Assembly (NCBI GenBank): GCA_964473825.1
Contig: CAYYQL010000006.1
Span: forward strand, 32,001 to 96,000
Length of the DNA: 64,000 nucleotides
Direction: 5' to 3'
DNA from: an uncultured archaeon
GTDB lineage: Archaea > Asgardarchaeota > Thorarchaeia > Thorarchaeales > Thorarchaeaceae
Shown: positions 1-64,000 of the stretch, in pieces
How the letters are laid out: the number at the start of each line of letters is the position of its first letter
How positions within the stretch are numbered: the stretch's first letter is position 1
Notes under the pieces: generated by a model
The model's database searches: none
Told to the model about the DNA's origin: nothing
Seen by the model: only the letters and a program-made list of their open reading frames with translations
Program-made: the position numbers and the translations under genes

Positions 1-759
1 ACAGTACATCTGCAGACACTGGGAGCCCACGTCTTTAGGGTCAGGAAAGAAGACGAGGGCGTGGATCCAACAACCACGCTCCTGAAAAAAGCGTGCAATG
101 AGTTTGGCTGGGTACCGATTCCGTCCTTCGGACCTTTCAATTGCTTTCAGTTCGAGGGAAACAAGACGATAGGATATGAAGTGTCAGAGCAGATGGAGTG
201 GGAACCCCCAGAGTGGGTGCTCTTTCCCACAGGTAGTGGGGGGCTGATGGCAGGTACTATGAAGGGGTTCGTCGAATACGAACAGCTTGGCTTCATAGAA
301 GATATACCACGACCTGTTGTGGTTCAACCAGAGGGCTGTTCACCCATAGTGCGTGCCTTTCAAGACCAGGTTGAGCCAGATAATATTATACCCTGGGACT
401 CGAATGAAACTGTTGCGGGAGGCCTCGCAGACCCCTTCCCCTGGGATGGGGACGCAGCGCTCAAGTACCTAGATGAACTGGAGGGGCAGGCGGTTTCAGT
501 CACTGATGAGAAGATAAAGGAGTATATGCTTCGTCTTGCCACCCTTGAGGGAATATTCGCGGAACCAAGCGGAGTCGCAGCACTGGCAGGTCTTGAGATT
601 CTGCTGTCTGATGGCGTCATCAATTCAAGAGATTCAATATTGGTGCCAATAACGGGTTCAGGATTCAAAGATCTCGCCCTCGCTCAGACCCTTACTACTG
701 AGGCTCCTGTAATCAGACCAAGAACAGAAGATCTCAACAAGCATCTTGGAGTGGACTAG
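1..759 (+). CDS. thrC: Threonine synthase (5'-truncated by window edge)
   Basis: Frame open from base 1; EGNKTIGYE, PTGSGG, GIFAEPSG and ITGSGFKD motifs of PLP fold-II threonine synthases. Confidence 0.85.
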   Translation, partial: TVHLQTLGAHVFRVRKEDEGVDPTTTLLKKACNEFGWVPIPSFGPFNCFQFEGNKTIGYEVSEQMEWEPPEWVLFPTGSGGLMAGTMKGFVEYEQLGFIEDIPRPVVVQPEGCSPIVRAFQDQVEPDNIIPWDSNETVAGGLADPFPWDGDAALKYLDELEGQAVSVTDEKIKEYMLRLATLEGIFAEPSGVAALAGLEILLSDGVINSRDSILVPITGSGFKDLALAQTLTTEAPVIRPRTEDLNKHLGVD

Positions 760-760
760 C

Positions 761-1210
761 ATGAATGCTGAGATGAAGCAATTCATGGATGAGGCAATCC
801 GAGAAGCAGAGAGGAGCCTAGAAGAGGGCGGAATTCCTATTGGCTCGGTTCTAGTGATTGATGGAGATATAGTTGGAAAGGGACACAACAGACGCATACA
901 GAAAGGAAGCGCCATTCTTCATGCAGAGATGGACTGTCTTGAAAATGCGGGCAGATTGTCTGCCTCCAAGTATAGACGCTCTACTCTCTATTCCACATTA
1001 TCGCCTTGCGATATGTGTAGCGGAGCGGTATTGCTGTACAGAATACCCAAGGTTGTAATCGGTGAGAACAAGAATTTCAGCGGGCCCGAAGACTATCTGA
1101 GAGAGCGAGGCGTCAACGTGGTCGTCCTCGACGATAGAGAGTGTGTTACGCTGATGGAGAGCTTCATCAAATCCAGACCGGATGTCTGGAGAGAGGACAT
1201 TGGAGAGTGA
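761..1210 (+). CDS. Zn-dependent nucleoside/cytosine deaminase
   Basis: HAEMDC...SPCDMC deaminase motifs; ATG at 761 follows the thrC stop. Confidence 0.9.
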   Translation: MNAEMKQFMDEAIREAERSLEEGGIPIGSVLVIDGDIVGKGHNRRIQKGSAILHAEMDCLENAGRLSASKYRRSTLYSTLSPCDMCSGAVLLYRIPKVVIGENKNFSGPEDYLRERGVNVVVLDDRECVTLMESFIKSRPDVWREDIGE

Positions 1211-1243
1211 GGCTCTCCGAATTGCGCTCGGTGGTAGTGGTTC

Positions 1244-2212
1244 ATGAAGACAAGAGATAGGAAACAGAAAGCGAGGGAGTTGGCTCAGAGATTCGGATAT
1301 CTTCCCTACATGACCGAGAGATACCTGGCTCTATGGGGAGAGAACGAAACAATCGAATTCCTACAGGCATGTGAGAAGCCCCCTAGAACATCAATTCGAG
1401 TCAACACTCTGAAGACTGGAAAGAAGGAGCTCATGGAAGCACTCGACAAAAAGGATGTGGCTCTGGAGGAGATTTCATGGCTCGAAGAGGGCCTATATGC
1501 CGACTTCCAAGGATTCTCCCCAGGTTCACTCACAGAGTACATGCTAGGACACTACTATGTCCAAGGAGTCCCTTCGATGGCTGTGGTGAAGGCGCTTGAC
1601 CCTAGACCAGACGAAACTGTCTTCGACCTGGCAGCTGCACCGGGAGGGAAGACAACTCATATTGCTCAGCTGATGGATAACTCAGGGAAGGTCGTTGCCA
1701 TCGAACAGGACCGTGAGAGAATCAGGAGCCTTGAAAGCAACATTCTCCGTTGCGGAGTGAAGAATTCGATTGTTCTAAGAGGAGATGCCCGCAAACTAGA
1801 TGAGCTTGAAATAGAACCGGACAGGATTCTGTTGGATGCTCCCTGTTCCGGGGAGGGGCTCCTAGCAGTTGACCCCGAACGTAAGACCAGCAAGAGCATG
1901 GCGGATATCAGATTCTGCGCTACTATCGAGGATCAACTCCTTGACGCAGCAGTCCAATCTCTCCGTTCAGGAGGGGTTATTCTCTACTCAACATGTTCGA
2001 TTGCTCCTGAGGAGGGCGAGTATATTGTGGATGGAATGCTGCGTAAGCATCCAAATCTCAAACTCATTGACATTGAACCGAAGATGGGTGTGCCTGCGTT
2101 CACATCTCCATATGGTGTACAGATGGACGAGTCATTAGAGAAGGCAAGACGGTTGCTACCGCACCTACACGGAACTGAGGGGTTTTTCATTTGCAAGATG
2201 ATGAAGGATTGA
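1244..2212 (+). CDS. RsmB/NOP2-family RNA m5C methyltransferase
   Basis: DLAAAPGGKT, ILLDAPCSG and YSTCS motifs. Confidence 0.92.
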   Translation: MKTRDRKQKARELAQRFGYLPYMTERYLALWGENETIEFLQACEKPPRTSIRVNTLKTGKKELMEALDKKDVALEEISWLEEGLYADFQGFSPGSLTEYMLGHYYVQGVPSMAVVKALDPRPDETVFDLAAAPGGKTTHIAQLMDNSGKVVAIEQDRERIRSLESNILRCGVKNSIVLRGDARKLDELEIEPDRILLDAPCSGEGLLAVDPERKTSKSMADIRFCATIEDQLLDAAVQSLRSGGVILYSTCSIAPEEGEYIVDGMLRKHPNLKLIDIEPKMGVPAFTSPYGVQMDESLEKARRLLPHLHGTEGFFICKMMKD

Positions 2213-2268
2213 AATGATCATGAAATGGATCTCAACAACTCCGCAACCAGATCAGAAAAGAAAGACGG

Positions 2269-2817
2269 GTGAGATGCATGGTTAGTCTTATTGAACCCCA
2301 CTTCTGGGATGACATTAAGAGCCAGGTTGATAGAGACTTCGGAGAAGGAGTGACACAGAGACTACTGGGAAAGAGAGCCCCAGTGGTCATCGATCGTGGA
2401 AAGAAGCAGTCGGTCTATTTCATCCCAATGGATTGGGTTCATCTCGTTGACTCTGATTTTGGGAGATTCAGGCTTCGATGCCTTGGGACTTGGCTCGGCG
2501 AAATGTCGGGAGATACGTTAATGCTCAGCATCGGCATACTTGCAGAACTAGACCCTCTAACTGAGAGCAAGATAACAGTACATAGAAGGGGTGCAGAGGC
2601 CTTCACCTACGGAAGAAGCATTCTAAAGGAGTCTGTGTTCTCTCTTCCGAGTCATCTAAGCCGCGGACAACGTGTCCTTGTCATCGATGAACATGGTGCC
2701 TGTATTGGAATGGCTGCTCTGGCCATTGACGCAACACTTCTTGACCGTTTGGGACAGGAGAAGCTTGTGGCCAAGAATCTCGTTGATATCGGCTGGTATC
2801 TAAGACGCTATAGTTAG
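2269..2817 (+). CDS. NIP7-like PUA-domain ribosome biogenesis protein
   Basis: AEAFTYGRSI and KNLVDIGWYLR motifs; usual neighbour of archaeal NOP2; start uncertain. Confidence 0.75.
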   Translation: MRCMVSLIEPHFWDDIKSQVDRDFGEGVTQRLLGKRAPVVIDRGKKQSVYFIPMDWVHLVDSDFGRFRLRCLGTWLGEMSGDTLMLSIGILAELDPLTESKITVHRRGAEAFTYGRSILKESVFSLPSHLSRGQRVLVIDEHGACIGMAALAIDATLLDRLGQEKLVAKNLVDIGWYLRRYS

Positions 2818-3557
2818 ACGAACATGTCCGTGGAACGGTCTTCGGACTCTATGGACTTTCGCATCTTTTCCAAGCGTTCAATCTCTTTGCTCTCCTCGAG
2901 GAGCTGGTCTACGTCTGCATCCAACCCGTATACTTCATTGATCTTGCCGAGCATGGTAGCTGCTGAGCGTGGATCGGGCCTACCGCGAGTGGCATAGGTC
3001 AAGAGGCCAAGCGCTGGTGCGTTGCGCATTTCAAGTTCGGCCAGAAGGAGAGCCAAGGGTCCGGCCACGAATAGACCTTCCTCCAAGACTGGAACGTTCC
3101 ACTTTTCCAGCTGGGGAGCATAGGCGGATGTGGGAACGCATCGCATATCCTCATCATCTTCTTGGAAACTGGCATCCAGCCCTCCCAGAAGAAGTATGTC
3201 CGCGAATTGATGTGTGCTGATCCATTCAGCAAGACGGCCGACAAAATTCCATTGTTCTGACTGATGAGGCTGGAAACGCGGGACTAGGAATACAATCTTC
3301 TCGTGGATATATATCTCGAAGGGTAGAACTAGTTTCTCATCTTCTATGGAAACAAAGAGGGGTAGCATATCGCTACGTATGAAGCCAATTTGTTGAGCAT
3401 CGAGTGTCCGAGCCAGATGTGCAGTGCTCAAGAATCCGACTTCGCCAAGTCCGTGAAATCCACATACAAATGTAGCATTCTTGGGTATCTTGACCCCATC
3501 CTTCAGAATTATCTCGAAATGTGAATCCCTTGTTGATACGAATGCCATTACGGTCAA
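2814..3557 (-). CDS. PAC2-family proteasome assembly chaperone
   Basis: GFHGLGEVG, ILLLGG and RPDPRSAA motifs. Confidence 0.85.
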   Translation of the reverse strand: MTVMAFVSTRDSHFEIILKDGVKIPKNATFVCGFHGLGEVGFLSTAHLARTLDAQQIGFIRSDMLPLFVSIEDEKLVLPFEIYIHEKIVFLVPRFQPHQSEQWNFVGRLAEWISTHQFADILLLGGLDASFQEDDEDMRCVPTSAYAPQLEKWNVPVLEEGLFVAGPLALLLAELEMRNAPALGLLTYATRGRPDPRSAATMLGKINEVYGLDADVDQLLEESKEIERLEKMRKSIESEDRSTDMFV

Positions 3558-3849
3558 ACCTCATGTCTTCAAATGGACAGTCTCACGTAGACTATCAGTG
3601 TTCATTAAGGAGCCACTGAGGACGTCCTTTTGTATCTGTGTATAATGCAGTTCTTGCAAGTATCATTGAGAATCGCCCGTCAGAAACTTCTCTATTCCGC
3701 CAGTACCCATCAGCATTCGCAGACCGAATCGCTCACTTTCTTCATTCATTGGAGACCCGGACTTTTTGTCGAGAGAGTATGCGAAAAACTAATAGCACTT
3801 GATAACCTCTACTATATAGTAGATATGCTATCAGGGGGGCGAAACCACC

Positions 3850-6069
3850 TTGAGTACGCTAAGAGAATTGGAACTTGAACGGATATCTCCACATCTGCTA
3901 GAGATACTAAGAAGACAGGGATACGCATCACTCAGTGAGTTCCAGAAGAGTGCATTAAGGGAGGGATTGATGCGTGACGAAAACATCATCATGCAGACGC
4001 ATGACTTCGATGAGGCGTACAGGATAGGCGAGATTGCGCTACTAAACCAGGTGGCATCAAACTTCCGAGCAAGAGGCATCATCCTCTGTCAGAACCCTCA
4101 TCAGGCGGAGAAACGGCTCTCCTCACTGAGCAAGAAGTGCAGCAGGCTTGGAATTAGGGTGACTCCGATAATAAGGAGAAGAGAAGCCACCGGCATCCTA
4201 CCAACACGCGAAAGAGTCATTGTGGCCACAATTCGCTCACTAGGTATTGCCATTCAGTCGCAACCTGGCCTGCTAGATGATGTTAAGTCGATACTAGTGG
4301 AGAGGATAGATAGGATAGGACAACCGAATTATGGTGCAACTCTCGAGGGGATTCTGGTCAACCTCATGGGTGTTTCTGAGAGGGTTCAGTATATTGCCAC
4401 ATGTCCTCCTGTGGCAGACATAGACGATCTAAGTAGATGGTTGAAGGCGGAGGTCGTTGAAGATCCAGAGCCAGAGATTAAGCGAATCTTCAGTGTGAAG
4501 GCCTTCCCTAGTATGGCCGAGTCACTCGCGGATCTTGCAGAATTTGTCCACTACAAAGAGGGACAGATCATGATACTCTGCTCAGACATCGATTCCGCGG
4601 AAGAGCTTGCGTATCAACTCACTGGCATTGATGATGTTCACGAAGACGCAGTACTAGACCTGCGACTCCTGCCTGAGAACCGCGACGAGTTAATTCGGCT
4701 TGCACAACAGATTGGAAGGCATTTCTTCGATTGCGAGTTGACTGACAGACTTCAGGATGTTGTTTCTAGGGGGGTTGCATTCTTTCATGAGGGAGTGCCC
4801 AGAATCCAAAGACGGATGATATCAGAGGCGTGGGAGGAACAGGTTCTCCCCGTCCTTGTAATGCCAACTCGTTTTGCGATTGCGAGCGGCCTCCGCGCCA
4901 CGGTTGTCTTCCTCCTTGGCGCATACATGAGGGACGTGTATTCGGACTTATCTGGTCAAGAGGATCTCACAGTCTTATCAGAACTTCAGCTGTCCGATGT
5001 TCTCGAAAGGGCCGGCAGACCAACATTGGATAAAGAGGGGTTTGGAATAGTAGTAGTGGGCAGCGACGCGGAAAGGAGGCGCGTACTTGAGAGGTATTTC
5101 ATCAAAGATGAGGACCGAAATATATCGCCAAGGCTCGGAGAGGTTGACAGCTCCATGGACGACCCGGAGAACTTTCAGGATCTCCTCCTGAATCAGCTTT
5201 GTGCGGATTCAGACAGCTCCGATAATCCCTTCTCAATTCTTGACCGAACATACTGGGCCGCCTCGAAACGCAAAGTCGGTATCACAGCCGACTTGATGTC
5301 TCCAGTTGAGAACGCCAATGCTGAAACACTGATAGACCTCAGGACCAACAAGTCCACCCGCACCCGAGCGGCAGACATTCCAGATTCAAGTGTCAGAATA
5401 GTATCAGTGACTCCATCCAAGATCGAAGGCCTGGTCCATAGTGGCTCACGGGAGCTCTGGCACTTTGTGGCCCTAAGAGCTGCCGAGGGCGTATCTTGTT
5501 CGTGCGAAGCATGGAAGTATCAGGGTATAAGCAGGCATCGCCTTTGCAAACACCTTGTGAAGTTCTCGAAGTTTGCTTTGGAAGACAATGATACGCGGCC
5601 TTATGCAGCTTCAGTCATCGAACAGGCACTTCGAGGGCTCAGCCTAATCGACGAATTGGAACAGGAAGGTCTGGTTGTGAGAGAAGATAACAGAATCAAG
5701 TGTACGGTGCTCGGAGGTAGCGTCGCAAGACTAGGAGTTCCGGTCGGCGATGCGAGACAGGCCCTGAAGGCGCTCTCCGATAAGAAGGGGGATCTCTACT
5801 CCATCCTACAGAGACTCTTGGTGAGTCGAACAGGTCTATCGGAAGACCTCATCCATGAAGTGCTCTCGTCCCTTCCCGCAGATTCCATTGAGCAGATAGG
5901 AAAGTGTGCAGAGCATATGCCCGGTGTTGTTGAGAACCTGCTCGAAGAGTCTCAGTATGTGAATTCCATTCTCCTTAGCCTCATGGCTAAAGATAAACGG
6001 AATGAACTCGGTCGAAGAAGCCTAGAGTTGCAAGACTCACTTATGACTCTCCTAGAAGACCATTCTTAG
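3850..6069 (+). CDS. Degenerate Hel308/Ski2-like SF2 helicase with inserted SWIM zinc finger
   Basis: LSEFQ Q-motif, RGVAFFHEG and GRP..DKEG retained; Walker A and DExH replaced; CSC-x13-CKH SWIM. Confidence 0.8.
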   Translation: MSTLRELELERISPHLLEILRRQGYASLSEFQKSALREGLMRDENIIMQTHDFDEAYRIGEIALLNQVASNFRARGIILCQNPHQAEKRLSSLSKKCSRLGIRVTPIIRRREATGILPTRERVIVATIRSLGIAIQSQPGLLDDVKSILVERIDRIGQPNYGATLEGILVNLMGVSERVQYIATCPPVADIDDLSRWLKAEVVEDPEPEIKRIFSVKAFPSMAESLADLAEFVHYKEGQIMILCSDIDSAEELAYQLTGIDDVHEDAVLDLRLLPENRDELIRLAQQIGRHFFDCELTDRLQDVVSRGVAFFHEGVPRIQRRMISEAWEEQVLPVLVMPTRFAIASGLRATVVFLLGAYMRDVYSDLSGQEDLTVLSELQLSDVLERAGRPTLDKEGFGIVVVGSDAERRRVLERYFIKDEDRNISPRLGEVDSSMDDPENFQDLLLNQLCADSDSSDNPFSILDRTYWAASKRKVGITADLMSPVENANAETLIDLRTNKSTRTRAADIPDSSVRIVSVTPSKIEGLVHSGSRELWHFVALRAAEGVSCSCEAWKYQGISRHRLCKHLVKFSKFALEDNDTRPYAASVIEQALRGLSLIDELEQEGLVVREDNRIKCTVLGGSVARLGVPVGDARQALKALSDKKGDLYSILQRLLVSRTGLSEDLIHEVLSSLPADSIEQIGKCAEHMPGVVENLLEESQYVNSILLSLMAKDKRNELGRRSLELQDSLMTLLEDHS

Positions 6070-6150
6070 TTGCCGGCACTCAAGCTTTTTATGGTAGCTC
6101 CTTTTGGCCCCGACTAGAAGCAATGTTCATTTTCTCATTGGTGAAAGGTA

Positions 6151-7296
6151 ATGAAACTGTTCGAACATGAGGCAAAAGATATCTTTCGGGAGTTCAAGAT
6201 GCCAACACCTCCCGGAGGTGTAGCAAAGACACCCGGAGAAGCGAAAAAGAGGGCCAAAGAGATTGGCAAACCGGTTGTTGTGAAGGCTCAGGTTCTCTCA
6301 GGTAAGAGAGGGAAGGCAGGCGGAGTGAAATTTGCAGATACTCCTGAAGAAGCTGAGAAACTCGCGGCAGAAATCTTGGAAATGCGAATTAACGACCTTC
6401 CTGTGGAAGCAGTTCTGGTCGAAGAAAAACTGAATGTCGCTCAAGAAATCTATGCAGGAATAACTATCGACCGGAATACACGACAGTATGTCGTGATCGG
6501 CAGTTCTTCGGGGGGAATGTCGATCGAAGAGCTTGCTGAAAGGAGTCCCGAGAAGATAATCAAGAAACCTGTTGACCCATTTCTCGGGTTCCAAGCGTAC
6601 GAGGCCCAAGAGATGGCTGTGGCAATGGGCTTTGAGGGCAAGGATATTCTCAAACTTGCTGGCTTTTTCCTGAAACTCTGGAAGATAGTCGAGAAGTACG
6701 ATGTCGAACTGACAGAGATCAACCCCCTGATACTGACGGATGAAGGAGAGTTTCTTGCAGCAGATGCGAGGCTCAATATTGACAACAATGCACTCTACAG
6801 ACATCAAGACCTGATGAAGAGTCTCGAAAGAAAGCCTCACGAACAGAATAAGAGGGAGCGCTTGGCTACTGAGGAGGGGATGGCATACGTTGAGTTAGAC
6901 GGCAACATAGCCTGTATCTGTAATGGTGCAGGACTCACTATGGCCACGCTCGATGCGGTTGAACTCTATGGAGGCAAGGCGAGTACGTTTCTCGACCTCG
7001 GTGGAGGAGCAGATGCTAAACGGGTGGAACGCGGTGTAGAGATAGCACTGATGTATCCGAAGGTCAAGGCCATACTGGTCAACATCATGGCCGGTATTAC
7101 TCGTTGTGATGAGGTGGCCCAAGGTCTGATATCTGCTAGAGATGATGGAGATATTACAGTCCCCCTAGTTGTCAGAATGGTCGGTACCAATGAAGAGAAG
7201 GGACAGAAGATGTTGGATGAAGCAGGAATACCTTTCCTGGAAACCATGGAAGAGGCGGCTAGAAGGGTCGTTGATATCGTACAGGAGGAGAAGTAG
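6151..7296 (+). CDS. sucC: Succinyl-CoA synthetase beta subunit
   Basis: MKLFEHEAK, VVKAQV, RGKAGGVK, EINPL and NGAGLTMAT motifs. Confidence 0.96.
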   Translation: MKLFEHEAKDIFREFKMPTPPGGVAKTPGEAKKRAKEIGKPVVVKAQVLSGKRGKAGGVKFADTPEEAEKLAAEILEMRINDLPVEAVLVEEKLNVAQEIYAGITIDRNTRQYVVIGSSSGGMSIEELAERSPEKIIKKPVDPFLGFQAYEAQEMAVAMGFEGKDILKLAGFFLKLWKIVEKYDVELTEINPLILTDEGEFLAADARLNIDNNALYRHQDLMKSLERKPHEQNKRERLATEEGMAYVELDGNIACICNGAGLTMATLDAVELYGGKASTFLDLGGGADAKRVERGVEIALMYPKVKAILVNIMAGITRCDEVAQGLISARDDGDITVPLVVRMVGTNEEKGQKMLDEAGIPFLETMEEAARRVVDIVQEEK

Positions 7297-8166
7297 ATGG
7301 CGGTATTGGTAGACAAGGGCACAAGAGTGATCATCCAAGGAATAACGGGCGCTCAGGGAACATTTCATTCTCAAGCCATGAAGGAGTACGGTACCAGAGT
7401 CGTCGCAGGGGTCACCCCAGGCAAAGGGGGGCAAGAGATTGCAGGGATACCGGTCTATGATACTGTTGCACAGGCAAAAGAGGAGGAGAACGCAACAGCC
7501 TCAGTCATCTTCGTTCCCGCCCGTTTCGCAACCGACGCTGCACTGGAAGCGATCGCAGCAGACCTGAATCCCGTCGTCATAATAACGGAGCACGTACCTG
7601 TACGTGACGAGATTCGCGTGATACATGCTGCAGCAAGAAAGGGCATCACCATAATCGGCCCGAACACACCGGGTATTATCACTCCAGGAGCCAAACAGAA
7701 ACTTGGGATCATGCCAGGTCATGTCTTCTCGGCTGGCGATATAGGACTGATGTCTAGAAGCGGTACACTGACCTATGAGATTGCAGCAGGTATGACTGAC
7801 GCGGGCATTGGTATAACCACGGCAATCGGACTGGGCGGCGACCCCTGTGTTGGCCTCACCACGCTCGAGGCTGTCAAACTCTTCGAGAAGGATAAGGACA
7901 CCAAGGGGATGGTTCTCGTTGGTGAGATTGGTGGCGATGCCGAAGAACGGGCTGCTACGTACATCAAAGAGCACATCAATGTCCCTGTTGTTGGCTTCAT
8001 CGCAGGGCGAACGGCACCTCCAGGCAAGAGAATGGGTCATGCAGGAGCAATAATCAGTGGCGGATCAGGAACAGCAGCCTCCAAGATTGAGGCGTTGAAC
8101 TCAGCGGGTGTGAAAGTCGCTAAAAAGCCAAGCGACATCGCTCGGCTGCTCGAAGAGGCTATGTAG
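7297..8166 (+). CDS. sucD: Succinyl-CoA synthetase alpha subunit
   Basis: QGITG, GVTPGKGG, SRSGTLTYE and RMGHAGAI motifs. Confidence 0.96.
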   Translation: MAVLVDKGTRVIIQGITGAQGTFHSQAMKEYGTRVVAGVTPGKGGQEIAGIPVYDTVAQAKEEENATASVIFVPARFATDAALEAIAADLNPVVIITEHVPVRDEIRVIHAAARKGITIIGPNTPGIITPGAKQKLGIMPGHVFSAGDIGLMSRSGTLTYEIAAGMTDAGIGITTAIGLGGDPCVGLTTLEAVKLFEKDKDTKGMVLVGEIGGDAEERAATYIKEHINVPVVGFIAGRTAPPGKRMGHAGAIISGGSGTAASKIEALNSAGVKVAKKPSDIARLLEEAM

Positions 8167-8284
8167 GACGTCTGTTCTTCAGCTGAGTCGATGTTAGAAC
8201 GATAGTTTTTTAACACGACTCGGCTGGGAAGCCTGAGGCGGCTCACGAGACCATCAACCGCCTTTACGCAAAGAGGTCTACAAA

Positions 8285-8443
8285 ATGCCAGTTGCAGATA
8301 TTGAAAAGCGCAGGTTAGCTCAACACTACTTGCTCTACAAGTCGGTGTGTCGCGAGTGCGGAGCAACAAATCCGTATAAGGCTAAGAAGTGCAGAAAGTG
8401 CAAGGGTAAAGACCTCCGACCGAAGAGGCGCTCCAGAAGATAG
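8285..8443 (+). CDS. rpl40e: 50S ribosomal protein L40e (not in ORF track)
   Basis: Hand translation [52 protein letters not shown]; CxxC..NP..CxxC..LRPK. Confidence 0.93.
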
Positions 8444-8472
8444 TAACCATCTTGCGTGGCCAGTCTTATGAT

Positions 8473-8548
8473 GGGCCGGTGGTCTAGGGGTTATGACATC
8501 GCTCTCACACAGCGAGAATCAGGAGTTCGAATCTCCTCCGGCCCACCA
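8473..8548 (+). tRNA. tRNA-Val(CAC), intronless, CCA encoded
   Basis: GGGCCGG/CCGGCCC acceptor stem, TCGCT-CTCACAC-AGCGA anticodon arm, TTCGAAT T-loop. Confidence 0.95.
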
Positions 8549-8584
8549 CAATCAAACTCAGCACACTTGAAAGAGGCTTAACAC

Positions 8585-8800
8585 ATGCCAAAGCAAATCC
8601 ACGATGTCGAGAAATTCCTCGAGATGACCGAGGATGCAACTGAATGTCGCGTCAAGAGGGGTTCAGACCAGGTCAAGCTTAAACTACGAACCACCAAGTA
8701 TCTCTATACACTCATTTTGGAGCCACAAGAGGCCGAGGCAGTTATCGAACAGGTCAAGTGTCAGGTTGTTGAGGCACGGCCAGAACCAGAGGAGATCTAG
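8585..8800 (+). CDS. rpl38e: 50S ribosomal protein L38e
   Basis: MPKQI.DVEKFL and VKLKLRTTKYLYTL signatures. Confidence 0.92.
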   Translation: MPKQIHDVEKFLEMTEDATECRVKRGSDQVKLKLRTTKYLYTLILEPQEAEAVIEQVKCQVVEARPEPEEI

Positions 8801-8802
8801 CT

Positions 8803-10068
8803 CTAGATCTCCACGGTTTCGTCAGTCTCGGGTACATGTGCAGTTTTGCCTTTCTTTGTGAGCTTCTCTTGAAGTGCATCAGCTGACTCTGACTCACCGT
8901 GTACAATGTGGAACTCAGGCTCACCGGGGATCTTCATGAGCAAGTCCAGAAGACCCTCTGAGTCAGAATGGCTACTCAGATGATGATACATAATCTGAGC
9001 CTTCACGTCGTACTCTCTATTGCGGATGGTCACCTTTTTCTTCTCGAGCAGTTCTGCACCGGGTGTACCGGGAATCTGATAGCTCACCAGCACAATGGCA
9101 TTGTTGGGATTATCATGCACATCCAGGAAATACCTGTGTGATGCACCACCCTTGAGCATGCCTGCAGGTGAGATGATGATGCCGTTAGACTGTGCAGCCA
9201 TCTTCCGGTCCTTGTTGGTCCGAATGGTCCGAATTCTCTGCATCGCCTGTTTGAATGCCTTTGGCGAGCCTATGTAGTTCGGATGCTTCAAGATTATCTC
9301 GTTCACTTTACGGGCCATTCCATCAACATAGATTGGATACTCTTTCGGAATGTTATACTGCTCAAGAATACACATGATTTCTTGGCTACGGCCCACAGCA
9401 AACGCCGGGATCAAAACTGTACCACCGCGTTCTAGGGTTTCGAGAACTGTATCAACGAGAGCATGTTCGATTTCTTCTCGGTCAGGGTTTCGTCTTCTGG
9501 CATATGTGCTCTCAGTGACGACTACGTCGTGCTTTGGCAGGTTCTTCCTCGCACCAGAGCAGAGTCTTGATTCATCTCCGTTGAAGTCGCCAGTGAATAG
9601 CACTCTCTTTCCATTCACTCTAACCGATACCATAGCGCTTCCAGGAATGTGGCCTGCATTGAAGAGTGTGATCTCAAAACTCCGGCCTAGTGGAAAAGTC
9701 TCTTCGTATGGTGTATGATTGTACTGCCGCCTCAGGCGGGTTATGTCTTTTCGGGTGAATGGTAGACGCCCTTTAGAGATATGATACATGTCACGAAGAA
9801 GGAGCATCGTAAGATCACGAGTTGCAGGAGTGCAAAACAGTTGAATGTCAGGATTCTTCAGGATGATTGGGACGCCGCCCGAATGATCAAGATGTGCGTG
9901 AGTGATTGCAACGCCCTGTAGGTCATGAGTTGGTACAGTGGCTGGAAAGGCTGGAGGGTTCTGGAATTTGACGCCGTAATCTACGAGCATGGATTCGCCG
10001 TTTTCTTTGATAAGGAATCCTGAGCGTCCAATCTCTCTACAAGAACCCAGAAACGTTAATTGTGTCAT
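8803..10068 (-). CDS. Beta-CASP metallo-beta-lactamase ribonuclease (aCPSF2-like, no KH domains)
   Basis: HAHLDHSG, AGHIPGS, ESTY and PAFAVGRSQE motifs. Confidence 0.9.
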   Translation of the reverse strand: MTQLTFLGSCREIGRSGFLIKENGESMLVDYGVKFQNPPAFPATVPTHDLQGVAITHAHLDHSGGVPIILKNPDIQLFCTPATRDLTMLLLRDMYHISKGRLPFTRKDITRLRRQYNHTPYEETFPLGRSFEITLFNAGHIPGSAMVSVRVNGKRVLFTGDFNGDESRLCSGARKNLPKHDVVVTESTYARRRNPDREEIEHALVDTVLETLERGGTVLIPAFAVGRSQEIMCILEQYNIPKEYPIYVDGMARKVNEIILKHPNYIGSPKAFKQAMQRIRTIRTNKDRKMAAQSNGIIISPAGMLKGGASHRYFLDVHDNPNNAIVLVSYQIPGTPGAELLEKKKVTIRNREYDVKAQIMYHHLSSHSDSEGLLDLLMKIPGEPEFHIVHGESESADALQEKLTKKGKTAHVPETDETVEI

Positions 10069-10256
10069 CTATTCTACTTCCAAGGATAAGGCCGATGGAT
10101 TCTCAAGAAAAGGTTTGCGAAACAGTACATTGTGCATCTATCGAAAACTGTGCTAGTCTTTCTCTTTCATATTTGTCAATGTAATCGAAATCAATATTAG
10201 AACCACAACGCTTTATCAATGAGTCATATATAGCAACGACTGCGGAGAGAGCTTGG

Positions 10257-10565
10257 GTGACGGAGGAAGAATCCGGGAGCAGACCAAGAAAGAAACACAG
10301 CGAATCTACGATTCTCGTCGGGTCCAAGAACGTGATGTCCTACGTACTGGCGTGCAAGACGCTATTCGACAAGGGTGCATCTGAAGTCTCAATCAAAGCG
10401 AGGGGACGACTGGTCAGTAGAGCAGTAGATGTGGCAGAAATCACACGGCACAGATTCATGCCTGACCTTGAGGTGAAGGACATCATAATCGGTACTACTA
10501 CAGTGCAGACAGACAAAGGTAGCGACCTGAACGTTTCGACCATCAACATCATTCTTGCAAAGTAG
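10257..10565 (+). CDS. albA: Chromatin protein Alba
   Basis: [10 protein letters not shown] and [17 protein letters not shown] motifs. Confidence 0.93.
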
Positions 10566-10634
10566 TAAACAGAACGTTCATATGGCACTCGACACGAACT
10601 AGTTGTGTCCAGAGCTTGGGCGAGGTTTCATTTC

Positions 10635-11219
10635 ATGCGTTTACCTGTCTGTATATTTGATTTAGAGTCTGATATGCTATGCCCAAACTGTCAGAACAGG
10701 CTGGACACTGGACAGATAACTCAATTTGATGTAGATTTTTCAAAATGGCTTCTGAGCGAGTCGGATGAGCATCCATCTCTAAGAGATCTGAGTTTGCGAA
10801 GAGCTGTTAAGGCGGGACCACGAGTCGTACTGGTTGTCAAGAAGGAGAGGGACAAGGCCATTCTAGAATCAGCAGAGGGTCTACTGGATCAGATAGCTGA
10901 CCTCTACGGGAAACCTCTGATACTTACTGGACCAGTCAAGCTGCGTCGCGTGATAAGAACGCTCATAGATCCCATCATCGAGGTGGGTGTGAACAGCCTC
11001 TATCTGCCTGATGGCACTCGAGAGAGCATCGTGATGCTCAGACCAGAAGACCGGATGAGGATAGAGTACACTCCAGATGAATTGAGAATCATTGCATCGG
11101 CAGTCATAGGGGAAAGCGTCCTCTTCGAGTTCCAAGAGAAAGAGCAAGACGAAGAAGAGCAAGAAGACGCCTTTGACGAGAAGATGAGAGAGTTCAGTTC
11201 CCGGAGGAGAACCCGATAG
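10635..11219 (+). CDS. Archaeal NusA-like KH-domain protein (degenerate)
   Basis: N-terminal PVC..D....LCPNC..L..GQITQFDV pattern; follows alba. Confidence 0.6.
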   Translation: MRLPVCIFDLESDMLCPNCQNRLDTGQITQFDVDFSKWLLSESDEHPSLRDLSLRRAVKAGPRVVLVVKKERDKAILESAEGLLDQIADLYGKPLILTGPVKLRRVIRTLIDPIIEVGVNSLYLPDGTRESIVMLRPEDRMRIEYTPDELRIIASAVIGESVLFEFQEKEQDEEEQEDAFDEKMREFSSRRRTR

Positions 11220-11225
11220 GAGAGC

Positions 11226-12584
11226 TCACACCCTCTCTATGGGATGATTCTTCATTATCTCCCTGAGTACTACGGTGGCATAGCACCCTTTCCGCAGCCT
11301 GAACCTCAGCTGGAGACCCCTGTCCATACACTTGGATTCCAGATCTGGAACGGAGATTGATATCAGATGAAGACCTCCTGCAGAATCGATTGCTCTGGAA
11401 TTCTCGTTCCTGAAGTCAAGAAGAGTGATACCCTCATCATCCAGAATTGAACGGAGTGCGTTCGTCTGAGAGGTGGGGGGCATCTTCGTGGCATAGCCCG
11501 GCACGGGAGCTGCAATGCCAAATCGGCCCTTCTCCACTAATTTGGCCCTTTCCTCTAGATTCTTCTCAGTAACATACAGCCATGAATCGCGACCAGAGTG
11601 AGGTTCATCCAGTTGTATCAGGAAGTCTCCAGGAACAGGAGAGTCAAGGGGTAGTCTGTCTTCATGTCGTCTGCTAATAAGGCGATTGAAGAGATAGGAT
11701 TGATAGGCATGTACAAAGAGAGTGCGAATTCGTGGAGATATCTGTCTGAAGGCTCGTTCATAATCGCCGGGATTCTTCGTGAGAAAGCGTGCGATGTTCT
11801 TCTCATATCTCAATCCATCAGGGAGGGCTTCAACGACCGACTCGTCAAAGACAAGCTCTTCGGCAAGCTGTTTCCGAATTGAAGTAATCTTCTCATCTTC
11901 GTATTGACTCAAAGTGGTAAGCATGATGCGGACTGCCCCTTCAAAATCACCTTTGATAGCAGCCTTTCCGACTAGGTGAGTATAGGGCCGGACTACACCG
12001 AATCGCTGTTCACCGAAGTAGTTGAGGAGAGGGGTCGTCTGCACTGCCTCTGCTGCCTCTAGAGCAGCCTCCTCAGATTCTATGTTCCGGAGATATATTG
12101 AGAAACGATTACCCCAAAGATCCCCAACACGCACCGGCTCGGGATTGTAGCATATATCCCTCAGGCATATATTGTACAGCTGTAACTGGTTGAGTTCAGC
12201 AGCAGACTTTGCAGGTACTGACATTGCCTGTGTAGTTATTGCCCTCTTGTCCTTAAGCCCGGCATATGAAACCAGATGCCGTGAAATGCCAAGTTCTGCG
12301 GCGATTATGTTTGCCACATCGAGGGTGGTGAGACCCATCTTCTGTACAACGAATCGCGCATACTTCGCTGGTTCCCCTGAAATGGGAAGCGTTTCTTCTA
12401 TCGATTGTTCATTGCTGTCTGACCACGCTTCCATGTGAAGAACTCGACCTGCAGGAGTGATCTCTTCGACCAGAAAGTCGTCGAAACGTGCTTTCAGGCG
12501 GCCTCCCACACCTTCTACATCTGTAGAGTAATACTCCATGCCAAGACTGCGTTCTAGAGGATAGGTGGTACGCATCAGGATCAC
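11226..12584 (-). CDS. truD: tRNA pseudouridine(13) synthase
   Basis: DFLVEE, YAGLKDKRAITTQ, NYFGEQRFG and GCYATVVLREI motifs. Confidence 0.95.
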   Translation of the reverse strand: MILMRTTYPLERSLGMEYYSTDVEGVGGRLKARFDDFLVEEITPAGRVLHMEAWSDSNEQSIEETLPISGEPAKYARFVVQKMGLTTLDVANIIAAELGISRHLVSYAGLKDKRAITTQAMSVPAKSAAELNQLQLYNICLRDICYNPEPVRVGDLWGNRFSIYLRNIESEEAALEAAEAVQTTPLLNYFGEQRFGVVRPYTHLVGKAAIKGDFEGAVRIMLTTLSQYEDEKITSIRKQLAEELVFDESVVEALPDGLRYEKNIARFLTKNPGDYERAFRQISPRIRTLFVHAYQSYLFNRLISRRHEDRLPLDSPVPGDFLIQLDEPHSGRDSWLYVTEKNLEERAKLVEKGRFGIAAPVPGYATKMPPTSQTNALRSILDDEGITLLDFRNENSRAIDSAGGLHLISISVPDLESKCMDRGLQLRFRLRKGCYATVVLREIMKNHPIERV

Positions 12585-12585
12585 T

Positions 12586-12954
12586 TCAGAGCAGCTTCAG
12601 GTCACCTGTGATTTTATCGACTTCGTTTGACCTCGCAGGACCTATGCCAATCACAGTGGTAGTGCCAGGTGCAAGTTCGGTCATCCCTGCATCTCTAATC
12701 ACAGCCCGAGGAAGTCCCTCAGCAATGGCCCTTCGTTCGAGGTCTAATATGGCCTCCTCAGAGTCGACTTTAACAACCACTTTCTTTTGACCCTCGCCCA
12801 TCCATGCACGCCAGACCTCTTGCCGACCTGATCTAGCCTTCTCTGCAGCGCTCACTGCACCATGAGCTACCTGTACCGCGATCTTACCTCGCGTCATGTC
12901 AAGATCAGTCCTGACAGCTATCACTTGTTTGAAGGCAAAGGATCTATTGGTCAA
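12586..12954 (-). CDS. pth2: Peptidyl-tRNA hydrolase Pth2
   Basis: GKIAVQVAH, GQKKVVVK and DAGMTELAPGTTT motifs. Confidence 0.95.
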   Translation of the reverse strand: MTNRSFAFKQVIAVRTDLDMTRGKIAVQVAHGAVSAAEKARSGRQEVWRAWMGEGQKKVVVKVDSEEAILDLERRAIAEGLPRAVIRDAGMTELAPGTTTVIGIGPARSNEVDKITGDLKLL

Positions 12955-13011
12955 CCATAATCAACTCCACAGGTTCCTCACGAAATCCAACCTGGGCCAC
13001 AGATAAAAAGG

Positions 13012-14241
13012 ATGGTATGTGTGTGTGGAGAGGAGCTGGTTTCGTTGAAGTATGACGCTGTTGTTGTTGGTGCCGGTCCTGCCGGGCTTCTCTCAGCCGG
13101 TACCATTGCACACAGAGGATTCGACGTTGCCGTCCTTGAAGAGCATGCAACTGTCGGAAAGCCTGTCCATTGCGCGGGTCTGTTGAGTACTTCAGGACTC
13201 AAGGCCTTGGGATTGAATCCACCTGATCATGTCATTCAGAATCAGGTGAAGGGGGCAAGAATATACTCGCCTTCATGTGATAGTATCGAGATTCAACGCG
13301 GAAAGAGTGAAGCTCTTGTGGTTGACAGAGGAGCCTTTGACAGATGGTTGGCCGAGAGAGCAAGAGATGAAGGAGCTAGGATTATAACTGACTCCAAGGT
13401 CGAAACCGCGTCTATCACCGAAACAGGAGTTGAGTTGCATTTTCAACAGGAGAGACCGATTGTGAGGGGGGAAGTGGTAGTGAATGCAGAAGGGAGCCGA
13501 TGTCAGATTTCGCGGAGTCTTGGGCTTCCAGTGGTCCCTCGTACATCAAAACTTCCTGCATATCAATACGAGATGAAAAATGTCGATGTAGATGAGGAAC
13601 AAGTTGAGATGTTCTATGGGAGACAACTTGCACTAGGCTTCTTTGCATGGATTATTCCAATTGGTAACCGACGTGCACGAGTTGGACTTGCATCGTACGA
13701 TAGAACTATGACTCGTTTGCGAGGGGCCATGAAACACCACCGAGTCTTGTCAAGAAGACTAGAGAAGGCATCAATTGAGAAGGGATTCGGAGGAATTGTT
13801 CTGGTGGGAACCCCCATAGAGAGGACCTATACCACAAAAGCAGTTGTAGTGGGAGATGCAGCAGGTCATGTAAAGGCAACCACCGGGGGAGGAGTGATTC
13901 TTGGTGGTAAGGCTGCGAAGATAGCAGGTGAAACGGTTGCAGACTCCCTTGAAAATGAGGATTATTCAGATGAGTCTCTTGCACGGTATGAAGACCTCTG
14001 GAAAGAGGAGCTAGGCTCAGAGTTTCGGACTATGTGGCTTGCGCAGAAGACTCTTACCGCGCTATCCGACAAAGGCCTAGATAGACTCGTTTCAGGGGCA
14101 AAAAACATGCACCTGGAGGATACCATCAGGAAGAAGGGGGACATGGATAGACAGGCAAGAGTAATTCGTTCCTTGCTACGGGAACCTCGGATGATTCTTC
14201 TTGGGTTTGATGTCATCCGTTTCTTAAGCCCTCTATTCTGA
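13012..14241 (+). CDS. Geranylgeranyl reductase-family FAD oxidoreductase
   Basis: GAGPAG, HCAG, FFAWIIP and VGDAAGHVKATTGGG motifs; start uncertain. Confidence 0.88.
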   Translation: MVCVCGEELVSLKYDAVVVGAGPAGLLSAGTIAHRGFDVAVLEEHATVGKPVHCAGLLSTSGLKALGLNPPDHVIQNQVKGARIYSPSCDSIEIQRGKSEALVVDRGAFDRWLAERARDEGARIITDSKVETASITETGVELHFQQERPIVRGEVVVNAEGSRCQISRSLGLPVVPRTSKLPAYQYEMKNVDVDEEQVEMFYGRQLALGFFAWIIPIGNRRARVGLASYDRTMTRLRGAMKHHRVLSRRLEKASIEKGFGGIVLVGTPIERTYTTKAVVVGDAAGHVKATTGGGVILGGKAAKIAGETVADSLENEDYSDESLARYEDLWKEELGSEFRTMWLAQKTLTALSDKGLDRLVSGAKNMHLEDTIRKKGDMDRQARVIRSLLREPRMILLGFDVIRFLSPLF

Positions 14242-14270
14242 TGCGATAGAACACTATTTTTAGGAACACG

Positions 14271-15677
14271 ATGATGACAGTATCCCCGAAGAGTGCCCCC
14301 ATGTCGAATGATCATAAGTATATACTACTAGAGAAGGCAATCAGTGTTCTAGAAGACCACATGCTTTGTGACCGCTGTTTGGGGCGGCTCTTCGCCTGGT
14401 TGAGTACCGCCACAACGAATCCCGAACGGGGGGCCTCAATCAAACTCGTTCTCTCCATGATTGCGAACCGTGAGATGAAAGCAGGAAACCGTGAGGTGGG
14501 AACCAGACTGCTTCGACACCTAGCCGAGAATGGGCTCTCAGAACAGGCAAGGGCACTTGCATTGAAAGAGGGCATCCCTGTTAGTGCATCTGGTGAGTGC
14601 GAAGTCTGCAACACCGATGGAAATAGTGTCTTCCAGAAGATTCCTGCCATCGCCGACAGGATTTTGGAATTGGTCGCCGGGGTGGAGTACGATACTCTGC
14701 TGGTTGGAAGTGTACCAATAGCAAGAATGGCAGAGAGAGAAGAAGAGATTCGAGGAAAATTCAATCTGCTCTATGGAGAACCGTTGAAATCTGAATTCAA
14801 CCGGGTGCTGGGTAAAGAGATACTCGACAGAACTGGTAAGAAGACGGACTTTGAAACACCTGATATTGTCTTCATATATGATATGGAAAAAGATGATGTT
14901 TCCCTTCAGATCAATCCAGTCTTCATCTATGGACGATACCGGAAACTGCAGCGAGGAATACCGCAGAGTAGGTGGGACTGCAGCGAGTGCAGAGGAAAGG
15001 GCTGTGAGGTCTGCAACGGAACCGGCCGTAGATATCAGGACTCGGTTTCCGAATATATTGGCGAACCCCTCCAAGAGATGGCAAAGGGCACGAGGTTCAA
15101 GTTCCATGCAGCGGGAAGGGAGGATATCGATGCGCTGATGATAGGGGCAGGCAGGCCATTTGTGTTGGAGATCTCAGAGCCGAAGGTGCGACAGCTTGAC
15201 CTAGATGAGGCAACACGGAGAGTCAATGAGCTGAGCAAGGGAAAGGTGGAGGTGCAAGGTTTGGAGATGACTGAGAAGAGTCGAGCTCAGAAGTTGAAGG
15301 CGGAATCGTCGAAAAACATCAAGGAGTATCGAGCACTCATCACCATTGATGGCAGTGTATCGAAGGAAGATTTGAAGCGGGCTGCGGATGCACTCTCAGA
15401 TATGACTATTCAGCAAAGGACCCCAAGGCGCGTTGCACATAGAAGAAGTGATAGAGTCAGGGAGAAACAAGTCTACGAAGTCAGACTGCTTCAGGTCGAT
15501 AAAGAGACTGTGGAAGGGTACTTCCGTGTTCAGGGAGGGACCTACATAAAGGAACTCATATCAGGTGATGAGGGCAGAACGAAGCCTTCAATAGCAGAGG
15601 TTCTTGGAGTCAATGCAGTCTGTAAGGAACTCAATGTGACAGCCATCCATTCATTGGATGCACACCATAATGCTTAA
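14271..15677 (+). CDS. pus10: tRNA pseudouridine(54/55) synthase Pus10
   Basis: LCDRCLGR, GRYRKLQRGIPQS, AGREDID and GGTYIKELISGD motifs. Confidence 0.95.
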   Translation: MMTVSPKSAPMSNDHKYILLEKAISVLEDHMLCDRCLGRLFAWLSTATTNPERGASIKLVLSMIANREMKAGNREVGTRLLRHLAENGLSEQARALALKEGIPVSASGECEVCNTDGNSVFQKIPAIADRILELVAGVEYDTLLVGSVPIARMAEREEEIRGKFNLLYGEPLKSEFNRVLGKEILDRTGKKTDFETPDIVFIYDMEKDDVSLQINPVFIYGRYRKLQRGIPQSRWDCSECRGKGCEVCNGTGRRYQDSVSEYIGEPLQEMAKGTRFKFHAAGREDIDALMIGAGRPFVLEISEPKVRQLDLDEATRRVNELSKGKVEVQGLEMTEKSRAQKLKAESSKNIKEYRALITIDGSVSKEDLKRAADALSDMTIQQRTPRRVAHRRSDRVREKQVYEVRLLQVDKETVEGYFRVQGGTYIKELISGDEGRTKPSIAEVLGVNAVCKELNVTAIHSLDAHHNA

Positions 15678-15768
15678 GTGGCGACTCCGGAGGTTTTGCT
15701 GGACCTCAGATATGCCACTCTATATTGCATCTTGCAGTACGATGAAGAAAGTTCGAGGTTGATGCCCC

Positions 15769-16065
15769 ATGGTCAAGAAAAGTCACGGATACAGAGCACG
15801 AACACGTAGTCTTATGACTAAGAAGGTACGGAAGCGTGGGTTACGTCCACTTAGTCAAGTGCTTGTTGACTATAAAGTGGGAGACAAAGTAGATATCATC
15901 ATCGACCCCGGTTTCCACAAGGGAATGCCTCACAGACGCTATCATGGAAGAACCGGTACTGTATCCGGTATCCGTGGACGCGCAGTACAAGTCCAAGTGT
16001 CTCTTGGCAAAGCTATGAAGAATCTTATAATCCGGCCTGAGCATCTCAGACCAAGCAGAGGTTGA
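15769..16065 (+). CDS. rpl21e: 50S ribosomal protein L21e
   Basis: SHGYRARTR and KGMPHRRYHGRTG motifs. Confidence 0.96.
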   Translation: MVKKSHGYRARTRSLMTKKVRKRGLRPLSQVLVDYKVGDKVDIIIDPGFHKGMPHRRYHGRTGTVSGIRGRAVQVQVSLGKAMKNLIIRPEHLRPSRG

Positions 16066-16075
16066 GTGGTAGAAT

Positions 16076-16411
16076 ATGCCGAAGAAGGTCATCAGTGAAG
16101 AAGAGGTTTCATTGCCTCAGGTTAAGAAAATCCTGAGTAAACGCTCCAAAGATGGAGAGTTGTCCTTTCAGCAGACAATAACACTGGAACATGCGAATAT
16201 GTTCTCAAGGATGGCTCCATCTGTATCCATAAAGACCGTGGAGCGTTTGATGAAGAACTATGCTCTCTCCAGAGCACAAGCAGTTCAGCTCGTGAACATC
16301 GCTCCCAATACAGAAGAGGAGATGAAGACTGTACTGGATACCCGCAAGACAGACCTCACAGATGACCAGATAGCAGAGATTGTTGAGATTATACAGAAGG
16401 CACGTTCGTAA
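16076..16411 (+). CDS. rpo4: RNA polymerase subunit Rpo4 (F)
   Basis: ELSFQQ..TLEH and AVQLVNIAP; conserved rpl21e-rpo4-DUF655-rsmA order. Confidence 0.88.
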   Translation: MPKKVISEEEVSLPQVKKILSKRSKDGELSFQQTITLEHANMFSRMAPSVSIKTVERLMKNYALSRAQAVQLVNIAPNTEEEMKTVLDTRKTDLTDDQIAEIVEIIQKARS

Positions 16412-16521
16412 AGGAGGAGAACACAGAAACGTTCTGGGTCTTCTTCTTGCCCGATTCATTTTTATCATAAGGCTGTCCATTCAAATCTAATGCGGTTATA
16501 TAATGCCAGGAGAACAACAGG

Positions 16522-17118
16522 ATGGAAAATCATCAGGGTAGAATGTACGAGAGTCACGCATATATCCTGGCAGTGATACCACCGAAGATGTACCTCAGAG
16601 ATTCTCGACCTCACAGCGGAACTGTTGTCCAAGCTATAGGCGAGAGCTATTTTACACTCCTCGAGCTCGTCCCACAGAAGAACGTGACTCTGAACCCGCA
16701 GGAGAGGGTATCAATCGAAAAGGGTGCTCGTGGCAAGATTGATCATGTTCAAAGACGAATCGCCTATGAGGATTTAGCTGCAGAGAGTGAGGCTGAACTC
16801 CCTCTTATTGTGGAGATTATTGTCACGAAACGTGAACAAAACTTCGTTCGCTTCTTCAACGAGGCCAAGCCAATTACAACCAGGATGCACTCACTTCAAC
16901 TTCTTCCCGGAATAGGCCAGACCATCATGTGGGCGATTCTGGAAGAGAGAAAGAAAGAACCTTTCAAGAGCTTTGACGATATCGCCGAGAGAACAAAGCT
17001 GCAGAACCCAAAGAGAGTTGTCACTGGACGAATCATTGAAGAGCTTCAGGGCGATGTAAAGCGTTGGCTTTTCGTACGCCCTCCACCAGAAGACAGCGAC
17101 AGAAGCCGTTCTAGGTGA
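16522..17118 (+). CDS. DUF655 family putative RNA-binding protein
   Basis: QAIGESYFTLLEL and RMHSLQLLPGIG motifs. Confidence 0.9.
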   Translation: MENHQGRMYESHAYILAVIPPKMYLRDSRPHSGTVVQAIGESYFTLLELVPQKNVTLNPQERVSIEKGARGKIDHVQRRIAYEDLAAESEAELPLIVEIIVTKREQNFVRFFNEAKPITTRMHSLQLLPGIGQTIMWAILEERKKEPFKSFDDIAERTKLQNPKRVVTGRIIEELQGDVKRWLFVRPPPEDSDRSRSR

Positions 17119-17990
17119 GACTTCTGAGTAGGCACAGTATCAGGTCTGAATTGAGCAAGTATGGAGTAAGGCCTAAGAAGAGCTTAGGGCAGAGTTTCCT
17201 TGTTGACAGCCGAATCGCCCAACAGATTGTCGATGCAGCAGAGATAACTGATGATGAATCTGTACTGGAGATAGGAGGCGGTCTAGGAATTCTCACTGAG
17301 TTACTGGTTTCTAGAGCTAAGAAGGTCTACGTGGTTGAGATTGACAGGGATCTAGTACTGGCCCTTACAGAGAAACTGGGAGATGCTGACGGGCTCTCTA
17401 TCATACATGGCGACATTCTGAAGATTGACTTGCCCGATGTATCCAAAGTGGTTTCGAACCTTCCATTCAGTGTTTCCTCCCCCATCACTTTCAGACTACT
17501 GAGAGAACTGAAGCCCAAAGTCTCTATTCTCACATATCAGAAGGAATTCGCACAGCGACTAATAGCAGAACCAGGTTCGAGAGAGTATTCGCGTCTCACA
17601 GTCACAGTAAACTATCTTGCCGAAGTGGAACCTCTTTTTGAGGTGCCATCAGAGTCTTTCTATCCGAAACCTGCGGTTGACTCACTTGTCGTCAGGATGA
17701 CCCCTCGAGAGAGTGGTGCGTGGGCGAAAGACAACAGGGTCTTCTATTGGATGATACGAGGCCTCTATTCATACCCAAACAAACAGCTGAGACGAGCATT
17801 ACGAATCTGGTTGAAGAATATAGATATGAAAAGAGATATGGCCGATGATATTCTTGATTCAGTAGAACAGGTTGATAGTAAGGCACGACTAAGAAGTCTC
17901 ACTATCAATGAACTGGTGTGCTTGTCAGACCGAATCACCTCTCTGATTGAAGAGGGGATAATCCCTCACCCTGAGGAAGCAAAGACATGA
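17115..17990 (+). CDS. rsmA: 16S rRNA m6,2A dimethyltransferase RsmA/KsgA
   Basis: KSLGQSFL, LEIGGGLG, VSNLPF and QKEFAQRL motifs. Confidence 0.94.
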   Translation: MRLLSRHSIRSELSKYGVRPKKSLGQSFLVDSRIAQQIVDAAEITDDESVLEIGGGLGILTELLVSRAKKVYVVEIDRDLVLALTEKLGDADGLSIIHGDILKIDLPDVSKVVSNLPFSVSSPITFRLLRELKPKVSILTYQKEFAQRLIAEPGSREYSRLTVTVNYLAEVEPLFEVPSESFYPKPAVDSLVVRMTPRESGAWAKDNRVFYWMIRGLYSYPNKQLRRALRIWLKNIDMKRDMADDILDSVEQVDSKARLRSLTINELVCLSDRITSLIEEGIIPHPEEAKT

Positions 17991-18595
17991 AAGACAGCAA
18001 TCACAGGATTGCGGTCCAAGACCACGTGTATCCTCCATCGGAAGACACGTTCCTTCTGCTAGATGCAATAGAAGTTGCTCCCGACGAGTCATTTCTTGAG
18101 GTGGGATGTGGAAGTGGCTACATCCTTGTCAATGCAGCCACAATCTCATATCGGATAATTGGGCTGGATTGCTCCTTTGAGGCCGTGAAGAACACAAAGC
18201 AGAACCTCTTACACAATGACCTATACGAAAAGGCGGAGGTGTTTGTTTCGGATCTCTTGAAGGCCATCGCGCCAGATTCTCGTTTCGACGTGATTGCATT
18301 CAACCCACCCTATCTCCCTTCGGATGAAGATAGGACAGAACTCGACCATGCATTGGTTGGGGGGATTAGGGGGACAGAAGTAACTGAGAGATTCTTACAG
18401 CAGGCAATGCAGCATGTTTCGCCAGAGGGAAGAATCTACACCATGGTCTCCTCACTCTCCGACTACGGTCGCTTCGAGAGATTAGTGGAGAATGAAGGTT
18501 TTGAGATGACAACCGTCCAGACTGGTGTATTCTTCTTTGAAAGACTGTCTGTGATTGGAGTAGCATCCTCAAGGAAATCATTTTATAAGACCTAG
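17987..18595 (+). CDS. HemK2/PrmC-like SAM methyltransferase
   Basis: VYPPSEDTFLL, LEVGCGSG and FNPPYLP motifs. Confidence 0.9.
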   Translation: MKDSNHRIAVQDHVYPPSEDTFLLLDAIEVAPDESFLEVGCGSGYILVNAATISYRIIGLDCSFEAVKNTKQNLLHNDLYEKAEVFVSDLLKAIAPDSRFDVIAFNPPYLPSDEDRTELDHALVGGIRGTEVTERFLQQAMQHVSPEGRIYTMVSSLSDYGRFERLVENEGFEMTTVQTGVFFFERLSVIGVASSRKSFYKT

Positions 18596-18640
18596 AGTGA
18601 GGGCCGCTGAGTGTAACAAGGCCGCAGGAGTAGTATCCCT

Positions 18641-19405
18641 TTGTCAGAAAAGAAGCCTAAGAAATCATCCAAGAAGAATAAGAAGACCAAGACAGAGAAG
18701 ACTGTCAAGGACAACAGCCTCATCTATGTGGACTACGTAGCTAGGACTAAGGAAGAAGGGCAGATTTTCGATCTGACAAATGAGGATGTGGCAAAGAACG
18801 AGGGGCTCTACAATGAAGACACTCGGTATGAACCGATGCTTGTAGCGGTCGGACAGAACTGGTTGCTTGAAACCGTAGAAAAGGAACTTGTAGGCATGAA
18901 GGTCGGAGAGAGTAAGACGATCGAAGTTCCGGCTGAGAAAGGAGCAGGAGCAAGAGACCCTAAGAAAATCAAATCCATACCACTCCTCAAACTCAAGAAA
19001 CAGGGAGTTGTCAGCCCCATGAAAGGAGATAGGGTCAAGTTCGGCAATGAAGAGGGAATCGTGACCCTTGTTACGGGAAGAAAGGCGCGCATCGACTTCA
19101 ACAGCCCACTTGCAGGCAAGACTCTGGTTTTCGAGGTCACCATAAGGGAGATCCTCACCAGAATGAAGGACAAGATAGCAGCTGTAATCAAGCGTCGAGT
19201 CCCAGCTCTCCCAGAGGACAAGTATGATGTTGCCATCAAGGCCGGGACCATAACCATCGAGCTTCCAAAGGAGAGCCGTTACATCGAGGGTATACAATAC
19301 GCAGAGATTGGAATAGCCGCAGATGCTCTCAAAGTGAATGAGAAAGCACAAGAAGTGAAGTTTGTCATCACTTACGAGCGCCCAGAGAAACCAAAGGAAG
19401 AATAG
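18641..19405 (+). CDS. FKBP-type peptidyl-prolyl isomerase (SlyD-like, long archaeal form)
   Basis: IFDLT, GMKVGESK and DFNSPLAGKTLVF motifs. Confidence 0.9.
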   Translation: MSEKKPKKSSKKNKKTKTEKTVKDNSLIYVDYVARTKEEGQIFDLTNEDVAKNEGLYNEDTRYEPMLVAVGQNWLLETVEKELVGMKVGESKTIEVPAEKGAGARDPKKIKSIPLLKLKKQGVVSPMKGDRVKFGNEEGIVTLVTGRKARIDFNSPLAGKTLVFEVTIREILTRMKDKIAAVIKRRVPALPEDKYDVAIKAGTITIELPKESRYIEGIQYAEIGIAADALKVNEKAQEVKFVITYERPEKPKEE

Positions 19406-19519
19406 CCATCGGTGAACATAGTAATGTCCGCTGCAAAAACCTTTTAATAGGTTCGAAAATGCCCTTCTATTGTCACTAGTTCTCCAAGGCACAACTTCGT
19501 TGATAGGGAGTTACTTGAT

Positions 19520-20155
19520 ATGGAACAGCAAACGAAGCCACCGGAAGAATTGAAGACCGGAACAACAACAGTTGGTCTCATTGCGAAGGACTGCGTGGTT
19601 CTTGCCAGCGATCAGAGAGCCACAATGGGCTACCTGGTAGCTAGCAAGACTGCCAAGAAGATCTACAAGATCACCGACAGGATCGGTGCAACCATTGCCG
19701 GTTCTGTTGCCGACGCACAAACAATCATGGATCTCCTGAAGGCCGAGGCAAAACTCTTCGAGATTCAGAGAGAACGACCAATGAAAGTCAAAGCATTGAC
19801 TAGGCTTTTGAGCAATATCATGTTTCAGGCGCGCGGCGCCTACATCCTTCAGTGCCTTGTGGGAGGCTTTGACGACGAGGGACCACAGGTCTACTTCAAT
19901 GACTTCATCGGATCCGTCTTGTCAGACAAGTACACATCGACAGGCTCTGGTTCGCCGGTTGCCTTTGGTGTGCTTGAGGCTGGCTATGAAGATGATCTTC
20001 CAAAGGATAAGGCGATTGAGCTGGCCGTCTCCGCTATTGCCTCAGCCATCGAAAGAGATGCTGCAACAGGAAATGCAATCCTTGTCAGCGTCATTGACAA
20101 AGATGGATACCAAGAGTTGGACAGGGAAACCATAGACAGAATCTGGAAGAAATAG
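19520..20155 (+). CDS. psmB: Proteasome beta subunit
   Basis: Propeptide then KTG-TTTVG; GSVADAQ and TGSGSP motifs. Confidence 0.95.
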   Translation: MEQQTKPPEELKTGTTTVGLIAKDCVVLASDQRATMGYLVASKTAKKIYKITDRIGATIAGSVADAQTIMDLLKAEAKLFEIQRERPMKVKALTRLLSNIMFQARGAYILQCLVGGFDDEGPQVYFNDFIGSVLSDKYTSTGSGSPVAFGVLEAGYEDDLPKDKAIELAVSAIASAIERDAATGNAILVSVIDKDGYQELDRETIDRIWKK

Positions 20156-20280
20156 AGATCCGGACTTTCTCGTTCCTCGGGACAGATTGATTCATAATCT
20201 GTCTGAACTCAGCCCCGTGGTGGGGAGCCTTTAGTGAACCAAGGGGATACTATAAGCCCACAACAAAGAAGTGACTCTAG

Positions 20281-22191
20281 ATGGGTTCTAACAACAATAA
20301 CCACGTAGATATAAGAGAGGCAGTGCTGAAAGCACTACCTCGCTCTGCAGCCATAAGCTCAGTTGAATACGAGGGGCCAGAGATAGCAATCTACTCCAAA
20401 GCACCTAAGATTCTACTTGACGATGGTAATATGATCAAATCACTTGCTCGCAAGATGAGGAAGAGATTGGTTGTCCGGTCAGCCCCTGAGGTGAGACTAG
20501 GGCATGAAGAAGCCGAAAAGACGGTGCGGGAGCTGGTTCCGGATGATGCAGAAATCACATCAATTGACTTTGACGAGTCACGTGGTGAAGTGATTATTGA
20601 AGCACAGAAACCGGGTCTTGTCATAGGGAGAGGAGGATCTACTCTACGCGAGATTACTCGGCAGACATTCTGGCGTCCGAATGTTATGAGGACTCCACCC
20701 ATTGAGAGCAAGCTCATCAAACAGATACGATACATAAACCAATCTGAGGCTGCCACCCGTAACAAGTCATTCAGAGAGATAGGTAGAAGGATACACCGAG
20801 CTCCATTGTTTGACAATAGCTGGATTCGGTTGACAGCCCTAGGTGGCTTTAGGGAGGTTGGGAGGCAATGTATGTTCTTGCAGACCTCAGAGAGCAATAT
20901 ACTGATTGACTGTGGTGTTAATGTCGGTACACCTAGTAAGGCATTTCCAAGGCTTGACATGCCCGAGCTAAGCGTTGACAAACTGGATGCCGTAGTCATC
21001 AGCCATGCGCACCTAGACCATTGTGGCATGGTGCCCTTCCTATTCAAGTATGGGTATAGAGGCCCGGTGTACATGACCGCTCCTACACTCAACCTCTCAA
21101 CGCTCCTACAACTCGACTATCTAGACGTTGCAGAGAGAGAAGGAAAACTTCGCCCCTATCGTGATAGAGACGTGAAAGAGGCCATTCTGCATACAATACC
21201 CCTCAGCTATGGAGAGGTCACAGACATCGCGCCAGACGTGAGACTCACTCTGCATAATGCGGGCCATATTCTCGGCTCGTCAATCATCCATCTCCACATA
21301 GGCGACGGGCAGTATAACCTGGCCTACACGGGTGACTTCAAGTTTGGAAGGTCGCGGCTTCTTGAGCCAGCAACATTCACATTTCCAAGACTCGAAACAC
21401 TGATTGTGGAGAGCACATACGGCCATCCAACCGACAAGATGCCACCGAGACAGGAGGTAGAACGAAGGTTTGCATCTCTGATCAAGAAGACCATCGGCCG
21501 TGGCGGAAAGGTCCTCATTCCTGTACTTGCAGTAGGAAGAGCCCAAGAGATTATGCTGGTACTAGAGGACCTAGCATCAAAGAATAGGATTCCTCGTGTG
21601 CCCGTATATATAGAAGGGATGATTGCACAAGCAACAGCAATTCATACCACTCATCCTGAGGCTTTGAGCAAGAAGATACGTGAGATGATTTTCCATCAGG
21701 GCGTGAACCCGTTCCTTAATGATATATTTGTGCAAGTAGACAATCCGGATCAGAGAGAAGAGATAGTTGAGGGTGAGCCCTGTGTGATTATGGCTACTTC
21801 AGGCATGCTTGCCGGAGGACCCAGTGTTGACTATTTCAGGCTCCTAGCCCCAGAGGAGAAGAATATGATGATGTTTGTGAGCTATCAGGGTGAAGGCACT
21901 CTTGGTCGTCGAATTCAGAAGGGGTGGAAAGAGATACAGATGAGGAATCGAGAGGGAAATACCACCATGGTTCCGGTCAACCTTCAAGTTGAAACTGTTG
22001 AGGGTTTCTCAGGTCACTCGGATAGGAAACAGATTCTCAACTTCGTGAAGCGCGTTCAACCCCACCCAGAGAGGGTTCTGACATGTCATGGTGAAGCGTC
22101 GAAGTGTCTGAACCTGGCGTCTACAATACACAAGGCTCTCAAAGTAGACACAAAGGCCTTGATGGTCACAGAAAGCGTGAAACTGCGATAG
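20281..22191 (+). CDS. fttA: KH-domain beta-CASP ribonuclease aCPSF1 (transcription termination factor)
   Basis: N-terminal KH domains (EYEGPE, KPGLVIG), HAHLDH and GFSGHSD; next to psmB as usual. Confidence 0.95.
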   Translation: MGSNNNNHVDIREAVLKALPRSAAISSVEYEGPEIAIYSKAPKILLDDGNMIKSLARKMRKRLVVRSAPEVRLGHEEAEKTVRELVPDDAEITSIDFDESRGEVIIEAQKPGLVIGRGGSTLREITRQTFWRPNVMRTPPIESKLIKQIRYINQSEAATRNKSFREIGRRIHRAPLFDNSWIRLTALGGFREVGRQCMFLQTSESNILIDCGVNVGTPSKAFPRLDMPELSVDKLDAVVISHAHLDHCGMVPFLFKYGYRGPVYMTAPTLNLSTLLQLDYLDVAEREGKLRPYRDRDVKEAILHTIPLSYGEVTDIAPDVRLTLHNAGHILGSSIIHLHIGDGQYNLAYTGDFKFGRSRLLEPATFTFPRLETLIVESTYGHPTDKMPPRQEVERRFASLIKKTIGRGGKVLIPVLAVGRAQEIMLVLEDLASKNRIPRVPVYIEGMIAQATAIHTTHPEALSKKIREMIFHQGVNPFLNDIFVQVDNPDQREEIVEGEPCVIMATSGMLAGGPSVDYFRLLAPEEKNMMMFVSYQGEGTLGRRIQKGWKEIQMRNREGNTTMVPVNLQVETVEGFSGHSDRKQILNFVKRVQPHPERVLTCHGEASKCLNLASTIHKALKVDTKALMVTESVKLR

Positions 22192-22242
22192 TGGGGTTGA
22201 GATTGTAGCAGACGGTTGGGCACAGACGAACACATCTGAAGA

Positions 22243-22635
22243 TCAGATCTCGACAAATGAGGGAGCAACAATTACACAGTCATCGTTTACGAGGGCAAGA
22301 TCTGCCTGAATGCCTCTCGTTTCCCCCCGTATGCGTTCGATTATACGTTTCAATTCAAGGTGGCTCTGTTCGCCACCATTGTTCAAACGCGAGATGTCCA
22401 ACAACATTATGCGTCCTTCTTTAACCTCATTAACAACGCAAGGAACATCTTCAAGCGATTTGATTCTCTTTGATCGGATGTATATCCTATCAAGCTCAGC
22501 CAATCGCTTGCACTCCTGTAGAGGGTCATCTTGAGAGATTCTGTGGGCTGGAGAGAAGATACCTAAGCCGCCCGTCTTCTTCTCTTCTTCATCTGACTCA
22601 TCATTCTTATCCTTTCGCCCGAACGGGAAACGCAA
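22243..22635 (-). CDS. sepF: Archaeal SepF-like cell division protein
   Basis: EVKEGRIMLLDI, ELKRIIERIR and ADLA...VIVAP pattern. Confidence 0.7.
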   Translation of the reverse strand: MRFPFGRKDKNDESDEEEKKTGGLGIFSPAHRISQDDPLQECKRLAELDRIYIRSKRIKSLEDVPCVVNEVKEGRIMLLDISRLNNGGEQSHLELKRIIERIRGETRGIQADLALVNDDCVIVAPSFVEI

Positions 22636-22779
22636 ATCGTGCCACCTCTTGCTACACTCAGAGAGTGCTTTGAGGTCTGAAAAGACCGTGTATTACTAAG
22701 TTGATGAAAACTCTTTCCAGAAGACTGTATCCAGTGATGAGTGAAATGACCTATATAGATGCCACAATCATAGAAGTGA

Positions 22780-25470
22780 GTGGTTCTGATGCCGAGTGAT
22801 GAATTATCGGACTCGGAGATGTCTGATCTCAAGTCGCGCTTGAAGGCCCTTGGCAACCGTTATGCCCTACAGAGCCTTGAGGTCCTCAGTCCAAAAACGG
22901 GCGAGATCATCCCAGAACTTGGTTGGGATGAGATTGTGGAAGGGATTCTGGCTCTTGAAGGATATGACAAACCAGAGAGGCAAGAGAGGAGAGAACGGAC
23001 GCACGAGCAGGTCATCTATGAAGAAGAGAAGGGGAGGTTGGCATCAGGAGGTACCCTCTATGAGAGCATGAATAAGCTGGTCAAGATAGGATTTGTCCAG
23101 GCCAGGGGAGAGAGGGGCAGAAAGAATAGACGTTTCAGGATAACTCATGATGGGCGACTCGCACTCTCAGCCATAAAGACGATGCAGGGCCTAATCGGAG
23201 GAGATACCGAAGTCAGTAAGACCGCAAGAGTTCTCCTTCGACACAAGAACTTTGTGAGCCTGCTTCCAGGACAGGAGAAGTTCCTCCGAGAGATTGACAA
23301 AGTTGAGAAGAATTTAGTAATCCAGATGCCACCTGGTTCGGGCAAGACCTTCCTGGCGATGATTATGATCGTCATCCATCTCCAAGCGGGAGAGAAGTGC
23401 ATCTATCTCACACCCTATACATCATTGAACAGACAGATTATTGACGAGTACGGTGAGCTGTTTGAGCAACTGGACTATTCTGTGGTGAAGTATGATGCGC
23501 AGTCCCGAGTCACGGAACGTGACCTAGAAGAGGCAGACCTCGTGGTGGGCATCTACGAGTCAGTCCTCTTTTCTCTGATGCATCAGAGGGATTGGACGCG
23601 AAGGATTGGGCTGGCAGTCATTGATGAATTGACTGAACTCGATTCTCTCACAAAACGTGTGCAGCCACAGAATCTTGGGACTGATAGGAGTTCTCGGCTG
23701 GATTTCCTGATTACTCTGTTGAAAGAGAAGGCACAAATCATCACGCTCTCGTCACGATTCGGGGAAACGGAGGAGGTCCTTGCATGGCTGAATGCAGATA
23801 TCTTCCGCCCGACCTTTAGACTGCAGCCAGATGAGTTCCTTGTGACACAGGGACAAGATGGTGCAATCATTGTAAGCAGTGACGGAGTACAGAGATGCAG
23901 ATGTAACGAGAAGAATCTGATAGATGCAGTGCATGAACATATAGACGATTACAAGACGAAGTCCATGCTATTCGTGGTTGGAACCCGACTGGGAGCGGAA
24001 GAACTCGCCAAGTGGTTGGCGAAGTCCCATCCCAGAGAAACATACAAGGGGGTCATCGAGAGGGTAGTAGGTCCCGCAGAGCGGACTTCACTAACTTCTT
24101 CTCTGTCTGAAACCTTAGAAAAGGGGATTGCATTCCACCATGCCGGGCTGCAGATCTCTCTCCGAGGGCGACTAGAGCAAGAAATCAAGAATGGCAGAAT
24201 CAAGTGTGTAGTTTCGACCACGGGAATAACTGCGGGAACCAGTTTTCCTTTCGACTCTGTAGTACTGGTCTTTGATGGTTCGCTTGAATTCCTCAGAACG
24301 CGCTCAAGATACCTACAAGTTTCCGGGCGAATAGGAGAATACCATCTTCATCGTCATGGAGGCAGTGTTTACTTGGTCTTTCTCCAACCCTCTCGGAGGT
24401 TCAGAACGGTTGATGACTTGCGTGACAGGCTTCTTCACTCACAGCTTGGACCTCTTACTCCAAATGCAGTAGATCCAATCTCCTTTACAGACCTCGTATC
24501 AAGAGAGATGTCGGAAAGCACCAGATTCAAACCTGACAGCCTGAAAGAGAGGGTGCTGAGACTCCTCAGAGGAAGTTTCAACGCCTTCATAGATGACGAC
24601 TATATCAACAAGTCTGAAAGAGATGTGGAAGCTCTGATCAAGTGGATGAAAGGCAGACGGTTGGTTGAGTCAACTGGTCAGTTCCTGAAACCAGCCACAG
24701 AAACAAGAGCCGCAATTCAGGCAGGACTCAGCATAATCGATTATGAACGAGTCCGAAGCACCCTTGCTTCACTCGATGAAACGGCTGAGCAGGAAGCCCT
24801 CATAGACATACTTCTGGAATTCAGACTTGTACAGTCAGCAAGACCTCGAACTGTAATGCCATCAGAGATCGAACTCTACTTGGCAGAACTAGCGAAGCCA
24901 GAGGGGTGGCTCCTAGAATTGACCGATGGTCGAAGGACTGTGAAGAGGCAGGCTCTCTTAGATTGGATATCGGAGATGACCATGGCAGAAGTGATAGGCC
25001 ATGCAGAACAAACAGCAGAGAACCTTAAGGTGGGCGACAGACCAGTTTGGGGATCCAGCTTGGACGATGGGGACTTGGTCAGCCTTGTGAACTGGTCCAG
25101 TGCCATTGCATTTACGATATCAGACTATCTTGGTAGAACTGGTGCAGACACGCTGTCCCAACGTTTCGAAACTCTAGGAAACCAGCTGAAGTACGGAGTG
25201 AAGCAGGACTTGGCCGAATCGGACTTGTTGAGGCTGGGGTTAAGAGATGATACAGGAGCATTATCGAGATCGGTTTCCCGTGCCGAGGCACGGACACTCT
25301 ATGAACATGGATACCATTCGATTGAGCAAGTGGTGAAGAAAGATGTGGATGCCTCAAAAGAGGGCTTGGCTAGAGAGCGCTTTGCGGCAAAATCTGGGCT
25401 GGACAAAGGTCTAGCATTGCGCATCTACAAATCCGCTCTAAGAGTAGTCCGACAAAGGCTTTCGGAGTAG
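22780..25470 (+). CDS. Hel308/Ski2-like SF2 helicase with N-terminal winged-HTH extension
   Basis: MPPGSGKT, IDELTE, GIAFHHAGL and QVSGRIG; N-terminal GGTLYESMNKLVKIGFV...FRITHDG wHTH-like segment. Confidence 0.85.
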   Translation: MVLMPSDELSDSEMSDLKSRLKALGNRYALQSLEVLSPKTGEIIPELGWDEIVEGILALEGYDKPERQERRERTHEQVIYEEEKGRLASGGTLYESMNKLVKIGFVQARGERGRKNRRFRITHDGRLALSAIKTMQGLIGGDTEVSKTARVLLRHKNFVSLLPGQEKFLREIDKVEKNLVIQMPPGSGKTFLAMIMIVIHLQAGEKCIYLTPYTSLNRQIIDEYGELFEQLDYSVVKYDAQSRVTERDLEEADLVVGIYESVLFSLMHQRDWTRRIGLAVIDELTELDSLTKRVQPQNLGTDRSSRLDFLITLLKEKAQIITLSSRFGETEEVLAWLNADIFRPTFRLQPDEFLVTQGQDGAIIVSSDGVQRCRCNEKNLIDAVHEHIDDYKTKSMLFVVGTRLGAEELAKWLAKSHPRETYKGVIERVVGPAERTSLTSSLSETLEKGIAFHHAGLQISLRGRLEQEIKNGRIKCVVSTTGITAGTSFPFDSVVLVFDGSLEFLRTRSRYLQVSGRIGEYHLHRHGGSVYLVFLQPSRRFRTVDDLRDRLLHSQLGPLTPNAVDPISFTDLVSREMSESTRFKPDSLKERVLRLLRGSFNAFIDDDYINKSERDVEALIKWMKGRRLVESTGQFLKPATETRAAIQAGLSIIDYERVRSTLASLDETAEQEALIDILLEFRLVQSARPRTVMPSEIELYLAELAKPEGWLLELTDGRRTVKRQALLDWISEMTMAEVIGHAEQTAENLKVGDRPVWGSSLDDGDLVSLVNWSSAIAFTISDYLGRTGADTLSQRFETLGNQLKYGVKQDLAESDLLRLGLRDDTGALSRSVSRAEARTLYEHGYHSIEQVVKKDVDASKEGLARERFAAKSGLDKGLALRIYKSALRVVRQRLSE

Positions 25471-25474
25471 GCAT

Positions 25475-25981
25475 TCATTCTTTACCGAATTCCCAGAGCT
25501 CGTCACCCACATGGTGCTTCGAAAGGATGGCTTTTCCTTTCTTTGAGGAACGGATTTCGTCGGCATCCATCGTGGCAATACCTACGGCAAGAGGTTTGCT
25601 ATGGCGTTCATCAACAATGGACACCAATGCCCCCTTCTGCACCTCGTCGTCAACCGCGGTGATGCCTGGTCGCATGATGTCCGCACCGTTTGCGACGAAT
25701 CGTATAGCACCCATATCCACAGTGACTTCAGGTAACGAAACAAAATCATCCAGAAGCGCCCGAAGAGACGGAATCATCTTGCCCTCGGATTCGAAGAAGA
25801 GGATCTCTCCCTCATATAGAATGACGCGGCTCCCATCATCCGTGATCGCCTCCTCAAGCCTGCTGCCTTCTGGGAGGGTAATCTCTGTGCCCAGCTCGCT
25901 CTCGAAGGATGCAACCATCTGACCTTGGTCGCGCTCTTTCATGAGGTGTCGTTTCTTTATGCGTTCAATACGTGGCATCAT
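25475..25981 (-). CDS. PUA-domain RNA-binding protein (DUF1947/MCTS1-like)
   Basis: VTVDMGAIRFVANGADIMRPGI and HHVGDELW motifs. Confidence 0.92.
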   Translation of the reverse strand: MMPRIERIKKRHLMKERDQGQMVASFESELGTEITLPEGSRLEEAITDDGSRVILYEGEILFFESEGKMIPSLRALLDDFVSLPEVTVDMGAIRFVANGADIMRPGITAVDDEVQKGALVSIVDERHSKPLAVGIATMDADEIRSSKKGKAILSKHHVGDELWEFGKE

Positions 25982-26141
25982 GAAATCGACCCCCGTCCAC
26001 CTTTTGAAAGCTCCGCAAGAGGATCAGTAAATGAGAAATCTCCACTTACTCATCGTCATCTTTAAAAGCCGAGTCCAGAGCTTTGCGCCAGCGTCGGGAG
26101 CTCAAAGGCTATACGACGAGGGTTCTGTACTGGTGATATCA

Positions 26142-26399
26142 GTGAACGCAGGTAGACCGATGGATTTGCTTCAGAAGTCGATTGGCGCGCAGGTGCTTGT
26201 CGAACTGAAGGGTAAGAAGAAACTGAGAGGGAAACTGCGGGGATATGACCAACATCTGAACCTGATCCTCGAGGATGCTGATGAGATATCCTTTGACGAC
26301 GAAGCAGGACAAGAGATAATCGAGGTCATCAAGACCGTGATTGTCAGAGGCGATAATGTCGTGCTGGTATCGCCACCCCCAAAATCAGCTAGGGAGTAG
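26142..26399 (+). CDS. Sm-like (Lsm/SmAP1) protein
   Basis: [14 protein letters not shown] and VIVRGDNV; GTG start after GGTGA; upstream of rpl37e. Confidence 0.92.
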
Positions 26400-26406
26400 A
26401 ACAATA

Positions 26407-26595
26407 ATGGGAAAGGGAACTCCGTCAAAAGGCAAGAAGAACAATCCTCACCATATCAGATGCAGGCGATGTGGTAGAAGATCATATCATGTGAGAAATA
26501 AGCGATGTGCTGCCTGTGGATTCGGAGTCTCCAGCAAGATTCGGAGCTACAGCTGGGCTCATAAGAAGGTCAACGGGACACGAATTCGCGGTTAG
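26407..26595 (+). CDS. rpl37e: 50S ribosomal protein L37e
   Basis: [23 protein letters not shown] and CAACGF motifs. Confidence 0.96.
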
Positions 26596-26646
26596 ATTTC
26601 ATCCCTCATTGTCATTACTTCATTTTATATTATCCAAGCGAATACA

Positions 26647-27021
26647 ATGAGTATGAGCTCTCAGAAACTGGTCTTTGTATACAATGCTGACAGTGGCATC
26701 ACGAACGTGATGAAGGACTTCTTTCACAGATTTGTATCACCTGCAACGTATCCATGTAATCTGTGCGCAGTCACCTATGGCAACTTCGGAATGAAGGGCT
26801 CGTGGAAATCGTTTGTGGAGAGTCTTGAGGTGCCAGTGGCGTTCCTGCACAAGGATGAGTTTAGCGAAGAATACGCGATTCAGAGCGCAGAACTTCCGTC
26901 AGCATTCATCGAAGAAGAGGGGAAGCTGGAATACTTCATCACAGCGGAGGAGATGAACGCCGTCGTGTCAGTGGATGAGCTCAAGACTCTAGTCAGACGA
27001 AAGCTGGATGAGCAATTCTAA
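26647..27021 (+). CDS. Conserved hypothetical protein with CxxC
   Basis: FVYNADSG...SPATYPCNLCAVTYG; codon-like composition. Confidence 0.65.
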   Translation: MSMSSQKLVFVYNADSGITNVMKDFFHRFVSPATYPCNLCAVTYGNFGMKGSWKSFVESLEVPVAFLHKDEFSEEYAIQSAELPSAFIEEEGKLEYFITAEEMNAVVSVDELKTLVRRKLDEQF

Positions 27022-27083
27022 GGATTGGTCATAAGTCGAAAATTTATTGGGTTCTTTAAGCGCCATCACAATCAGACTATGAT

Positions 27084-28940
27084 TTGAGAATGTCTGAAGA
27101 TGGGAAAAGATTCCTATATGGCATTGAGATAGCTGACATCCGACGAACCAGTTTTGAGCAGCTTACCGACCCGATTCAAGGGAAATCGCCAAGAGAATCT
27201 AGGTTTCTGCATAGATATGCGGATTCACTAGAAATAAGGAATAACCCAGCAGTTGATTCGAATCGCCTGGGTGAGAAGCCGATAAGTGACCTCTCGAGAG
27301 AGATGGGGGACTGGTTCTCCAAGGAATCAGGTGATAGACACAGTCTGCATTCCAAACTCGCTTTGAAGAATAGAATTCGGGATACACAGGAAATTCAGAA
27401 TCGGAGGAACGAAGCAGACAGAGAGGAAAGTCTGGAAGGCGACGGATTTCGAGTCGCCGTCAAACGAGGTGGCTCTATTCGGGATATCGAGAAACTCGCA
27501 GGCATTATATGCGGCGAAACTGAGAGAGATGGTAGGCGGGTTTCTTTCTACGAACTCAATCTTGACGGTCTAGACGATGAGAGTCTACGCAGATTCAAAC
27601 AAGCAGCTGATGATAACAAAAGAGTTCTTGAAGCGAATCTCAGAGAACGGATTCGGTTGAAGGGTCGCTATGAAGAACTCAGGGTTGGTCTAGCCGGTCT
27701 TCGTGTGTATGTCTGGAAGATCAATCGAACGCCAGACGATATGCTCAACGTCTGGGGCGACCGATATTTCTACTTCAAAAAAGGCGAATATGCCACGATC
27801 ATCGATAGGCTAAGCTCAGAATTGCAGCTACCGGAGGAGAAGTCGGAGAGAGCTAAGCATCTCAACGAGCTTATTCGAAACATGATTTCAGAGGATGCCA
27901 CAAGCAAGATTCTGCATCGAAAGGCCAGACCGCGTCTAATCGGAGATTTCCTCCACTTTATTCGTGACACAATAGGTGTGGACAATGCCTACTTCGAGGG
28001 GAAGATGACCAAGGTGACTTCACGATTCAATAGAGGTGCGATAGATAATCCCAAGCTCCCTACTGGACAAACACTTGAGATACTACGCGCAAAACTTGGA
28101 GCGGTTGTCAATAGTGATTGTTGGATCGGCGGAAACGGAATAATGTGGTACTATGAAGGCAATGTTGATCGCATAAGAATCGTGGAGAAGCTGTTTCAGC
28201 AACTTGGTGACATCAAGATGAAGATGGCAGAGGCGGAAAACAACACAAGCTACAGAATGCTTATGCCGCGCCACATCGGGAGAGCATTCATCTATTGGGG
28301 GTTTACAACCGATGACAAATCGATACGAAACCAGAGGCTAGTTGAGAGCATTCGAGAAGGCGCCCGTGAGGTGTGGAGTCACTATCTCAGAGAACTAATA
28401 CCGGAAGATGGATCGTTCAATAACATGAGCGGTTTTCAATGGAGCCGCTCGATTGTATTGAATCCCGGCCGGCAGGATGAAAAATACGGCGTGGCTCCCA
28501 AATTGAATGCTAGTCAGGTTTCATTCATCAAGGAGAATGGACGTCATGACAAGAAGAGAGGATATATTCACCTCCAGCTTACTGACTACCTCAAGGCCGA
28601 AGAAGAATCAAAGACTGAAGTCGTCAAGAGCTTCAAAGAGGTAGTTTCAGAGAACAGATGCAAGGTGTTAGACGATGAGGCAGGTCTTGCAGAGAATCTA
28701 GGGATAGGGGTGAGAATCTATCCAGAATGCATAACGCTATACGAAGGAACCGGAAGGGTTTCAATCAAATGGGTCGCTACTACGCAGGACGCGGAGAATA
28801 CCATCAGATGGTGTCTCATCGCGATGCCAGATGACATCCGAAAACGTGGGCTTGTGCAAGACTGGCTGGCTGAAAGGCCGGACGATGTTGAGAGAGTCAG
28901 AAGACAACTCGAACATCGTGGGCTTCTGGAGAAGGAATGA
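27084..28940 (+). CDS. Hypothetical protein with two degenerate LAGLIDADG-like motifs
   Basis: 618-aa ORF; LGAVVNSDCWI and YLRELIPEDGSF about 100 aa apart. Confidence 0.6.
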   Translation: MRMSEDGKRFLYGIEIADIRRTSFEQLTDPIQGKSPRESRFLHRYADSLEIRNNPAVDSNRLGEKPISDLSREMGDWFSKESGDRHSLHSKLALKNRIRDTQEIQNRRNEADREESLEGDGFRVAVKRGGSIRDIEKLAGIICGETERDGRRVSFYELNLDGLDDESLRRFKQAADDNKRVLEANLRERIRLKGRYEELRVGLAGLRVYVWKINRTPDDMLNVWGDRYFYFKKGEYATIIDRLSSELQLPEEKSERAKHLNELIRNMISEDATSKILHRKARPRLIGDFLHFIRDTIGVDNAYFEGKMTKVTSRFNRGAIDNPKLPTGQTLEILRAKLGAVVNSDCWIGGNGIMWYYEGNVDRIRIVEKLFQQLGDIKMKMAEAENNTSYRMLMPRHIGRAFIYWGFTTDDKSIRNQRLVESIREGAREVWSHYLRELIPEDGSFNNMSGFQWSRSIVLNPGRQDEKYGVAPKLNASQVSFIKENGRHDKKRGYIHLQLTDYLKAEEESKTEVVKSFKEVVSENRCKVLDDEAGLAENLGIGVRIYPECITLYEGTGRVSIKWVATTQDAENTIRWCLIAMPDDIRKRGLVQDWLAERPDDVERVRRQLEHRGLLEKE

Positions 28941-28941
28941 A

Positions 28942-29078
28942 TGGTGGACCGGACGTGATTTGAACACGTGACCTCTTCCAGTTTGGAAGTCAGGCTAGTC
29001 CTTGACAGCTGCCAAGGAAGCGATCTATATCCCTGTGGCCTCAAGAATGAGGCTACAACCGGGCTAATCTACCGGCCC
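28942..29078 (-). tRNA. tRNA-Ala(GGC) with two introns (D-loop 29058-29028; canonical 37/38 29009-28981)
   Basis: Removing 31 and 29 nt gives a 77-nt cloverleaf with G3:U70, TTGGCAT loop, TTCAAAT and CCA; BHB-like junctions. Confidence 0.9.
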
Positions 29079-29220
29079 ACGTGTTGATTTCGAGTTCGTG
29101 AACAGATGGTTAAAAGAATTGTGGAGTGTATTGTGAGGGAATCAACGAATGCTCAGCTGCATTTCGCATAGTTCTCAACTGGGGCCACAACAGGTTTGTC
29201 ATCTGATTTGAACTTCATCT

Positions 29221-29766
29221 CTATTGGAGGACCAAGGGGGAGAGAAGCCGATCCGATTCTGACAACTGAAGCCGAGTGACAAGTACTGCAACCTGTGAAA
29301 GGAAGTGGTACAGTGCCAATCCCTCGTAATCATCTGGAGTGATCTCAGTCAAGTAGAGCAGCCTGTACCGATGGTCACAGGCTCTGACCAAGAATCGGTT
29401 TCTTTCGAATCTATAGACCCAGGCAAGAGTGACCTCGTCCTATTGGACATATGGAGGGTCGAAGAAGCAGGCGGGAATGATTCGTCCATTCTTGATTATG
29501 CTTCTAACTGACTCTTTGACTGGCTCTGTATTGGTCCATGCGGCCCTGAAAGCAAAGATGAATGCTGAGAGGTTCCCATCGCTATGATTTCTGAGATAGA
29601 AGAGAAGGGAAATCACTCTGCGTGTGATGTAATGGTGGCCTGGGTGATCCGGCGGATTCTTCGGAATCAGGCTGAACAAGTCAGATGCCGTGTCACTATC
29701 TCCATGGTAGATGCAAACTGTTTCAGGAAAATCATGATGGAAGCAACGGCGTAGATTCCATCCCAT
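29221..29766 (-). pseudogene. Hypothetical ORF interrupted by in-frame TAG at 29440-29442
   Basis: Frame stays open about 72 codons past the TAG (DEVTLAWVYRFERNRFLVRAC...). Confidence 0.35.
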
Positions 29767-29807
29767 TCATCATCCACGCTAGAACAACGTATTGAAAAAG
29801 CCTGAAG

Positions 29808-30395
29808 GTGCGGAGAGATACTATGAGCCACGAGTCGGACATCTTCACGACACCTGTTCAGAGGATTCCTCTAAGATACCTACCGGAGGAGGGGCTAGTT
29901 CTAGACATCGGCGGAGGCGGTGAGGGTTTAGTTTCAAGGCTGGAGGGAGAACGGGTCTGCGCGGTGGACATTCTTTTGAACAAAATCAGGGAGGTCCGAA
30001 TCTACGGTGTCAGGTCCCAGTGGATACAGGGCGACGCACGGAACCTGGGAATCAGAGATAGAACCTTCGATATCGTGGCCTGTTGGTTCTCGTTGGGCTA
30101 CCTGTCTGAAGTAGATGCTAAGAGGCAAGTGCTTGTGGAGGGCCATCGCGTGCTCAGGACGGAGGGACTGTTATCGATTATTGGCATGAGCATACCGGGG
30201 GATGTGGTCAAGCATGTATTTGATGCTGAGTTTATCTTTCCAGACGGCTATATCTCAAAGATGAGTTATGCGGTATCAGGAACTCAATACCAAACGATGG
30301 AGTCACTCATCGCTCTAGGGCAAGAGATAGGATTCACTCTTCAGTGTGCATTGGACCATGAACACTGGTTCGAAATCACTATGAGGAAAACATGA
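29808..30395 (+). CDS. Class I SAM-dependent methyltransferase
   Basis: VLDIGGGGEG, GDARNL..D..FD and HRVLRTEG motifs. Confidence 0.85.
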   Translation: MRRDTMSHESDIFTTPVQRIPLRYLPEEGLVLDIGGGGEGLVSRLEGERVCAVDILLNKIREVRIYGVRSQWIQGDARNLGIRDRTFDIVACWFSLGYLSEVDAKRQVLVEGHRVLRTEGLLSIIGMSIPGDVVKHVFDAEFIFPDGYISKMSYAVSGTQYQTMESLIALGQEIGFTLQCALDHEHWFEITMRKT

Positions 30396-30459
30396 GTTTC
30401 TATGTTCCAAAAGCTTAAAGTGCGGACCAAAAACCTAGCGGGTAGACTGACGATTCAAG

Positions 30460-30987
30460 TTGAGTATTATGAGCCTTGCAGTTTGGTGGAGACGCGGTAG
30501 CAAGCCAGGACTGATTATCATGTTCCTAGGAATTGCTGGATTTGTGCAGGTTCCCGTGCTGTGGCATGCACAGACCTACGTGAAAGTTCTGAGTGCAGAG
30601 TTGCAGCTTATCGTTGCACTTGGTGCCATGGTTGTGCTTGGCGGTGCCTTCGTCATCATGGCTGAAGCGATGTACCGGTGGTCGCATATCGTTTCCAAGC
30701 GCAAGGTCAGAAGAAGGCAGAGGTCTCAAGCAGGATTCATCACCAGACTCTCAGAAGCAGTCAGGTCCTATACGGACTTGCCGGCATTCGTCGGCCTTGC
30801 CCTCTTGAGCTGCGTGTTCCTGATGCTCTACTTCGTTCCCTTTGGAATTGCAGACTTCACACAGCAACCATCATGGTTCGCCCCATTAGTGTTCGTGGAT
30901 TCGCTCTATGTATACCCACTTGCCGTGAACATCTCAGCCATCCTCAGCGCACTTGTTGCAAGTTACATGAATCACAAGATCAAGTAG
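30460..30987 (+). CDS. Hypothetical membrane protein (about 4 TM)
   Basis: Hydrophobic segments separated by a basic loop. Confidence 0.7.
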   Translation: MSIMSLAVWWRRGSKPGLIIMFLGIAGFVQVPVLWHAQTYVKVLSAELQLIVALGAMVVLGGAFVIMAEAMYRWSHIVSKRKVRRRQRSQAGFITRLSEAVRSYTDLPAFVGLALLSCVFLMLYFVPFGIADFTQQPSWFAPLVFVDSLYVYPLAVNISAILSALVASYMNHKIK

Positions 30988-31070
30988 ATTCTCTCTTCTG
31001 ATTCTGCAGAGGGCGCTCCAAACAAAATGTTTAAGACACATAAGCGTTAACTATAGTTCATGTGATGTAG

Positions 31071-31547
31071 ATGAGCGACGGTCTAGAAATAGGAACAGAA
31101 GCACCAGACTTTACGCTCTTGGAGGCGCCTGGTGAATCAGTGACCCTGAGTGATGAACTCAAGAAGGGGCCTGTGGTACTTGCATTCTATCCAGCAGATT
31201 TCTCCTCAACCTGCCAAGAAGAACTCTGTAGACTCAGAGATGCACTTGCGGACTTCAACGAGCTCGGAGCAAATGTCCTAGGAGTGTCAGTGGACGGCAT
31301 CTTCAGCCATATAGCCTTCAAGAAAGCAAACGATATACAATTCCCGTTATTGTCAGACTGGGAGAAGGAAACCATCCACAAGTATGATGTGGTCTATCCA
31401 GACTTGGCAGGAATGAAAGATGTAGCGAAGCGATCCGTATTCGTCATCGATACGGACGGTACTGTTTTCTACAAGTGGGTAAGCGACGATCCGAGCAAAC
31501 TGCCACCCATTGATGAAATCGAAGAGGCAGTACGCGACCTACAGTAG
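31071..31547 (+). CDS. Peroxiredoxin (AhpC/TSA family)
   Basis: FYPADFSSTCQEELC, FPLLSD and KRSVFVID motifs. Confidence 0.92.
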   Translation: MSDGLEIGTEAPDFTLLEAPGESVTLSDELKKGPVVLAFYPADFSSTCQEELCRLRDALADFNELGANVLGVSVDGIFSHIAFKKANDIQFPLLSDWEKETIHKYDVVYPDLAGMKDVAKRSVFVIDTDGTVFYKWVSDDPSKLPPIDEIEEAVRDLQ

Positions 31548-31621
31548 GTAGGTAATGTCCACTACCTCTATATCAGACTTAGAGCCGAAACGGGGATGCG
31601 GCCTCTCTCAGGCTCAGATTT

Positions 31622-31712
31622 GCCGTGATAGATTAGCCCGGGAGATCGCGCGGCTGAAGACTGCGTTATCGAGTGTTCAAATCGACCAGGATTTTCCCCC
31701 CTATCGTGGATA
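31622..31712 (+). pseudogene. Truncated, diverged duplicate of tRNA-Phe (5' exon plus intron, no 3' exon)
   Basis: Near-identical to 31801-31889 with substitutions; CACTCTCTCGGCACCA absent. Confidence 0.8.
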
Positions 31713-31800
31713 GATATCGTCCTGGTTTTGCATCAATGCCGAGAATGGTTGTGTTGACTACGCTATCTTTATATTTCGACAACCTCGGTAGTAGTTCTGA

Positions 31801-31906
31801 GCCGAGATAGATTAGCCCGGGAGATCGCGCGGCTGAAGACCGCGTTGTCGAGTGTTCAAATCGACCGGGGAATCCCCCCATCGTGAAACTCACTCTCTCG
31901 GCACCA
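31801..31906 (+). tRNA. tRNA-Phe(GAA) with a 29-nt intron at position 59/60 (31861-31889)
   Basis: GCCGAGA/TCTCGGC acceptor stem, CTGAAGA loop; BHB ttca-aa^t...tgaa-ac^t; mature length 77 nt. Confidence 0.92.
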
Positions 31907-32301
31907 CCTCCCTTTTCCTCGATACCGGGCCGAGGAGCATCTATCGAAGCTAGTTTCCGACCAAATGTCAACGACATATCCCTAGATGCTACCATGGCTC
32001 TGTGGGAGTGGTTGGCAACGGCGAAGCAACTCGAGCAGGTCAACATCCTCAGAGCCCTGCTCTTCCCAGAAGAAGCCGTGCAATCGGCTGCTTTCTGGAT
32101 AAGGAAGCCAACAGATGAATCCAGCCAAGTTAGGCCAACAGTAGCGGTCAAAGAGAAAGGAGAGAGAATCTACAAGCGCAGGATTGAGTCAGTACTCGTG
32201 CCAGCCAATCAGACAGTTGGCAGTCCATCGACTAGTGATCAATTCTTGAAGTATTCTGAAAAGAAGAGGAAGGGAGGAAGATGCCCCCCAATCTTGTTGT
32301 T

Positions 32302-33396
32302 CTATTGGTTCTCACCCACGTCATCAGAAACGCTCACGTAGAGGTGCTCCTCTTGCTGTGAGTCACGCCTAATCTTCAGGCGCCTGTCTGAGATCCTTTT
32401 GCGCTCACCCCAGCGACCATGCCACCAGATACCCTTTTCCTCTTGAAGATAGATAGGGACCTTCACTGCAGCTGAGATGATCTTCCAGGTGTTGCTAATC
32501 ACGAGGATGAAGATGATGATGAACCAGCCAACATCAAAGGGAGTGATGGGCAGGTCCATAATGGTCTCGAGATAGGCTAGGCTGATGAGTTGCCAATGAG
32601 TTCCATCAAAGACCCAGACATAGTCCAGTGGCCAGCCGATGTTGATGAGAGCCATTGCAAGGACAATCCACACCGCACCGAGTACTGCCTCGAACACTAG
32701 GTTGAGATTGTTCTCTCCAGCATAGAAGAACATCGCTCCTTTGAGGGCGCCTACAAGCATTAGCATGGCTACAATGCTCACAACCGTACGGAACGGATCC
32801 GAGTAGAGGATGTATGTCTGAGGCAACAGCAGAATGACACCAAAGATGATGCCAAATATCACTTCACCCAGAGCGTCGGTCCTAGGTTTTATCTTGAAAC
32901 CCTCGACACCAAGAGAGAGAACCTCTTCGAGAAAGGTCTTCTCGGTCACCGACTTGTCTTCGAATACCGTTATGACGACGACAATTACCACAACAATGGT
33001 GAAATTGACCACAATTATGGATAGGAGAGTAGACAGCGAGATTGGACTGAACAGAGAGGGGGTGAATACTCCCACAACATAGGCACCTGCGGCGAACGTA
33101 ATGATGATGCCCACAAATGCTACAATGAGGCGCATTACCGGCAGGAAGTATTCCCTAGGAATTGGACCCCTCTTGGCACCTGTTCCGGTGTACTCATTTG
33201 CAACCGTCTTCGGGCCACCTAGACGTTCGATGGCCATCAGGGCAGAACCCTCTGTCATCGTGCCTTCGCCAATGTTCTCCGCTTCCTCAATGAGGTGCGT
33301 CCGTATCTCCATCAGGGTTTCCTCACTGTTCAGTGGGAGGTAGACCTTGACGCGCTCCAGATATTGATCTATAATCTTCAATGGGCCTCTAGTCAT
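32302..33396 (-). CDS. HAAS-domain multi-pass membrane protein
   Basis: IDQYLERVK...EIRTHL...AIERLGGPKTVA then TM helices; coupled to PadR stop (TAATG). Confidence 0.8.
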   Translation of the reverse strand: MTRGPLKIIDQYLERVKVYLPLNSEETLMEIRTHLIEEAENIGEGTMTEGSALMAIERLGGPKTVANEYTGTGAKRGPIPREYFLPVMRLIVAFVGIIITFAAGAYVVGVFTPSLFSPISLSTLLSIIVVNFTIVVVIVVVITVFEDKSVTEKTFLEEVLSLGVEGFKIKPRTDALGEVIFGIIFGVILLLPQTYILYSDPFRTVVSIVAMLMLVGALKGAMFFYAGENNLNLVFEAVLGAVWIVLAMALINIGWPLDYVWVFDGTHWQLISLAYLETIMDLPITPFDVGWFIIIFILVISNTWKIISAAVKVPIYLQEEKGIWWHGRWGERKRISDRRLKIRRDSQQEEHLYVSVSDDVGENQ

Positions 33397-33764
33397 TAGG
33401 TTGGAACCTCCGTGATTATCTCGTTCATCTCGTCGGTCAAGAGGGACCATATCTCGCTCATCTGTTTCAGAGCGCTTGCGCCCTGGTTACTGAGCACATA
33501 GTATTTCTTTGGCTTAGCAGGGTCCTCATGGTCCCACTCTGAGGTCAACAGGTCCCGCTTCTCCATTCTCCGGAGAAGAGGATACACTGTTCCCTGCTCA
33601 AGGGACAGGAATTCAGTTCTGTCCTCGAGTTCCTTCACAATCTCGTAACCATAGGCGCGCCTCTTGCTGAGAAGAGCCAGAATGGCTAGAGATGCTGCAC
33701 CGCGCCTGACTTCCTTGGCCCAGCGCTCAAGTTCTTTTTCGACGTTTTTTGATTGTTCGCTCAT
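33396..33764 (-). CDS. PadR-family transcriptional regulator
   Basis: YGYEI, GTVYPLLRRME and KKYYVLS..G motifs. Confidence 0.92.
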   Translation of the reverse strand: MSEQSKNVEKELERWAKEVRRGAASLAILALLSKRRAYGYEIVKELEDRTEFLSLEQGTVYPLLRRMEKRDLLTSEWDHEDPAKPKKYYVLSNQGASALKQMSEIWSLLTDEMNEIITEVPT

Positions 33765-33815
33765 TTTGTGTTCACAGCCTCCTATATTAGCTGGCACCTA
33801 GTGGTGTGTATAACT

Positions 33816-33844
33816 TGGTACTGTGTACCACATAGTGCTATGTG
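33816..33844. promoter_or_regulatory. Overlapping palindromes, probable PadR operator
   Basis: TGGTAC-tgt-GTACCA and CACATAG-tg-CTATGTG about 50-80 bp upstream of padR. Confidence 0.5.
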
Positions 33845-33940
33845 ATAGATGTATATAAATATTACTGAGTGAGCCGTCATACCTAGCGTATACGTTATGT
33901 TGAAGGAGAGGTTGGCAGAAATAGCAGAACAGAGCCGAGC

Positions 33941-34390
33941 GTGAAAGAAGTGGATGAGAGAGTAACGATCAAGGTGAAAAAACTCCACAAGGACGCACAA
34001 GTTCCAAAGGCTGCAAAGAGCGGCGATGTGGCTTTTGATCTCTATGCTGTTGAAGAGTATGAGTTGCAGCCTGGAGATCGAGGAGCAGTCCGCACGGGCC
34101 TTGCATTGGAGATTCCTCGAGGATACGAAGGCCAAGTACGACCACGAAGTGGGCTTGCTCTCAAGCATGGAATCACAGTGCTCAACAGCCCGGGAACCAT
34201 CGACTCAGGCTATCGGGGAGAAGTCAAGACCATCATGATCAATCATGGTACTGAATCCTTCAAGGTGGAGAAGGGTATGAGAATAAGCCAACTTGCCATT
34301 CGGCCTGTTCCGAGGGTGGAGATTGCGCTTGTGGATGAGCTGTCAGATTCAGAACGAGGGGACGGCGGATTCGGCAGTACGGGAGTCTAG
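33941..34390 (+). CDS. dut: Trimeric dUTPase
   Basis: RPRSGLA, GTIDSGYRGE and RGDGGFGSTG motifs. Confidence 0.95.
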   Translation: MKEVDERVTIKVKKLHKDAQVPKAAKSGDVAFDLYAVEEYELQPGDRGAVRTGLALEIPRGYEGQVRPRSGLALKHGITVLNSPGTIDSGYRGEVKTIMINHGTESFKVEKGMRISQLAIRPVPRVEIALVDELSDSERGDGGFGSTGV

Positions 34391-34705
34391 CCGGTCGTCT
34401 TTCAGGACCCAGTTCGCGAAGATGGTTGTCATCACCGCAGCGGGAGGTACTATCAGAAGCATCTTCCGAGAGCCGCGCGTTATCCACAGACGCAGCTCAT
34501 TCTCGCGGCAGGTCTCAATGAGGGCCACCACTGCAGGAAGTGTCCAGTCAGTTATGTCGAGTCGATTTGAGGCGAGTTCAGACTCAATAAGCTGTTTGAA
34601 GCGAAGAGCTGATCGGCAACTGACGCTTCGACCGAGCTTCTCAATCCGGGATATTGTATCGTAGTCTTCTGCTTCCAATACAGGGGCAGTTGTCATGTCT
34701 TCCAA
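34349..34705 (-). CDS. Hypothetical protein
   Basis: 118-aa ORF filling the gap between dut and tRNA; short 3' overlap with dut. Confidence 0.55.
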   Translation of the reverse strand: MEDMTTAPVLEAEDYDTISRIEKLGRSVSCRSALRFKQLIESELASNRLDITDWTLPAVVALIETCRENELRLWITRGSRKMLLIVPPAAVMTTIFANWVLKDDRLDSRTAESAVPSF

Positions 34706-34826
34706 TCTTGGTTATCAGTAATAAGGAACCCATTTTTCCGTTGAGCCATAAAATAATAGATAGGTCAAAACGTTTTTAATCGGCAGACGGCAGCAGGGAG
34801 AATTGTCTGGGACAACTTCCAGAACT

Positions 34827-34934
34827 GGGCCGATAGTCTAGCCCGGCTATGATACCGCATTGACATAAGTCATTGATTTCCAATTTCTTTCAAAGGTGCG
34901 GTGGTCGCTGGTTCAAATCCGGCTCGGCCCACCA
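34827..34934 (+). tRNA. tRNA-Val(GAC) with a 30-nt canonical 37/38 intron (34866-34895)
   Basis: GGGCCGA/TCGGCCC, CCGCA-TTGACA^...^G-TGCGG; strict BHB (TTGA/TCAA helix). Confidence 0.92.
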
Positions 34935-34944
34935 TCATTCTTCT

Positions 34945-35442
34945 TCATTGCATCTTCTTGCTTAGTCGGGACTCGGCTTGTTCAATAGGAAACACGTTCT
35001 CCTGGTTCTCACAGTCTCTGCAATCCGGATTCTTCCCGCAATTCCTCTCTGCCAGCCCCCTATTCACCAACACCTTTGCGAAGTCTGAGGATACTGTGTC
35101 CAAGTCTTTCTCAGCGAGATTCTGGATGCCTGAGTTGTGTTGCTCCACGAATGTGTTCACAATCCGCTGGGCTGTTGGAATGTGTTCCTCCACATTGTCG
35201 TCATCCACTGCTACTGCAAAGATAAGCCCCTCTCGGAGTAACAGAATGAAGGTCAATGCGCCAAGATCAATCTGGTCTACGGATGAGGTGCTCAGCATCT
35301 GTGCAAACGTGTGAATGGCCCTGATCAGGCTGCTCACCATTCCTCCATCTTCACCCAGAGAGTGGCACTCACCGAAGTTGGCCGCGATTAGAGCCTGTCC
35401 CGAGTCATCGATGACAAACACGTTTCGAATCATATCTGACAC
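34945..35442 (-). CDS. Longin-like domain protein with C-terminal Cys cluster
   Basis: IRNVFVIDDSG..L, SSLIRAI..F, LIFAVAVD and IVNTFVEQH pattern; CGKNPDCRDC tail. Confidence 0.65.
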   Translation of the reverse strand: MSDMIRNVFVIDDSGQALIAANFGECHSLGEDGGMVSSLIRAIHTFAQMLSTSSVDQIDLGALTFILLLREGLIFAVAVDDDNVEEHIPTAQRIVNTFVEQHNSGIQNLAEKDLDTVSSDFAKVLVNRGLAERNCGKNPDCRDCENQENVFPIEQAESRLSKKMQ

Positions 35443-35497
35443 TTCTTGATCTGAGAGGAGAGAACAGCATCTCGCTAGAACCTATAATCTCATTCGG

Positions 35498-36025
35498 TCA
35501 GAAGAACATTCCTGATCTCATGGGGTACTTCTCTCGAAAGACCTTCTCAGCCTTCAACTCAAGATTACGTCGAATGCTTGCGATATCTGGGCTGAGCGAT
35601 GTCAGGTCAGGTCTAGTGAGGACTGGCCCACTAAGATAGTGTTTCGCCTTCTGTCGTCCCAAGTCTGAGGGATGGATTGGAGCTCTCTTGATGATCTCAT
35701 CTATCTTCGGGCGACTGATTTCGGGATTCTCTATCCCTCTAATTAGGTCTTCTAGATCGTTGTTCGTGAGTGATCTCAGTCCATATTCGGGAGTTGCCTT
35801 CATACGCTCAATAGAGGGGCTCTCGCCATCAAGTTCCACGCCGGCTCCTGTGAATCGGCCAGGACCCAGGGGGATGAGGCGAAGCTGATAGGCAGATGTC
35901 GGTCCAACAACAAGCATATCGCCTACAGGGGTATGAAGCACGCGCCATCCTCTCGGGCGCTCGCTGTACTGCTCTAGGATACGAGGAATAACATCCTCCA
36001 CGGGCTCCGCATCGGGCAATCTCAT
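35498..36025 (-). CDS. Hypothetical protein
   Basis: 175-aa ORF co-oriented with its neighbours. Confidence 0.65.
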   Translation of the reverse strand: MRLPDAEPVEDVIPRILEQYSERPRGWRVLHTPVGDMLVVGPTSAYQLRLIPLGPGRFTGAGVELDGESPSIERMKATPEYGLRSLTNNDLEDLIRGIENPEISRPKIDEIIKRAPIHPSDLGRQKAKHYLSGPVLTRPDLTSLSPDIASIRRNLELKAEKVFREKYPMRSGMFF

Positions 36026-36147
36026 TCAAGGATTCCTTTTCAGTGTATACTCATATTGGTATTGGTTCAGGTGAAGAATCGAACTGACTGGTGAAGCATC
36101 TCATGTGTCAGGGCGAATCAAGACGTTTTGCATTGCATGTGCTAGGA

Positions 36148-36537
36148 CTATGGACGCATGGACAATGCTTTCCCGATGGGGGTATGTGTTTCTAGACTTC
36201 CCCGCATGAGCCTTACAGACCTGTGCAAGGTTTGGATTCCATCACGCATGAATGAGTCGATGTCGCATACAACATCCTCCCATGACCTCGATGGATCATT
36301 TAGATCCTGATGATCGATGATGTACTTGAAGGTGAGAGGCAGGCCATTCACTTCTACGCCAATGGCCATGAGTGTCACACGCCGGATTCGTTGTTGATCA
36401 TCTAGGAAGGGACTCTGGAAATATTCCGGGTCATAGAGAACTACCGCAGCTCGATTGGCTGCCTCCATAAAGTCATCATAGTCTTCTAAGACAAGCGGAG
36501 GTACGTAAACAGTTTCGCTGTTGCTCATTTTCTTCAC
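36148..36537 (-). CDS. Hypothetical protein
   Basis: 129-aa ORF; GGTGA-type ribosome site near the start. Confidence 0.65.
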   Translation of the reverse strand: MKKMSNSETVYVPPLVLEDYDDFMEAANRAAVVLYDPEYFQSPFLDDQQRIRRVTLMAIGVEVNGLPLTFKYIIDHQDLNDPSRSWEDVVCDIDSFMRDGIQTLHRSVRLMRGSLETHTPIGKALSMRP

Positions 36538-36700
36538 CAGTCTGCTGTTCTGCCACTCCCCCCTACCCCTTCATTTCCGATGGAGGGGGAGGAGTAGGAC
36601 CAGCCTTATCTGGGCCTCCCGGCCCGCTACTAACCATATAAACACAAATACATATAAACATATCTATTTAGTTTATAAATTAGCCGTTTATTTGATATTA

Positions 36701-36725
36701 ACGTTGCTTGGAACACGTGTTCTAA
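36701..36725. promoter_or_regulatory. Palindromic motif copy 1 (ACGTTGCTTGGAACACGTGTTCTAA)
   Basis: 24/25 identical to 60213-60237; near-perfect 18-bp palindrome in AT-rich intergenic DNA. Confidence 0.65.
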
Positions 36726-36775
36726 GTACTATTTGGCGCGGAATGGAAAGTGAATAGAATGCCGATATGGGGCCT

Positions 36776-37228
36776 TCAGAGGGTCTCGCATACTCGCCGG
36801 ATTTTGCGGATTTGTTCATGCTTGACATGCGCGAAGTACTGGAACAGACGGCTGATGACTTCAGACTTTGCACGGGCAGCGATTGATAAGAAGAAGGTAT
36901 AGCCCTTGATCTCCTGCTTTAGAGCCTTGTTGCAGATGAATATCCTTGGGTCGGTCTCAACCCGCTTCAAATCGAAAGGGGTCTCATCAGGAGAACTCTC
37001 CTCATCGAACTGGACGGCTTTCTCCACTGCATCCAGTATTCCGGTCATGATCATGTCCTCAATCTCTTCTGCCAGGTTCTCCTCCGACTCTGCAAGCACC
37101 ATCAACAGGGCCTTTGTCTTTGGGTTTTCGACAGCATCTGCAGCATCCATATAGAACTTGTAATGATTGAGAGATGTTGCCAATGCAAGATTTAGCATGT
37201 GTTCAGCCTGACTCTTCGTACGACTCAT
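36776..37228 (-). CDS. Ferritin-like/rubrerythrin-like protein (degenerate metal ligands)
   Basis: Two repeats FY..AA...K.LL..LA..E and EIKGYTFF...A.....LF..FA. Confidence 0.7.
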   Translation of the reverse strand: MSRTKSQAEHMLNLALATSLNHYKFYMDAADAVENPKTKALLMVLAESEENLAEEIEDMIMTGILDAVEKAVQFDEESSPDETPFDLKRVETDPRIFICNKALKQEIKGYTFFLSIAARAKSEVISRLFQYFAHVKHEQIRKIRRVCETL

Positions 37229-37328
37229 CCTACGTTCACGCATCCATAGAATTCCATGGAGAAATGGGTTTCGGACAGACACCTTGGACTTGGAAAGAGT
37301 TCAGAATCACCCAATGAACGGCTTTGCC

Positions 37329-38069
37329 TCAAGAGTTCTGAAAACTCTCGGGGCTCTCGAGGTACTGCATCAACAGAGCATACTCGTCTCTATCCATGCT
37401 GTCCTCAAGGAGAGGTAGACCCTCATCAACAAAATCTATCACGGAATGGAGTCTGAGACCCTCTGACTCGGCGCGCTCTCTGGCCCCTTGTTGTCGGTCA
37501 ATGAGAACAACAATGTCGTCACACCTGACATCGCTCAACCCTCGTCGTTCCACCTCTCTGAGAACCTGCGAACGAGCAATCAGTTTGCTATTCATTCCCG
37601 TCACCAAGTCGTCGACAAGGCAGAGTATGTCGCCATCTTCCAGTCGGCCCTCGAGAAGTCTGTGCTGACCATACTCGGATAACGCCGCTGCTAAATCAGC
37701 CTCACTCCTGACACCGGTCAGTTTCCGCGTATGACATGCAGGAAGCCCTGACTGTAAGGAGATTGCTGTTGCAATGGGGACACCTGCAAAGGCAATGCCC
37801 ACAAGCCTGTTGGCATGTGATACCTTTTCTTCTACCAAGAGCGCCATGGCCTCCGCAGCCTTCCTGAGCACACGGGGATAGGAGCTTATCAGTCGAAGTT
37901 GGATATAGAATGGGCTCCAGAGTCCTGATATCAAGGTCCAGCCACTTGATTGATCGCGTTTCGAGGTGAGAAGCATTCCATTATCGTAGAGTCCTGTCAT
38001 GATCTCGCGCTTCAGCGATAGGGGGATAGTGGTATCAGCAACCATGAGTTCCACCTCGGAGGATATCAT
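37329..38069 (-). CDS. pyrE: Orotate phosphoribosyltransferase
   Basis: LISGLWSPFYIQLR, LVDDLVT and VVLIDRQQG motifs. Confidence 0.85.
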   Translation of the reverse strand: MISSEVELMVADTTIPLSLKREIMTGLYDNGMLLTSKRDQSSGWTLISGLWSPFYIQLRLISSYPRVLRKAAEAMALLVEEKVSHANRLVGIAFAGVPIATAISLQSGLPACHTRKLTGVRSEADLAAALSEYGQHRLLEGRLEDGDILCLVDDLVTGMNSKLIARSQVLREVERRGLSDVRCDDIVVLIDRQQGARERAESEGLRLHSVIDFVDEGLPLLEDSMDRDEYALLMQYLESPESFQNS

Positions 38070-38142
38070 CTAGCCATCTCTTAACTGTGCTCCTACCAGT
38101 GCGAGTTCGAAGACTCATATATGCAGATGCGAACAAAGATGT

Positions 38143-39192
38143 ATGGAAGATGCAGAGATAGTCGACTGGTTGCTAGAGGAGGGAGGGGCATCAGTACATT
38201 TCAGAACACTGGTCGATTTGGTCAGACATAACGACATGCTGAAAGTGAGCTGTGCTCTTGATGACCTCATCAACAGCCCACTGGTTAAGCTTTGGTTGAG
38301 TAGGCTCGGAGAGGGCCTGTCATTCAAATCCCTCCATTCTGGCAGACCTGATGCTTTTGAGAATACAGTCGGGAAGCTAGTGCAGCTTGGAATGAGAGCC
38401 GGCCTTCAGCCGTTTGACAATCTGACCTTGAAGTATCGGGCCTGGCTCACTGATAACCTGTCTGGCAATGAAAGGAGAGTTGGACCCTTCAAGCGCCTTA
38501 TCCTAGCCTCATTCCTCAGTTACGCGGGATATCATGACACGACCACAGTGAATGGTCTACTCCAATGCAGACTGAACACCGTTCACAGGTTCGCGACACA
38601 AGGAGACCTGTCGAACATCTATGCGTCACCGGAGAGGCAGAGACAGGTACCTGGCAGTTACTCTTCCCATAGATTGATCCGAGCAGGATTGAGGGGGAAA
38701 CACGGGCTAGCGCTACCTTACGTCCACGACCTTCTTGGTTTCGGTAGTTCACAGCAGTTGCTTAGAAACCCTGTTCAAAGAGTGAAGCTGGGACAGATTC
38801 TTGACATGATCATGAGTGACGAATATCAGTCGCTCCCACGTGGTTACGGAGTCATGGAGACAGCAGGGATATATCGCGTCATTGGATGGAGCATTCATCT
38901 ACCGGAGCTGGTTGCAGAGAGGGGAGCAGAAATGCTGATGATGATGGAGCTCCTTGCGCCTTTTGAACGAGGCAGAGAAAGCGTATGGTTCAAGGATGCC
39001 TGGCATATACTCGAAATGCAAAAAACGGAACGGGACACCTACCGATTCCCAACGCATTGGTTGAGAGATCAATCTAGTGGCTATTGGATAAACGGTGCAT
39101 ACATGGCCTTGGGGCGTAGACGAACGAATCCGATAATCGAACAAGAGTCAACCTTCAGGGTTCTGTGGTTGAAACACTTGATGACTCGTTAG
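38143..39192 (+). CDS. Hypothetical protein (possible alpha/alpha-toroid, prenyltransferase-like)
   Basis: 349-aa ORF; DWLLEEG..SV.FR.L.DL N-terminus. Confidence 0.65.
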   Translation: MEDAEIVDWLLEEGGASVHFRTLVDLVRHNDMLKVSCALDDLINSPLVKLWLSRLGEGLSFKSLHSGRPDAFENTVGKLVQLGMRAGLQPFDNLTLKYRAWLTDNLSGNERRVGPFKRLILASFLSYAGYHDTTTVNGLLQCRLNTVHRFATQGDLSNIYASPERQRQVPGSYSSHRLIRAGLRGKHGLALPYVHDLLGFGSSQQLLRNPVQRVKLGQILDMIMSDEYQSLPRGYGVMETAGIYRVIGWSIHLPELVAERGAEMLMMMELLAPFERGRESVWFKDAWHILEMQKTERDTYRFPTHWLRDQSSGYWINGAYMALGRRRTNPIIEQESTFRVLWLKHLMTR

Positions 39193-40279
39193 CAAGACCG
39201 TCCTCTCCCTGTTCCGGCTCGTTCGTTTTGCGCCCCTTGAAGATGAACTGGGTCACAGAGAATCGGTTCACAACGAAGACCACACCGGGAACGGAAACGA
39301 GCACTGCAACAGCAAACCTCAGGACCCACAGAAGCAAAGTAGGTTCAAGGGGGAGACCCAACAGAACAAAGGCAACTGCGGGAATGAAGAAAGTCATCGG
39401 ATGGAGCTCGTATATCTCCTGAGAGTTTCTACCAAGAATCAGACCGATGGACCTTGGTCTCTCAGGGAGGTCTGTCAAGTAACCTGAAACAACAAAGACT
39501 ATGATGGAACCAAGTGTCCCAGTCGCAAGATACAGCAACACTGATTCACCAATCCTATCCACTGCAAGGTCGGTGAATCCGTTCATCTGCGATGCGAGGA
39601 TGAGGCACACGCCCAGAAGAATCACAATCAAAAAGTCAACAGAGGGAGTTTCACTCCGCCACGATTTGAGACCTCGCAAATGCCGGATCTCGTTTCCAAT
39701 CAAGACGAAAGTAGCAGAGATTAAGATGGCGTTCAAGTGCCACGGAACCAAGGCAGGTGAAAAGAGAGATTGAAGCCATACGGCCAGGACGGGTAACACT
39801 GCAAATAGAGGATATCGGGCCCAGTGCGGTTGTTTCCTCAACGTATGGTCCAGAACGACAAACAGAAAGAAACCAAAAAAGAGGACGGGAAGAAACCAGA
39901 GATGTGTGACTGAGTCAGGAGGACCGCTACCATACAAGAACCAGAACAAAAGCTGGTCAGGGGTGAGATAGGTATCGACATACGGCGACAGCAGTGCGAA
40001 GAGCAGCATCATGATCCCGTACAGTATGAAATAGGGAATCATGAACTGCCGGCCGCGTGTGCGAAGGAGGGCTATAAAATCATCCCGATGTTTCTCGTTG
40101 TTATATGTGAGCCCTGTTAGAACAAAGAAGAGGGGGATTGTAAAGCTGCTCAGGTGAACTGTGATGGCATTGATTGTAGGTATTATTGAATGAACCAGCA
40201 TGACAAAGAATATCCCCACACCCTTGGCCATATCAATCCAATCAAAGCGCCGGTGGGGAACGAATACCCCGTTTTTCAT
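39155..40279 (-). CDS. Acyltransferase family 3 membrane protein
   Basis: RFDWIDMAKG....V...H, PLFFVLTG and LWFL motifs. Confidence 0.88.
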   Translation of the reverse strand: MKNGVFVPHRRFDWIDMAKGVGIFFVMLVHSIIPTINAITVHLSSFTIPLFFVLTGLTYNNEKHRDDFIALLRTRGRQFMIPYFILYGIMMLLFALLSPYVDTYLTPDQLLFWFLYGSGPPDSVTHLWFLPVLFFGFFLFVVLDHTLRKQPHWARYPLFAVLPVLAVWLQSLFSPALVPWHLNAILISATFVLIGNEIRHLRGLKSWRSETPSVDFLIVILLGVCLILASQMNGFTDLAVDRIGESVLLYLATGTLGSIIVFVVSGYLTDLPERPRSIGLILGRNSQEIYELHPMTFFIPAVAFVLLGLPLEPTLLLWVLRFAVAVLVSVPGVVFVVNRFSVTQFIFKGRKTNEPEQGEDGLANESSSVSTTEP

Positions 40280-40295
40280 AATCGTTCACTTGTCT

Positions 40296-40830
40296 TCAAA
40301 CAGAAGGCTTTGGCAAACTTTTTAACACTGACCTTCGGGGATTTCGGGAAAAGGGGGAGAAAGGTTGGACTTGCGGGATAGTGTGTCCCTCTCCAAGAAT
40401 CTCTCTTTTCACTCGCTCAACATCTCGGGGGGATTGCTTGGAAATCCAAGAATTTAGCATGTCATTGGGTGATCGGCTGCATTTCCAGAAGTAAACCCGA
40501 TCTTCCAGAGAGATCCATATGATTGCTTCGCTCCTCGCTCGGTTGTTCAGATCTGCTGATGGCTTGTACAAGATTCAATCAGATTGTCGGGCAGATGAAT
40601 TCTGGGTTACGCCTTCGAATTGGTCCGGATGTATCTCGTAGAAGTAGAATCTGTCGGAAGTATGTGTGAGATTCGCCTTTCTTATAGGATTGCCCAGGGA
40701 TGCCAAGTAAGAGCCTGAAACATCATTCATCAGGAATCGTAATCCAATCTTTCCCGCCGCTAATGAACTCCACACTGTCTCACCCCGATATAGGATGGCA
40801 ATAATGAATTGACATTCATAGAACTGCAGA
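40296..40830 (-). pseudogene. Degraded ORF, possibly a paralog of the 27084-28940 C-terminus
   Basis: Two same-frame ORFs split by TGA at 40575; NSWISKQSPRDVERVKREILGEG resembles QDWLAERPDDVERVRRQLEHRG. Confidence 0.35.
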
Positions 40831-40834
40831 AAGA

Positions 40835-41000
40835 TGGTGCGCTCGCCGGGACTCGAATTCCCGACCACATTCGAGACTGAATGCAGTTCCCGGCTCCCGA
40901 TTGCATTCGGAGTGAATGCAATTGCCGGATCCGTGGCAGGGATCCATCATAGCCCCTTAGTCAATACCCCAAAAATTGGAGTATTATAGACAACGAGCGC
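40835..41000 (-). tRNA. tRNA-Gly(GCC) with three non-canonical introns (14/15: 40986-40957; 48/49: 40923-40894; 53/54: 40888-40858)
   Basis: Removing 30, 30 and 31 nt gives a 75-nt cloverleaf GCGCTCG..GATCC-CTGCCAC-GGATC-CGGC-CCGGG-TTCGAGT-CCCGG-CGAGCGC-ACCA. Confidence 0.9.
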
Positions 41001-41190
41001 TCGAGAAACAGTCGAGGCAGTATCGGTTTTAAAGGTTACCAATAGGTTCCAATTCTCCACTGGCTATCAGTCTTTAAACATGTCCCCACTTCAGGAAATC
41101 AGTCCAAATTTGAGTCCCGGCGGATGCATCATTCTTAATTTGATTTAATATCTTTTTAATCAGGGGATCAGTGTGACGACCCAGAGAGTA

Positions 41191-42495
41191 TCATGGCCGG
41201 GACATCTTGTTCAAGGCTCTGGAGATACCCATTAGCGTCTTCTTGATGTCATTATCAGTGTGAGCAAAGGAGAGCGCCCCCAAGCCATGGTAACCAAAGA
41301 TGCCCTCTTGCATGAGTAGACCCTGAAAGATATCTTGTTGCTTATGATCGAAGAGCTCGCCAATCTGTCCGGGAGTTGTGATGTCGTCTGATGGCAGATT
41401 GGTGAGACAAGTGATGAAGTTGATCGAGCCATATCCCGTACCAATGATACTGACCTTTTCCTCCTCAAGCATATCATTTAGTCGTTCTCGGAACACGTCA
41501 CCCATTTTGTTCAAGCCAGAGTATTCATCCTTCTTGGCTCTAAGCTGCTCCAAGACCGCCAAGCCCGCGACCATTGTGAGAGGATGGCTTGAGAAAGTGC
41601 CTCCACCCACCCAGCGGCCGCCCTTTGTCCCAGGTACCGCCAGAGCCATAATGTCCTCACGACCGCCATATGCACCAAGGGGCATACCTCCCGCGGCTGC
41701 CTTGCCGAGGGTAAGAAGGTCGGGCATTACGCCGAAGATTCCATCCCCGGTTGTTCCGTACCTTAGGCGGAAGCCCGTCACAATCTCGTCAAAGATGAGC
41801 AGAATATCCCGTGACTCGGTCTCCTCACGGAGATATGAAAGAAAATCATCCGCAGGCGGTAGTCCGCCACCGGCTCCTACTATCGGCTCAACGATGATTG
41901 CCGCCAGATCCTTGCCGTGTTGCTTTAGCATCTGGTCCAGACTCTCACGGCTGTTGAAATCGAAAGAAACACCATTGTAGAATGGTTCATCGGAATAGGG
42001 ATACTTGAGGTGAAATGATAGTGTATCGTTACCACCATGCCAGCCACTCAGTGCCTTTCCCACAAGTGATCGGCCAGTGAACAGGCGGGCCAAGCGTACG
42101 GCGTACATGGTAGACTCGCTTCCGGTGGCTGTGAAGCGCATCTTCTCAAGAATGGGCACTGTCTTCTGGATTGCCTCACCATACTTCACTTGGGGTTCTG
42201 TTGGCGCACCGAAGTGGTACCCGTCGTCCAGTCGCTTCCAAATCGCCTCTGCAACATGATGGTTGCCATGGCCCAGTATCATGGAATAGTGGGTCATCCA
42301 CCAGTCGATGTACTCGTTGCCGTCAATGTCCCATATGTGTCCACCCTTGCCACGCTCGATGTAGGGCGGATATGAACCGGTTGCCGGCATACCAAACGTA
42401 CGGATGTTATGACTCACACCGCTCGGGAATACCCTCGTTGCCCGTTCATAGAGATCTCTTGACGTTCCGGTCCGTGAATGATAGTCTTCAAGCAC
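41191..42495 (-). CDS. Class III PLP aminotransferase (GSA aminomutase-like)
   Basis: WDIDGNEYID, LIFDEIVTGFR, LGKAAAGGMP and GGTFS motifs. Confidence 0.9.
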   Translation of the reverse strand: MLEDYHSRTGTSRDLYERATRVFPSGVSHNIRTFGMPATGSYPPYIERGKGGHIWDIDGNEYIDWWMTHYSMILGHGNHHVAEAIWKRLDDGYHFGAPTEPQVKYGEAIQKTVPILEKMRFTATGSESTMYAVRLARLFTGRSLVGKALSGWHGGNDTLSFHLKYPYSDEPFYNGVSFDFNSRESLDQMLKQHGKDLAAIIVEPIVGAGGGLPPADDFLSYLREETESRDILLIFDEIVTGFRLRYGTTGDGIFGVMPDLLTLGKAAAGGMPLGAYGGREDIMALAVPGTKGGRWVGGGTFSSHPLTMVAGLAVLEQLRAKKDEYSGLNKMGDVFRERLNDMLEEEKVSIIGTGYGSINFITCLTNLPSDDITTPGQIGELFDHKQQDIFQGLLMQEGIFGYHGLGALSFAHTDNDIKKTLMGISRALNKMSRP

Positions 42496-42501
42496 CTGCT
42501 G

Positions 42502-43554
42502 TCACCTCAGCTCTGAGTCTTTGTAGAACCTTGACGTGTTCCGTGGTACTGGTATGTCCTTCATGGTCTTCAGACCCGGTGAAGAACTGACAACCATGGG
42601 AATAAGATTGAGAATCATTCCGACTGTACCGAAGTCGCCCTGAACACCACCTTCAATGCGCTGATAGATTCGGGGATGCCCGTCAATCAGCACCTCATCG
42701 TATTCGGGCGTTGCCTCTGCAAATGCCAGAAAGTCGAGCTGTACTATCGTGTGGCCATCGCGGCGCCCTAGGCCGGTGCTCTTCAGACCCAGCACATCTC
42801 CCTTCTCTATCTTCGTGAAAGGATTAGTGATGGTCGTTTCCGCGAGAACAGCCTCAGGTGGCAGTTCCTCGACGGTGTCCAACCCAAGATTGAGGGCGGC
42901 ATCAATCATGCGGATTGACTCCACTAAGCCCACATGACCAGTGATGATGGCTTCGTCAATTCTTTTTCTGAACTCCTCCACCGTCATCCCAGTACCTATC
43001 TTCTTCTGGAATGAGGGCCGTCTCCGGCTGGAGTTCATATGTCGAGTCACATGGATTTTGTCAACTCTCTGGCAAGGTGCTGTCAATACAATCGGCAGTA
43101 AATCCATCAGATAGCCAGGATTGATTCCTGTGCCCAAGACTGTCTTCCCTGCCTGTCTTGCAGCCTCATCCATCCCGGAGGACAGTTCTGGATATCGAGT
43201 GTAGGGATAGGATAGCTCCTCACAGATCGAGAGTACTTCCATGTCATGGGCAAGACATACTTCTATGAGAGGGGCGACCGACTCAAGTGATGATGATGTG
43301 GCAATGACAGCTACATCAGCAAGCTTCTCTTCAGATTCCTCCAGAGCTCTCTGGAGATTCTCCTTGATTCTAAGTTCAGTATCGGTCCTCTCGGGGAGTA
43401 GGTCGCTCAGTTTCCTTCCCGCAATGTCAGGAGCTGCATCCACCAGTGCTGTAAGCTTGAGATTCTCTCGCTGCAAAATGGAGACTGCAACATGTCGCCC
43501 CAGGGATCCGAATCCAATCTGTAAGACTTCAAAAGGATCTGGCATGGCCCTCAC
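42502..43554 (-). CDS. 2,4-diaminopentanoate dehydrogenase-like (Ord/DapB N-terminal) NAD(P) dehydrogenase
   Basis: GFGSLG, CEELSYP, VLGTGINPGYLMD, GHVGL.ES and GGVQGD motifs. Confidence 0.8.
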   Translation of the reverse strand: MRAMPDPFEVLQIGFGSLGRHVAVSILQRENLKLTALVDAAPDIAGRKLSDLLPERTDTELRIKENLQRALEESEEKLADVAVIATSSSLESVAPLIEVCLAHDMEVLSICEELSYPYTRYPELSSGMDEAARQAGKTVLGTGINPGYLMDLLPIVLTAPCQRVDKIHVTRHMNSSRRRPSFQKKIGTGMTVEEFRKRIDEAIITGHVGLVESIRMIDAALNLGLDTVEELPPEAVLAETTITNPFTKIEKGDVLGLKSTGLGRRDGHTIVQLDFLAFAEATPEYDEVLIDGHPRIYQRIEGGVQGDFGTVGMILNLIPMVVSSSPGLKTMKDIPVPRNTSRFYKDSELR

Positions 43555-43908
43555 ACATTCATCCCTGCATATATGGCATTCTGTGGACGTTTGCCTACTC
43601 CAAGAACGCCCTTATTTTTTCCATGTACATCCCGGCAATCGATCACGACGACGTGAGCTACGCAGGGCCAGCAGCTTTCTTGATGGGAGAAACTATCACA
43701 GTACTCCCCCCGTGGCAGCTGCAGCAGTTTGGGAACGGTACTCTGACGCTGTCTCGTGAGAATCTTTGACTTAACTTCTACTACTCTCCACTGATTATTA
43801 GAGCAAGTCGAAACTATGAGAGAGATGAGTCACACTAATCCGTAACGAAGCTGTTTTCAGGAGGACGATACTCTACGGGCGCAATGATGGACGAGATGAC
43901 GTGAGAGT

Positions 43909-45282
43909 ATGGACCGAATACAGCTGAGCGCTCTATCCGTGGCTATTGCAGCCTCATTTCTGACACCGTTTATGTCGTCATCCATAAACATAGCATTGCC
44001 CTCGATTGGCGAGGAGTTCACAGCTGACGCGGTCATCCTGAGCTGGGTTGCGACTTCCTATCTGCTCGCTGCAGCGATTTTCTTGGTGCCCTTTGGCCGA
44101 ATTGCAGACATTCGGGGGAGAAAGAAGATATTCGTGGCAGGACTTGTGGTCTATACAGTCGCCTCGGGTCTCTGTGCGTTGGTCAATACCATCGAGCTTC
44201 TTATTGTAATGAGAATACTCCAAGGAGTTGGCGGCAGTATGATTTTTGGAACGGGAACGGCAATACTGGTGTCGGTGTTTCCACCCGAGAAGAGGGGAAA
44301 GGTGCTCGGAATGAATGTCGCGGCAGTCTATACTGGACTGAGTCTAGGTCCGACAATCGGAGGAGTCATGATCAAGAGTCTCGGATGGAGAAGCATCTTC
44401 CTTGTCAACCTCCCTATTGGACTCGTTACTCTCATACTTGCTCTTACGATGCTTGACCGCGAATGGGCCGATGCGAGGGGAGAACGGTTTGACTTGATAG
44501 GATCAGTCCTGTATGGGGGGATGCTTCTCCTCACAATGTATGGACTCTCTGTGTTTCCCAACGGAACCCTGTTCATTGTAGGTGGTCTTGGATTGCTGAT
44601 TGTATTCATCCTATGGGAGGCGAGAGTCGAGTGCCCGGTTCTTGAGGTGGGAGTCTTCACCCGTAATCGGACGTATGCGCTTTCTAACCTTGCTGCCCTC
44701 TTGAGTTACACCGCCACATTCGGAGTCGGATTCTTGATTAGCCTCTTCATGCAATACATCATGGGGATGGATTCACAGGAAACCGGACTTGTTCTCGTAT
44801 TCCAGCCCGTATTTCAGGCATTGTTCTCGCCGCTTGCCGGAAGGCTATCGGATAGGATACAACCGGCCATTATTACATCGACTGGAATGGCCCTGACATC
44901 GCTCTCCTTGTTCCTCCTCTCACTTCTTAACACCCAAGCAACTCGTCTGACAATCATGGTGAACTTGGCCCTGCTTGGATTCAGTCTCGCATTGTTCAGC
45001 TCACCCAATGTGAACGCAGTGATGAGCAGTGTATCAAACAGACTCTTCGGTGTTGCCAGCGCAACAGTGTCTACCATGCGACTTGTTGGTCAGACGACCA
45101 GTATGGCTATCATCACACTCGTCTTTGCACTCCTTATAGGCAGGATTCAGATCACACCTGCAGTGACTCCAGCACTCATCTATAGCACCCAGACCATATT
45201 TCTCGTGTTCTCAGTACTGTGCCTCGTTGGGACAGTCATCTCGGCAGTAAGAGGCAGAGTCGTTCGAGGAGAGGTACAATAG
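43909..45282 (+). CDS. MFS drug:H+ antiporter (DHA2-like)
   Basis: INIALPSI, GRIADIRGRKK and RILQGVGG motifs; many TM helices. Confidence 0.92.
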   Translation: MDRIQLSALSVAIAASFLTPFMSSSINIALPSIGEEFTADAVILSWVATSYLLAAAIFLVPFGRIADIRGRKKIFVAGLVVYTVASGLCALVNTIELLIVMRILQGVGGSMIFGTGTAILVSVFPPEKRGKVLGMNVAAVYTGLSLGPTIGGVMIKSLGWRSIFLVNLPIGLVTLILALTMLDREWADARGERFDLIGSVLYGGMLLLTMYGLSVFPNGTLFIVGGLGLLIVFILWEARVECPVLEVGVFTRNRTYALSNLAALLSYTATFGVGFLISLFMQYIMGMDSQETGLVLVFQPVFQALFSPLAGRLSDRIQPAIITSTGMALTSLSLFLLSLLNTQATRLTIMVNLALLGFSLALFSSPNVNAVMSSVSNRLFGVASATVSTMRLVGQTTSMAIITLVFALLIGRIQITPAVTPALIYSTQTIFLVFSVLCLVGTVISAVRGRVVRGEVQ

Positions 45283-45372
45283 TTAGGATGAGTCTGATGC
45301 TATGTCAGAACACTCCCGTATTATGAAACATATGAGAACACTTCATATGCACCAGAGAAAGAGGGTAAGTCC

Positions 45373-45780
45373 ATGAAGAGAGTGTTGTTCCTCTGCACCG
45401 GTAATTCGGCACGCAGTCAGATGGCTGAGGCGCTTCTGCGCGAGCTGGGAAAGGAAGAGTACGAGGCATTCAGTGCCGGAACAGACATTCAGACAGAGGT
45501 CAATCCGTTCGCCATCCAGGTACTCAAAGAGATAGGCCTTAACACCGAGGGACTCCATCCAAAGAAACTGGATCGCTTCAAGGGTGAAACATTCGACTTC
45601 GTCATTACTGTGTGCGATAATGCAAGACAGCAATGCCCCTTCTTTCCAGGAGCAAGAGAGATGCTCCACTGGTCACTTGAGGACCCCGCAGCATTCGAGG
45701 GGAGCCATGAAGAGATTCTCTTGATCTTTAGGGAGACCAGAGATGAGATTGAGAAGAGAATCAAGGGCACATTGCTCTAG
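45373..45780 (+). CDS. arsC: Arsenate reductase (LMW-PTP fold)
   Basis: FLCTGNSARSQMAE, ITVCD....CP and HWSLEDP motifs. Confidence 0.92.
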   Translation: MKRVLFLCTGNSARSQMAEALLRELGKEEYEAFSAGTDIQTEVNPFAIQVLKEIGLNTEGLHPKKLDRFKGETFDFVITVCDNARQQCPFFPGAREMLHWSLEDPAAFEGSHEEILLIFRETRDEIEKRIKGTLL

Positions 45781-47810
45781 TCTTCGACCCAATCAAACTT
45801 CCGCTGCAGGAGTTTGGTGTATATGTTTCTCCAGTCATAGTCGACCTTCTGACACCAGTTGTAGACAATCTTCGGATGGATGTATGATTTGAGAGAAGTG
45901 CCAAGATTCCACGTTCGAGAATCTCGAGCCAGTGCCCAGTCAACCTCTATCTTCTTCTTGGCCAGTTCAGCCTTCTTGACACGTTCCTTCGCCCGTTCAA
46001 CCATTTCCTTCCGTCGCTCGATTCGTTCGTTGCCATCTTCACGTGTGTCGATCAGAGACTGTTTCTTCTTCTCCAGTATCTCCTGACTTCTGCGATAGGT
46101 CTCTGTGTAGTCCTGCACACGCTTCTTTGCCTTTTCCCAACGCTCTCGCGTCCGGTCAATCTTGGCCTGTGCCTCTTCTAGGCGTTCTTGTTTGGTTCTC
46201 TTGCTCTTTCTTCGGCTCTCACGGATTGCGCGCTTCTCGGCACGGGCATTATCCCATGTCTCTTTTGCCTTGTCACGCTTCTCGCGATATTCCGCCATCT
46301 TCTCTTTGCGTTTCTCAACGACATCCTTTTGCTTCTCGATCAGCTCTCTCTTCTTCTTGAGTCGGTCCCGTTCTGTCTTACGCCGTTTCTTGAGGCGCTT
46401 CTTTTTGTCCGCAAGTGCTCTCTCTGCCTTGGCAATACGTTTGTCGGCCTTCTTCAGTCGTTCTTCAAAGCGTTTGTCGCGCCTTGGCCAACTCTTCGGC
46501 GCCTGTTTTGTATGATTCATAATGCGGGCTACTTCCAGATTGGCTCGTTTGGCTGCCGCCTTCTTGATGAAATCCGGGTCCTTCTTTGATACTTTGCTCT
46601 CCTTGAGCTCCTCTCTCATAGTGACAGACGCATGGTACGTCCGGAACATCTTCGCGGTGAGATCTGGATACACCTCACTGAGGAACTGGTTCACATCGTG
46701 ACTCCGGACCTTGGGAAAGATCTGGGCCATCTTCTTTGGGTCGGCCTTCGTCTTCTGGCGCTTTCGGGATTTGAATGAGGCCACCCAATCCTTGGCGTTA
46801 TCGTACAGCTCACGAAAGACATTGTAGACATCATCAGGCGTTTTCAGTTCCTTATGCCAAGGAACACTGTCTTTCCCCAAGAAGTCGAATATTATCAACC
46901 CGTTCTTGAAGGTGAGATGTTCCACACGTAAGGTTGTCGCGCCCACTGTGTCTGCCTCGTCCTTGTCCTTCTCATCTCCGACTCGCAGATTCAGACGATC
47001 AATCAGATAGCATGCAGCTGCGATCTCACGGACCTTTGCATCATCTGAGTGAAGGCCCCTCATGATGTGCTCACGAACGTCTTCAATATGCTTCTCTAGC
47101 CTCAGAGCACTATCGAACTTCTCGGCCTCGCGTTCCTGTTTGATGGGCGTAGCATCATGGAGCCAGATATACTTGTTCTTGCCGGTCAGCTCACTCTTCC
47201 ATTTTGCGATCCAGAGACATTCAGGCTTCCAGACAATCTTCTTCCAGTTCCCCTCCGGACGAGGAGCATCGGGAGAGAGATTGAGTGTGATGTCCTCACA
47301 TGTCGCAGCCTGCTTCCATCGGCCCCGAAGAGGATGCTCGCCTCTTCCCATGAATATCCCTGATGGCTCCGTCATGTAACTGGCTAGTTCCATCGTTTCT
47401 CCGTCAACCTCAGCATATCCGTACTCCTTCTTGAGGCGTTCCCGTTCAGCCTTTCGCTCCTCTCGCGCCCTCTTCTTCTCCTCTTTGGTCATGGCCTCCT
47501 TTGCTGCTCGCTCTTCTTCCACAAACTGTATCACTTGGGAGAAATCAACCTCGTCAAGAGAGAGCGGAGAGTTGAATCCGAGGACTTCACTTAAGTCAGT
47601 CATGAAGTTCTCAATGAACACGGGGTCTTCAACATAGGGCGTGCCCAGCTTCTTTACCCATGCCACAGCCAACTCTTGCTGCCCCCTGGTCAGAACTATC
47701 TTTTCTCCTCGCACTTCAATTTCAAGACCTTCTGGCTCTGGTGCCTCTAAGATTAGTACTCCGTTGTGTTTCAGGCTGTCCATTAGTACATGAAACCTCA
47801 TTCGATTCAT
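45777..47810 (-). CDS. Eukaryote-type DNA topoisomerase IB
   Basis: LKHNG, FMGRGEHPLRG, LRVGDEKD..ADTVG, FLGKDS, AKMFRTY, NH and GTSLKSY; start probably 47810 or 47783 rather than 48014. Confidence 0.93.
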   Translation of the reverse strand: MNRMRFHVLMDSLKHNGVLILEAPEPEGLEIEVRGEKIVLTRGQQELAVAWVKKLGTPYVEDPVFIENFMTDLSEVLGFNSPLSLDEVDFSQVIQFVEEERAAKEAMTKEEKKRAREERKAERERLKKEYGYAEVDGETMELASYMTEPSGIFMGRGEHPLRGRWKQAATCEDITLNLSPDAPRPEGNWKKIVWKPECLWIAKWKSELTGKNKYIWLHDATPIKQEREAEKFDSALRLEKHIEDVREHIMRGLHSDDAKVREIAAACYLIDRLNLRVGDEKDKDEADTVGATTLRVEHLTFKNGLIIFDFLGKDSVPWHKELKTPDDVYNVFRELYDNAKDWVASFKSRKRQKTKADPKKMAQIFPKVRSHDVNQFLSEVYPDLTAKMFRTYHASVTMREELKESKVSKKDPDFIKKAAAKRANLEVARIMNHTKQAPKSWPRRDKRFEERLKKADKRIAKAERALADKKKRLKKRRKTERDRLKKKRELIEKQKDVVEKRKEKMAEYREKRDKAKETWDNARAEKRAIRESRRKSKRTKQERLEEAQAKIDRTRERWEKAKKRVQDYTETYRRSQEILEKKKQSLIDTREDGNERIERRKEMVERAKERVKKAELAKKKIEVDWALARDSRTWNLGTSLKSYIHPKIVYNWCQKVDYDWRNIYTKLLQRKFDWVED

Positions 47811-48315
47811 TTCCAAGCTCAAGAATAGACGGGTGTAGTTCGCTTGTTCTTCTCGGCGAGAAGAGTGTGCCAAAAAAAAGATTGTGTTTAATTCATTGCA
47901 GAACTCGGATTCTTTGGCTAGAAGAAAAGCACAAAAAGGAGAGGAAGCCGAGTCTCGTGCAAGACTCGGCGGGGTTTTATTGGGCCTTTTGAGAAAAGGC
48001 GCTATTAGAACCAAGGCTCTATTAGATTCACCAAGGCTCTATCAGGACGGGGATTTCATCATCTGGACCTGTCAAGTCATTTCACCTGAATATCATTCAG
48101 GGATGAGGGGTAGTGTACTGCACGTTCTGCTATCGAACGATTCGGAGAGAAAGGATAGGTTTATTCCAGAGAGAGCGGGGAGAGGGAGGCAAAGAGAGGG
48201 AGGAGATTATATCCGAACGCCCGGTACAGATTTGCCAAAAACAGCTAAGCAGACATAAGGAAAACCATACGAGAGGAGAACTTCCGTGACATTGGAAGGA
48301 AATCAACCGAACTTC

Positions 48316-51300
48316 TCAGTGAAAGAAACCATCCAGAACCTCGAAGAACTCTTCCATGTTCACTATGTGAAATCTAGTCCAGTTTCCCTCCTCCAATAGC
48401 TGCAGAATGCTATCTACTACCTCATCACCACTGACACCTCGTGGAAGCTCCCATGAAAGAGAGTCAAGAATCTCATCTGCCTCTCCAGCTCGTCTCACCT
48501 CCAAAGTGAGCGTCCTCCTCTGCAAGTCAGCCTCCAGTCGGGCGGGCATTTCTCCATCCCTCAGGCCCCGCTTCTCAAGTGCGCTTCTGATTCGAGTGCG
48601 CTGAGCTTCTGGATCATAGATCGATTCTTCCGGAATCTCTGACGTGATATTCCTCCAGAGATCATCTAAGACATCTGAGAGCTCTCGGACTACTTCCAAT
48701 TCATAGGTGAATGAGCGGTTCTTCCAGTATTCACCCGTCAGACTAGATAGAGCTGTCCACTTGAGCCAGTCATCTCTGATGGTCAAAGATATCTCCCACC
48801 TCTGCTGCTCAGCTCGAAGATAGGTCCCAGTTTTCAGAGATGAAACCTTGAGTCCACTCTTCCGCAGAATCTTTCTAATGAGTGGGCTCTCGCGGAAGAC
48901 CAAGCTCTCTCGCTGAAGGTCTGATGGAAGAATCACATTGACCGGGTGTATCTTGGAATCAAAGACTATGCTCTCGGATCCGAGTCGGAGGATGATCTCT
49001 CTATCAGTGAAAAGGCCGCAGAAGACGTCCAACATTTCCTCATTCTCTCCCTCAAGAGTTGACTGCCAGCATCTGCCATGTTCCTTCCCCTCTCCCGAAG
49101 CCAGTGGACACTCGTTCTCGTTGTGGGATAGTCGAAAGCTGAGCTCCTTACCACAGGGGAGGGCGTGTAGGTCCGCTACTCTGGCCGGTAATCGGATATC
49201 GGCTGTTTCGGGAATGAAGGTTTCACTGACATTCGCCATGAGTGAGAGATCTCCATATTCGATGCCACTAAACCGATCCCAGAAGACCATTTGCCCAGAC
49301 GATAGTCTCACAGGTAGGCCCTTGCGAGTAAGGGTCAATGTATCGATGAGATTTGGCGTGAAGTGATGCTCTATCATCTGCAGGGACTCATCATCTTCGT
49401 TCTTGATGTCCACTCTGCATCCCTCATCTGTCCATGACAGCTCCACTGACACATGTGTCTGCCCTTGAATCCGACTGAGGACACGTTCAATAGCCTTTTC
49501 GAGTCGATGAGATAGACTGGCTGGAACCAGGATATCAGTAGATCTTCGTGAGATTGGTTCTGAGATAGGATCTTGTCTAGTGGCCCGGAGCATCGCGATT
49601 GAGCCCGTTGGTCTACCAGGGATGAAGTCGAACGAGCTCCTTAGAATCCAGTCTGACTCCTCTGTTTCTCTTGTCCAGAACAACCAATTCTCACTGTTTT
49701 GCTGGAGAGCCAGAGAGATGCGAGACCCTGTATCTATGAGTTCGCGGACACTGTCAGTGTGCTCTGAGATATCACTCTCAGCCCATTGCATCCCATCAGG
49801 ACGGGTAGCCAGCCTTTTGTTGAAGAAGCCCACAAGGACTCTAGCAGGATTCCTCGGGTCTTCCAGTGCAACAATGCTGATTGGTTGATCAGGGTCCTCT
49901 GAGTAGACTATCTGACCAAAGCTGGCAATCCTGGGTTTGGGAGATTCAACAGTCTTAGGATAGGAGTCCCTCGCCTTGGACTTGTTCTGCTTGGGGCCAC
50001 GATAGAGTCGGTGAGCATTAATCTGGCCGAGGAAGATATCGGCAAATGCCTTCTGCCTTTTTGTGCGAGGAGGACGATACATGAGCCTATGCAGTAGAGT
50101 GGGTACATCTGTCGGCTCACGGGAAAGAGAACGTCTTGTTATTGTCAGACCTTCCATAGACTCATGAAACTCATTGAAGAAGTCACGGAGAGCATCTGAG
50201 AAACTCACACCGGGTGAAACCTCTGTGTTGGGCCACAGGTCAGCCAACCAAGGAAGCAGGCTCATGGCCAGCGACCTGATCCGGTCTCGAACCCACGCCT
50301 TCGGTACAGCCTGTTCCTGTGGTTCAGGTATCTCTGTCTTGGCCCGATCATATTCTTCGGTTCTGAACTTGGCAGTCCAGTGTCTGAGAACCGGGATGTG
50401 CAAAAGTGAGCTCTCAAACCCGAAGGACGACTGGGCCACCACGACTCTTATGTCATCAAACATGGGACTTCGAGGAGCAGACTGACGGTGCCACGAGTCC
50501 GGGTCGATGACTCGTTCAGGCGCACATGGGAGGTTCCATATGATCTCATCCAGTTCACCCACAAGGGGAGAGGTATCACGCACAGGAATCAGGCAGTTGG
50601 TCGAGTAGATTGGAGTTCTTCTCTCATACTTCACCGGCCTGGAGAACCAGAGGATGGTTGTCTGTTCGTCATCGGATAATCGGTCTACCAGCTCCGCCAG
50701 CAAGCGGTTCATGCGGTCTCGATACAGTGAGGGCGTTGAGCTTTCAATCGCGTCCCACCCTGACACAACTAGCAGACGGGGCTGTTTCACCTTGTCTTCC
50801 AACACCCGCGACAGGTCAATCATCGGGCCGCCATTGTAGAGATATGCCTGAATCTCAGCGAAGAGTGGTTTGAAATCTATGGAATGGAGGGTTTCCTGCA
50901 CTGCATCTGACAGACCATTCTCGCCCGACCGCAGACGCGCCCTCAACCGAACCTCAGCAAGGGAGGTTGTGGAAAACTCGTCAGCCAAGTCAAGCCAGAC
51001 AACACGGAGGTCAGGAGCGCCCTCTCGAAAGTCATGGATCATCTGCAGACCGTGATGATGTGCTGCAATCCAAGCAGCTGAGAGCCCTGCTGAGGTTGGA
51101 GATGCGGCGGCGATATAGAGAATGAAGCGTCGAGCACTGATGCCAGCACCGATCAGTGGGTCATAGGGCGGTTTCCATTCCGGTGGCACCGGCAACTCTC
51201 TGTAGTCTGGAGTGTGTTCTTGGTTGTGGACCACGAGGGCCATGCGCGGTCTCAGCCCATCCCTCGAAACCTCAAAGGCTATTCGTCGTCCAGACAGGTC

Positions 51301-52899
51301 TTCTGTCAGACATGACTCGAGCGCACTCAAGAGAAGCCCCCGTATCATTCGTCTGCTCTCTCTGCTCTCGTCGCTGGGGTCCATGACGAGTGTGGCACGA
51401 ATCACCCTCGGAGGGCTCTCAAGATGAGCAATCGACCCAAAGACCTCAGACAGGGCCTCCGCATAAGCATCCAGCTGGGTAACGGTGTTCGGTTCAGGGG
51501 TGCCATCAACGACCTGTACCCACTCCTTAGGGCTGAGGGGCCGGAGAGAGAGCCTGAACCGTGGGACCACCCGCTGGACCATCCCGTGCCGCTTCCGAGA
51601 TGACGAAGGCCTTCGTTCAGGCTCCATATACCACTTGAACCCACAGCGGGTCTTGACCTCCACCACCATCAGCGGACGCCAGAGGGTACGGAGACCTGTT
51701 GGTGCGGTCTCCCTTCTGAACACGACCAGGTCTGCCCTCCCCTTGCCCAGCGAGGTCCCCAGAGGTAGCTCTGCGACAATCCTGAGACCTCCTCCGGCCC
51801 CATCACGGTCATCGTCGCGGATGGCTCTCCGTACATCCAGAAACCGGTCGAATCTGTCCGTGATGCGCCTGTGGGCCTGGGCCCCCACCCTCTTCGTCCG
51901 TCGAACGGCACTCTGCCACAGGTGTTTCACATCATCACTGGTCAGGCGTGGTGCCTTCTTCTCGTGCTCGTCCGTCAGGACCTCGGACCCGCCTGACAGG
52001 ATTCGGGCAAACTCCCCGGTCAGTACCGAATCCACCCCGGCCGCCTCCGCCTGCGCCAGCTGCTCCTCGAAGAAGTCCATGCTGAAACGGGGACGGGAAT
52101 ACGCCGCATGGGAGGACACGGTCTCAGGCTCACCCACCCGAACACCGTGGTGTGCCGCGATGTCATCACGGATCTCCCGCAGCAGCCTGACCGTCCCATC
52201 CCTAAAGCCCGACGACCCATGCTCATGCTCGGTGTACAGGTGGTCGAGGTAGGTCCGTGCCCGCAGGATGAAGAGGTTGCTGTACCTCCGTGTGTCCCGC
52301 ACCGACACATCGTGGATGTAGGCATCCGTGTTCAGGACCTGGATGTGCTGGCGCAGGGCGTCCATGAAGTCCAGCTCGGTGAGGAAGCGGTGGACAGGGG
52401 GATAGGCGGGGCAGCGTGCGTCGCCGGGATACCCCTGACCGATGTGCTCCCCGTTCTCGTTGAAGAGGGGCTGCGGCTGCCCCATGGGGTAGTAGATCGC
52501 CCCAGACTCCCGCAGAGCCGCGCCCCCAACGTTGAAGCGCTGGTTCAGGGGGCCCACATCCTCGTACCACCGTCGCGCCCGCACGGTCTCGGTGCAGCCA
52601 TAGAGGGCTGCGTTCTCCTCTAGCATGTCCAGACCATTCTTCCTGATGTTGTGCTCGGCCTTCATCACGTGGCTGAAGTCCGGGGCACCCACCGCCCTCG
52701 AGATCTGGTAGGCCTCCGTGTACCGGTGCAGGATGTCACGGGAACTCTCGTACAGGTGGCGCGTGGTCGCGTTCCGAATCGTGCGCTGCAGGTACACAGC
52801 CGTGGACAGACCTGTCCTCATCGCCCGTGCCAGCACCCTGTTCGGATGCCTCGGGTACGGCCTCGCCCGCGGGCCACGGCTCCCTCTCATTCGCGCCAC
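48316..52899 (-). CDS. 1527-aa multidomain protein with a RecB/Cas4-like PD-(D/E)XK nuclease domain
   Basis: GAQAH, AELPL...GRADLV...VEVKT and QLDAY motifs; the rest is unassigned. Confidence 0.7.
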   Translation of the reverse strand: MARMRGSRGPRARPYPRHPNRVLARAMRTGLSTAVYLQRTIRNATTRHLYESSRDILHRYTEAYQISRAVGAPDFSHVMKAEHNIRKNGLDMLEENAALYGCTETVRARRWYEDVGPLNQRFNVGGAALRESGAIYYPMGQPQPLFNENGEHIGQGYPGDARCPAYPPVHRFLTELDFMDALRQHIQVLNTDAYIHDVSVRDTRRYSNLFILRARTYLDHLYTEHEHGSSGFRDGTVRLLREIRDDIAAHHGVRVGEPETVSSHAAYSRPRFSMDFFEEQLAQAEAAGVDSVLTGEFARILSGGSEVLTDEHEKKAPRLTSDDVKHLWQSAVRRTKRVGAQAHRRITDRFDRFLDVRRAIRDDDRDGAGGGLRIVAELPLGTSLGKGRADLVVFRRETAPTGLRTLWRPLMVVEVKTRCGFKWYMEPERRPSSSRKRHGMVQRVVPRFRLSLRPLSPKEWVQVVDGTPEPNTVTQLDAYAEALSEVFGSIAHLESPPRVIRATLVMDPSDESRESRRMIRGLLLSALESCLTEDLSGRRIAFEVSRDGLRPRMALVVHNQEHTPDYRELPVPPEWKPPYDPLIGAGISARRFILYIAAASPTSAGLSAAWIAAHHHGLQMIHDFREGAPDLRVVWLDLADEFSTTSLAEVRLRARLRSGENGLSDAVQETLHSIDFKPLFAEIQAYLYNGGPMIDLSRVLEDKVKQPRLLVVSGWDAIESSTPSLYRDRMNRLLAELVDRLSDDEQTTILWFSRPVKYERRTPIYSTNCLIPVRDTSPLVGELDEIIWNLPCAPERVIDPDSWHRQSAPRSPMFDDIRVVVAQSSFGFESSLLHIPVLRHWTAKFRTEEYDRAKTEIPEPQEQAVPKAWVRDRIRSLAMSLLPWLADLWPNTEVSPGVSFSDALRDFFNEFHESMEGLTITRRSLSREPTDVPTLLHRLMYRPPRTKRQKAFADIFLGQINAHRLYRGPKQNKSKARDSYPKTVESPKPRIASFGQIVYSEDPDQPISIVALEDPRNPARVLVGFFNKRLATRPDGMQWAESDISEHTDSVRELIDTGSRISLALQQNSENWLFWTRETEESDWILRSSFDFIPGRPTGSIAMLRATRQDPISEPISRRSTDILVPASLSHRLEKAIERVLSRIQGQTHVSVELSWTDEGCRVDIKNEDDESLQMIEHHFTPNLIDTLTLTRKGLPVRLSSGQMVFWDRFSGIEYGDLSLMANVSETFIPETADIRLPARVADLHALPCGKELSFRLSHNENECPLASGEGKEHGRCWQSTLEGENEEMLDVFCGLFTDREIILRLGSESIVFDSKIHPVNVILPSDLQRESLVFRESPLIRKILRKSGLKVSSLKTGTYLRAEQQRWEISLTIRDDWLKWTALSSLTGEYWKNRSFTYELEVVRELSDVLDDLWRNITSEIPEESIYDPEAQRTRIRSALEKRGLRDGEMPARLEADLQRRTLTLEVRRAGEADEILDSLSWELPRGVSGDEVVDSILQLLEEGNWTRFHIVNMEEFFEVLDGFFH

Positions 52900-53099
52900 T
52901 CTCTCTTCGTGCAGAAAACTATCGTATATGCTGTGACCATATCAAATGTTGGCTTAATATTTTTCGATTGATATTTTCAGGCTTAGAGAACGAATAGACT
53001 AATTCAACTAGTTGTTTATTCAAATTGCTTCATAACTTTATATGCTTTCATACTTACTCATTGTAGGAGTTCAAAACGGCCCTGCAAGCACAAGGAGGC

Positions 53100-53122
53100 G
53101 AGTGAACTCCACTTAGTGGACT
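53100..53122. repeat. Left arm of 23-bp imperfect inverted repeat bracketing tnpB-like copy 1
   Basis: GAGTGAACTCCACTTAGTGGACT is the reverse complement of 54911-54933 at 19/23 positions. Confidence 0.7.
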
Positions 53123-53143
53123 ATCAGAACTTTATATGCGAAG

Positions 53144-54829
53144 ATGATGGCGATGGTCAAGTCCCAGGAACCAGTAATCACGGTCAAGATTCCCATCAAC
53201 TGGGAGGAGATGACCGCGAGGGCACAGCAGCGACTGCGCCAGATGGTGGGACGTGACACCAGAGTCATCCGAGCGTTCTTCGGGATCATCGAAGAGAACG
53301 AGGAACAGCTCTTGAGGGGGAGAAACAGGGACCGGATCGATGAGAACAAGCTGCATGCTATGACCATGACTGCCCTGAAGGTGAGCAAGGGACAAGAAGA
53401 ACGTCCTGAGGTAGAGCACGACCTGAAGGAGCAGTTCCCGAGAATATCAGCAAACGAGCTGAGTGAGTGCCGCAAGGTGGCTGTTGCGAATTACGAGAGT
53501 TACCTGGCCTTGAAGAGGAAGCGATGGCGGAAGGCGTCACGACCCAGTGAGGTGAATCGGAGCCAGCGGATACCGAGAAGAATCTTCATTCCGTATCGGG
53601 CTGAGCTGGTTCATCATAAGAGCACTGTGGCAACGTGGTGGCTGGAGCTGCGTGACTCCCTGGACTCGGTCCCTGAACGACGGCGGGTACATGATAGACT
53701 GACGGTGCCGCTGAAGACCTCCCCCTTTCACCTTGAGCAGCTGGACAGGGGAGATAAGAAGTCTGTGCAGGTGTTCACGGACAGACGGGGGAAGTGGTGG
53801 GCAGCGGTTGCTGTGCGATTGCCCGGGGTCGAGGCTGAGTCAGAATTGCCACCTGCAGTGTTGGGAATCGATCTGGGAATCAACCGTGCGGTCTGTACGA
53901 CGTTGGTGACGCCCTCAAAGGTCTCGGAGACCCGGTATTTTGTCCAAGAACATAAGGTCAGACTCATGAAGAAGTATGATGACCGATTTGCCGACCTGCA
54001 GCGGGAACTTCAATTCTGTAAGGCTGACACGGAGCGGCACGATAACGTGGCTGCTAAACTCCGGAGCCTTCGCTCCAAGCGAGAACAGGTCTCCAAGGAG
54101 TACGACAGGCTAACCGTTAGCAGACTCATCTCGTATATCGAGGAGCTGTCACAGAAGTGGATGGTCTACGTGGCAATAGGCCGCGTCAAGGGCATCCGCA
54201 ACACTGCTCGAAAGGGGAACTACAAGGGAAAGAAATTCAGAGGGATGGTGCATCGCTGGAGCTTCGGGCGGGTGACGCGCACGCTAAAACACGGGCTCGA
54301 GCAGCGAGGCTGGAGAACCGAGGGAAGGAAGAGCCGGTTTCATGTTGTCCCTGAGAACTGGACCTCCATCACCTGCTGGAAGTGCGGCCATCGAGGTGTT
54401 CGTCCCAAGCAGTCTCTGTTCATCTGCCATACTTGTGGGTTCAGAACGAACGCTGACAGAAACGGTTCCCTGAATATCGCGCGTCGATTGATCACGCTCA
54501 TTCCGTCACTTACGAATGAGAACGGACTAGGGCGGTGGGCCACTCCTCAGCGGGAGCTCGGCTCAGCCCCGAAGGCTGTGAGGAAGACCCGTTCTTCTAA
54601 GCAGAAGTCCGAACTTGCTCGCAATGGCCCGGCATCAGGCCAGAGCAAGTCCGCGGTGGTTCGCCCCACTCAGATGAGTATCCTTGACTTTGGTGACGAA
54701 GTTGCGGGTGGCGATGATGATAGTGCCGTGGGAAGAGCTGTGGAAACACTCTCTGCTTCCAGCAATGATGCGGCTGAGTTAAAGCAGGAGAAGGAAGCTC
54801 GGGTTACAGGAGGGACCGTGTCCCAATGA
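53144..54829 (+). CDS. tnpB: TnpB/Cas12f-like RuvC nuclease, copy 1 (rearranged catalytic Glu)
   Basis: VLGIDLG (D243), VAIG346, VPE404NWTS, CWKC..CHTC zinc finger, NAD438RNGSLNI. Confidence 0.88.
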   Translation: MMAMVKSQEPVITVKIPINWEEMTARAQQRLRQMVGRDTRVIRAFFGIIEENEEQLLRGRNRDRIDENKLHAMTMTALKVSKGQEERPEVEHDLKEQFPRISANELSECRKVAVANYESYLALKRKRWRKASRPSEVNRSQRIPRRIFIPYRAELVHHKSTVATWWLELRDSLDSVPERRRVHDRLTVPLKTSPFHLEQLDRGDKKSVQVFTDRRGKWWAAVAVRLPGVEAESELPPAVLGIDLGINRAVCTTLVTPSKVSETRYFVQEHKVRLMKKYDDRFADLQRELQFCKADTERHDNVAAKLRSLRSKREQVSKEYDRLTVSRLISYIEELSQKWMVYVAIGRVKGIRNTARKGNYKGKKFRGMVHRWSFGRVTRTLKHGLEQRGWRTEGRKSRFHVVPENWTSITCWKCGHRGVRPKQSLFICHTCGFRTNADRNGSLNIARRLITLIPSLTNENGLGRWATPQRELGSAPKAVRKTRSSKQKSELARNGPASGQSKSAVVRPTQMSILDFGDEVAGGDDDSAVGRAVETLSASSNDAAELKQEKEARVTGGTVSQ

Positions 54830-54955
54830 CGGTGGCCGAAGCTCTTGCTTGCTCTGGGGTGGCTCCCAGAAGTAGCGGTGACGCTGGGCAAGAGAAGAGC
54901 GGAACACAGAAGTCCAACCAGCGGAGTTCACTCAACCCCAGCCATGGGAGTACAC
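54720..54955 (+). ncRNA. omegaRNA/reRNA-like structured RNA of copy 1 (boundaries approximate)
   Basis: Three-way junction 54842-54894 that covaries with 56729-56779; conserved GGAACAC..AAGTC..CACTCA end. Confidence 0.6.
54911..54933. repeat. Right arm of the inverted repeat / element right end
   Basis: AGTCCAACCAGCGGAGTTCACTC; a degenerate homolog lies at 56797-56818. Confidence 0.7.
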
Positions 54956-55049
54956 TTTGTCTTCTGAAGAGCAAAGCCATGCTTTTTCTCTTGCTGCAGT
55001 TGATCGATTCCGCAACTGGACTGTTAGTAAATAGGCTGAGGCGACGACG

Positions 55050-57161
55050 ATGGCGGCTGCTACGAACCCTAGAATCGCGGTAAAGATACCGATTGCATGG
55101 GAGAGCATGTCGTCTTCTTCTCAGCAACACTTGGAACAGATAGTGGGTAGGGACTCCCGAGCAATCAAGAGGCTCCTGGGCATCATTGAACACAATGAGG
55201 ATGATCTACTCTGTGGTAAGAGAAGGAACAAGGTGAGCCTGGGGCAACTCAACAGAATCACCATGACTGCGACGAGGGGAAAGGCCAACCGGACCAAGGT
55301 CCCGCATGACCTGAAGGTTGACTTCCCGCGGGCCTGTGCCAGCGACCTCGCTGAGTGCGTCAAGACAGCTGTCAGTCTGTACAACAGCTACCTTGCCCTC
55401 AGGCAGAAGAGGGGGTGGAGAGCGTCCCGACCCTGTAAGTCGAACTCCTCAGGACGTATCCCTCGATGGATGTTTCATCCCAAGTCCTTCCGATTGGTTC
55501 AGCATGAGAACACGACTGCGCGGTGGTGGATGTCCCTGAGGGACTCGATGGACTCGAACCTTGAGGACAGGTTGCGCCATGACAGGCTCATGATTCCCCT
55601 GAAGATGTCCCCCTTCCATGAGAACCAGCTCCAGCGCGGCGAGGTCAAGGCTGCACAGGTCTTCACTGACCGGCTGGGAAAGTGGTGGGTCACGATATCC
55701 GTTCGTCTGGCTGAGACTCCAGAGGTCAGCGACGAGAACCCACCTGCTGTGCTAGGAATAGACCTGGGGATTGAGAAGGCTGTCTGTACCACTCTTGTCA
55801 CCCCTGAGAAGGTGCGCGAAACGCGCTACTTCACACAGCAGAAGAAGGTCCGTCTTCTGAAGCAGTATGATGACAGAGTCGCAAGTCTGCAGAGCGAGAT
55901 GGACCTGAAAAAGGCTCGCGGCCAACGCTATGATGGTGTTGCAGAGAGACTGCGCTCTCTCAGAACCAAGAGAGAGTCCGTGTCCAAGGAACACGATCGC
56001 GTCCTGCTCCGGGAACTGATCGACTACATCCTGGAGCTGAGTGAGAGGTATACACTCTTTGTCGCGATTGGCAGGCTCAAGAACATCCGAAATAGTGCCA
56101 AACGCGGTGACTGGAAGGGCCGAAGGTTCAGGGGCATGGTCCATTCATGGGCCTTCGCTCGGATAACCGAGGGACTTCGACGACAGCTCGGTCAGCTGGG
56201 TTGGCCTGTTCTGGGTAAGAAGTCGCGGGTCCACGCAGTCCCTGAGGCATGGACATCCATCATCTGTTGGAAGTGCGGGCAGAGAGGAACCAGACCCAGA
56301 CAGAACCTCTTTGTCTGCTCCTGTGGAAACAAGTGCAATGCCGACAAGAACGGAGCCATCAACATCGCCGGACGCCTCATTACGCTCACAGAGTCACTCA
56401 ATTCTGTGAGAGGACTAGGGAAGTGGGCTAGTGCAGCCTCTGCACGACGCACGCAACTGAAAGCCCGGAGGAAGACATCTTCCAAGGGGAGGTCCTCACT
56501 CTCAGGGCGCGATGCCTCATCTCATCGCGGAGAGTCCGCGGCTGTTCACTACGCTCAACCGAGCCTCCTCGACTTCGGTGACGAGGCTGAGGTGAGTGAT
56601 GACGGTCCAGCCGTGGGAAGAAACGTGGAAAGACTCTCTACCGCTGGAACAGATGAACCAGCAGAAAAGGTAGGAGAAGGAAGCCAAGACAGGAAGAGAA
56701 GTGCCACTTCTATGATGCCTGACAAAGACTCCATCCCTCCCCGTCGCCAGACAGGGAATGGTGGCAACACCGGGTGGAGAAAGGGTGGAACACGTAAGTC
56801 AACTAGAGAAGCCCACTCACTCATCAAGGGAGCCGCAACACCACTTCGAATGAATAGGAGAAGAGAAGCATGGATGGTGCGGCCACCGGGAATCGAACCC
56901 GGGCCCCATGCTTGGAAGGCATGGATCCTGACCACTAGACTATGGCCGCTTCACAGAGAGCTGACAGCCCATAGTCGATTTAAGGCTATTGCAGTGGCGC
57001 CGCGAGTTGACAGTCCGGGGAGTGGAAGGTGGATCCTTGCCTTGGAGGTCCGACACTCTTTCAGACCATGCATCTGGCTGAAGGTCATACGAAGACCAGT
57101 TCATCATGTCGAGCAGAACAACAGATATCTGGAGGAGAAGCAGACAAGAGGAGCGCGCTGA
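55050..57161 (+). CDS. tnpB: TnpB/Cas12f-like RuvC nuclease, copy 2 (tail frameshifted; homologous stop at 56713-56715)
   Basis: VLGIDLG, VAIGRLK, VPEAWTS, CWKC..CSC and NADKNGAINI; colinear with copy 1. Confidence 0.88.
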   Translation: MAAATNPRIAVKIPIAWESMSSSSQQHLEQIVGRDSRAIKRLLGIIEHNEDDLLCGKRRNKVSLGQLNRITMTATRGKANRTKVPHDLKVDFPRACASDLAECVKTAVSLYNSYLALRQKRGWRASRPCKSNSSGRIPRWMFHPKSFRLVQHENTTARWWMSLRDSMDSNLEDRLRHDRLMIPLKMSPFHENQLQRGEVKAAQVFTDRLGKWWVTISVRLAETPEVSDENPPAVLGIDLGIEKAVCTTLVTPEKVRETRYFTQQKKVRLLKQYDDRVASLQSEMDLKKARGQRYDGVAERLRSLRTKRESVSKEHDRVLLRELIDYILELSERYTLFVAIGRLKNIRNSAKRGDWKGRRFRGMVHSWAFARITEGLRRQLGQLGWPVLGKKSRVHAVPEAWTSIICWKCGQRGTRPRQNLFVCSCGNKCNADKNGAINIAGRLITLTESLNSVRGLGKWASAASARRTQLKARRKTSSKGRSSLSGRDASSHRGESAAVHYAQPSLLDFGDEAEVSDDGPAVGRNVERLSTAGTDEPAEKVGEGSQDRKRSATSMMPDKDSIPPRRQTGNGGNTGWRKGGTRKSTREAHSLIKGAATPLRMNRRREAWMVRPPGIEPGPHAWKAWILTTRLWPLHRELTAHSRFKAIAVAPRVDSPGSGRWILALEVRHSFRPCIWLKVIRRPVHHVEQNNRYLEEKQTRGAR
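56605..56840 (+). ncRNA. omegaRNA/reRNA-like structured RNA of copy 2 (boundaries approximate)
   Basis: CTCCATCC/GGGTGGAG stem enclosing two hairpins, including GGTG-GCAA-CACC. Confidence 0.6.
56875..56949 (-). tRNA. tRNA-Gly(TCC), intronless
   Basis: GCGGCCA/TGGCCGC acceptor stem, CATGC-CTTCCAA-GCATG, TTCGATT and CCA. Confidence 0.95.
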
Positions 57162-57365
57162 GTACAGCCGCAGGTACCGAACCACGAGATGATGGAGATG
57201 GGACGAGTATTCGAGTTTGACGAGGTGACAGATGCCGACTTGATTGTTGATGAATCTGGTCTTTCCCAAGTGGCAGAAAAGCGCCACTAGGAAGATTGAA
57301 TATCTGGAACGGGATAGAGGGAGAGTAAGAACCGGTTTGGTAGAGGAGACAGCGGAGAGCTGAAC

Positions 57366-57891
57366 ATGGTCAACATAGATGTCCCTTATGTGCCTCAGAA
57401 GGGGAGCACAGACTGCGTAATTGCGTGTACCATGATGTTCCTGCGGTGGGGAAAAGACACATATGATGACTTTGTGGAGTTCAAATAGGGAGAGCTCGAA
57501 ACAATCATAGGAGTTGGAAAGGACGGGTCACGCCTATGTGACGTGCAGAAGCTGAACCGTGAAAAGCGGATAACAAAGCACCGCTGGAAGCCTCGGTTCT
57601 ACTGCGGCCCGCCGACTTCCATACAATTCCTATGGGATGAACTACAGGATGGACGACCATTGATAGCATTCCTACTGGTCGAGAAGCCAGACGGAGTGGA
57701 TGAAGCATGCAGTCGTTCTCACAGGTCGCTCCAAAGACAGAACGCAGGTCACATACTTGGACCCACTGAATGAGAGTCCTGTGACAGAGACCACTGGCGG
57801 CTTCCTAGAGAAGTGGGAGAGCCTCTACAGATACTGTGTACATCTTGATATCACCGAGGAATATGTATTGACTGACTTCATGGAGGAGTAA
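57366..57891 (+). pseudogene. C39-like (papain-fold) peptidase pseudogene
   Basis: VPYVPQ....DC.IAC, ELQDGRPLI, HAVVLTG and YLDP; in-frame TAG at 57486 and a +1 frameshift near 57697. Confidence 0.75.
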
Positions 57892-57896
57892 CGAAG

Positions 57897-58838
57897 ATGA
57901 GTATAGAACGTACTGTGGATGACTATGTCATTCGAAACTATGGACATCTCGTCCTGAACACACCTCCAGAGTTTAACGAAGATTCGGGCCTGTGGATATC
58001 CAAGCTTCACTCGGACTACCCTATTCTTATCCAAGACGACCGAGAGAAGAAGAGACGAATTCAGTTCCTGAAGGTCAATGTTCTTGGTTACGTCACATTC
58101 ACAGAGAAGCTACAGCTGGTGCCAGAGAAGACCACCACCGAAGAGGACCTTCAAGGGAAGTTGACAACTTTTCTGGATATGTGGAGGTCATATGCAGAGA
58201 GAGTTGTGATATCGGCTACAGCTGATCGTGTTGCGGAGCTATGGGAAGTGTCCAGCGCATTGAATCCAATCTACGAGATTGTGAACTTCGTCTGGGACAA
58301 TGAGTATGTGACCCTTGACTGCTTCGAGGGAGATAGGTCAAGAAGCAAACGCAAGGTGAAGCACTATCTTTCATTGTTGGAAGATTTGAACCTCCTTCGG
58401 AAATATGAGGGTCGATATGTTGCTGGGAATCTCTTCGTGACTCTGAGAGCGCAGACGGGTCACTTCCAGGACTTCTTGACCAGTGTATATTCGGAGGTGT
58501 TACGTAAAAGATATCCGTATCTGAAACAGGTGGTGGGGCATAGCAGTCTTGAAACCGTCATTCATATCGGGAACGTGGTATACTACCCTGAACTCTACGC
58601 TCGAGAAGCAGTTCCTCGAAACAAGAGTACACTTGTCGATGAATACGCGCTAGAGTATGGATCCCGTATTTCAGCCCCGAGATTGAGTGGCTATCTTCGT
58701 AAGTTGAGAGAGATTGAAGTGATTGAAGAAGAGAACGGACTGTACTCTGGTACGGATTCACTACGAGAGAAGATGTTTTCTATCCAGAAAGAGATGCAGT
58801 CACCGGATCAGGTCTGGGACATCCCCTGTCCCGTGTAA
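57897..58838 (+). CDS. Hypothetical protein, possibly two winged-helix domains
   Basis: 313-aa ORF; YLSLLEDLNLLRKYEGRY and YLRKLREIEVIEEENGLY look like wHTH ends. Confidence 0.7.
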   Translation: MSIERTVDDYVIRNYGHLVLNTPPEFNEDSGLWISKLHSDYPILIQDDREKKRRIQFLKVNVLGYVTFTEKLQLVPEKTTTEEDLQGKLTTFLDMWRSYAERVVISATADRVAELWEVSSALNPIYEIVNFVWDNEYVTLDCFEGDRSRSKRKVKHYLSLLEDLNLLRKYEGRYVAGNLFVTLRAQTGHFQDFLTSVYSEVLRKRYPYLKQVVGHSSLETVIHIGNVVYYPELYAREAVPRNKSTLVDEYALEYGSRISAPRLSGYLRKLREIEVIEEENGLYSGTDSLREKMFSIQKEMQSPDQVWDIPCPV

Positions 58839-58979
58839 AGAAAGAATACGATTCTAGTACTGCAAACAACTTCGTCTATAGTCCTTTGTATTCCTCGTTG
58901 AGGATTGATTCTCTGTACCCCTCGGACAACGATATCCTTTTTGGGTTGTACGGTAAACATCCAACTGGTGTGACGAAAC

Positions 58980-59681
58980 ATGCGTGGGGAGTCCCATCTT
59001 ACGGTATCTGTGCTAGTTGTGTTGCCAACCTGGATGGCCCTGTACAGGCTGTTGCAGGTGGATTTCGTATTTCTTGTCTATATCTTGGGAGGAGTCATGC
59101 TTGGCAGTCTGCTACCTGACGTCGATGCATCCGATGCAAAGATCATGCACGGCTCGTGGAGAGTCATCGGCCTGTTCGGGAAGTATGCCTTCTACAGGCC
59201 CATGAGCTACCTTCTCCAGATGAAGAGCGACGACTTCCGTGACACCCACAGGGGCTATCTGCACTCGCTGATCGGTTGCCTTCTCGCCACGGTCTATTTC
59301 GCTGTTCCGGTTGGGGTCTTGTTCGTGCTGTTCTATCTCGTATGGGCAGTACCTCTAAATCAGTCCATGTATCTCTGGTTCGCGTGGCTGGGAGTCCCTG
59401 TTGGGTTTCTCCTCCATCTTGTGGAGGACAGCTTCACCAAGTCCGGCGTTAGATGGTTCTTTCCGAGGGGAAGGGCGTACTCGAGCTCGACCAGTACGGG
59501 AAAGGCCTCCGAGCGGAATCTTGTGTCCGCTTTCTTCCTGACCTTCGGCATGCTTACCGTCTGGGCATACATACAGACGGGCTCATCAATCAATGTCCTT
59601 ATCGCAGCAACGCTGTCACTGATTCTGTTGGGGGTTGTTCGTTTCTTGAATCCAGTTATCAGCAAGCTGAGTGATGGGTAA
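58980..59681 (+). CDS. Membrane metal-dependent hydrolase (YdjM/DUF457-like)
   Basis: M...SH, GSLLPDVD, HRGYLHSL and HLVEDSFT..G motifs. Confidence 0.88.
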   Translation: MRGESHLTVSVLVVLPTWMALYRLLQVDFVFLVYILGGVMLGSLLPDVDASDAKIMHGSWRVIGLFGKYAFYRPMSYLLQMKSDDFRDTHRGYLHSLIGCLLATVYFAVPVGVLFVLFYLVWAVPLNQSMYLWFAWLGVPVGFLLHLVEDSFTKSGVRWFFPRGRAYSSSTSTGKASERNLVSAFFLTFGMLTVWAYIQTGSSINVLIAATLSLILLGVVRFLNPVISKLSDG

Positions 59682-59744
59682 AGAGATGTGAGTGTGAGAA
59701 CGAATGGGCTCATCAGCAGATCCCTGCCTCAATCAAGAACAGAC

Positions 59745-60110
59745 TCATTCCTCGGCAGCCACAGGACGCTCCCCAGCGTGCGAGCGCGAGAGCCGGTATC
59801 CCCATCGAGCCGACAGGTAGGCTGTCACAAGAACGAACGGGAATATGGTGGGATACAGCAGCGTGATCGGGGAGATGCCGAGCGCAGCGTAGACTCCTAC
59901 CAAGATCAAAGTCCATGTCACGACTGCTAAGAACTGGACAGGCCGCTGAGGGAGCCTTACAGACAGCTTACCCATGGAAAAACCAATGATGAGTGCCGCC
60001 ATCCCTCCAACAAGCAGAGACATCGCCAACACCATACCCCCGACAAATGTCGAAATCACCAACACATACACGCCAGTCATGGTCACCATTCTTCGCCCTT
60101 GTTCATGCAC
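59745..60110 (-). CDS. Small hypothetical membrane protein
   Basis: Several hydrophobic segments. Confidence 0.5.
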   Translation of the reverse strand: MHEQGRRMVTMTGVYVLVISTFVGGMVLAMSLLVGGMAALIIGFSMGKLSVRLPQRPVQFLAVVTWTLILVGVYAALGISPITLLYPTIFPFVLVTAYLSARWGYRLSRSHAGERPVAAEE

Positions 60111-60212
60111 TCCATTTCATGAGGATATAGGTGTGATGTGAGAACACTCGACTAAAGAAGAACCGAGTCTAGAAATGCTGTTTAGAGTCTGGGTATGTCT
60201 GTGGAAGAGGTT

Positions 60213-60237
60213 ACGTTACTTGGAACACGTGTTCTAA
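60213..60237. promoter_or_regulatory. Palindromic motif copy 2 (ACGTTACTTGGAACACGTGTTCTAA)
   Basis: 24/25 identical to 36701-36725; lies between divergent genes. Confidence 0.65.
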
Positions 60238-60346
60238 TATCATACAACACATAGGCCAACCCATAAAAGTATACAAAACTATTGTTAATACTGGCCTGTG
60301 GTGAGCCTCTAGGAGGCCTCACAGGGACCCAAATACGAAGTAGATA

Positions 60347-61072
60347 ATGATGAGTAAGACCGAAGCTAGGGTACGAATGGAACCGACAACAGACAGTCCC
60401 GAGAAGGTCAGGGTTCTGATGACCGAGTTTGTGACCCATGACGTGAAGAGATTCGTTGTAGAGAAACCATCCAATTACCAGTATATTCCGGGACAGGCAA
60501 ACCTTGTTGCGTTAGACGAAGAGGAGTGGCGCGATGAGCTTAGACCGTTTACGTTCACGTCTCTGAACGAGGACCTCGTGCTTGAGTTCACTGTCAAAGG
60601 ATATCCGGAGCATGAAGGAGTAACAGATAGACTACATCACTTGCAGGCTGGAGATGAAATAATACTACATGAGCCTTTTGGGACCATCGTCTATCAGGGC
60701 CAGGGGTACTTCTTGGCCGCCGGGGCCGGCATCACCCCCTTCATCGCAATCATCCGTCATCTCAAGAACCATGAGAGAATAGAGGGAAACACCCTCATGT
60801 TTTCTAACAAGAGGGCGAAGGATGTAATCCTGGAGAAAGAGTTCCGGGAGACCTTCGGAGATCACTTCATCCCCACGCTTACGGAGGAAAAGAGGCACAG
60901 ATACGAACACGGCCGGATAGACAAGGATTTCCTCTCCAAGAGAGTGGACACTGACAAGTACTTCTATATCTGTGGGCCAGATGCCTTCGTGAAAGATCTG
61001 GTATCTGTCCTGAAAGACATGGGCGTCGAGGAGGACCGGATTGTTGTCGAGCGCCTCATATTCATGCATTAG
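60347..61072 (+). CDS. FNR-family FAD/NAD(P)-binding oxidoreductase (flavodoxin reductase-like)
   Basis: PGQA, RPFTFTS, AAGAGITPF and YICGP motifs. Confidence 0.9.
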   Translation: MMSKTEARVRMEPTTDSPEKVRVLMTEFVTHDVKRFVVEKPSNYQYIPGQANLVALDEEEWRDELRPFTFTSLNEDLVLEFTVKGYPEHEGVTDRLHHLQAGDEIILHEPFGTIVYQGQGYFLAAGAGITPFIAIIRHLKNHERIEGNTLMFSNKRAKDVILEKEFRETFGDHFIPTLTEEKRHRYEHGRIDKDFLSKRVDTDKYFYICGPDAFVKDLVSVLKDMGVEEDRIVVERLIFMH

Positions 61073-61248
61073 AGAGATAGGACCCGTAGTTCTGCGCTGT
61101 AGATCGCAGTGGCAATCAGGCGAGCAATGACAGGAGCCCAATCAGAGCCAACTGGATATACGCGAGAGCGAGTACGGTATATGATGCACAAGAGCATGCA
61201 TCACTCTTCCGACAGAGATATCACTACCTGCTGGTTGAGCCGTCTGCC

Positions 61249-62193
61249 ATGAGATATCCCATTGTCACTGATGAGCAGATAGACGAACTCATAGAGATCG
61301 AGGACGTCATACCGAGGATTGAGGAGGCCATGCGGGAACATGCCAATGGCACCCTCACTGCGCCCCCAAGACTGGTTGTTGATGCAGGAGCAGGCTCGCT
61401 TGTATTCACAGCCGGAGCCCTGACGGGACAGGAACCAGTAGCAGGTTTTCGGGTCTACGAGACGTTCCCAAAGGAAGAACCAGGCCATACACAGCTGGTC
61501 GTCAGCTATGATGGAGAGACTGGTGTCATGCAGGGGATCATCGTCGGATTCAGAGTGGGTGTGATCCGTACAGGAGCCATTGGTGGAGTCGCAGTCAAGC
61601 ACCTTGCAAGGGATGATGCAAGCACGGTGGCAATGATAGGCTCGGGAACGCAGGCGCGGTCACAACTCATAGCGGTGAATGCTGTGAAAGACTTGGAGCA
61701 GGTCCGTGTCTATAGCCCCACTAAGAGCCACCGAGAGGCCTTCTCCGAGGAGATGTCAAAAGCGCTCAACTTGGAAGTGATGGCCGTCGAATCTCCGAGA
61801 GATGCCATTGAGGACACTGACATAGTGATCTCCGCGACACGAAGCAAGACCCCGGTCTATGATGCTGAACTACTGAAACCGGGAATGCATGTGACAACGC
61901 TAGGGCCGAATCTTGTGGGCACGAATGAGATAGAGATGGGAGTTGCAGACAGAAGCGACGTGATCGTCACAGATTCACTTGCACAACTGGACAGCTACGG
62001 CGAGTATACGACGCCTTACTTCCTATCGGAGACTAGACATAGAGAACGAATTCACGAGTTGAGAGATGTTATTGTCGGAAAACGGGCTGGACGAGGGTCT
62101 GAAGATGATATCACCCTGTTCTGTTCCGTTGGACTGGCTGGCACTGAGGTAGTTGTGGCAAATGAGGTATTCAAGCGCTTAGCCGGCCGGTAG
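61249..62193 (+). CDS. Ornithine cyclodeaminase/mu-crystallin family protein
   Basis: RTGAIGGVAVKHLAR, IGSGTQA and ITLFCSVGLA motifs. Confidence 0.92.
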   Translation: MRYPIVTDEQIDELIEIEDVIPRIEEAMREHANGTLTAPPRLVVDAGAGSLVFTAGALTGQEPVAGFRVYETFPKEEPGHTQLVVSYDGETGVMQGIIVGFRVGVIRTGAIGGVAVKHLARDDASTVAMIGSGTQARSQLIAVNAVKDLEQVRVYSPTKSHREAFSEEMSKALNLEVMAVESPRDAIEDTDIVISATRSKTPVYDAELLKPGMHVTTLGPNLVGTNEIEMGVADRSDVIVTDSLAQLDSYGEYTTPYFLSETRHRERIHELRDVIVGKRAGRGSEDDITLFCSVGLAGTEVVVANEVFKRLAGR

Positions 62194-62586
62194 TCCGTTA
62201 GTCGATTCCTCCATCACTTCAAACCTGACATCAAGACCTGATGCCTTCCACCAGATCTCCCGGATGTACTGGACATGGCCTCGTGTGACCCTGTCAGTCT
62301 TGAACTTGTTATCGCTGACGCAGTCGTATTCGCGGTTCAGGCACCGGACGCACCATCGACAATCAGACTTCACGACTACTCTCTCAGTGGGAGTAAGCGT
62401 TCTTGCATAGTCTAGTGCTCGAAGAATGGCCATCAGACTCATCTGACGAGAAGTTGTCCCACTTGATGCTCCTTCTTCATAGTGGAAGAGTAATGGTTGC
62501 TCCTTCGAGTCACCTTCGTAGACCTGATAGGACCACTTGCCCTCTCCTCTGATGCAGGAGCCCCAGGTGTAGACTATGATAGACAT
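62179..62586 (-). CDS. RNase HI-fold protein with degenerate active site
   Basis: IVYTWGSC (for YTDGSC), TSRQMSLMAILRAL (for TNNRMELxA) and VKSDCRW. Confidence 0.7.
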   Translation of the reverse strand: MSIIVYTWGSCIRGEGKWSYQVYEGDSKEQPLLFHYEEGASSGTTSRQMSLMAILRALDYARTLTPTERVVVKSDCRWCVRCLNREYDCVSDNKFKTDRVTRGHVQYIREIWWKASGLDVRFEVMEESTNGLPAG

Positions 62587-62654
62587 CGATATGGACGAAC
62601 CTCCGTTTATGCCACTATACAGAAGCGGAGGGGTTTTTGACAGTTGCCAAAATC

Positions 62655-62807
62655 CTGGACAAACCTGGACATCATTCTGAAGGTGTTTATATATGACTGA
62701 TAGGTATGCTAGAGTGAGGGTGTCCAGACACTTCCCCGGTCCCTGACAAGGCCATTCCCAGTGCCGTTGTCTGGGAGGACAAAGCTTTGGTGTCCAGATT
62801 TGTCCAG
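62655..62807. repeat. 153-bp segment bounded by 20-bp imperfect inverted repeats (MITE-like or invertible)
   Basis: CTGGACAAACCTGGACATCA versus TGGTGTCCAGATTTGTCCAG (18/20); internal TTTATATA. Confidence 0.65.
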
Positions 62808-62895
62808 CTTACAATGAACGGCCAATAAGCCAATCGGAATGGCATCCCGGGCCTACCTCAACAACCCCACTCAGGACCAATGCATCTATACTGGT

Positions 62896-63990
62896 TCATC
62901 TGATAGGCTCGGTCTTGCCTCCCGTTGTATGAGATATCATCGGAGCGACTGCTTGGGAAGCAGCCTCGTCGACAGGCACGGTTGAGGAGGGTGGACTAGT
63001 CCACTTCTTTATCTTGCGCTCCACATCTTCCACCTTGTAGCGGCCTGCAAGCAGAAAGAGAACTGGAAAGGATACTAAGAAGAGTAGCATCCCAAAGGAA
63101 AGAATGATAGGATTTGTGTATACGTCTGGACCCTGGTAACCGCTGGCAGGACCAATCTTGAGAGTCTCGTTGAAGAAGTTGAAGAGGGTGTGGGCAACAA
63201 TAGGAGCCATCAGTGACCTGCCCGAGCTGAAGCGTTCATAGTAGACTCCGAAGAAACCTCCCAGAAGCCCTGAGAAGACAACAAGAGCTATACCACCCAT
63301 GAGCTCACCAGTCACAAGCACCCAACAAGCATGCCATATTCCAAAGACAAGGGCGGAAACGGTAATGGCTAGGTTCGCGCTGAGCTGGGTCTTCAGTCCA
63401 TTCTGCAGAAGACCACGGAATAGTGTCTCTTCCATGATAGCATTCACAAGGAAGAAGAACAGCACATAGGGAAGCAACTCCGGGTTGACCACACTGAGGG
63501 TGAGGGGGTAGGTTGGATCCATGATGGCGGCATAGAGGACCACAGCACCGAGATCGACGATGACGAACAGGACCATGAACAGAAGGATTCCGATGCCTAA
63601 GTGAACAACGATGCTACTGTCGCTGATTCCCAGTACCGAGTGAATCTCCTTGGGGCGGTATTGCCAGAAGACGTACAGGATGATCGCCAGGGGGAGAGCC
63701 TTTGATGGAAGGATGTTGAGCCAAGTATCGCCCAAGTTGAGAACAAGGATGTCTATCAGTCTGAATACGATTGAAAGGGCAAGTATACACAGAGCGAGAG
63801 GTAGTAGATTCATGCGGGTGAGCAGAGAGGTTTCTGCAACCTCCTCGTCCCGCTCAGGATTGGATGGAGGCGATAAGAGTTCTTGTGAAGACCGAGAGCT
63901 GGAGAAACGAAACCACGGATTAATCAGGCCAACGGTGGCCAGCATCATCATGACCATACTCAGGATGTCTGGAATGACCTCCAGACCCAT
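62896..63990 (-). CDS. CPBP/CAAX-family intramembrane metalloprotease
   Basis: EETLFRG, FGIWH and H..FN motifs; start may lie beyond the window. Confidence 0.88.
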   Translation of the reverse strand: MGLEVIPDILSMVMMMLATVGLINPWFRFSSSRSSQELLSPPSNPERDEEVAETSLLTRMNLLPLALCILALSIVFRLIDILVLNLGDTWLNILPSKALPLAIILYVFWQYRPKEIHSVLGISDSSIVVHLGIGILLFMVLFVIVDLGAVVLYAAIMDPTYPLTLSVVNPELLPYVLFFFLVNAIMEETLFRGLLQNGLKTQLSANLAITVSALVFGIWHACWVLVTGELMGGIALVVFSGLLGGFFGVYYERFSSGRSLMAPIVAHTLFNFFNETLKIGPASGYQGPDVYTNPIILSFGMLLFLVSFPVLFLLAGRYKVEDVERKIKKWTSPPSSTVPVDEAASQAVAPMISHTTGGKTEPIR

Positions 63991-64000
63991 CGCGGTGAGT

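Follow-up and report, generated by a model that had tools for sequence, protein, structure and literature searches.

Background

Transfer RNA genes interrupted by several non-canonical introns have been described in the Atabeyarchaeia and Freyarchaeia (PMC11291895), and a census of 90 Asgard genomes has reported repeated intron gains and an enrichment of BHB motifs, leaving open the route by which the introns arrive (bioRxiv 10.64898/2026.10.13.758758). In the same census, copying between tRNA genes was found for only 1.5% of the introns, and its main text, in which the string 'thor' does not occur, does not name the Thorarchaeota (bioRxiv 10.64898/2026.10.13.758758). The splicing endonuclease of Asgard archaea is reported to be an (alpha-beta)2 EndA with a broad-specificity L1 loop (Kaneta et al. 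2018, PMC5829648), and order-dependent ('nested') BHB introns are known from archaea, as cited in PMC3728597. [quoted passage not shown]

The gene that we describe, a tRNA-Gly(GCC) gene, resembles the published Asgard cases in having several short BHB introns, in the prevalence of non-canonical sites in the D-arm and T-arm, in being missed by standard annotators, in the repeated gain and loss of introns among relatives and in the presence of two EndA paralogues in the host. It differs from them in that the host belongs to the Thorarchaeota and in that two introns of a single gene, lying 5 nt apart, are clear paralogues.

A tRNA-Gly(GCC) gene with three introns

The window, i.e. the whole stretch of 64,000 nt of DNA that was analysed, carries on its minus strand, at 41000-40835, a tRNA-Gly(GCC) gene with three introns of 30, 30 and 31 nt. 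These are placed at sites 14/15, 48/49 (in a 4-nt variable loop) and 53/54, with none at 37/38. All parts of the gene lie on the minus strand. Exon 1 (41000-40987, 14 nt) covers positions 1-14, namely the 5' strand of the acceptor stem, U8, U9, the 5' strand of the D-stem and A14, and has the same sequence as the 5' end of the intron-free orthologues. It is followed by intron 1 (40986-40957, 30 nt), which has a relaxed BHB, and by exon 2 (40956-40924, 33 nt; positions 15-48), which comprises the rest of the D-arm, the GCC anticodon arm and the variable loop CGGC (4 nt), and is nearly invariant across 27 aligned orthologues. Intron 2 (40923-40894, 30 nt), of the HBh' type, separates exon 2 at site 48/49 from exon 3, which consists of just the five nucleotides CCGGG (40893-40889; positions 49-53). 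These form the 5' strand of the T-stem, pair with CCCGG (positions 61-65) in the ARAGORN cloverleaf and are invariant across all orthologues. Intron 3 (40888-40858, 31 nt), which is a paralogue of intron 2, interrupts the gene at 53/54 and leads into exon 4 (40857-40835, 23 nt; positions 54-76), with the T-loop UUCGAGU, the 3' strands of the T-stem and the acceptor stem, A73 and an encoded CCA.

When joined, the exons yield a 75-nt tRNA-Gly(gcc) that ARAGORN folds into a normal cloverleaf; the unspliced locus was missed both by ARAGORN and by the Rfam tRNA model. The first-pass annotation had already named the three intron sites, the lack of an intron at the canonical site, the 5-nt exon CCGGG at 40893-40889 and an Asgard-type host. 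Scripted cutting reproduces the coordinates, with the orthologues fixing the boundaries, the 5-nt exon is recovered at the same position, and the orthologous loci do belong to Candidatus Thorarchaeota.

Upstream of the gene, an A/T box with the sequence CTTTAAAA can be read directly on the minus strand at 41027..41034, its centre about 30 nt upstream of tRNA position 1, and a similar A/T box, for instance CTTTTTAAC, lies upstream of the gene at orthologous loci. We consider this archaeal TATA-like box a putative promoter element. The flanking genes, coding for an aminotransferase and an acyltransferase, are ordinary metabolic neighbours, and their inspection for a mobile-element context revealed no integrase near the locus.

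Comparative evidence for the boundaries of the gene

Orthologues were collected by BLAST of the 166-nt locus against 60 relatives and by pattern scans of species genomes and metagenomes, which together gave 30 distinct orthologous Gly(GCC) genes. Nine of the 30 are intron-free and 75 nt long, and these equal the predicted spliced product except for two to three bases, which are either paired acceptor-stem changes or T-loop bases; two of them score 53-54 bits with RF00005. At sites 48/49 and 53/54 any slide of the boundaries alters the spliced product. For intron 1, cuts at 13/14 and at 14/15 yield an identical product, and it is the BHB register that picks 14/15. This register, a cut after the second base of each 3-nt bulge, was calibrated with the tRNA-Val(GAC) gene of the window, whose intron is canonical, and agrees with the published definition.

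Recursive stripping of BHB motifs from selected genes gave many alternative products that ARAGORN also accepts as tRNAs. Since so many alternative splicing solutions are valid, a motif search alone is not decisive, and the boundaries rest on the intron-free orthologues. A model with only two introns, entailing either a 9-nt T-loop or a shifted T-stem, was rejected, as it breaks the register of the acceptor stem and the intron-free orthologues have a canonical T-arm. We are close to certain that the gene and its intron structure are as described.

Gene copy number and splicing enzymes of the host

The host assembly is a thorarchaeotal draft of 3.27 Mb in 103 contigs that is 95.7% complete and has only 33 RF00005 matches. 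The check that this is the sole Gly(GCC) gene, suggested in the course of the earlier annotation, was carried out with a hairpin-pattern scan and BLAST on this 95.7%-complete assembly, and the locus is the only copy found. BLAST with the spliced product matches this locus alone, revealing no second Gly(GCC) gene in the assembly, and the locus holds the sole anticodon-arm hairpin in the genome that has a YUGCCRN loop and a tRNA 3' end downstream. One further candidate, at C39:10325-10431 (-), was labelled 'Gly(gcc)' by ARAGORN with introns allowed; it is actually a tRNA-Pro(UGG) whose D-arm and anticodon arm are separated by a non-canonical intron of 30 nt. As this case illustrates, intron-aware callers can assign a wrong anticodon in this genome.

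Because only this Gly(GCC) gene was found, the decoding of GGC and GGU would, within the limits of a draft assembly, depend on it, and it must therefore be spliced efficiently. We infer from the comparative record that it is a functional and expressed gene of the Thorarchaeota genome. The need of the whole proteome for GGC/GGU decoding would then rest on a gene unseen by ordinary annotation and on three splicing events.

The host genome encodes two EndA paralogues of 188 and 221 aa, each with the domains PF01974 and PF02778. The best PDB match of one is chain 3p1z_B of the A. pernix EndA (3e-42), and that of the other is the M. kandleri EndA 5x89. We take the paralogue resembling 3p1z_B to be the catalytic alpha subunit. 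RtcB and archease are also encoded. The host is predicted from these genes to possess both an EndA able to cut non-canonical sites and the RtcB ligase, and the enzymes acting on the tRNA-Gly(GCC) precursor would presumably be EndA, RtcB and archease.

Structure of the introns

The central helix of intron 1 consists of just 3 bp (G10, U11 and C12 with GAC), bounded by 3-nt bulges and accompanied by an intron hairpin of 8-10 bp. Three of the four possible central pairs are formed in the window gene and in 9 of the 11 orthologues, with U9 left unpaired. Among the 11 sequences, changes on both sides are seen at seven of the eight pairs of the hairpin, and in the folding model the pair probability of the central helix is 0.75-0.84 in most contexts and about 0.5 after the removal of intron 3. 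Intron 1 is missing from an orthologue of the same genus (L002) and present in another orthologue (L004).

In intron 2 the central helix is formed by U42, C43, C44 and G45 with the intron segment CGGG, and two bases of the anticodon stem are thus borrowed. It is flanked by the bulges GC/A and AG/C (cut at the stroke) and by a 9-bp hairpin, without an outer exon helix. All four central pairs (U42-G, C43-G, C44-G and G45-C) form in each of the 17 sequences, the partner of U42 being G in 14 and A in the remaining three, so that it pairs in every sequence. Compensatory changes are found at seven of the nine hairpin pairs across the same number of sequences.

Intron 3 pairs C49, C50 and G51 with CGG, to which a fourth position is added, and has a 9-bp hairpin that is 100% paired in the 17 sequences, with compensatory changes at two of its nine pairs. 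The state of the fourth position depends on intron 2. In the raw transcript the base 5' of C49 is G (40894), and once intron 2 is out it is C48 (40924). In 17 of 17 genes intron 2 ends in a purine, A or G, which never pairs with the opposite G, so that a purine-G mismatch in the raw precursor gives way to a C48-G pair and the central helix goes from three to four of four pairs. In the window gene the helix reads GCCG/CGGG before the removal of intron 2 and CCCG/CGGG after it; the base letters bear out the earlier claim that CCCG/CGGG becomes complete only after intron 2 has been removed. An outer helix of 3 bp, and with it the full hBHBh' motif, likewise appears only at that stage.

When introns 2 and 3 are considered jointly, 99.3% of the cells are paired and nine pairs show compensatory changes, a level of covariation that none of 500 shuffles reaches; sliding the partner strand lowers the pairing to 25-46%. 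Each of the three introns has, on the exon side (h) or the intron side (h'), a flanking helix of 2 bp or more, in the form of an intron hairpin of 8-10 bp with compensatory changes, and the 75-nt product restores the cloverleaf, as holds for BHB tRNA introns. On comparative sequence grounds, all three inserts are conserved, structured introns of the BHB type, with intron 1 falling in the relaxed class.

Order of intron removal

The two downstream introns were compared in a protein-free nearest-neighbour folding ensemble with 37 C parameters and no tertiary structure. In this model, over 17 orthologues that are close relatives and do not amount to 17 independent tests, the conformer bearing the intron 3 BHB costs 5.0 kcal/mol (range 3.6-6.7) as long as intron 2 is present and 0.8 kcal/mol (range 0.7-1.5) once it is removed, and the drop is seen in every one of the 17. 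The modelled pair probability of the central helix of intron 3 is 0.00 with intron 2 present and 0.42-0.49 once it is removed. The conformer bearing the intron 2 BHB shows the opposite trend in the same model and the same 17 orthologues, with a mean cost of about 3.2 kcal/mol when intron 3 is present and about 6.6 kcal/mol when intron 3 is removed first (the intron 2 value of L004, which is distorted by a forced mismatch, is to be ignored). Formation of the intron 2 central helix requires the melting of two pairs of the strong 6-bp anticodon helix, and its modelled probability is only 0.06-0.14, going to 0.00 after intron 3 removal.

These models lead us to prefer an order in which intron 2 is removed before intron 3, to which we assign a probability of roughly 0.55. 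An incomplete central helix cannot be an absolute block, because intron 1, with its 3-of-4 geometry in 9 of 11 orthologues, must still be spliced. We propose that the order would be a kinetic preference and no absolute requirement.

The pathway that we envisage would begin with the transcription of a precursor of 166 nt or more with three BHB introns, from which an (alpha-beta)2-type EndA would excise the introns and RtcB, with archease, would join the exons to give the 75-nt tRNA. Intron 1 would fold and leave independently. Introns 2 and 3 would be copies of one ancestral intron placed 5 nt apart, in each of which the same 3' segment, CGGG followed by two purines, would pair with a YCCG exon site. 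Intron 2 would leave first, bringing C48 next to C49, so that intron 3 would acquire its full central helix of 4 bp as well as its 3-bp outer helix; intron 3 would be cut once this intron 2-dependent completion has taken place. By this reasoning, if the two introns are removed at different times, the 5-nt exon would at each step stay covalently joined to a longer fragment.

It is quite possible that there is instead no fixed order, the broad-specificity (alpha-beta)2 EndA cutting each BHB whenever it is transiently formed. The match of C48 to the last G of the CGGG segment of intron 3 would then reflect the exon sequence at 53/54 in an ancestor without intron 2. Being invariant, the C48-G pair is uninformative about selection. 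In 9 of 11 orthologues a central helix of 3 bp is presumably enough for intron 1 to be spliced, and in the window gene, before any splicing, intron 3 already has three of its four central pairs, its 9-bp hairpin and two outer pairs beyond the mismatch. An EndA with the L1 loop does accept relaxed motifs (PMC5829648). Against such indifference to order stands the modelled difference of about 4 kcal/mol for intron 3 with and without intron 2, which recurs in 17 of 17 orthologues and is matched by an opposite trend for intron 2. Furthermore, the multi-intron pre-tRNAs of the red alga Cyanidioschyzon merolae are processed in an order that tracks calculated BHB stability (PMC3728597).

The reverse order, with intron 3 leaving first, the T-arm then forming and intron 2 being removed last, is improbable. 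Without intron 3 the transcript would regain its T-arm and come closer to the shape of a tRNA, and the intron 2 BHB motif contains no base of intron 3; however, the modelled intron 3 BHB exceeds the ensemble by about 5.0 kcal/mol as long as intron 2 is in place, and with intron 3 removed the cost of the intron 2 BHB rises to about 6.6 kcal/mol, with a central-pair probability of 0.00. That the locus is no working gene at all, being a pseudogene in decay, an artefact of assembly or a gene bounded differently (e.g. two introns and an odd T-loop), is very hard to credit: it is missed by standard tRNA finders, and many alternative BHB-like removals give ARAGORN-accepted tRNAs, but the comparative sequences already contradict such a reading, in that the exons show either invariance or covariation, covariation is also seen in the intron helices, the same architecture recurs in 15 species genomes and 11 metagenome contigs, the intron-free orthologues set the boundaries and no other Gly(GCC) gene was found in the assembly. 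The locus offers a simple substrate for testing whether an archaeal EndA imposes a splicing order.

Introns 2 and 3 as a co-occurring pair

Alignment of introns 2 and 3 of the window gene reveals identity at 24 of 31 bases, and in shuffles constrained to preserve the hairpin pairs and the fixed ends the observed score is reached only twice in 5000 trials. The similarity is present in all 17 genes. Both introns end in CGGG followed by two purines, and each follows an exon site of the form YCCG-G-N; given this shared end and these exon sites, one and the same intron segment is able to form a central helix at both of them. Judged by their sequences, introns 2 and 3 are paralogues. No further copy of either intron was found elsewhere in the genome. 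A search for concerted evolution of the two introns gave no clear signal, the similarity score being 12.6 within a gene and 11.6 between genes.

The allele with introns 2 and 3 is present in 15 of 86 genomes of the family, distributed over 7 of 16 genera, and 7 of the 15 also have intron 1; 11 independent contigs from metagenomes contain this allele as well. Scans of 185,579 species representatives, which required exact exon sequences, detected no genome with intron 2 alone or intron 3 alone, and the same kind of scan detected 12 genomes with both. The similarity of intron sequences is slightly higher within genera (0.845) than between genera (0.800; permutation p ~0.03), which is consistent with a mainly vertical inheritance in which the pair was lost repeatedly. 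The physical linkage of the two introns, which lie within 66 nt, could by itself explain their joint loss. With regard to origin, a simple tandem duplication of the unit CCGGG plus intron was considered and set aside, as it would leave five extra exon bases. For this reason, which is one of reasoning from sequence, it seems less likely than the insertion of an intron copy into a similar site 5 nt upstream.

A more far-reaching and, in our estimate, doubtful interpretation is that introns 2 and 3 form an interlocked pair. One intron would have been copied into a neighbouring site offering the same 4-base complement (YCCG/CGGG); efficient removal of intron 2 would require that intron 3 is still in place, intron 3 would turn into a perfect substrate only when intron 2 has left, and the two could be kept or lost only as a unit. 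If true, the pair would be a concrete and testable case of how a tRNA intron arrives in an Asgard genome, by copying guided by exon-intron pairing, and would represent an obligatory two-step splicing programme around a 5-nt exon.

Intron turnover among relatives and in other tRNA genes

Among the relatives, the Gly(GCC) gene is found in several states: intron-free, interrupted by intron 1 alone, by the pair of introns 2 and 3 or by all three, and with introns at about four other positions. The latter, in the orthologues L027, L030, L024, L026, L028, L029 and L011, comprise an intron of 33 nt at 37/38 and others close to 41/42, close to 21/22 and on the 3' side of the T-loop. Counting 14/15, 48/49 and 53/54, at least seven intron positions are thus in use for this gene within one family, and these intron states constitute a compact natural experiment. 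High intron turnover has likewise been reported in other Asgard lineages (bioRxiv 10.64898/2026.10.13.758758).

Several observations on other tRNA genes are recorded here in their own right. The window contains two more tRNA genes with inserts. One, of 137 nt, reads as a tRNA-Ala(GGC) gene at 28942-29078 (-), which corresponds to C6:60942-61078, with two inserts of ~30 nt in the D-loop and the anticodon loop, and which is missed by both ARAGORN and Rfam. The other is a tRNA-Val(GAC) at 34827-34934 (+), whose intron, 30 nt long and at the canonical site 37/38, forms a textbook hBHBh' motif. The tRNA introns of the window cluster at 29-31 nt. Elsewhere in the genome, other long tRNA genes were noted at C2:36855-37050 (196 nt), C17:42254-42419 (166 nt), C2:134844-134991 (148 nt), C2:170608-170740 (133 nt) and C10:8102-8228 (127 nt). 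The ARAGORN list for the genome lacks, among others, Asn, Trp, Glu-CTC, Thr-GGT, Thr-TGT and Pro-GGG, and these isoacceptors are presumably hidden by introns.

A tRNA-Gly(CCC) gene at C2:219355-219449 (+) has an insert of ~21-23 nt, of approximate boundaries, at or near 53/54. This insert ends in CGGG and two bases and can pair with an exon CCCG, i.e. it shares the site and the central helix of Gly(GCC) intron 3. In one relative, the 5' part of tRNA-Gly(GCC) is present a second time in truncated form (L056; G022:C22:23550-23950), with intron 1 and a canonical 37/38 intron, and ends after about position 41. This copy lies on the strand opposite to the complete gene, which has introns 2 and 3, at a distance of 3.4 kb, and may have been left behind by recombination or by an integrated element. 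In one relative, tRNA-Gly(TCC) and tRNA-Gly(GCC) (L057, G011:C10:76400-76800, and L010) each have an intron of 47-48 nt at the same D-loop site; the two introns look alike by eye, which suggests a sharing of introns between isoacceptors.

Comparison with known systems

The multi-intron and nested BHB genes of the Thermoproteales (Sugahara et al. 2007 RNA 13:671, 2008; via PMC3728597 and PMC4090602) likewise have up to three BHB introns in a tRNA gene, and there too, according to these later papers, one motif is completed only after another intron has been removed. In comparison with the nested motifs as the later papers describe them, the dependence seen here concerns one outermost central pair and the outer helix, and not a fully hidden motif. 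The intron transposition families of the Thermoproteales (Fujishima et al. 2010; via PMC4090602) are similar in that, as that later account has it, related introns occupy different sites where the exon builds a BHB. The copy described here differs from those families, as they are there portrayed, in that it is placed in the same gene, at a neighbouring site and with the same complement, UCCG and CCCG both pairing with CGGG. In Cyanidioschyzon merolae (Soma et al. 2013, PMC3728597), three-intron pre-tRNAs also have a preferred order that follows calculated BHB stability. That organism is a eukaryote, its order was shown experimentally and its motifs fold independently, whereas the present host is an archaeon, the order is a prediction and the motifs are coupled via shared flanks.

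Multi-intron Asgard tRNAs, order-dependent BHB motifs and the copying of introns have thus all been described already, and the general picture is unchanged. The paralogous, co-occurring pair bears on the question, posed by the 2026 Asgard census, of how introns arrive. What is specific to this gene is the combination of a paralogous pair of introns lying 5 nt apart, their strict co-occurrence and their reciprocal dependence in the folding model.

Follow-up and report, generated by a model that had tools for sequence, protein, structure and literature searches.

The giant gene and the divergent tnpB gene beside it form a real and strongly conserved two-gene unit of Thorarchaeota, and the structural model of the giant protein predicts that it begins with a hidden integrase domain of the Cas1 type. 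The unit is read here, with a probability of roughly 0.55, as an Asgard aCas1-TnpB element, an integrative unit of two genes whose mobility enzyme would be the giant protein, while TnpB and its 3' omega-RNA would supply an RNA-guided nuclease module.

The locus was analysed within a window, meaning the whole stretch of 64,000 nucleotides. The preliminary description had reported a 1527-aa gene divergent to tandem tnpB-like genes across a 244-bp AT-rich gap, and the ORFs were as described, with the giant gene head-to-head with tnpB1, followed by tnpB2 and then tRNA-Gly(TCC):

48292-48299: TTGGAAGG, remnant of a tRNA-Gly 3'-half copy, where the alignment with the related locus L044 begins
48316-52899, minus strand: giant gene, 1527 aa (ORF call, translation)
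52900-53143: divergent intergenic region, 244 bp, 36.5% GC
53100-53122, plus strand: left inverted repeat (GAGTGAACTCC...)
53144-54829, plus strand: tnpB1, 561 aa
54754-54933, plus strand: omega-RNA-like structured scaffold, overlapping the 3' end of tnpB1
54934-56874, plus strand: tnpB2 unit (solo tnpB plus a separate scaffold) between the tnpB1 element end and tRNA-Gly, missing in the same-genus genome G384
55050-57161, plus strand: tnpB2 ORF, 703 aa
about 56640-56822: tnpB2 scaffold
56875-56949, minus strand: tRNA-Gly(TCC), convergent with tnpB

The GC content of the genes was 56%, compared to 36.5% for the gap and about 50% for the surroundings of the module. No repeat array was present in 47900-57400, and no TnpA (Y1 or serine recombinase) was found in any of the neighbourhoods listed.

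The giant protein was modelled using AlphaFold2 (pLDDT 86) and compared with known structures using VIA-align, which placed a Cas1-like catalytic alpha-domain at residues ~10-240. This is followed by a helical linker, a RecB-like PD-(D/E)xK domain (~320-560), a RecA/KaiC-like domain (~586-839) and a remainder of ~690 aa. Ten Cas1 or casposase structures matched residues ~10-240 with Z scores of 9.4-13.2, values near 13 not being decisive by themselves for helical domains. The closest was 8flj_A (Z 13.2, rmsd 3.5, 178 aligned) and the next 4n06_B (Z 12.7), the others being 4w8k, 7kft, 6opm, 2yzs, 6qxf, 5vvk, 7cr6 and 8d3p; no protein family other than Cas1 covered this region among the top 50 structure matches. 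When residue conservation was scored in 38 family members, H170, D177, D180, R183 and N119 were invariant and E104 and N123 were present in at least 90% of members. These residues lie in the motifs ExxAAxYG (E104), PLNxxxNxGxxxL (N119, N123) and H170...LD177xxD180xxR183, and on visual comparison these match EGRAASEYW, DPFNMMLNYGYGIL and H...LDLIEEFR in the canonical Cas1 encoded in the same genome (P0156). Sequence searches of the giant protein for Cas1 (PF01867) gave no Pfam, NCBIfam or PDB match, even with a 38-sequence profile, and hhalign against the genome's own Cas1 returned a probability of 0.5%, the middle motif being the sole aligned stretch. The N-terminal beta-sandwich of Cas1 is absent from the giant protein, as the model opens with helices and the matches start at Cas1 residue ~80-114. 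The earlier statement that no cas1 is visible is consequently correct for sequence searching, but not for the fold and motifs of residues 10-240.

The nuclease motifs recognised in the preliminary description (G..H / E..GRAD..EVK / QL..Y) were borne out, with G339, H343, E377, G387, D390, K416, Q475 and Y479 invariant or nearly so across the 38 members. The invariant E377, D390, K416, Q475 and Y479 correspond to the E, D, ExK and QxxxY motifs, on a core of the alpha-beta-beta-beta-alpha-beta type, the strands of which lie at 372-430 in the model. Profile matches to this domain were weak (VRR_NUC, PDDEXK_2, HSDR_N), and the nearest language-model clusters were PD-(D/E)xK families, all below 0.9. 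No cysteine that might correspond to the four iron-sulfur cysteines of Cas4 was present among the invariant or 90%-conserved columns. Residues 586-839 adopt a RecA/KaiC-like fold, with matches to 2ekd_A (Z 12.7), XRCC2 (Z 12.4), KaiC (Z 11.9) and Rad51 (Z 11.8) and a Foldseek E value of 2e-5, which agrees with the degenerate P-loop-like domain that had been suspected here. The Walker A motif GxxxxGK[ST] is missing; the window protein has AAASPTSAGLS, without the lysine, and the family consensus at this position is SxTSSGxS, the lysine position not being conserved. The C-terminal ~690 aa were modelled as small alpha/beta domains with no clear fold match (pLDDT 78, best Z 5.9). The dN/dS ratio was 0.21 for the giant gene, measured against its ortholog in G384, and 0.09 for tnpB1, and both genes are under purifying selection.

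Both tnpB genes were confirmed as TnpB-like by matches to Pfam Cas12f1-like_TNB (1e-11 for tnpB1 and 1e-10 for tnpB2) and NCBIfam guided_TnpB (3e-24 and 4e-23), and the two are 55% identical. The catalytic residues of tnpB1 include D243 of RuvC-I and D438 of RuvC-III; the canonical glutamate of RuvC-II is replaced by an invariant G346, and an invariant, relocated E404 lies 58 residues further on. The CxxC...CxxC zinc finger (C411/C414/C428/C431) is also invariant. There is precedent for TnpB and Fanzor proteins with a rearranged RuvC-II site (PMC10530073), and tnpB1 thus retains all three catalytic residues of the triad in a rearranged form.

The 3' end of tnpB1 is overlapped by a structured RNA with covarying pairs. 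Analysis of 20 sequences using RNAalifold gave compensatory changes in 28 of 35 pairs of this scaffold, which ends in GTTCACTC and matches no family in Rfam. The motif GTTCACTCA occupies 54926-54934 and is preceded, in 20 or more loci, by a variable stretch of 12-17 nt that follows a conserved AGAAGT. In part this stretch is a mirror of the intergenic inverted repeat, and inspection by eye of a few loci suggests that it may pair with downstream bases; RNAalifold predicted no pair there in the 20 sequences. The left inverted repeat (repeat family I5) shows 83% complementarity with the scaffold 3' end at 54911-54933, with modest locus-specific covariation between the two, and these repeats bracket tnpB alone and not the whole giant and tnpB unit. 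In most loci with a TnpB of the 560-aa type, the motif GAGTGAAC precedes tnpB by 37-62 nt. A TATA-like box occurs twice in the gap, at 53030-53045 and 53124-53139, the copies lying 94 nt apart around a hairpin-forming unit, and most of the 29 loci with a TnpB of the 560-aa type carry two exact copies of a 10-15-nt box, spaced 94-98 nt apart (shuffled controls, mean 2-7 nt). The genome also contains ~14 orphan omega-RNA-like modules with differing flanks, compared to only two intact tnpB genes of that type.

The pairing of the two genes extends well beyond the window. A divergent tnpB was present beside the giant gene in 42 of the 43 loci fetched from Thorarchaeia genomes (29 of 30 in the first set), always as a single tnpB, placed divergently in the same way across a gap of about 70-370 bp, and the single exception contains only a short motif resembling the 3' end of a tnpB. 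Homologs of the giant gene that usually lacked tnpB would have spoken against the functional pairing proposed in the preliminary description; this was not the pattern observed, and a functional link between the two genes gains strong support. Two more giant paralogs are encoded in the same genome, each with a divergent TnpB-like gene; the paralogs are 25-36% identical and no near-identical copies are present. The family has a patchy distribution (51 of 85 family genomes), a close homolog is labelled Candidatus Thorarchaeota by NCBI, and three orthologs lie in differing genomic contexts in different genera. As first proposed, a guided TnpB might direct or protect the large nuclease. The two very divergent TnpB types, of 560 and 720 aa, have replaced one another five times or more across the giant tree, which argues against a tightly co-adapted complex of giant and TnpB proteins. 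The 560-aa type is almost never found away from a giant gene in this genome.

The boundaries of the element were clearest in relatives. In L044, L045 and L075, direct repeats of 42-45 nt derived from the 3' half of tRNA-Gly enclose exactly the giant gene and tnpB, with the tRNA-Gly 3' piece marking the distal boundary 18-34 nt past the stop codon of the giant gene and the complete tRNA on the far side of tnpB, and no other recombinase gene lies within these repeat-bounded elements. The giant proteins of L044 and L075 are 88% and 28% identical to the window protein, and both loci have leftover element ends at the tRNA-Gly junction. Flanking repeats are also clear in L083, while the window retains only the 8-nt remnant at 48292-48299. 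Because the repeats enclose the giant gene and tnpB alone, the mobile element that had been offered as one of two possibilities is favoured. A tRNA lies 97-139 nt past the tnpB stop codon in 7 of 37 relatives (tRNA-Gly in five, tRNA-Lys in one and tRNA-His in one). In the window the 3' end of tRNA-Gly(TCC) abuts the element end, so that the presumed guide would read into the tRNA 3' end. The window locus is syntenic with that of G384 at 88% nucleotide identity, and this synteny together with the lack of near-identical copies leaves recent mobility unsupported. In G384 the tRNA-Gly directly follows tnpB1, which places tnpB2 outside the core unit; of the two tnpB genes first assigned to the module, only tnpB1 therefore belongs to it. 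The second appears from this arrangement to be an additional insertion at the same tRNA junction; its unit carries repeat families D1 and D5, and its ORF has lost the ancestral stop and runs antisense through tRNA-Gly.

As an integrative element, the unit would use the Cas1 domain of the giant protein to insert within the 3' half of tRNA genes; that half would be duplicated or brought along with the element, which would leave the tRNA whole. Successive insertions at one tRNA would give tandem arrays, and in the window the giant-tnpB1 unit would have arrived first, with tnpB2 added later. The omega-RNA guide would read into the flanking tRNA end, and TnpB would cleave sites that are empty or have lost the element by excision, as happens in the homing of IS200/IS605, causing the element to be retained. 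The tRNA-half repeats resemble the att sites of tyrosine integrases, making an integrase in trans conceivable.

A closer collaboration of the two proteins was also considered, in which TnpB and the omega-RNA pick the tRNA 3' end and recruit or license the giant Cas1 integrase, giving a CAST-like but Cas1-based system whose Cas1 domain inserts with a long duplication of about 45 bp. The element end lies at a fixed distance from the tRNA 3' end in eight loci, so that a guide would match the site; insertion at the tRNA-Gly junction has recurred (tnpB2 and the leftover ends of L044 and L075), and a TnpB is retained beside every giant gene, the one exception apart. Such RNA-guided integration is nevertheless unlikely, since TnpB has a full catalytic triad, unlike the inactive Cas12k of CAST, and at least five swaps of TnpB type are hard to square with a co-adapted interface. 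If true, casposons, TnpB transposons and the adaptation of type V CRISPR would have a living intermediate in it, and CRISPR-associated transposons would have a counterpart based on Cas1. Slightly less probable still is an array-less adaptive or defence system, in which the Cas1 and Cas4-like fusion makes or renews guides for a TnpB effector against invaders, the guides being either the variable stretch that precedes GTTCACTCA or the orphan copies of the omega-RNA. CRISPR adaptation likewise pairs Cas1 with a RecB/Cas4-like nuclease, the variable stretch adjoins a repeat-like motif, and the orphan modules outnumber the intact tnpB genes. Against this, the variable stretch is in part a mirror of the inverted repeat and, by eye in a few loci, seems to pair downstream, the identifiable flanks are host tRNA sequence and not foreign DNA, no array is present in 47900-57400, and the giant protein has no PADLOC match.

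Purifying selection on both genes, synteny within the genus, old and divergent paralogs in place of fresh copies, and a duplicated promoter-like box and inverted repeat conserved in the intergenic region would all suit a domesticated, immobile host module, inherited vertically and having a cellular role such as RNA-guided DNA processing or repair or regulation at its own promoter. This is about as improbable as array-less defence, given the differing contexts of orthologs between genera, the insertions marked by tRNA-half repeats, the patchy distribution and a GC content of 56% compared to about 50% around the module. The suggestion that tnpB elements have simply inserted repeatedly at a hotspot beside the giant gene, with no functional link, draws on the switches of TnpB type, the tnpB's own inverted repeats and the solo tnpB2 inserted nearby. 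It is very improbable in view of the constant number, position and spacing of tnpB in 42 of 43 loci, the single set of boundary repeats common to both genes, and the near absence of this TnpB type apart from the giant in its own genome.

For further work on the integrative element, the window copy and its relatives provide a handle: both genes are intact and under selection, the ends of the element at a tRNA gene are defined, the guide-RNA scaffold covaries, and the presence or absence of the second tnpB offers a natural comparison. Should the Cas1 fusion prove a site-specific or RNA-guided integrase, it would be of interest to genome engineers.

When compared with known systems, the window locus is a member of the aCas1-TnpB loci (Cas1H-Asgard-1/-2), with no essential difference. 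aCas1 is said to have been catalogued by Makarova and colleagues in 2020 (CRISPR J 3:156). The locus had been put forward as a candidate new module, but aCas1-associated TnpB loci of Asgard archaea are already catalogued as groups Cas1H-Asgard-1 and -2, including a variable stretch and then GTTCACTCA downstream of tnpB (Altae-Tran et al. 2023, PMC10691335). Shared features are a Thorarchaeota-type Asgard host, a diverged Cas1 homolog adjoining tnpB, a division of TnpB into two groups (of ~560 and ~720 aa here), the variable stretch and motif 3' of tnpB, and repeats that flank the locus in relatives; the window copy differs in its extra solo tnpB. Not found in PMC10691335 were a complete map of the giant's domains, the identity of the flanking repeats as tRNA halves, the swapping of TnpB types, the doubled promoter-like box and the orphan modules of the omega-RNA kind.

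The unit resembles casposons in its presumed integrase of the Cas1 family (Z 10.9 to casposase 6opm), insertion at the 3' end of a tRNA gene and tandem accumulation at one site, which is also seen in casposons. It differs in lacking a family-B DNA polymerase and the Cas1 N-terminal beta-domain, in the fusion of Cas1 to nuclease, RecA-like and further domains, in repeats of 42-45 nt compared to target duplications of 14-15 bp, and in carrying TnpB with omega-RNA; the boundary repeats enclose just two genes, and the inverted repeat brackets tnpB only. The RuvC nuclease, the zinc finger, the structured RNA overlapping the gene 3' end and the guide at the element edge are shared with the OMEGA systems (TnpB and omega-RNA of IS200/IS605 and IS607), and the glycine in place of the canonical glutamate, with a conserved alternative glutamate 58 residues on, is shared with the TnpB/Fanzor proteins of PMC10530073. 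Unlike OMEGA systems, the partner here is a Cas1 fusion and not TnpA, a short inverted repeat brackets tnpB, and TnpB is longer (561-720 aa). Compared with type V CRISPR-Cas adaptation the locus lacks a CRISPR array and has no evident cas2, and compared with Cas4 the nuclease lacks the conserved cysteines and all domains are fused in one chain of 1527 aa. The likeness to type V adaptation lies in the presence of Cas1 and a RecB-family nuclease beside an effector of the Cas12/TnpB type, and an ancestor-like stage of type V CRISPR-Cas would be expected to combine the genes for Cas1 and TnpB side by side with no array.

The ORF layout claimed in the preliminary description was borne out by the positions of the giant gene and of two tnpB-like genes in the window, which covers C6:32001-96000 of a 3.27 Mb, 96% complete genome; the nearest protein relatives carry the label Candidatus Thorarchaeota. 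The features of the locus are:

45777-48014, minus strand, eukaryotic-type topoisomerase IB gene (Topoisom_I_N, Topoisom_I and Topo_C_assoc domains)
48316-52899, minus strand, giant gene, ORF of 1527 aa
Intergenic gap between the giant gene and tnpB1, 244 bp, 36.5% GC
53144-54829, plus strand, tnpB1, ORF
55050-57161, plus strand, tnpB2, ORF, frame without a stop before 57161
56875-56949, minus strand, tRNA-Gly(TCC)

TnpB1 and TnpB2 are 55% identical and both matched the TNB domain and the guided-TnpB model. The stop codon of tnpB1 is missing from the homologous place in tnpB2, whose frame runs on for ~160 codons over its own RNA scaffold and then antisense across tRNA-Gly; this protein extension is probably not functional. 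The topoisomerase IB gene is adjacent to the giant gene on its downstream side and was rejected as a member of the module, its synteny being limited to the closest genomes.

The giant protein, searched as single sequences or as a profile, had no match in Pfam, NCBIfam, PADLOC or PDB sequences. Residues 1-860 were modelled confidently with AlphaFold2 from 38 homologs (pLDDT 86, pTM 0.86), and all-against-all structural comparison matched residues ~10-240 to ten different Cas1 or casposase structures, always onto the C-terminal catalytic domain of Cas1. The best match was 8flj_A (Z 13.2, rmsd 3.5, 178 aligned residues), followed by 4n06_B (Z 12.7), 4w8k (Z 12.2), 7kft (Z 11.7) and the casposase 6opm (Z 10.9), with 2yzs, 6qxf, 5vvk, 7cr6 and 8d3p as the remainder, Z values near these being reachable by chance for helical domains. 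No non-Cas1 family appeared among the top 50 structural matches of this region. The residues conserved across the family correspond to Cas1 motifs (MLE104ENAALYG, GPLN119QRFN123VGGAALR130 and H170RFLTELD177FMD180ALR183) and align by eye with NVEGRAASEYWG, DPFNMMLNYGYGIL and H...LVLDLIEEFR of the canonical Cas1 of the same genome. Profile-profile alignment of the giant with this Cas1 using hhalign was not significant, the middle motif being the sole aligned stretch. The N-terminal beta-domain of Cas1 is missing from the giant.

The RecB-type nuclease proposed in the preliminary description lies between the Cas1-like and RecA-like domains, with E377, D390, K416, Q475 and Y479 invariant; it carries no conserved cysteines and is therefore not Cas4 proper. 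Residues 586-839 match the cores of RecA, Rad51, KaiC and DnaB (Z up to 12.7, Foldseek E 2e-5), and the Walker A lysine is missing in the window protein. From residue ~990 on, the last ~690 residues were well modelled (pLDDT 78) and form several small alpha/beta domains; searched as one long model, they gave no convincing PDB match (best Z 5.9) and therefore no fold was assigned.

The distribution of the family was searched in 400 genomes of the phylum with one query, which detected it in 51 of 85 genomes of the same taxonomic family, in 3 of 12 genomes of one other family and in none of the remaining groups. A tnpB gene lies just upstream of the giant in 29 of the first 30 loci, the exception having only 285 bp of contig there, and with larger flanks exactly one divergent tnpB was present in 42 of 43 loci. 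Homologs of the giant gene therefore do not usually lack a neighbouring tnpB, and the pairing proposed from the window alone holds across the family. The odd locus, L082, gave no tnpB match, and ~110 nt upstream of its giant is a ~19-nt motif that by eye looks like the 3' end of a tnpB of the 720-aa type. Three orthologs from other assemblies occur in three different gene contexts, each head-to-head with a 560/561-aa tnpB. Two further paralogs in the same genome, on contigs C2 and C26, are 25-29% identical to the window giant and 36% to one another, and a TNB-domain protein of 718 or 720 aa is encoded divergently upstream of each. A decayed pair was also observed at C17:5791-7206, where a C-terminal tnpB fragment with a stop codon (5973-6410, minus strand) is adjacent to a remnant of a giant gene (6646-7206, plus strand) that matches residues 1165-1345. 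An exhaustive HMMER profile search of 1.84 billion representatives (E up to 0.001) matched 198 clusters, of which the best 150 were full-length matches or fragments with E 4e-29 or better; no outward link to another family was seen among these 150, and by sequence the giant family is narrow.

In the 560-aa TnpB type D243, D438 and the zinc finger are invariant, an invariant glycine (G346) takes the place of the canonical RuvC-II glutamate, and E404 (PENWTS) is invariant in this type only. Fanzor and TvTnpB have the same rearranged site with a displaced glutamate, and there its activity has been demonstrated, so by analogy the nuclease is probably live, and a nuclease-dead, TldR-like repressor was rejected because E404 makes up for G346. 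The TldR-like reading was likewise rejected for the 720-aa type, which retains the canonical FE(D/N)L. A conserved RNA structure comprises the last ~75 nt of tnpB and ~105 nt downstream; 28 of its 35 base pairs show compensatory changes, and it matched no Rfam family.

In a same-genus genome, G384, colinearity with the window (88% identity) extends from the MFS gene and topoisomerase IB across the giant gene and tnpB1 as far as 54934. The tRNA-Gly gene of G384 follows 33 nt past the end of the tnpB1 element, and tnpB2, interposed in the window at 54934-56874 and without a counterpart in G384, is therefore a solo unit that was inserted later at this junction. A convergent tRNA gene was found 97-139 nt past the tnpB stop in 7 of 37 relatives (Gly in five, Lys in one, His in one). 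Three relatives (L044, L045 and L075) carry, 18-34 nt past the giant stop, a direct repeat of the 3'-terminal 42-45 nt of tRNA-Gly that reaches from its 3' end into the anticodon loop, so that the repeats enclose the giant and tnpB alone; the giants of L044 and L075 are 88% and 28% identical to that of the window, where only TTGGAAGG (48292-48299) is left of the copy. Such tRNA-half repeats are a signature of tRNA-gene integration, and may reflect either a long duplication of the target or an att site that travels with the element. Within the repeats, the sole candidate for the integration enzyme is the Cas1 fusion. In the search for an empty site, contig C53 of the same genome was found to terminate within the repeat. 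A second partial tRNA-Gly 3' copy occurs ~3.15 kb past the giant stop at L045:1325-1353 and L047:1224-1252, and in L012, the record of the L045 genome, a 981-aa SLFN/AlbA_2 gene comes directly after the giant gene; its placement between the tRNA pieces is deduced from sizes, and tRNA-Gly is possibly a hotspot of tandem integration.

The favoured reading, with a confidence of 0.55, is that Cas1 mobilises the element, which would integrate at tRNA genes and use TnpB with its omega-RNA for homing or retention. RNA-guided integration by the giant and TnpB acting together is unlikely. The TnpB type switches at least five times on well-supported branches of the giant tree, and tnpB cassettes have thus been exchanged; this counts against a tight protein-protein fit and lowers the prior for binding of TnpB by the giant. 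Array-less adaptive defence is improbable, and a domesticated host module is given an equally small chance. The giant gene and tnpB1 both evolve under purifying selection (dN/dS 0.21 and 0.09, respectively). Between the window and same-genus locus L044, dS was 0.28 for the giant (48316-52899 against L044:4494-9077), 0.62 for tnpB1 and 0.84 for topoisomerase IB, the low giant value suggesting recent exchange of the gene or silent-site constraint.

The tnpB1 gene lies between the arms of a 23-nt inverted repeat (53100-53122 and 54911-54933), whose core, GAGTGAAC, is general across loci. Between the intergenic inverted repeat and the variable stretch, locus-specific covariation was modest (self score 9.6 vs cross 8.4), and a strict form of it was rejected. 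Upstream of tnpB1 a 16-nt TATA-like box, TCA[T/G]AACTTTATATGC, occurs twice, 94 nt apart (53030-53045 and 53124-53139). It is exactly duplicated, 94-98 nt apart, in most of 29 loci of the 560-aa type, with a sequence that varies from locus to locus; the paired boxes could be separate promoters, an ancient target duplication whose copies have stayed alike, or a guide and its target. The genome also holds ~14 orphan omega-RNA-like modules: nine elements, three copies of the tnpB 3' end that retain the whole RNA scaffold, and two partial ones.

Orphan elements of ~150-180 nt: C82:4581-4742, C2:181060-181222, C2:111705-111850, C2:114013-114148, C2:245481-245610, C2:15-124, C6:970-1129, C3:118030-118177, C18:22580-22698
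tnpB 3' fragments: C19:4924-5358 (L084 region), C12:26433-26873, C102:1534-1986

The nine elements are dispersed outside the window; each has a TATA-like box of its own, and they resemble orphan genes for guide RNAs. In their 3' half they are homologous to the end of an omega-RNA, that of a TnpB subtype nearest to locus L083, and the assembly has no full copy of this subtype; conservation ends after ...GTAAGAAACGGATTAT, beyond which the flanks differ. The three fragments carry 108-aa ORFs ~40% identical to the C-terminal tail of TnpB1, their variable stretch and the 12 nt that follow GTCACTCA are reverse complements, and one lies ~1.2 kb downstream of the canonical cas1 (C19:2908-3747).

The source paper for aCas1 is reportedly that of Makarova in 2020. 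A literature search found no experimental study of aCas1-TnpB. In the window and in more than 20 relatives the conserved 3' scaffold is closed by GTTCACTCA (54926-54934 in the window). The 'aCas1-associated TnpBs' were described in two Asgard groups by Altae-Tran et al. 2023 (PMC10691335), where aCas1 was proposed as a transposase and the loci were reported to have flanking repeats and, downstream of tnpB, a variable stretch followed by GTTCACTCA. The observations of the preliminary description thus stood, and its interpretation stood in part only; the locus is a member of this already catalogued kind. The two catalogued groups fit the ~560-aa and ~720-aa TnpB types found here.

Follow-up and report, generated by a model that had tools for sequence, protein, structure and literature searches.

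The window, the 64,000-nucleotide stretch of DNA analysed here, carries two neighbouring tnpB genes (copies A and B). The features in and around copy A are arranged as follows, in window coordinates:

53029 to 53033, forward strand: TTCAT, a TAM-like motif directly 5' of DR1 and left flank of the mobile unit (conservation, 68 loci)
53034 to 53045, forward strand: DR1, AACTTTATATGC, a promoter element resembling a TATA box, with which the element begins; proposed as the DNA target
53066 to 53110, forward strand: leader hairpin 1, GGAGTTCA ... TGAACTCC, with an inner hairpin (folding)
53100 to 53122, forward strand: leader arm complementary to the omegaRNA, GAGTGAACTCCACTTAGTGGACT (repeat search, duplex comparison)
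53111 to 53127, forward strand: decayed hairpin 2 and a tail ending in TCAG (folding, comparison with relatives)
53128 to 53139, forward strand: DR2, identical to DR1 and immediately following the scaffold-like end; putative 12-nt guide
53144 to 54829, forward strand: tnpB copy A, 561 aa counting from the first ATG
54806 to 54942, forward strand: omegaRNA scaffold, the part covered by the family profile (nhmmer right-end profile, match at C6:86806-86942; fold)
54911 to 54934, forward strand: right arm of the inverted repeat, AGTCC...GGAGTTCACTCA, comprising the terminal hairpin 5' strand and conserved loop
55050 to 57161, forward strand: tnpB copy B, 55% identical to copy A
56875 to 56949, reverse strand: tRNA-Gly(UCC)

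Copy A is a Thorarchaeota TnpB, and purifying selection acts on the protein. It matches Pfam PF07282 above the cut-off (E = 1.3e-11), indicating a TnpB with a RuvC fold and a zinc-ribbon (TNB) domain; its profile matches the solved TnpB 9nzp (E = 4e-14) and Cas12f, and its named homologs are annotated as Thorarchaeota transposase. Alignment with relatives places the likely start codon at the ATG at 53153. The candidate RuvC Asp/Glu/Asp residues, D242, E403 and D437, are invariant, and the canonical RuvC-II position holds Gly, its Glu being replaced as in Fanzor proteins. Comparison with syntenic orthologs gives dN/dS values of 0.09-0.15.

We mapped the ends of the element by comparing copies within one genome. 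Homology between paralogs stops on the left between TT[A/C]AT and DR1, 1-7 nt upstream of the first TATA repeat, and on the right 29-36 nt past the GTTCACTC loop, directly after GGTYA(G/T) (GGTTAT/GGTCAT). A search for empty sites with the upstream flank in five relatives returned occupied syntenic loci and no recent insertion, so that the ends are those given by the paralog comparison, which also revealed no target duplication around the whole element. No PF01797 match, the signature of a Y1 TnpA, occurs in the 95.7%-complete assembly, where the controls were positive. Many derivatives of the element consist of an omegaRNA and lack tnpB.

The initial annotation had reported that 53100-53122 matches the reverse complement of 54911-54933 at 19/23 positions, and a direct match and a repeat search both return this figure. 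When the leader (53000-53143) and the 3' region (54830-54980) were both shuffled, the best 23-mer complementarity was 12-17 in 300 shuffles and never 19. A significant inverted match flanking tnpB is what terminal inverted repeats of a DDE-type, Fanzor-like element would produce, as that annotation had suggested. However, its arms lie ∼66 and ∼30 nt inside the asymmetric, paralog-defined ends, the flanking duplication is missing, and the conserved portion of the match is just 8-11 nt. Because the inverted repeat is subterminal, this reading fails, and we give it hardly any probability.

What is conserved upstream of tnpB is a larger unit, present in 86 of 96 unique related loci: (C)TT[A/C]AT, DR1 (the TATA-box repeat), hairpin 1, GAGTGAACTC, hairpin 2 ending in GGTCAG, and DR2, in this order. 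The architecture is the same across 45-91% protein identity and in vertically inherited syntenic loci, and in one locus (L141) the leader is duplicated in tandem. The bases before DR1 are nearly fixed among 68 loci (T at -4 in 68/68, A at -2 in 66/68, T at -1 in 67/68), with A or C at -3. By the rule that holds for IS200/IS605 elements, TT[A/C]AT would be the TAM; it overlaps the expected BRE, and its conservation could instead reflect promoter function or an insertion preference. With archaeal TATA spacing, transcription would start near 53066, where hairpin 1 begins. This hairpin, formed by GGAGTTCA (53066-53073) and TGAACTCC (53103-53110), had been noted before and is indeed predicted by folding; across 67 loci 86% of its cells are paired, the 3' arm being invariant while the 5' arm drifts without compensation in 11-18 loci. 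Hairpin 2, which in relatives reads CTGACC-GAAAC-AGGTCAG, is intact in L009 and L014 (z = -4.2 and -4.7) and lost in copy A, which retains the final (G)TCAG. With pairs counted on a hand-specified structure, the two leader hairpins of the relatives have 89.7% of cells paired, compared with 19-37% in slid controls; RNAalifold, run on a plain MAFFT alignment of the leaders, did not recover the hairpins and gave only a meaningless 4-bp helix.

Upstream of copy B the unit has decayed: no TATA repeats are present, and the leader profile matches no unit there. The frame of copy B reads on through its own scaffold (56708-56824) and then antisense across the tRNA. At orthologous loci a single tnpB element abuts the 3' end of tRNA-Gly(UCC). 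Rfam models matched three tRNAs across the window and nothing else. No Cas1 gene adjoins copy A; the genome's only cas1-cas2-cas4 set lies outside the window, on contig C19, beside a tnpB-less omegaRNA element. The public sequencing runs listed for this sequence are all DNA data sets, microbial-mat metagenomes from one study, with no RNA run among them.

The right-end profile is matched in 85 loci, indicating a structured scaffold over the 3' end of tnpB. In copy A this scaffold overlaps the stop codon and ends just past the GTTCACTCA loop; the 3' strand of the terminal hairpin and the tail (the last ∼25 nt) are not recognisable, and this loss, together with the decay of hairpin 2, means that copy A may be partly degenerate. 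The GTTCACTCA motif downstream of Asgard tnpB genes was noted previously (PMC10691335), and the GAAGT-variable-GTTCACTCA arrangement found here agrees with the conserved T-variable-GTTCACTCA of that study. The variable stretch before GTTCACTCA behaves like the 5' strand of a hairpin, co-varying with its partners.

The leader arm is complementary to this 5' strand and to the GTTCACTCA loop: GAGTGAACTCC pairs with the omegaRNA loop and GTGGACT with GAAGTCC. We propose that the arm would combine an anti-loop 'toehold' with a mimic of the terminal hairpin's 3' strand. The inverted repeat recurs around homologous genes, and its core (leader GAGTGAACTC against 3' GTTCACTC) hardly varies over 75 related loci. 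Outside the core, the 19/23 match is peculiar to the clade of copy A, and other loci have an equivalent pairing in its place. In all, the complementarity between leader and omegaRNA extends over ∼15-20 bp in three helices, with co-variation. Compensatory changes pair GAGTGAGCTC with GAGCTCACTC in L043 and L084, GAGTGAAT with ATTCACTC in L019, GAATGAAC with GTTCATTC in L064, CACCTG with CAGGTG in L012 and L046, and CGAC with GTCG in L013 and L042; the clade of copy A has GGAC with GTCC where others have GAAAC with GTTTC. Single changes in the pairing core are mostly wobble-compatible transitions, and a few loci (L048, L050) have uncompensated C-A mismatches at its edge.

To compare pairing within and between loci quantitatively, we aligned leaders with right ends and calculated duplex energies. 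The ungapped register test, thrown out of step by a 1-nt bulge, separated own-locus from cross-locus pairs only slightly outside the invariant core. The duplex energies resolved this: the mean is -25.7 kcal/mol for own-locus pairs compared with -22.3 kcal/mol for cross-locus pairs, and none of 2000 permutations reaches the own-locus mean, a figure that overstates independence since the loci are phylogenetically related. The duplex of copy A's own leader and omegaRNA, at -32.5 kcal/mol, is among the best 3% of partners. In 61/61 loci the leader duplex is more stable than that formed by the scaffold's own 3' strand. The other suggestion of the initial annotation, an RNA that pairs with the scaffold end as a split guide or for autoregulation, thus gains comparative support, from this conserved, co-evolving complementarity and then from the putative guide copied from the promoter.

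The same complementarity is compatible with control at the RNA level only: pairing of the leader within the same mRNA or with processed omegaRNA might tune the processing, stability or translation of tnpB mRNA, with no DNA targeting and with the TATA repeat incidental. TnpB is known to mature omegaRNA from its own mRNA (PMC10278001), which counts for such control, and DR2 lies 10-15 nt before a Shine-Dalgarno-like box (AGGCGA/AGGTGA) and the ATG, so close that a protein bound there could block the ribosome. The repeats themselves are harder to accommodate. The initial annotation described the two identical 12-mers as TATA-like flanks of the leader; their identity holds (the full repeat is 16 nt with one mismatch), as does their TATA-like character, but their proposed relation as guide and target had gone unrecognised. 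DR2 is an exact 12-15-nt copy of DR1, in a sequence that varies among loci and is identical within each. The exact run shared by DR1 and DR2 has a median of 13 within loci and 2 across loci; at the variable positions 3, 8, 11 and 12 identity is.97,.99,.96 and.90 within a locus and.31,.52,.36 and.28 between loci, and it falls to background at position 16. Of 68 loci, 54 have DR2 beginning exactly after GGTCAG, and DR1 begins exactly after TT[A/C]AT. In confident syntenic ortholog pairs we counted ∼30 changes mirrored in both repeats and 1 one-sided change, the mirrored changes including those between the copy A locus and L009, L064 and L008. Control at the RNA level leaves unexplained the base-for-base identity, the exact register with GGTCAG and TT[A/C]AT and the mirrored changes in syntenic orthologs; moreover, DR1 lies upstream of the predicted start and would therefore be absent from the RNA. 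We think it unlikely.

Very short-tract gene conversion might conceivably keep DR1 and DR2 alike. Two further roles for the repeats were considered and abandoned. We gave up the idea that a leaderless tnpB mRNA is transcribed from DR2, because its TATA is too near the ATG: by spacing, transcription would begin ∼7 nt inside the ORF. Nor do we read the 12-mers as a Cas1-style target duplication of an inserted ∼80-nt module, since at orthologous loci the repeats co-vary and the module stays conserved.

A right-end-to-left-end tandem junction is a likely origin of the leader unit. In its 3' half the unit shares homology with the right end (3' strand and tail), and GGTCAG joined to DR2 resembles such a junction. 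These observations would also fit a relic or signal of transposition: an upstream tandem copy, its right end joined to the left end as at a circle junction, would have left the unit behind, a transposase acting in trans would read the subterminal inverted repeat and the hairpins as DNA signals, and conversion would keep the repeats alike; the ends are asymmetric as in IS200/IS605, and the tandem leader of L141 would fit as well. We assign this explanation a low probability: the assembly holds no Y1 TnpA, the architecture is kept over the whole range of protein identity while both repeats change together at syntenic loci, and the wobble-compatible changes favour pairing of RNA over pairing of DNA. 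In addition, the right end has one arm only of the hairpin-1 sequence, whereas IS608-type ends are paired similar hairpins.

What is found upstream of copy A has the form of a crRNA-like unit: DR2 follows a scaffold-like end, the TATA-box repeat DR1 is flanked by TT[A/C]AT, and the match of 12-15 nt between them co-varies. We lean, with somewhat better than even confidence, towards the reading that the leader supplies a split, crRNA-like guide, which uses the omegaRNA scaffold and sends TnpB to its own promoter, producing self-repression. The anatomy and its conservation, the element ends and two co-variations (DR2 with DR1, omegaRNA hairpin with leader) are observed; from them we infer transcription, RNA-RNA pairing in vivo, TnpB loading and repression as follows. 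Transcription would begin at the base of hairpin 1, ∼26 nt downstream of the midpoint of the DR1 TATA box, yielding a leader RNA composed of hairpin 1, GAGTGAACTC, a copy of the terminal hairpin's 3' strand and tail (ending in ..ACAGGTCAG in relatives and in ..TCAG in copy A) and then 12-15 nt equal to DR1. GAGTGAACTC would bind the conserved GTTCACTCA loop of the 3' omegaRNA scaffold while the adjacent bases pair with the 5' strand of the hairpin, so that the scaffold would present the leader's guide in place of its own, which in copy A is absent. TnpB carrying this split RNA would recognise TT[A/C]AT followed by DR1, its own TATA box and left end. With just 12-15 matched bases it would probably bind without cutting and block transcription, giving negative feedback. 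Binding without cutting is known for ISDge10 TnpB with short guides (PMC13507860), and guide-mediated autorepression is established for Cas12a, type I effectors and Cas9 (10.1101/2023.03.10.532045).

The AACTTTATATGC 12-mer occurs exactly twice in the 3.27-Mb assembly, both strands searched, and with one mismatch allowed DR1 is still the sole copy flanked by TT[A/C]AT. The idea of a wider regulon was rejected, as the assembly holds no further TAM-flanked site at this stringency. The target also coincides exactly with the left junction of the inserted element (TAM plus left end), which raises the alternative that TnpB cuts this junction, leading to recombination, copying or loss, as a means of mobilisation or copy control without TnpA. 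The invariant RuvC candidates would permit cutting, several relatives carry 10-35 element copies each, and this genome has no TnpA. However, the match ends at 12-15 nt, where tested TnpB proteins cut poorly or never, and cutting the promoter would be costly at vertically inherited loci under purifying selection; we regard guided self-cleavage as distinctly improbable.

Returning to repression by a leader guide, we put forward tentatively that TnpB swaps guides by toehold-mediated strand invasion, with the GTTCACTCA loop as toehold and the leader RNA as crRNA, and that the family is a living intermediate between a one-piece omegaRNA and a tracrRNA:crRNA pair. Such an exchange would have served first in sensing dosage, TnpB's own and that of competing omegaRNA-only elements, through autorepression of the promoter. 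Immobilised copies such as copy A have lost their own 3' strand and guide to decay, and there the leader unit would be the sole guide encoded in cis.

It is instructive to compare this arrangement with known systems. CreR/CreA are degenerate mini-CRISPRs that guide effectors to their own promoters, the haloarchaeal target including BRE/TATA; as here, a short crRNA-like unit lies just upstream of the effector gene (type I-B, I-E, V-A/Cas12a), and its spacer partly matches the effector's own promoter beside a cognate PAM or TAM, the limited match favouring binding (10.1101/2023.03.10.532045). In contrast, the present candidate unit belongs to a TnpB of the transposon type that has one omegaRNA and lacks a CRISPR array, lies inside the mRNA leader, and would have to borrow its scaffold through the omegaRNA terminal hairpin. 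Workman and colleagues, whose work the TldR preprint (10.1101/2023.11.30.569447) cites, reportedly described in 2021 a long-form tracrRNA that directs Cas9 to its own promoter through ∼11 nt of complementarity without cleavage; there the guide lies within the tracrRNA, whereas here the protein family is another and the crRNA-like leader unit is separate. According to the summary that PMC13565253 gives of TranC (Jin et al. 2025 Cell), the omegaRNA is functionally split into tracrRNA and crRNA, so that a TnpB-like protein uses a scaffold RNA and a separate RNA with repeat strand and guide, as proposed here, and CRISPR arrays are used beside the transposon RNA; in our case there is one fixed, putatively self-targeting unit, and the mobile relatives keep an intact one-piece omegaRNA architecture. 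The Asgard TnpB associated with aCas1 (Cas1H-Asgard-1/2; Altae-Tran et al. 2023, PMC10691335) likewise has a conserved T, a variable stretch and GTTCACTCA downstream; the variable stretch was suggested there as a possible guide and the leader unit was not described, and copy A, unlike those loci, has no neighbouring Cas1. With the tnpB-only (IS1341-type) members of IS200/IS605 the element shares asymmetric ends, a left-end motif, an omegaRNA running over the tnpB 3' end to the right end and many tnpB-less derivatives; it differs in its larger protein (∼560 aa) with the canonical RuvC-II Glu replaced, in a genome that lacks TnpA, and in the extra internal 'right-end-like' unit and guide in its left end. 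No leader guide for TnpB is described in the literature we searched.

Should this reading be confirmed, it would give the first natural transposon-encoded TnpB that governs its own gene by RNA guidance, and a natural bimolecular guide (scaffold plus crRNA-like RNA) outside CRISPR, bearing on the origin of the Cas12 tracrRNA:crRNA from omegaRNA; it would also offer a ready design for self-limiting TnpB editors. For the uncharacterised, Fanzor-like Asgard TnpB family, the analysis predicts a TAM (TT[A/C]AT) and a guide boundary, and it reinterprets the published Asgard 'hypervariable region + GTTCACTCA' as what would be one strand and the loop of a hairpin.

For copy A of the two tandem TnpB-like genes in the window (A and B), syntenic orthologs that share its upstream flank are present in other genera (L009, L008, L064 and L010; 65-91% identity), and the database homologs are named as Thorarchaeota/Promethearchaeia (Asgard) transposases.

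53144-54829, tnpB copy A, Pfam PF07282 match
55050-57161, tnpB copy B, Pfam PF07282 match
56708-56949, stretch from the copy B scaffold to tRNA-Gly(UCC)

The dN/dS of copy A is 0.09-0.15, indicating maintenance of its protein; residues D242, E403 and D437 do not vary, and Gly occupies the usual RuvC-II glutamate position. No Y1 TnpA was found in the assembly to which contig C6 belongs, a 3.27-Mb MAG that is 95.7% complete. The syntenic ortholog elements abut the 3' end of tRNA-Gly(UCC), with the window as the exception: here copy B, 55% identical to A, sits between A and the tRNA. Copy B has only a decayed remnant of the leader (the stretch 5' of tnpB), the TATA repeats being absent, and its scaffold loop reads GCCCACTCA. 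Its frame passes the family's usual stop and continues for 146 codons through its own scaffold and antisense over tRNA-Gly(UCC); copy B is either decaying or co-transcribed with A. Divergent to tnpB A lies a 1527-aa ORF (48316-52899, minus strand) with no Pfam match, syntenic with tnpB A in at least three other genera. Elsewhere in the window, Rfam identifies a 105-nt tRNA (34827-34931) missed by ARAGORN, which presumably carries an intron; intron-containing tRNAs are usual in Asgard archaea.

Searching 96 unique tnpB loci with a leader profile, we found the leader unit directly 5' of tnpB in 86, framed by two TATA-like repeats, DR1 and DR2.

Consensus of the leader unit, 5' to 3'
5' part: (C)TT[A/C]AT, DR1 (AAnTTTAWATAnn), about 20 variable nt
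Middle: hairpin 1 (GAGTTCA ... TGAACTC, inner hairpin inside), invariant GGAGTGAACTC, AA
Next: hairpin 2 (CTGACC-GAAAC-AGGTCAG), then DR2
3' part after DR2: about 10 nt, AGGCGA/AGGTGA, about 5 nt, ATG

The two hairpins together fold far more stably in relatives than shuffled sequence does (z-score -4.2 in L009, -4.7 in L014), and 89.7% of hairpin cells are paired over 67 loci, compared with 19-37% when the partner is slid. The hairpin that the initial annotation had drawn between GGAGTTCA (53066) and TGAACTCC (53103) is present by folding; in the window, decay has affected hairpin 2 but spared its terminal TCAG and both repeats. The 3' arm of hairpin 1 is constant even though its 5' counterpart has drifted without compensation in 11-18 loci, so some other partner constrains it. 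In a distant relative (L141:1000-1207), the whole unit including the start-codon region is duplicated in tandem, giving two successive unit-plus-guide modules, a two-member mini-array.

DR1 and DR2 vary as a pair. The 12-mer AACTTTATATGC occurs at 53034 and 53128, as annotated, with no third exact copy in the whole assembly; L009 likewise carries AGGTTTAAATGC twice, and L064 AACTTTATATTG. The repeat is the same within a locus and different between loci, with a median exact run of 13 within and 2 between. At variable positions 3, 8, 11 and 12, DR1-DR2 identity within loci is.97,.99,.96 and.90, against.31,.52,.36 and.28 between loci, and it falls to background by position 16. In pairs of loci whose synteny is confident (flank identity ≥0.77), about 30 changes are mirrored in DR1 and DR2 and one is one-sided; the window, L009 and L064 are examples. 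DR2 starts exactly after GGTCAG in 54 of 68 loci and after GGTCGG in five; directly 5' of DR1, position -4 is always T (68/68), -3 is A or C, -2 is A in 66/68 and -1 is T in 67/68. Judged from these sequence comparisons, the pattern is one of in-place co-evolution rather than an insertion footprint. A rival, less likely view takes the unit as a transposition relic or signal.

Paralogs within one MAG lose homology on the left 1-7 nt upstream of DR1, and on the right 29-36 nt beyond the first base of TTCACTC, just past GGTTAT/GGTCAT. The element therefore spans DR1 to GGTYA(G/T), with asymmetric ends and with TT[A/C]AT flanking it on the left. The initial annotation had offered terminal inverted repeats, mobilised in trans by a DDE transposase, as one reading of an inverted match; because both arms lie inside the element, this rival fails. 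Past the right end, the first 14-15 nt are common across genera in L019/L021 and L017/L047 (ATCGGTTGCCGGTTC; CTAAACCTTGCGCC) and then diverge. These stretches, of the same length as the leader guide, are either conserved guides or the product of site-specific insertion.

The inverted match itself (53100-53122 with 54911-54933) holds at 19 of 23 positions, the best of 300 shuffles reaching 17, and the other suggestion, RNA pairing with the scaffold end, gains support from comparison across loci. The right end reads GGAACACAGAAGT-TTC-v1-GGTTCACTCA-v2-AAGAAAC-nGGTCA(G/T), in which v1 pairs with v2 as the terminal hairpin of the omegaRNA (the guide-RNA body overlapping the tnpB 3' end) around the loop GTTCACTCA. 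For Asgard TnpB, Altae-Tran et al. (PMC10691335) had already noted the loop motif and the variable stretch that precedes it. The 3' half of the leader (CTCAACTG..GAAAC.AGGTCAG) is paralogous to v2 and the tail, with an additional GAGTGAAC, complementary to the loop, so that three helices with the scaffold are possible: GAGTGAAC(TC) with (GA)GTTCACTC, CAACTG with CAGTTG, and GAAAC with GTTTC (in the window's clade, GGAC with GTCC). The mean duplex energy is -25.7 kcal/mol for own-locus pairs and -22.3 for cross-locus ones, and 0 of 2000 permutations reach the own-locus mean; the window's own pair, at -32.5 kcal/mol, is within the best 3%. Compensatory changes arose independently in L043/L084, L019, L064, L012/L046, L013/L042 and L028 and at clade level. 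Single core changes are mostly wobble-compatible, favouring RNA pairing; at the edge of the core, L048 and L050 have C-A mismatches with no compensation. The scaffold forms a weaker duplex with its own 3' strand than with the leader in 61 of 61 loci. In window copy A the scaffold is recognisable only to just past the loop. Control by RNA only is a rival reading of such pairing.

The TATA-to-start spacing of archaea is established, and from DR1 it would place the transcription start near 53066, where hairpin 1 begins; from DR2 the start would fall about 7 nt inside the ORF. A leader RNA starting near 53066 would thus carry a scaffold-like unit followed by 12-15 nt that repeat its own promoter, and this order matches the polarity of an omegaRNA guide. 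The TAM-like 5' flank is on the DNA copy, DR1; the template copy, DR2, is preceded by GGTCAG instead. The leader unit may invade the omegaRNA terminal hairpin or replace its 3' strand, with the loop as toehold, and TnpB carrying this split guide would be directed to TT[A/C]AT+DR1, occluding the TATA box. We lean, with moderate confidence, towards a split leader guide that directs TnpB to its own promoter as the simplest explanation. Guided self-cleavage is a further rival; ISDge10 TnpB with 10-14-nt guides binds without cutting (PMC13507860). The logic of an effector guided to its own promoter is that of CreR, for which guide-mediated autorepression is proven with Cas12a and type I effectors (10.1101/2023.03.10.532045). 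Our literature searches found no published description of a leader mini-guide of TnpB.

At least 16 tnpB-less omegaRNA elements are also present in the assembly. A non-autonomous family of about 470 nt, on contigs C12, C19 and C102 (L005-L007) and in many relatives, combines an omegaRNA with an open 108-aa frame corresponding to TnpB residues ~453-560, and runs from ..GTCAG|ATCTCC.. to ..ACAGTTTAT|; open TnpB-tail frames number dozens in related genomes. On C19 (L057:1489-3417; L005:1440-1960) the genome's only cas1-cas2-cas4 module is followed within ~50 nt by a tnpB-less element. This element has a TATA box and a hairpin-2-like CTGAC..GTCAG; its 108-aa ORF is homologous to the C-terminal tail of TnpB, and its omegaRNA scaffold is complete (loop GGTCACTCA). 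The arrangement recalls the published aCas1-TnpB link. A mini-element of ~150 nt, in at least nine copies (five on C2; C3, C6:1071, C18 and C82), contains the minimal 3' half of the scaffold alone, with the terminal hairpin CTTACAG..CTGTAAG, the loop G[GC]TCACTCA and the end GATTAT|. The 3' flanks of its copies all differ, and these mini-elements are candidates for genes that encode only a guide and work in trans. The tnpB-less elements could act in trans as a source of guides for TnpB, in competition with the leader guide.

Follow-up and report, generated by a model that had tools for sequence, protein, structure and literature searches.

A tandem arrangement of two TnpB nuclease genes, each trailed by a structured RNA, in an uncultured Thorarchaeaceae archaeon (GCA_964473825.1) raises the question of what this RNA is, how far it extends and where a guide would begin. 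The window analyzed here is a 64,000-nt stretch of contig CAYYQL010000006.1 (positions 32,001-96,000), and all coordinates refer to it. Cas12 enzymes descend from TnpB nucleases, which are wanted as compact genome editors, a use that requires the exact scaffold and guide position. The RNA is probably the omegaRNA (reRNA) scaffold of a Thorarchaeota TnpB clade, comprising two domains plus a terminal hairpin, with the guide lying beyond the element end.

The tnpB genes and their surroundings

The TnpB profiles matched at this locus are NF040570 and PF07282, and a Foldseek search with the predicted structure of the P0001-type protein matched Cas12f, TnpB and Fanzor2 (probability 1.0); the best fold matches were Cas12f, and the TnpB structures 8H1J and 8EXA and the Fanzor2 structure 9B0L were also matched. 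In 33 homologues the RuvC residues D243, E404 and D438 never vary, and a Gly (G346), equally invariant, stands where RuvC-II canonically has Glu. Unlike in ISDra2/ISYmu1-type TnpB, these sequences point to a rearranged RuvC-II, a Gly plus an alternative Glu, with which an active site is plausible; a rearrangement of this type has already been published (PMC10691335). Regulators of the TldR type are nuclease-dead TnpBs that have lost RuvC catalytic residues and carry a fixed guide to a host promoter; the invariance of D243, E404 and D438 in the 33 homologues speaks against this type, as does the multicopy, mobile distribution of the family.

Copy 1 probably has a leaderless start at ATG 53153, with a TATA-like box 23 nt upstream. 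The copy 2 product, P0002, is 55% identical to P0001 over 540 aa, and a frameshift of its tail against the family consensus lets the open frame read through the tRNA gene. At orthologous loci the tRNA-Gly gene lies ~28-33 nt past the copy 1 motif and copy 2 is absent in between. On the other side, 37 related loci have a homologue of the divergent partner P0123 in the corresponding place. P0123 has no sequence match in Pfam, NCBIfam or PDB, and phmmer found no similarity between it and the genome's Cas1, although highly diverged Cas1 homologues could escape such searches; no Pfam Cas1 lies near any tnpB copy, and the genome's only Pfam-detectable Cas1 belongs to an ordinary CRISPR locus on another contig (C19).

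Table 1. Positions of genes, scaffold parts and element ends in the window.
Feature	Position	Strand	Remarks
Divergent partner gene P0123 (1527 aa)	48316..52899	-	
Two 16-nt TATA-like direct repeats	53030-45 and 53124-39 (span 53030..53139)	+	
Left-end module GAGTGAACTCC..GGACT	53100..53122	+	Inverted repeat of right-end segment
tnpB copy 1 (P0001, 561 aa)	53144..54829	+	TnpB HMM matches, fold matches
Scaffold copy 1, 5' domain	54523..54731	+	Nine helices (RNAalifold, 70 sequences)
5' boundary block GGACTAGG	54524 (copy 1); 56412-19 (copy 2)		
Scaffold copy 1, 3' domain	54725..54934	+	Covariation, folding; region of the preliminary description
Conserved upstream blocks GCCGTGGGAAGA..GTGGAAA.ACTCTCT	54725; 56610		
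Copy 1 helix P1, CTGTG/CACAG	54738-42/54905-09		
Copy 1 three-way junction	54842-54894		
Copy 1 outer stem CTCTTGCTT/GGGCAAGAG	54842-54850/54886-54894		
Copy 1 inner hairpin TCTGGG/CCCAGA	54853-58/54865-70		
Copy 1 inner hairpin AGCG-GTGA-CGCT	54874-85		
Right-end segment AGTCC..GGAGTTCACTC	54911-54933		
Copy 1 motif GTTCACTCA	54926-54934		
Conserved downstream blocks GGAACAC..AAGT..CACTCA	end at 54934; 56819		
Copy 1 degenerate 3' arm and end motif ATGGGAGTA	54935..54952	+	Compare GGGCTAT/GGGTTAT in relatives
tnpB copy 2 open frame (P0002)	55050..57161	+	
Scaffold copy 2	56411..56819	+	Three-way junction 56729-56779; motif GCCCACTCA 56811-19
Copy 2 helix P1, ACGTG/CACGT	56623-27/56791-95		
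Copy 2 outer stem CTCCATCC/GGGTGGAG	56729-36/56772-79		
Copy 2 inner hairpin TCCCCGTC/GACAGGGA	56738-45/56750-57		
Copy 2 inner hairpin GGTG-GCAA-CACC	56760-71		
Copy 2 post-motif region up to weak end-like motif AATAGGAGA	56820..56861	+	Hairpin poorly formed
tRNA-Gly(UCC)	56875..56949	-	3' end faces element right end

A scaffold of two covarying domains

The scaffold RNA behind each tnpB is ~410-430 nt long, twice the length first described, and runs from GGACUAGG (54524; 56412) to GUUCACUCA (54934; 56819). The preliminary description had placed an omegaRNA-like scaffold behind both copies; the region it covered, 54725 to 54934 in copy 1, is real, but the scaffold starts ~200 nt earlier, at the 5' boundary block, and the added part is a second covarying domain. 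Every stem, hairpin, GNRA loop and conserved flank that had been listed was found in both copies (Table 1). In the 3' domain, the long-range helix P1 unites the conserved flanks, and is accompanied by two hairpins and the three-way junction; the helices of the 5' domain include GGACU/AGUCC, the closing helix CCGCGG/CCGUGG and a hairpin with a GUGA loop (UUUGGUGACGA) that doubles as coding sequence for the peptide FGDE.

The agreement of the stems is far beyond chance. Seventy loci were aligned with MAFFT without regard to structure, with slid partners and 500 shuffles as controls, and the homologues bore out the proposed 3' stems: the 27 pairs of this domain were 95.3% paired (37-51% when slid), 24 of them changed on both sides, and the 189 cells with both-side changes compare with 41.5 in shuffles, not one of the 500 reaching the observed level. 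The 5' domain, from RNAalifold on 70 sequences, contributes 47 pairs that were 95.8% paired as opposed to 38-45% when slid, 33 of them changed on both sides, so that the two domains together hold 74 covarying pairs, with G:U tolerated, and 57 that changed on both sides. When folded independently, 67 of the 70 sequences form the same three-way junction (outer stem plus two hairpins) and 66 carry a GNRA loop, which upholds the earlier claim of one topology with different sequence. The junction is also more stable when read from the + strand (MFE -23.8 versus -15.2 kcal/mol on the - strand), the + strand being better in 67 of the 70.

The conserved block 54523-54934 overlaps the coding sequence up to 54829, as it does in copy 2 and 68 related loci, and the 47-pair 5' domain sits within the last ~300 nt of tnpB. 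Conservation here might reflect a coding C-terminal tail (e.g., a PCNA-binding motif) together with transposase-bound DNA ends, with no functional RNA at all. Nearly all homologues do keep the reading frame open as far as a conserved stop, a 108-codon frame remains open in copies that lack the tnpB core, and the right end must contain transposase sites, with TGTAAGA motifs repeated at both ends. However, the three codon positions carry 1.21/1.46/0.52 bits of information in the tnpB core and 1.31/1.31/1.20 bits in tail residues 461-561, where codon periodicity is absent; because third codon positions of the tail are conserved like the first and second, the constraint acts on RNA. The 74 covarying pairs with tolerated G:U and the strong strand asymmetry also speak against a purely coding explanation, as does the fact that the FGDE bases form a GNRA hairpin in which a compensatory CG-to-UA change turns the peptide into FSD(G/E). 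In addition, the tail is predicted to be disordered (pLDDT < 30 for residues 470-561), and copy 2 retains the nucleotides and the hairpins despite its frameshifted tail. An explanation without RNA is accordingly given very little credence, and the conserved ~100-residue protein 'tail' is mostly an RNA footprint, so caution is needed before peptide motifs are read as such in the tail of these proteins. Covariation, strand asymmetry and absent codon periodicity thus support the proposal of an omegaRNA-like scaffold behind both genes well, and it is further backed by promoter-bearing solo copies (see below) and by the TnpB/Cas12f fold predicted for the neighboring protein.

The terminal hairpin, the probable element ends and the candidate guides

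In most of 72 loci, the bases before and after GTTCACTCA pair, leaving GUUCACUCA in the loop of a terminal hairpin. Real arms outscored shuffled ones in 61 of the 72 loci and own arms outscored swapped ones (p = 4e-5 to 6e-6); the hairpin is bulged (2-3 nt) and has internal loops, with G:U making up 13% of predicted pairs. It is more stable on the + strand in 50 loci and on the - strand in 21, a modest difference to which base composition could contribute. The arms resemble TGTAAGA/TGTCAGA motifs repeated at the left end and could be protein-binding DNA inverted repeats instead of an RNA hairpin. The left-end module is 83% complementary over 23 nt to the right-end segment (own versus swapped arms in 58 loci, p = 3e-5), and the TATA-like repeats bracket this left-end hairpin module and covary as a pair between loci.

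Similarity among paralogues and solo copies reaches an end motif, AGGTCAG/AGGTTAT/AGTTTAT, 20-40 nt past GUUCACUCA, and divergence begins directly after it. The two copies in the window form only a weak terminal hairpin, and their right ends are placed by homology alone: that of element 1 would lie in the region of 54952, as positioned via the orthologue L012 and uncertain by several bases, and that of copy 2 would lie near 56861, also uncertain.

These ends bear on the preliminary description, in which similarity stopped at CACTCA and the next 16-20 nt (from 54934 and 56819) were the guides. Similarity between the two window copies does fade there, and in these copies pairing between the upstream arm and the bases past CACTCA is poor; the apparent stop arises only because the hairpin arms covary, and paralogues stay alike for another 20-40 nt. 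Four solo copies in the same genome share the 20 nt past CACTCA, ATCTGTCAGA(A/G)ACAGTTTAT, while their flanks differ, and orthologues of copy 1 share CAGCCATG past the motif. Across the 72 loci those bases form pairs with the upstream arm, and the conserved end motif comes next, so they are most likely the 3' arm of the terminal hairpin, and a scaffold that ends at CACTCA with its guide directly behind is quite unlikely.

A guide could instead lie inside the element, in the variable stretch of 14-17 nt that separates the conserved AGAAGU from GUUCACUCA; the sequences matching this stretch at the two ends of the element, beside CTGACC(T/C) on the other strand, would then be targets plus TAM, and TnpB would cut the ends of its own element. 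The variable segment starts 4 nt after the closing helix P1, and in known TnpB and Cas12f RNAs the guide starts just 3' of the closing helix, which favors this placement. Complements of the segment occur both past the motif and within the left-end module, (A/G)GGTCAG follows each of them, and the same arrangement has been described in Asgard TnpBs with the suggestion of a possible guide there (PMC10691335). Nevertheless, most loci show no hypervariability in the segment (consensus TTTCTTGCAGTTGAGG), and the complements are imperfect: they have 2-3 nt bulges, 13% G:U, and internal loops close to what would be the TAM-proximal end, so they suit a hairpin rather than an R-loop. Short derivatives without most of the scaffold also keep both arms, as a cis-acting transposition element would, and we regard an internal guide as unlikely.

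In the reading preferred here, that of an omegaRNA with its guide beyond the element, the RNA would be read from the + strand, beginning at or a few bases before GGACUAGG within the last ~300 nt of the tnpB frame, and would fold into two covarying domains of ~200 nt each that include the three-way junction with its GNRA loop. Its 3' part would be the bulged hairpin with GUUCACUCA in the loop, and behind it an AGGUCAG/AGGUUAU motif, at which the mobile element would have its right end. Judging from characterized TnpB systems, TnpB would bind this scaffold, and the guide would be the 16-20 nt transcribed from DNA just past the element end, directing TAM-dependent DNA cleavage. The copy 1 guide would thus start at ~54953, in sequence that today forms the left end of copy 2. 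The copy 2 guide would start at ~56862 and extend into antisense sequence of the tRNA-Gly 3' end. In full-length copies the RNA is probably released from the tnpB mRNA by processing, and solo copies would use their own TATA-like promoter; the 5' and 3' ends given are likewise putative. Right flanks often start with C(T/A)(G/A)GA, the same as the left flank of solo copies, and no TAM could be told apart from the target-site duplication.

Solo copies and relation to known systems

A model of the scaffold (R1) has matches in 49 of 61 genomes of the family, with up to 62 per genome, and in these 61 related genomes solo scaffolds without tnpB outnumber tnpB genes ~3:1. Full scaffolds without the tnpB core were examined in four copies from the same genome and eight from elsewhere, each with a TATA-like box 28-36 nt upstream of GGACTAGG, and short derivatives of ~190 nt retain exactly the terminal hairpin and end motif. 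Direct repeats of 5 bp that agree left and right were found around solo copies, 3 of them long and 5-6 short.

The omegaRNAs (reRNAs) of IS200/IS605 elements were reportedly described in 2021 by Karvelis and by Altae-Tran and their colleagues. Like those of ISDra2 and ISYmu1, the RNA analyzed here is structured, lies on the tnpB strand, overlaps the gene 3' end and the right end of the element, is conserved by covariation, and is paired with a RuvC/zinc-finger nuclease of the same predicted fold. It is longer, however, at ~410-430 nt versus roughly 130-250 nt. The element itself differs from an IS200/IS605 transposon: the 95.7%-complete genome yielded no Y1 (HUH) TnpA (PF01797), with controls positive, and whereas IS200/IS605 elements lack a target duplication and have like-oriented subterminal hairpins, here 5-bp repeats flank solo copies and the left module is the inverted complement of the right. 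A search of Rfam (IS605-orfB motifs, RAGATH-18, HEARO) returned nothing at gathering thresholds, nor at E <= 1 over 54400-56900.

Fanzor omegaRNAs come from transposons of eukaryotes and giant viruses (Saito et al., 2023, PMC10432273). They resemble the RNA described here in having a long scaffold that overlaps the gene end. Part of the Fanzor family also has a rearranged RuvC-II glutamate, and Fanzors likewise reside in inverted-repeat, duplication-generating transposons. The likeness is one of features; here the host is archaeal and the best fold matches are Cas12f. Helix P1 is also comparable to the closing duplex of Cas12f guide RNAs. Cas12f RNA (tracrRNA plus crRNA) is a multi-helix scaffold in which a long-range duplex closes just before the guide. 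Unlike a Cas12f sgRNA, the RNA at this locus would be one transcript that belongs to a mobile element, with no CRISPR array or tracrRNA gene present.

The closest precedent in Asgard archaea is the 'aCas1-associated' TnpB groups, whose tnpB genes have behind them a variable region and then GTTCACTCA (Altae-Tran et al., 2023, PMC10691335). The motif in Asgard TnpBs is therefore already reported, and the locus shares with those groups an Asgard host, the identical motif and a variable stretch after a conserved T before it. In contrast, its conserved neighbor is an unannotated 1527-aa protein with no Pfam Cas1 nearby, and the variable stretch, which was tentatively said there to be where a guide 'could' be held (PMC10691335), is a hairpin or inverted-repeat arm with no evident spacer. 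That statement about the stretch before GTTCACTCA was the sole one found for the Asgard clade in the literature searched; what is added here is a testable ~410-nt secondary structure, a 5' boundary, a new reading of the variable stretch and alternative guide positions.

Non-autonomous IS200/IS605 derivatives (PATE/MITE-like) are said to keep omegaRNA sequences, as reportedly described by Meers and colleagues in 2023. Like them, the solo copies are protein-less, keep element ends and the guide-RNA region, and are presumably served in trans; unlike them, they retain all of the ~410-nt scaffold, carry a TATA-like box of their own and exceed tnpB genes ~3:1. They might be dispersed trans-acting guide-RNA genes, with a few TnpBs serving many protein-less elements. 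Related readings are that TnpB and the 1527-aa partner may form an RNA-directed insertion system that leaves 5-bp duplications and homes to tRNA gene ends, which would make it an archaeal analogue of Cas12k transposons, and that left-end RNA complementary to the scaffold 3' arm could be an anti-repeat partner. Jointly, these readings are rather improbable. If the first were true, each transposition would make a new guide from the flank, and the resulting transposition-built repertoire would be functionally half-way to a CRISPR array. The abundance of solo scaffolds, together with inverted-repeat ends, 5-bp duplications and the lack of a detected TnpA, bears on how TnpB-only elements move and persist.

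A structured RNA overlapping the tnpB genes

The tandem TnpB-like genes at 53144-54829 (copy 1) and from 55050 onward (copy 2) encode products that are 55% identical and are both matched by TnpB/Cas12f profile models, and an AlphaFold model matched structures of Cas12f, TnpB and Fanzor2 at probability 1.0. The close relatives of these proteins are all labelled Thorarchaeota. Among 33 homologues, D243, E404 (in VPExWTS) and D438 (in NADRNG) are invariant, and an invariant glycine occupies the canonical position of the RuvC-II glutamate; proteins of this 'rearranged RuvC-II' type have been described previously (PMC10691335). The possibility of a TldR-like dead nuclease was rejected because these catalytic residues are invariant.

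A preliminary description had proposed that a covarying RNA scaffold lies behind both tnpB copies. All of the strings that it quoted were found where it had placed them, and an alignment of the two window copies agrees with its account. To the copies in the source genome were added 80 related loci found in public assemblies of Thorarchaeota, and the 3' region of 70 sequences was aligned with MAFFT, which is blind to structure, with helices taken from RNAalifold and a hand-made structure string. Covariation, which the description had named as the check on its fold, was strong. The 3' region contains six helices with 27 pairs that are 95.3% paired, compared to 37-51% for slid partners; both sides change in 24 of these pairs, and there are 189 compensatory cells versus 41.5 in shuffles, with none of 500 shuffles as high. 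Because MAFFT aligns the variable inner hairpin unreliably, each sequence was also folded alone, and it was found that 67 of the 70 form an outer stem with two hairpins, and that the second hairpin has a GNRA tetraloop in 66 of the 70. The junction is far more stable on the + strand (-23.8 kcal/mol, against -15.2 kcal/mol for the - strand; + favoured in 67/70), and the conserved blocks that flank it pair with each other as a long-range helix, P1, which closes the 3' domain (CUGUG/CACAG in copy 1, ACGUG/CACGU in copy 2). A search of the scaffold region against Rfam returned no family at gathering thresholds or at E <= 1.

The presence of a scaffold behind both genes was therefore upheld, but its proposed start near 54725 was not, since nucleotide conservation begins 200 nt further upstream, at GGACUAGG, which lies at 54524 (copy 1) and 56412 (copy 2). 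Nine helices make up the additional 5' domain; of their 47 pairs (95.8% paired vs 38-45% slid), 33 change on both sides. The domain includes a GUGA-loop hairpin, UUCGGUGACGA, that doubles as coding sequence for 'FGDE' in the protein tail, and a CG-to-UA compensatory variant of this hairpin alters the peptide to FSD(G/E). Information at codon positions 1/2/3 is 1.21/1.46/0.52 bits in the catalytic core and 1.31/1.31/1.20 bits in residues 461-561, and the tail is predicted to be disordered (pLDDT <30 from residue 470 of the AlphaFold model). The copy 2 frame (55050-57161) has no stop at the usual family position and extends 445 nt more, through a tRNA-Gly encoded on the opposite strand; its tail is frameshifted, with the nucleotides and RNA helices preserved. 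The codon-position information, the predicted disorder and the survival of the helices despite the copy 2 frameshift therefore indicate that conservation of the tail is mainly an RNA footprint.

Solo copies, element ends and genomic setting

Model R1, a covariance model built on the 3' domain, finds 15 copies in the source genome. Across the family it matches 49 of 61 genomes, representing 14 of 16 genera; its matches number ~456 in total and reach 62 in a single genome, against ~154 matches to the tnpB core in the same 61 genomes, a ratio that is approximate because the assemblies are fragmented. No tnpB core match was present in 10 high-scoring RNA loci sampled from three other genomes; for 5 of these loci the sequence extended at least 2 kb upstream.

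Four solo copies in the source genome, which are scaffolds without tnpB (Table), have TGTCAGA repeats at the left end, the TATA-like GGCTTAAATAGG positioned 28 nt upstream of GGACTAGG, a terminal hairpin that is identical in all, and flanking 5-bp direct repeats, CTAGA or CTGGA. In solo copies these repeats take the form C(T/A)(G/A)GA, left equal to right, and a TATA-like box occurs 28-36 nt before GGACTAGG in all eight scaffolds of other genomes examined for it. Eight MITE-like derivatives of ~190 nt retain the terminal hairpin and end motif, together with TGTCAGA/TGTAAGA left-end repeats, a remnant of the junction outer stem, GGAACGCAGAAGT and a GATTAT end; in most of them, matching CAGGA or CTGGA lies on either side. 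One solo copy (C19) lies within a CRISPR-cas locus, directly after a cas4-like gene. A tnpB 3' fragment with one internal TAG (L003) adjoins the scaffold of a divergent subfamily, which has a longer variable arm and a right flank, GGTCGGTGCATGCA, common to three loci of other genomes (L087, L089, L090).

The right-end arm and motif (54911-54933) recur in inverted form at the left end (53100-53122), and the two covary across loci (p = 3e-5). Unlike the IS200/IS605 pattern, the Thorarchaeota element combines inverted ends with flanking duplications, and no Y1 TnpA was found in the source genome, so ends of the IS200/IS605 type were rejected. The repeats CACTT and TTCTGAAG/TTCGAATG, candidates for marking the target duplication and the left limit of full-length elements, notably of copy 2, are inconsistent. 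At 53030-53139, two 16-nt TATA-like direct repeats enclose a 78-nt left-end hairpin module; in other loci they change jointly (in L030, for example, both read AAATTTATAAACAAA). From the upstream box, a putative transcript would begin at the left-end hairpin, which is complementary to the scaffold 3' arm.

In three other genomes, copy 1 lies between the same 1527-aa protein gene and tRNA-Gly(UCC), and the distant relatives L013, L015 and L028 likewise adjoin tRNA-Gly; copy 2 is an additional insertion between the end of copy 1 and the tRNA. At 37 loci, the neighbour that runs divergently upstream of tnpB is a homologue of the 1527-aa gene, and two to three paralogues in the source genome have no adjoining tnpB. 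The 1527-aa protein contains a D..EVK stretch. Searches of Pfam, NCBIfam, PDB sequences and, by features, the ESM Atlas returned no match to it, and its 37 homologues have no Pfam domain. Only one Pfam-detectable Cas1 is encoded in the source genome, within a normal CRISPR locus, and phmmer found no similarity between the 1527-aa protein and the source-genome Cas1. Next to the 1527-aa gene of the window is a eukaryote-type topoisomerase IB with three Pfam domains; this neighbour is an ordinary chromosomal gene and speaks against copy 1 residing in a large integrated element. Elsewhere in the window, a 105-nt match to the Rfam tRNA model, uncalled by ARAGORN, is consistent with an intron-containing archaeal tRNA.

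Table. Positions of neighbouring genes, scaffold copies and tRNA-like flanks (G000, source genome, of a Thorarchaeota (Asgard) archaeon; the window lies on its contig C6)
Feature	Sequence	Positions	Strand
1527-aa protein gene	window	48316-52899	-
1527-aa protein paralogue	G000:C2	69901-74115	
1527-aa protein paralogue	G000:C26	28736-31288	
1527-aa protein paralogue	G000:C17	6415-7206	
Topoisomerase IB	window	45777-48014	-
tRNA match	window	34827-34931	+
Solo scaffold (~410 nt)	G000:C19	~4790-5380	+
Solo scaffold (~410 nt)	G000:C102	~1390-1981	+
Solo scaffold (~410 nt)	G000:C12	~26434-27020	-
Solo scaffold, contig end	G000:C57	11100-11149	
Short derivative	G000:C3	118049-118134	-
Short derivative	G000:C2	111724-111807	-
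Short derivative	G000:C2	114045-114129	+
Short derivative	G000:C2	181119-181203	+
Short derivative	G000:C18	22585-22679	+
Short derivative	G000:C6	1017-1110	+
Short derivative	G000:C82	4609-4723	+
Short derivative	G000:C2	34-157	-
tnpB 3' fragment (L003)	G000:C17	5790-6410	-
Right flanks with tRNA-like pieces	L024, L034, L035, L058, L049/L065, L060/L072/L075/L076, L026/L033/L047		

Terminal hairpin and guide position

Guides had been proposed to start after CACTCA, near 54934 and 56819. In most of 72 loci, however, GTTCACTCA is followed by 12-25 nt that pair with the 14-17 nt on its 5' side, in a bulged hairpin that has GUUCACUCA in its loop and is followed by A(C/U)AGGUCA(G/U) or GGGUUAU. In 61 of the 72 loci the actual downstream arm folds better than shuffled ones, and actual arms also out-fold those exchanged between loci (p = 6e-6 and 4e-5). 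A simple contingency test of one compensatory position in this hairpin covered 9 loci, too few to decide (p = 0.33). Paralogues within a genome begin to diverge right after the end motif; in the four source-genome solo copies, the 20 nt after CACTCA are common to all, with divergence after AGTTTAT, and this 20-mer matches only other solo copies in that genome. Neither of the two proposed guides has a second match there. From the arm pairing, the point of divergence and the short derivatives, these 'guides' most likely represent the terminal hairpin's 3' arm, and the element would end 20-40 nt further on, where a guide derived from the flank, if there is one, would begin. By homology, the ends would fall at ~54952 (copy 1) and ~56861 (copy 2), positions that are uncertain because the terminal hairpin is degenerate in both window copies.

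Guides usually start just past the closing helix, and the variable stretch before GTTCACTCA directly follows that helix, which favours an internal guide. The same motif was reported in Asgard TnpBs, with the variable stretch ahead of it put forward as a possible guide (Altae-Tran et al., 2023; PMC10691335). Such an internal guide appears unlikely: the complements of the variable stretch are bulged and G:U-rich, and protein-less derivatives keep them.

Right after the element end, many copies have tRNA-gene-like pieces of 14-40 nt (identified by eye; Table), resembling a T-arm or a 5' acceptor/D-arm in either orientation and never a whole tRNA. An identical piece is common to several unrelated loci, which then diverge. 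Such pieces may represent inherited guides or what is left of attachment sites.

The structure of the scaffold was not found in Rfam or in the literature searched, and its motif has been published previously. The scaffold is real, with an extent and a putative guide position that differ from those first described, and by every sequence-only test it is the probable guide-RNA scaffold of a Thorarchaeota TnpB clade, and thus an RNA of a known kind.
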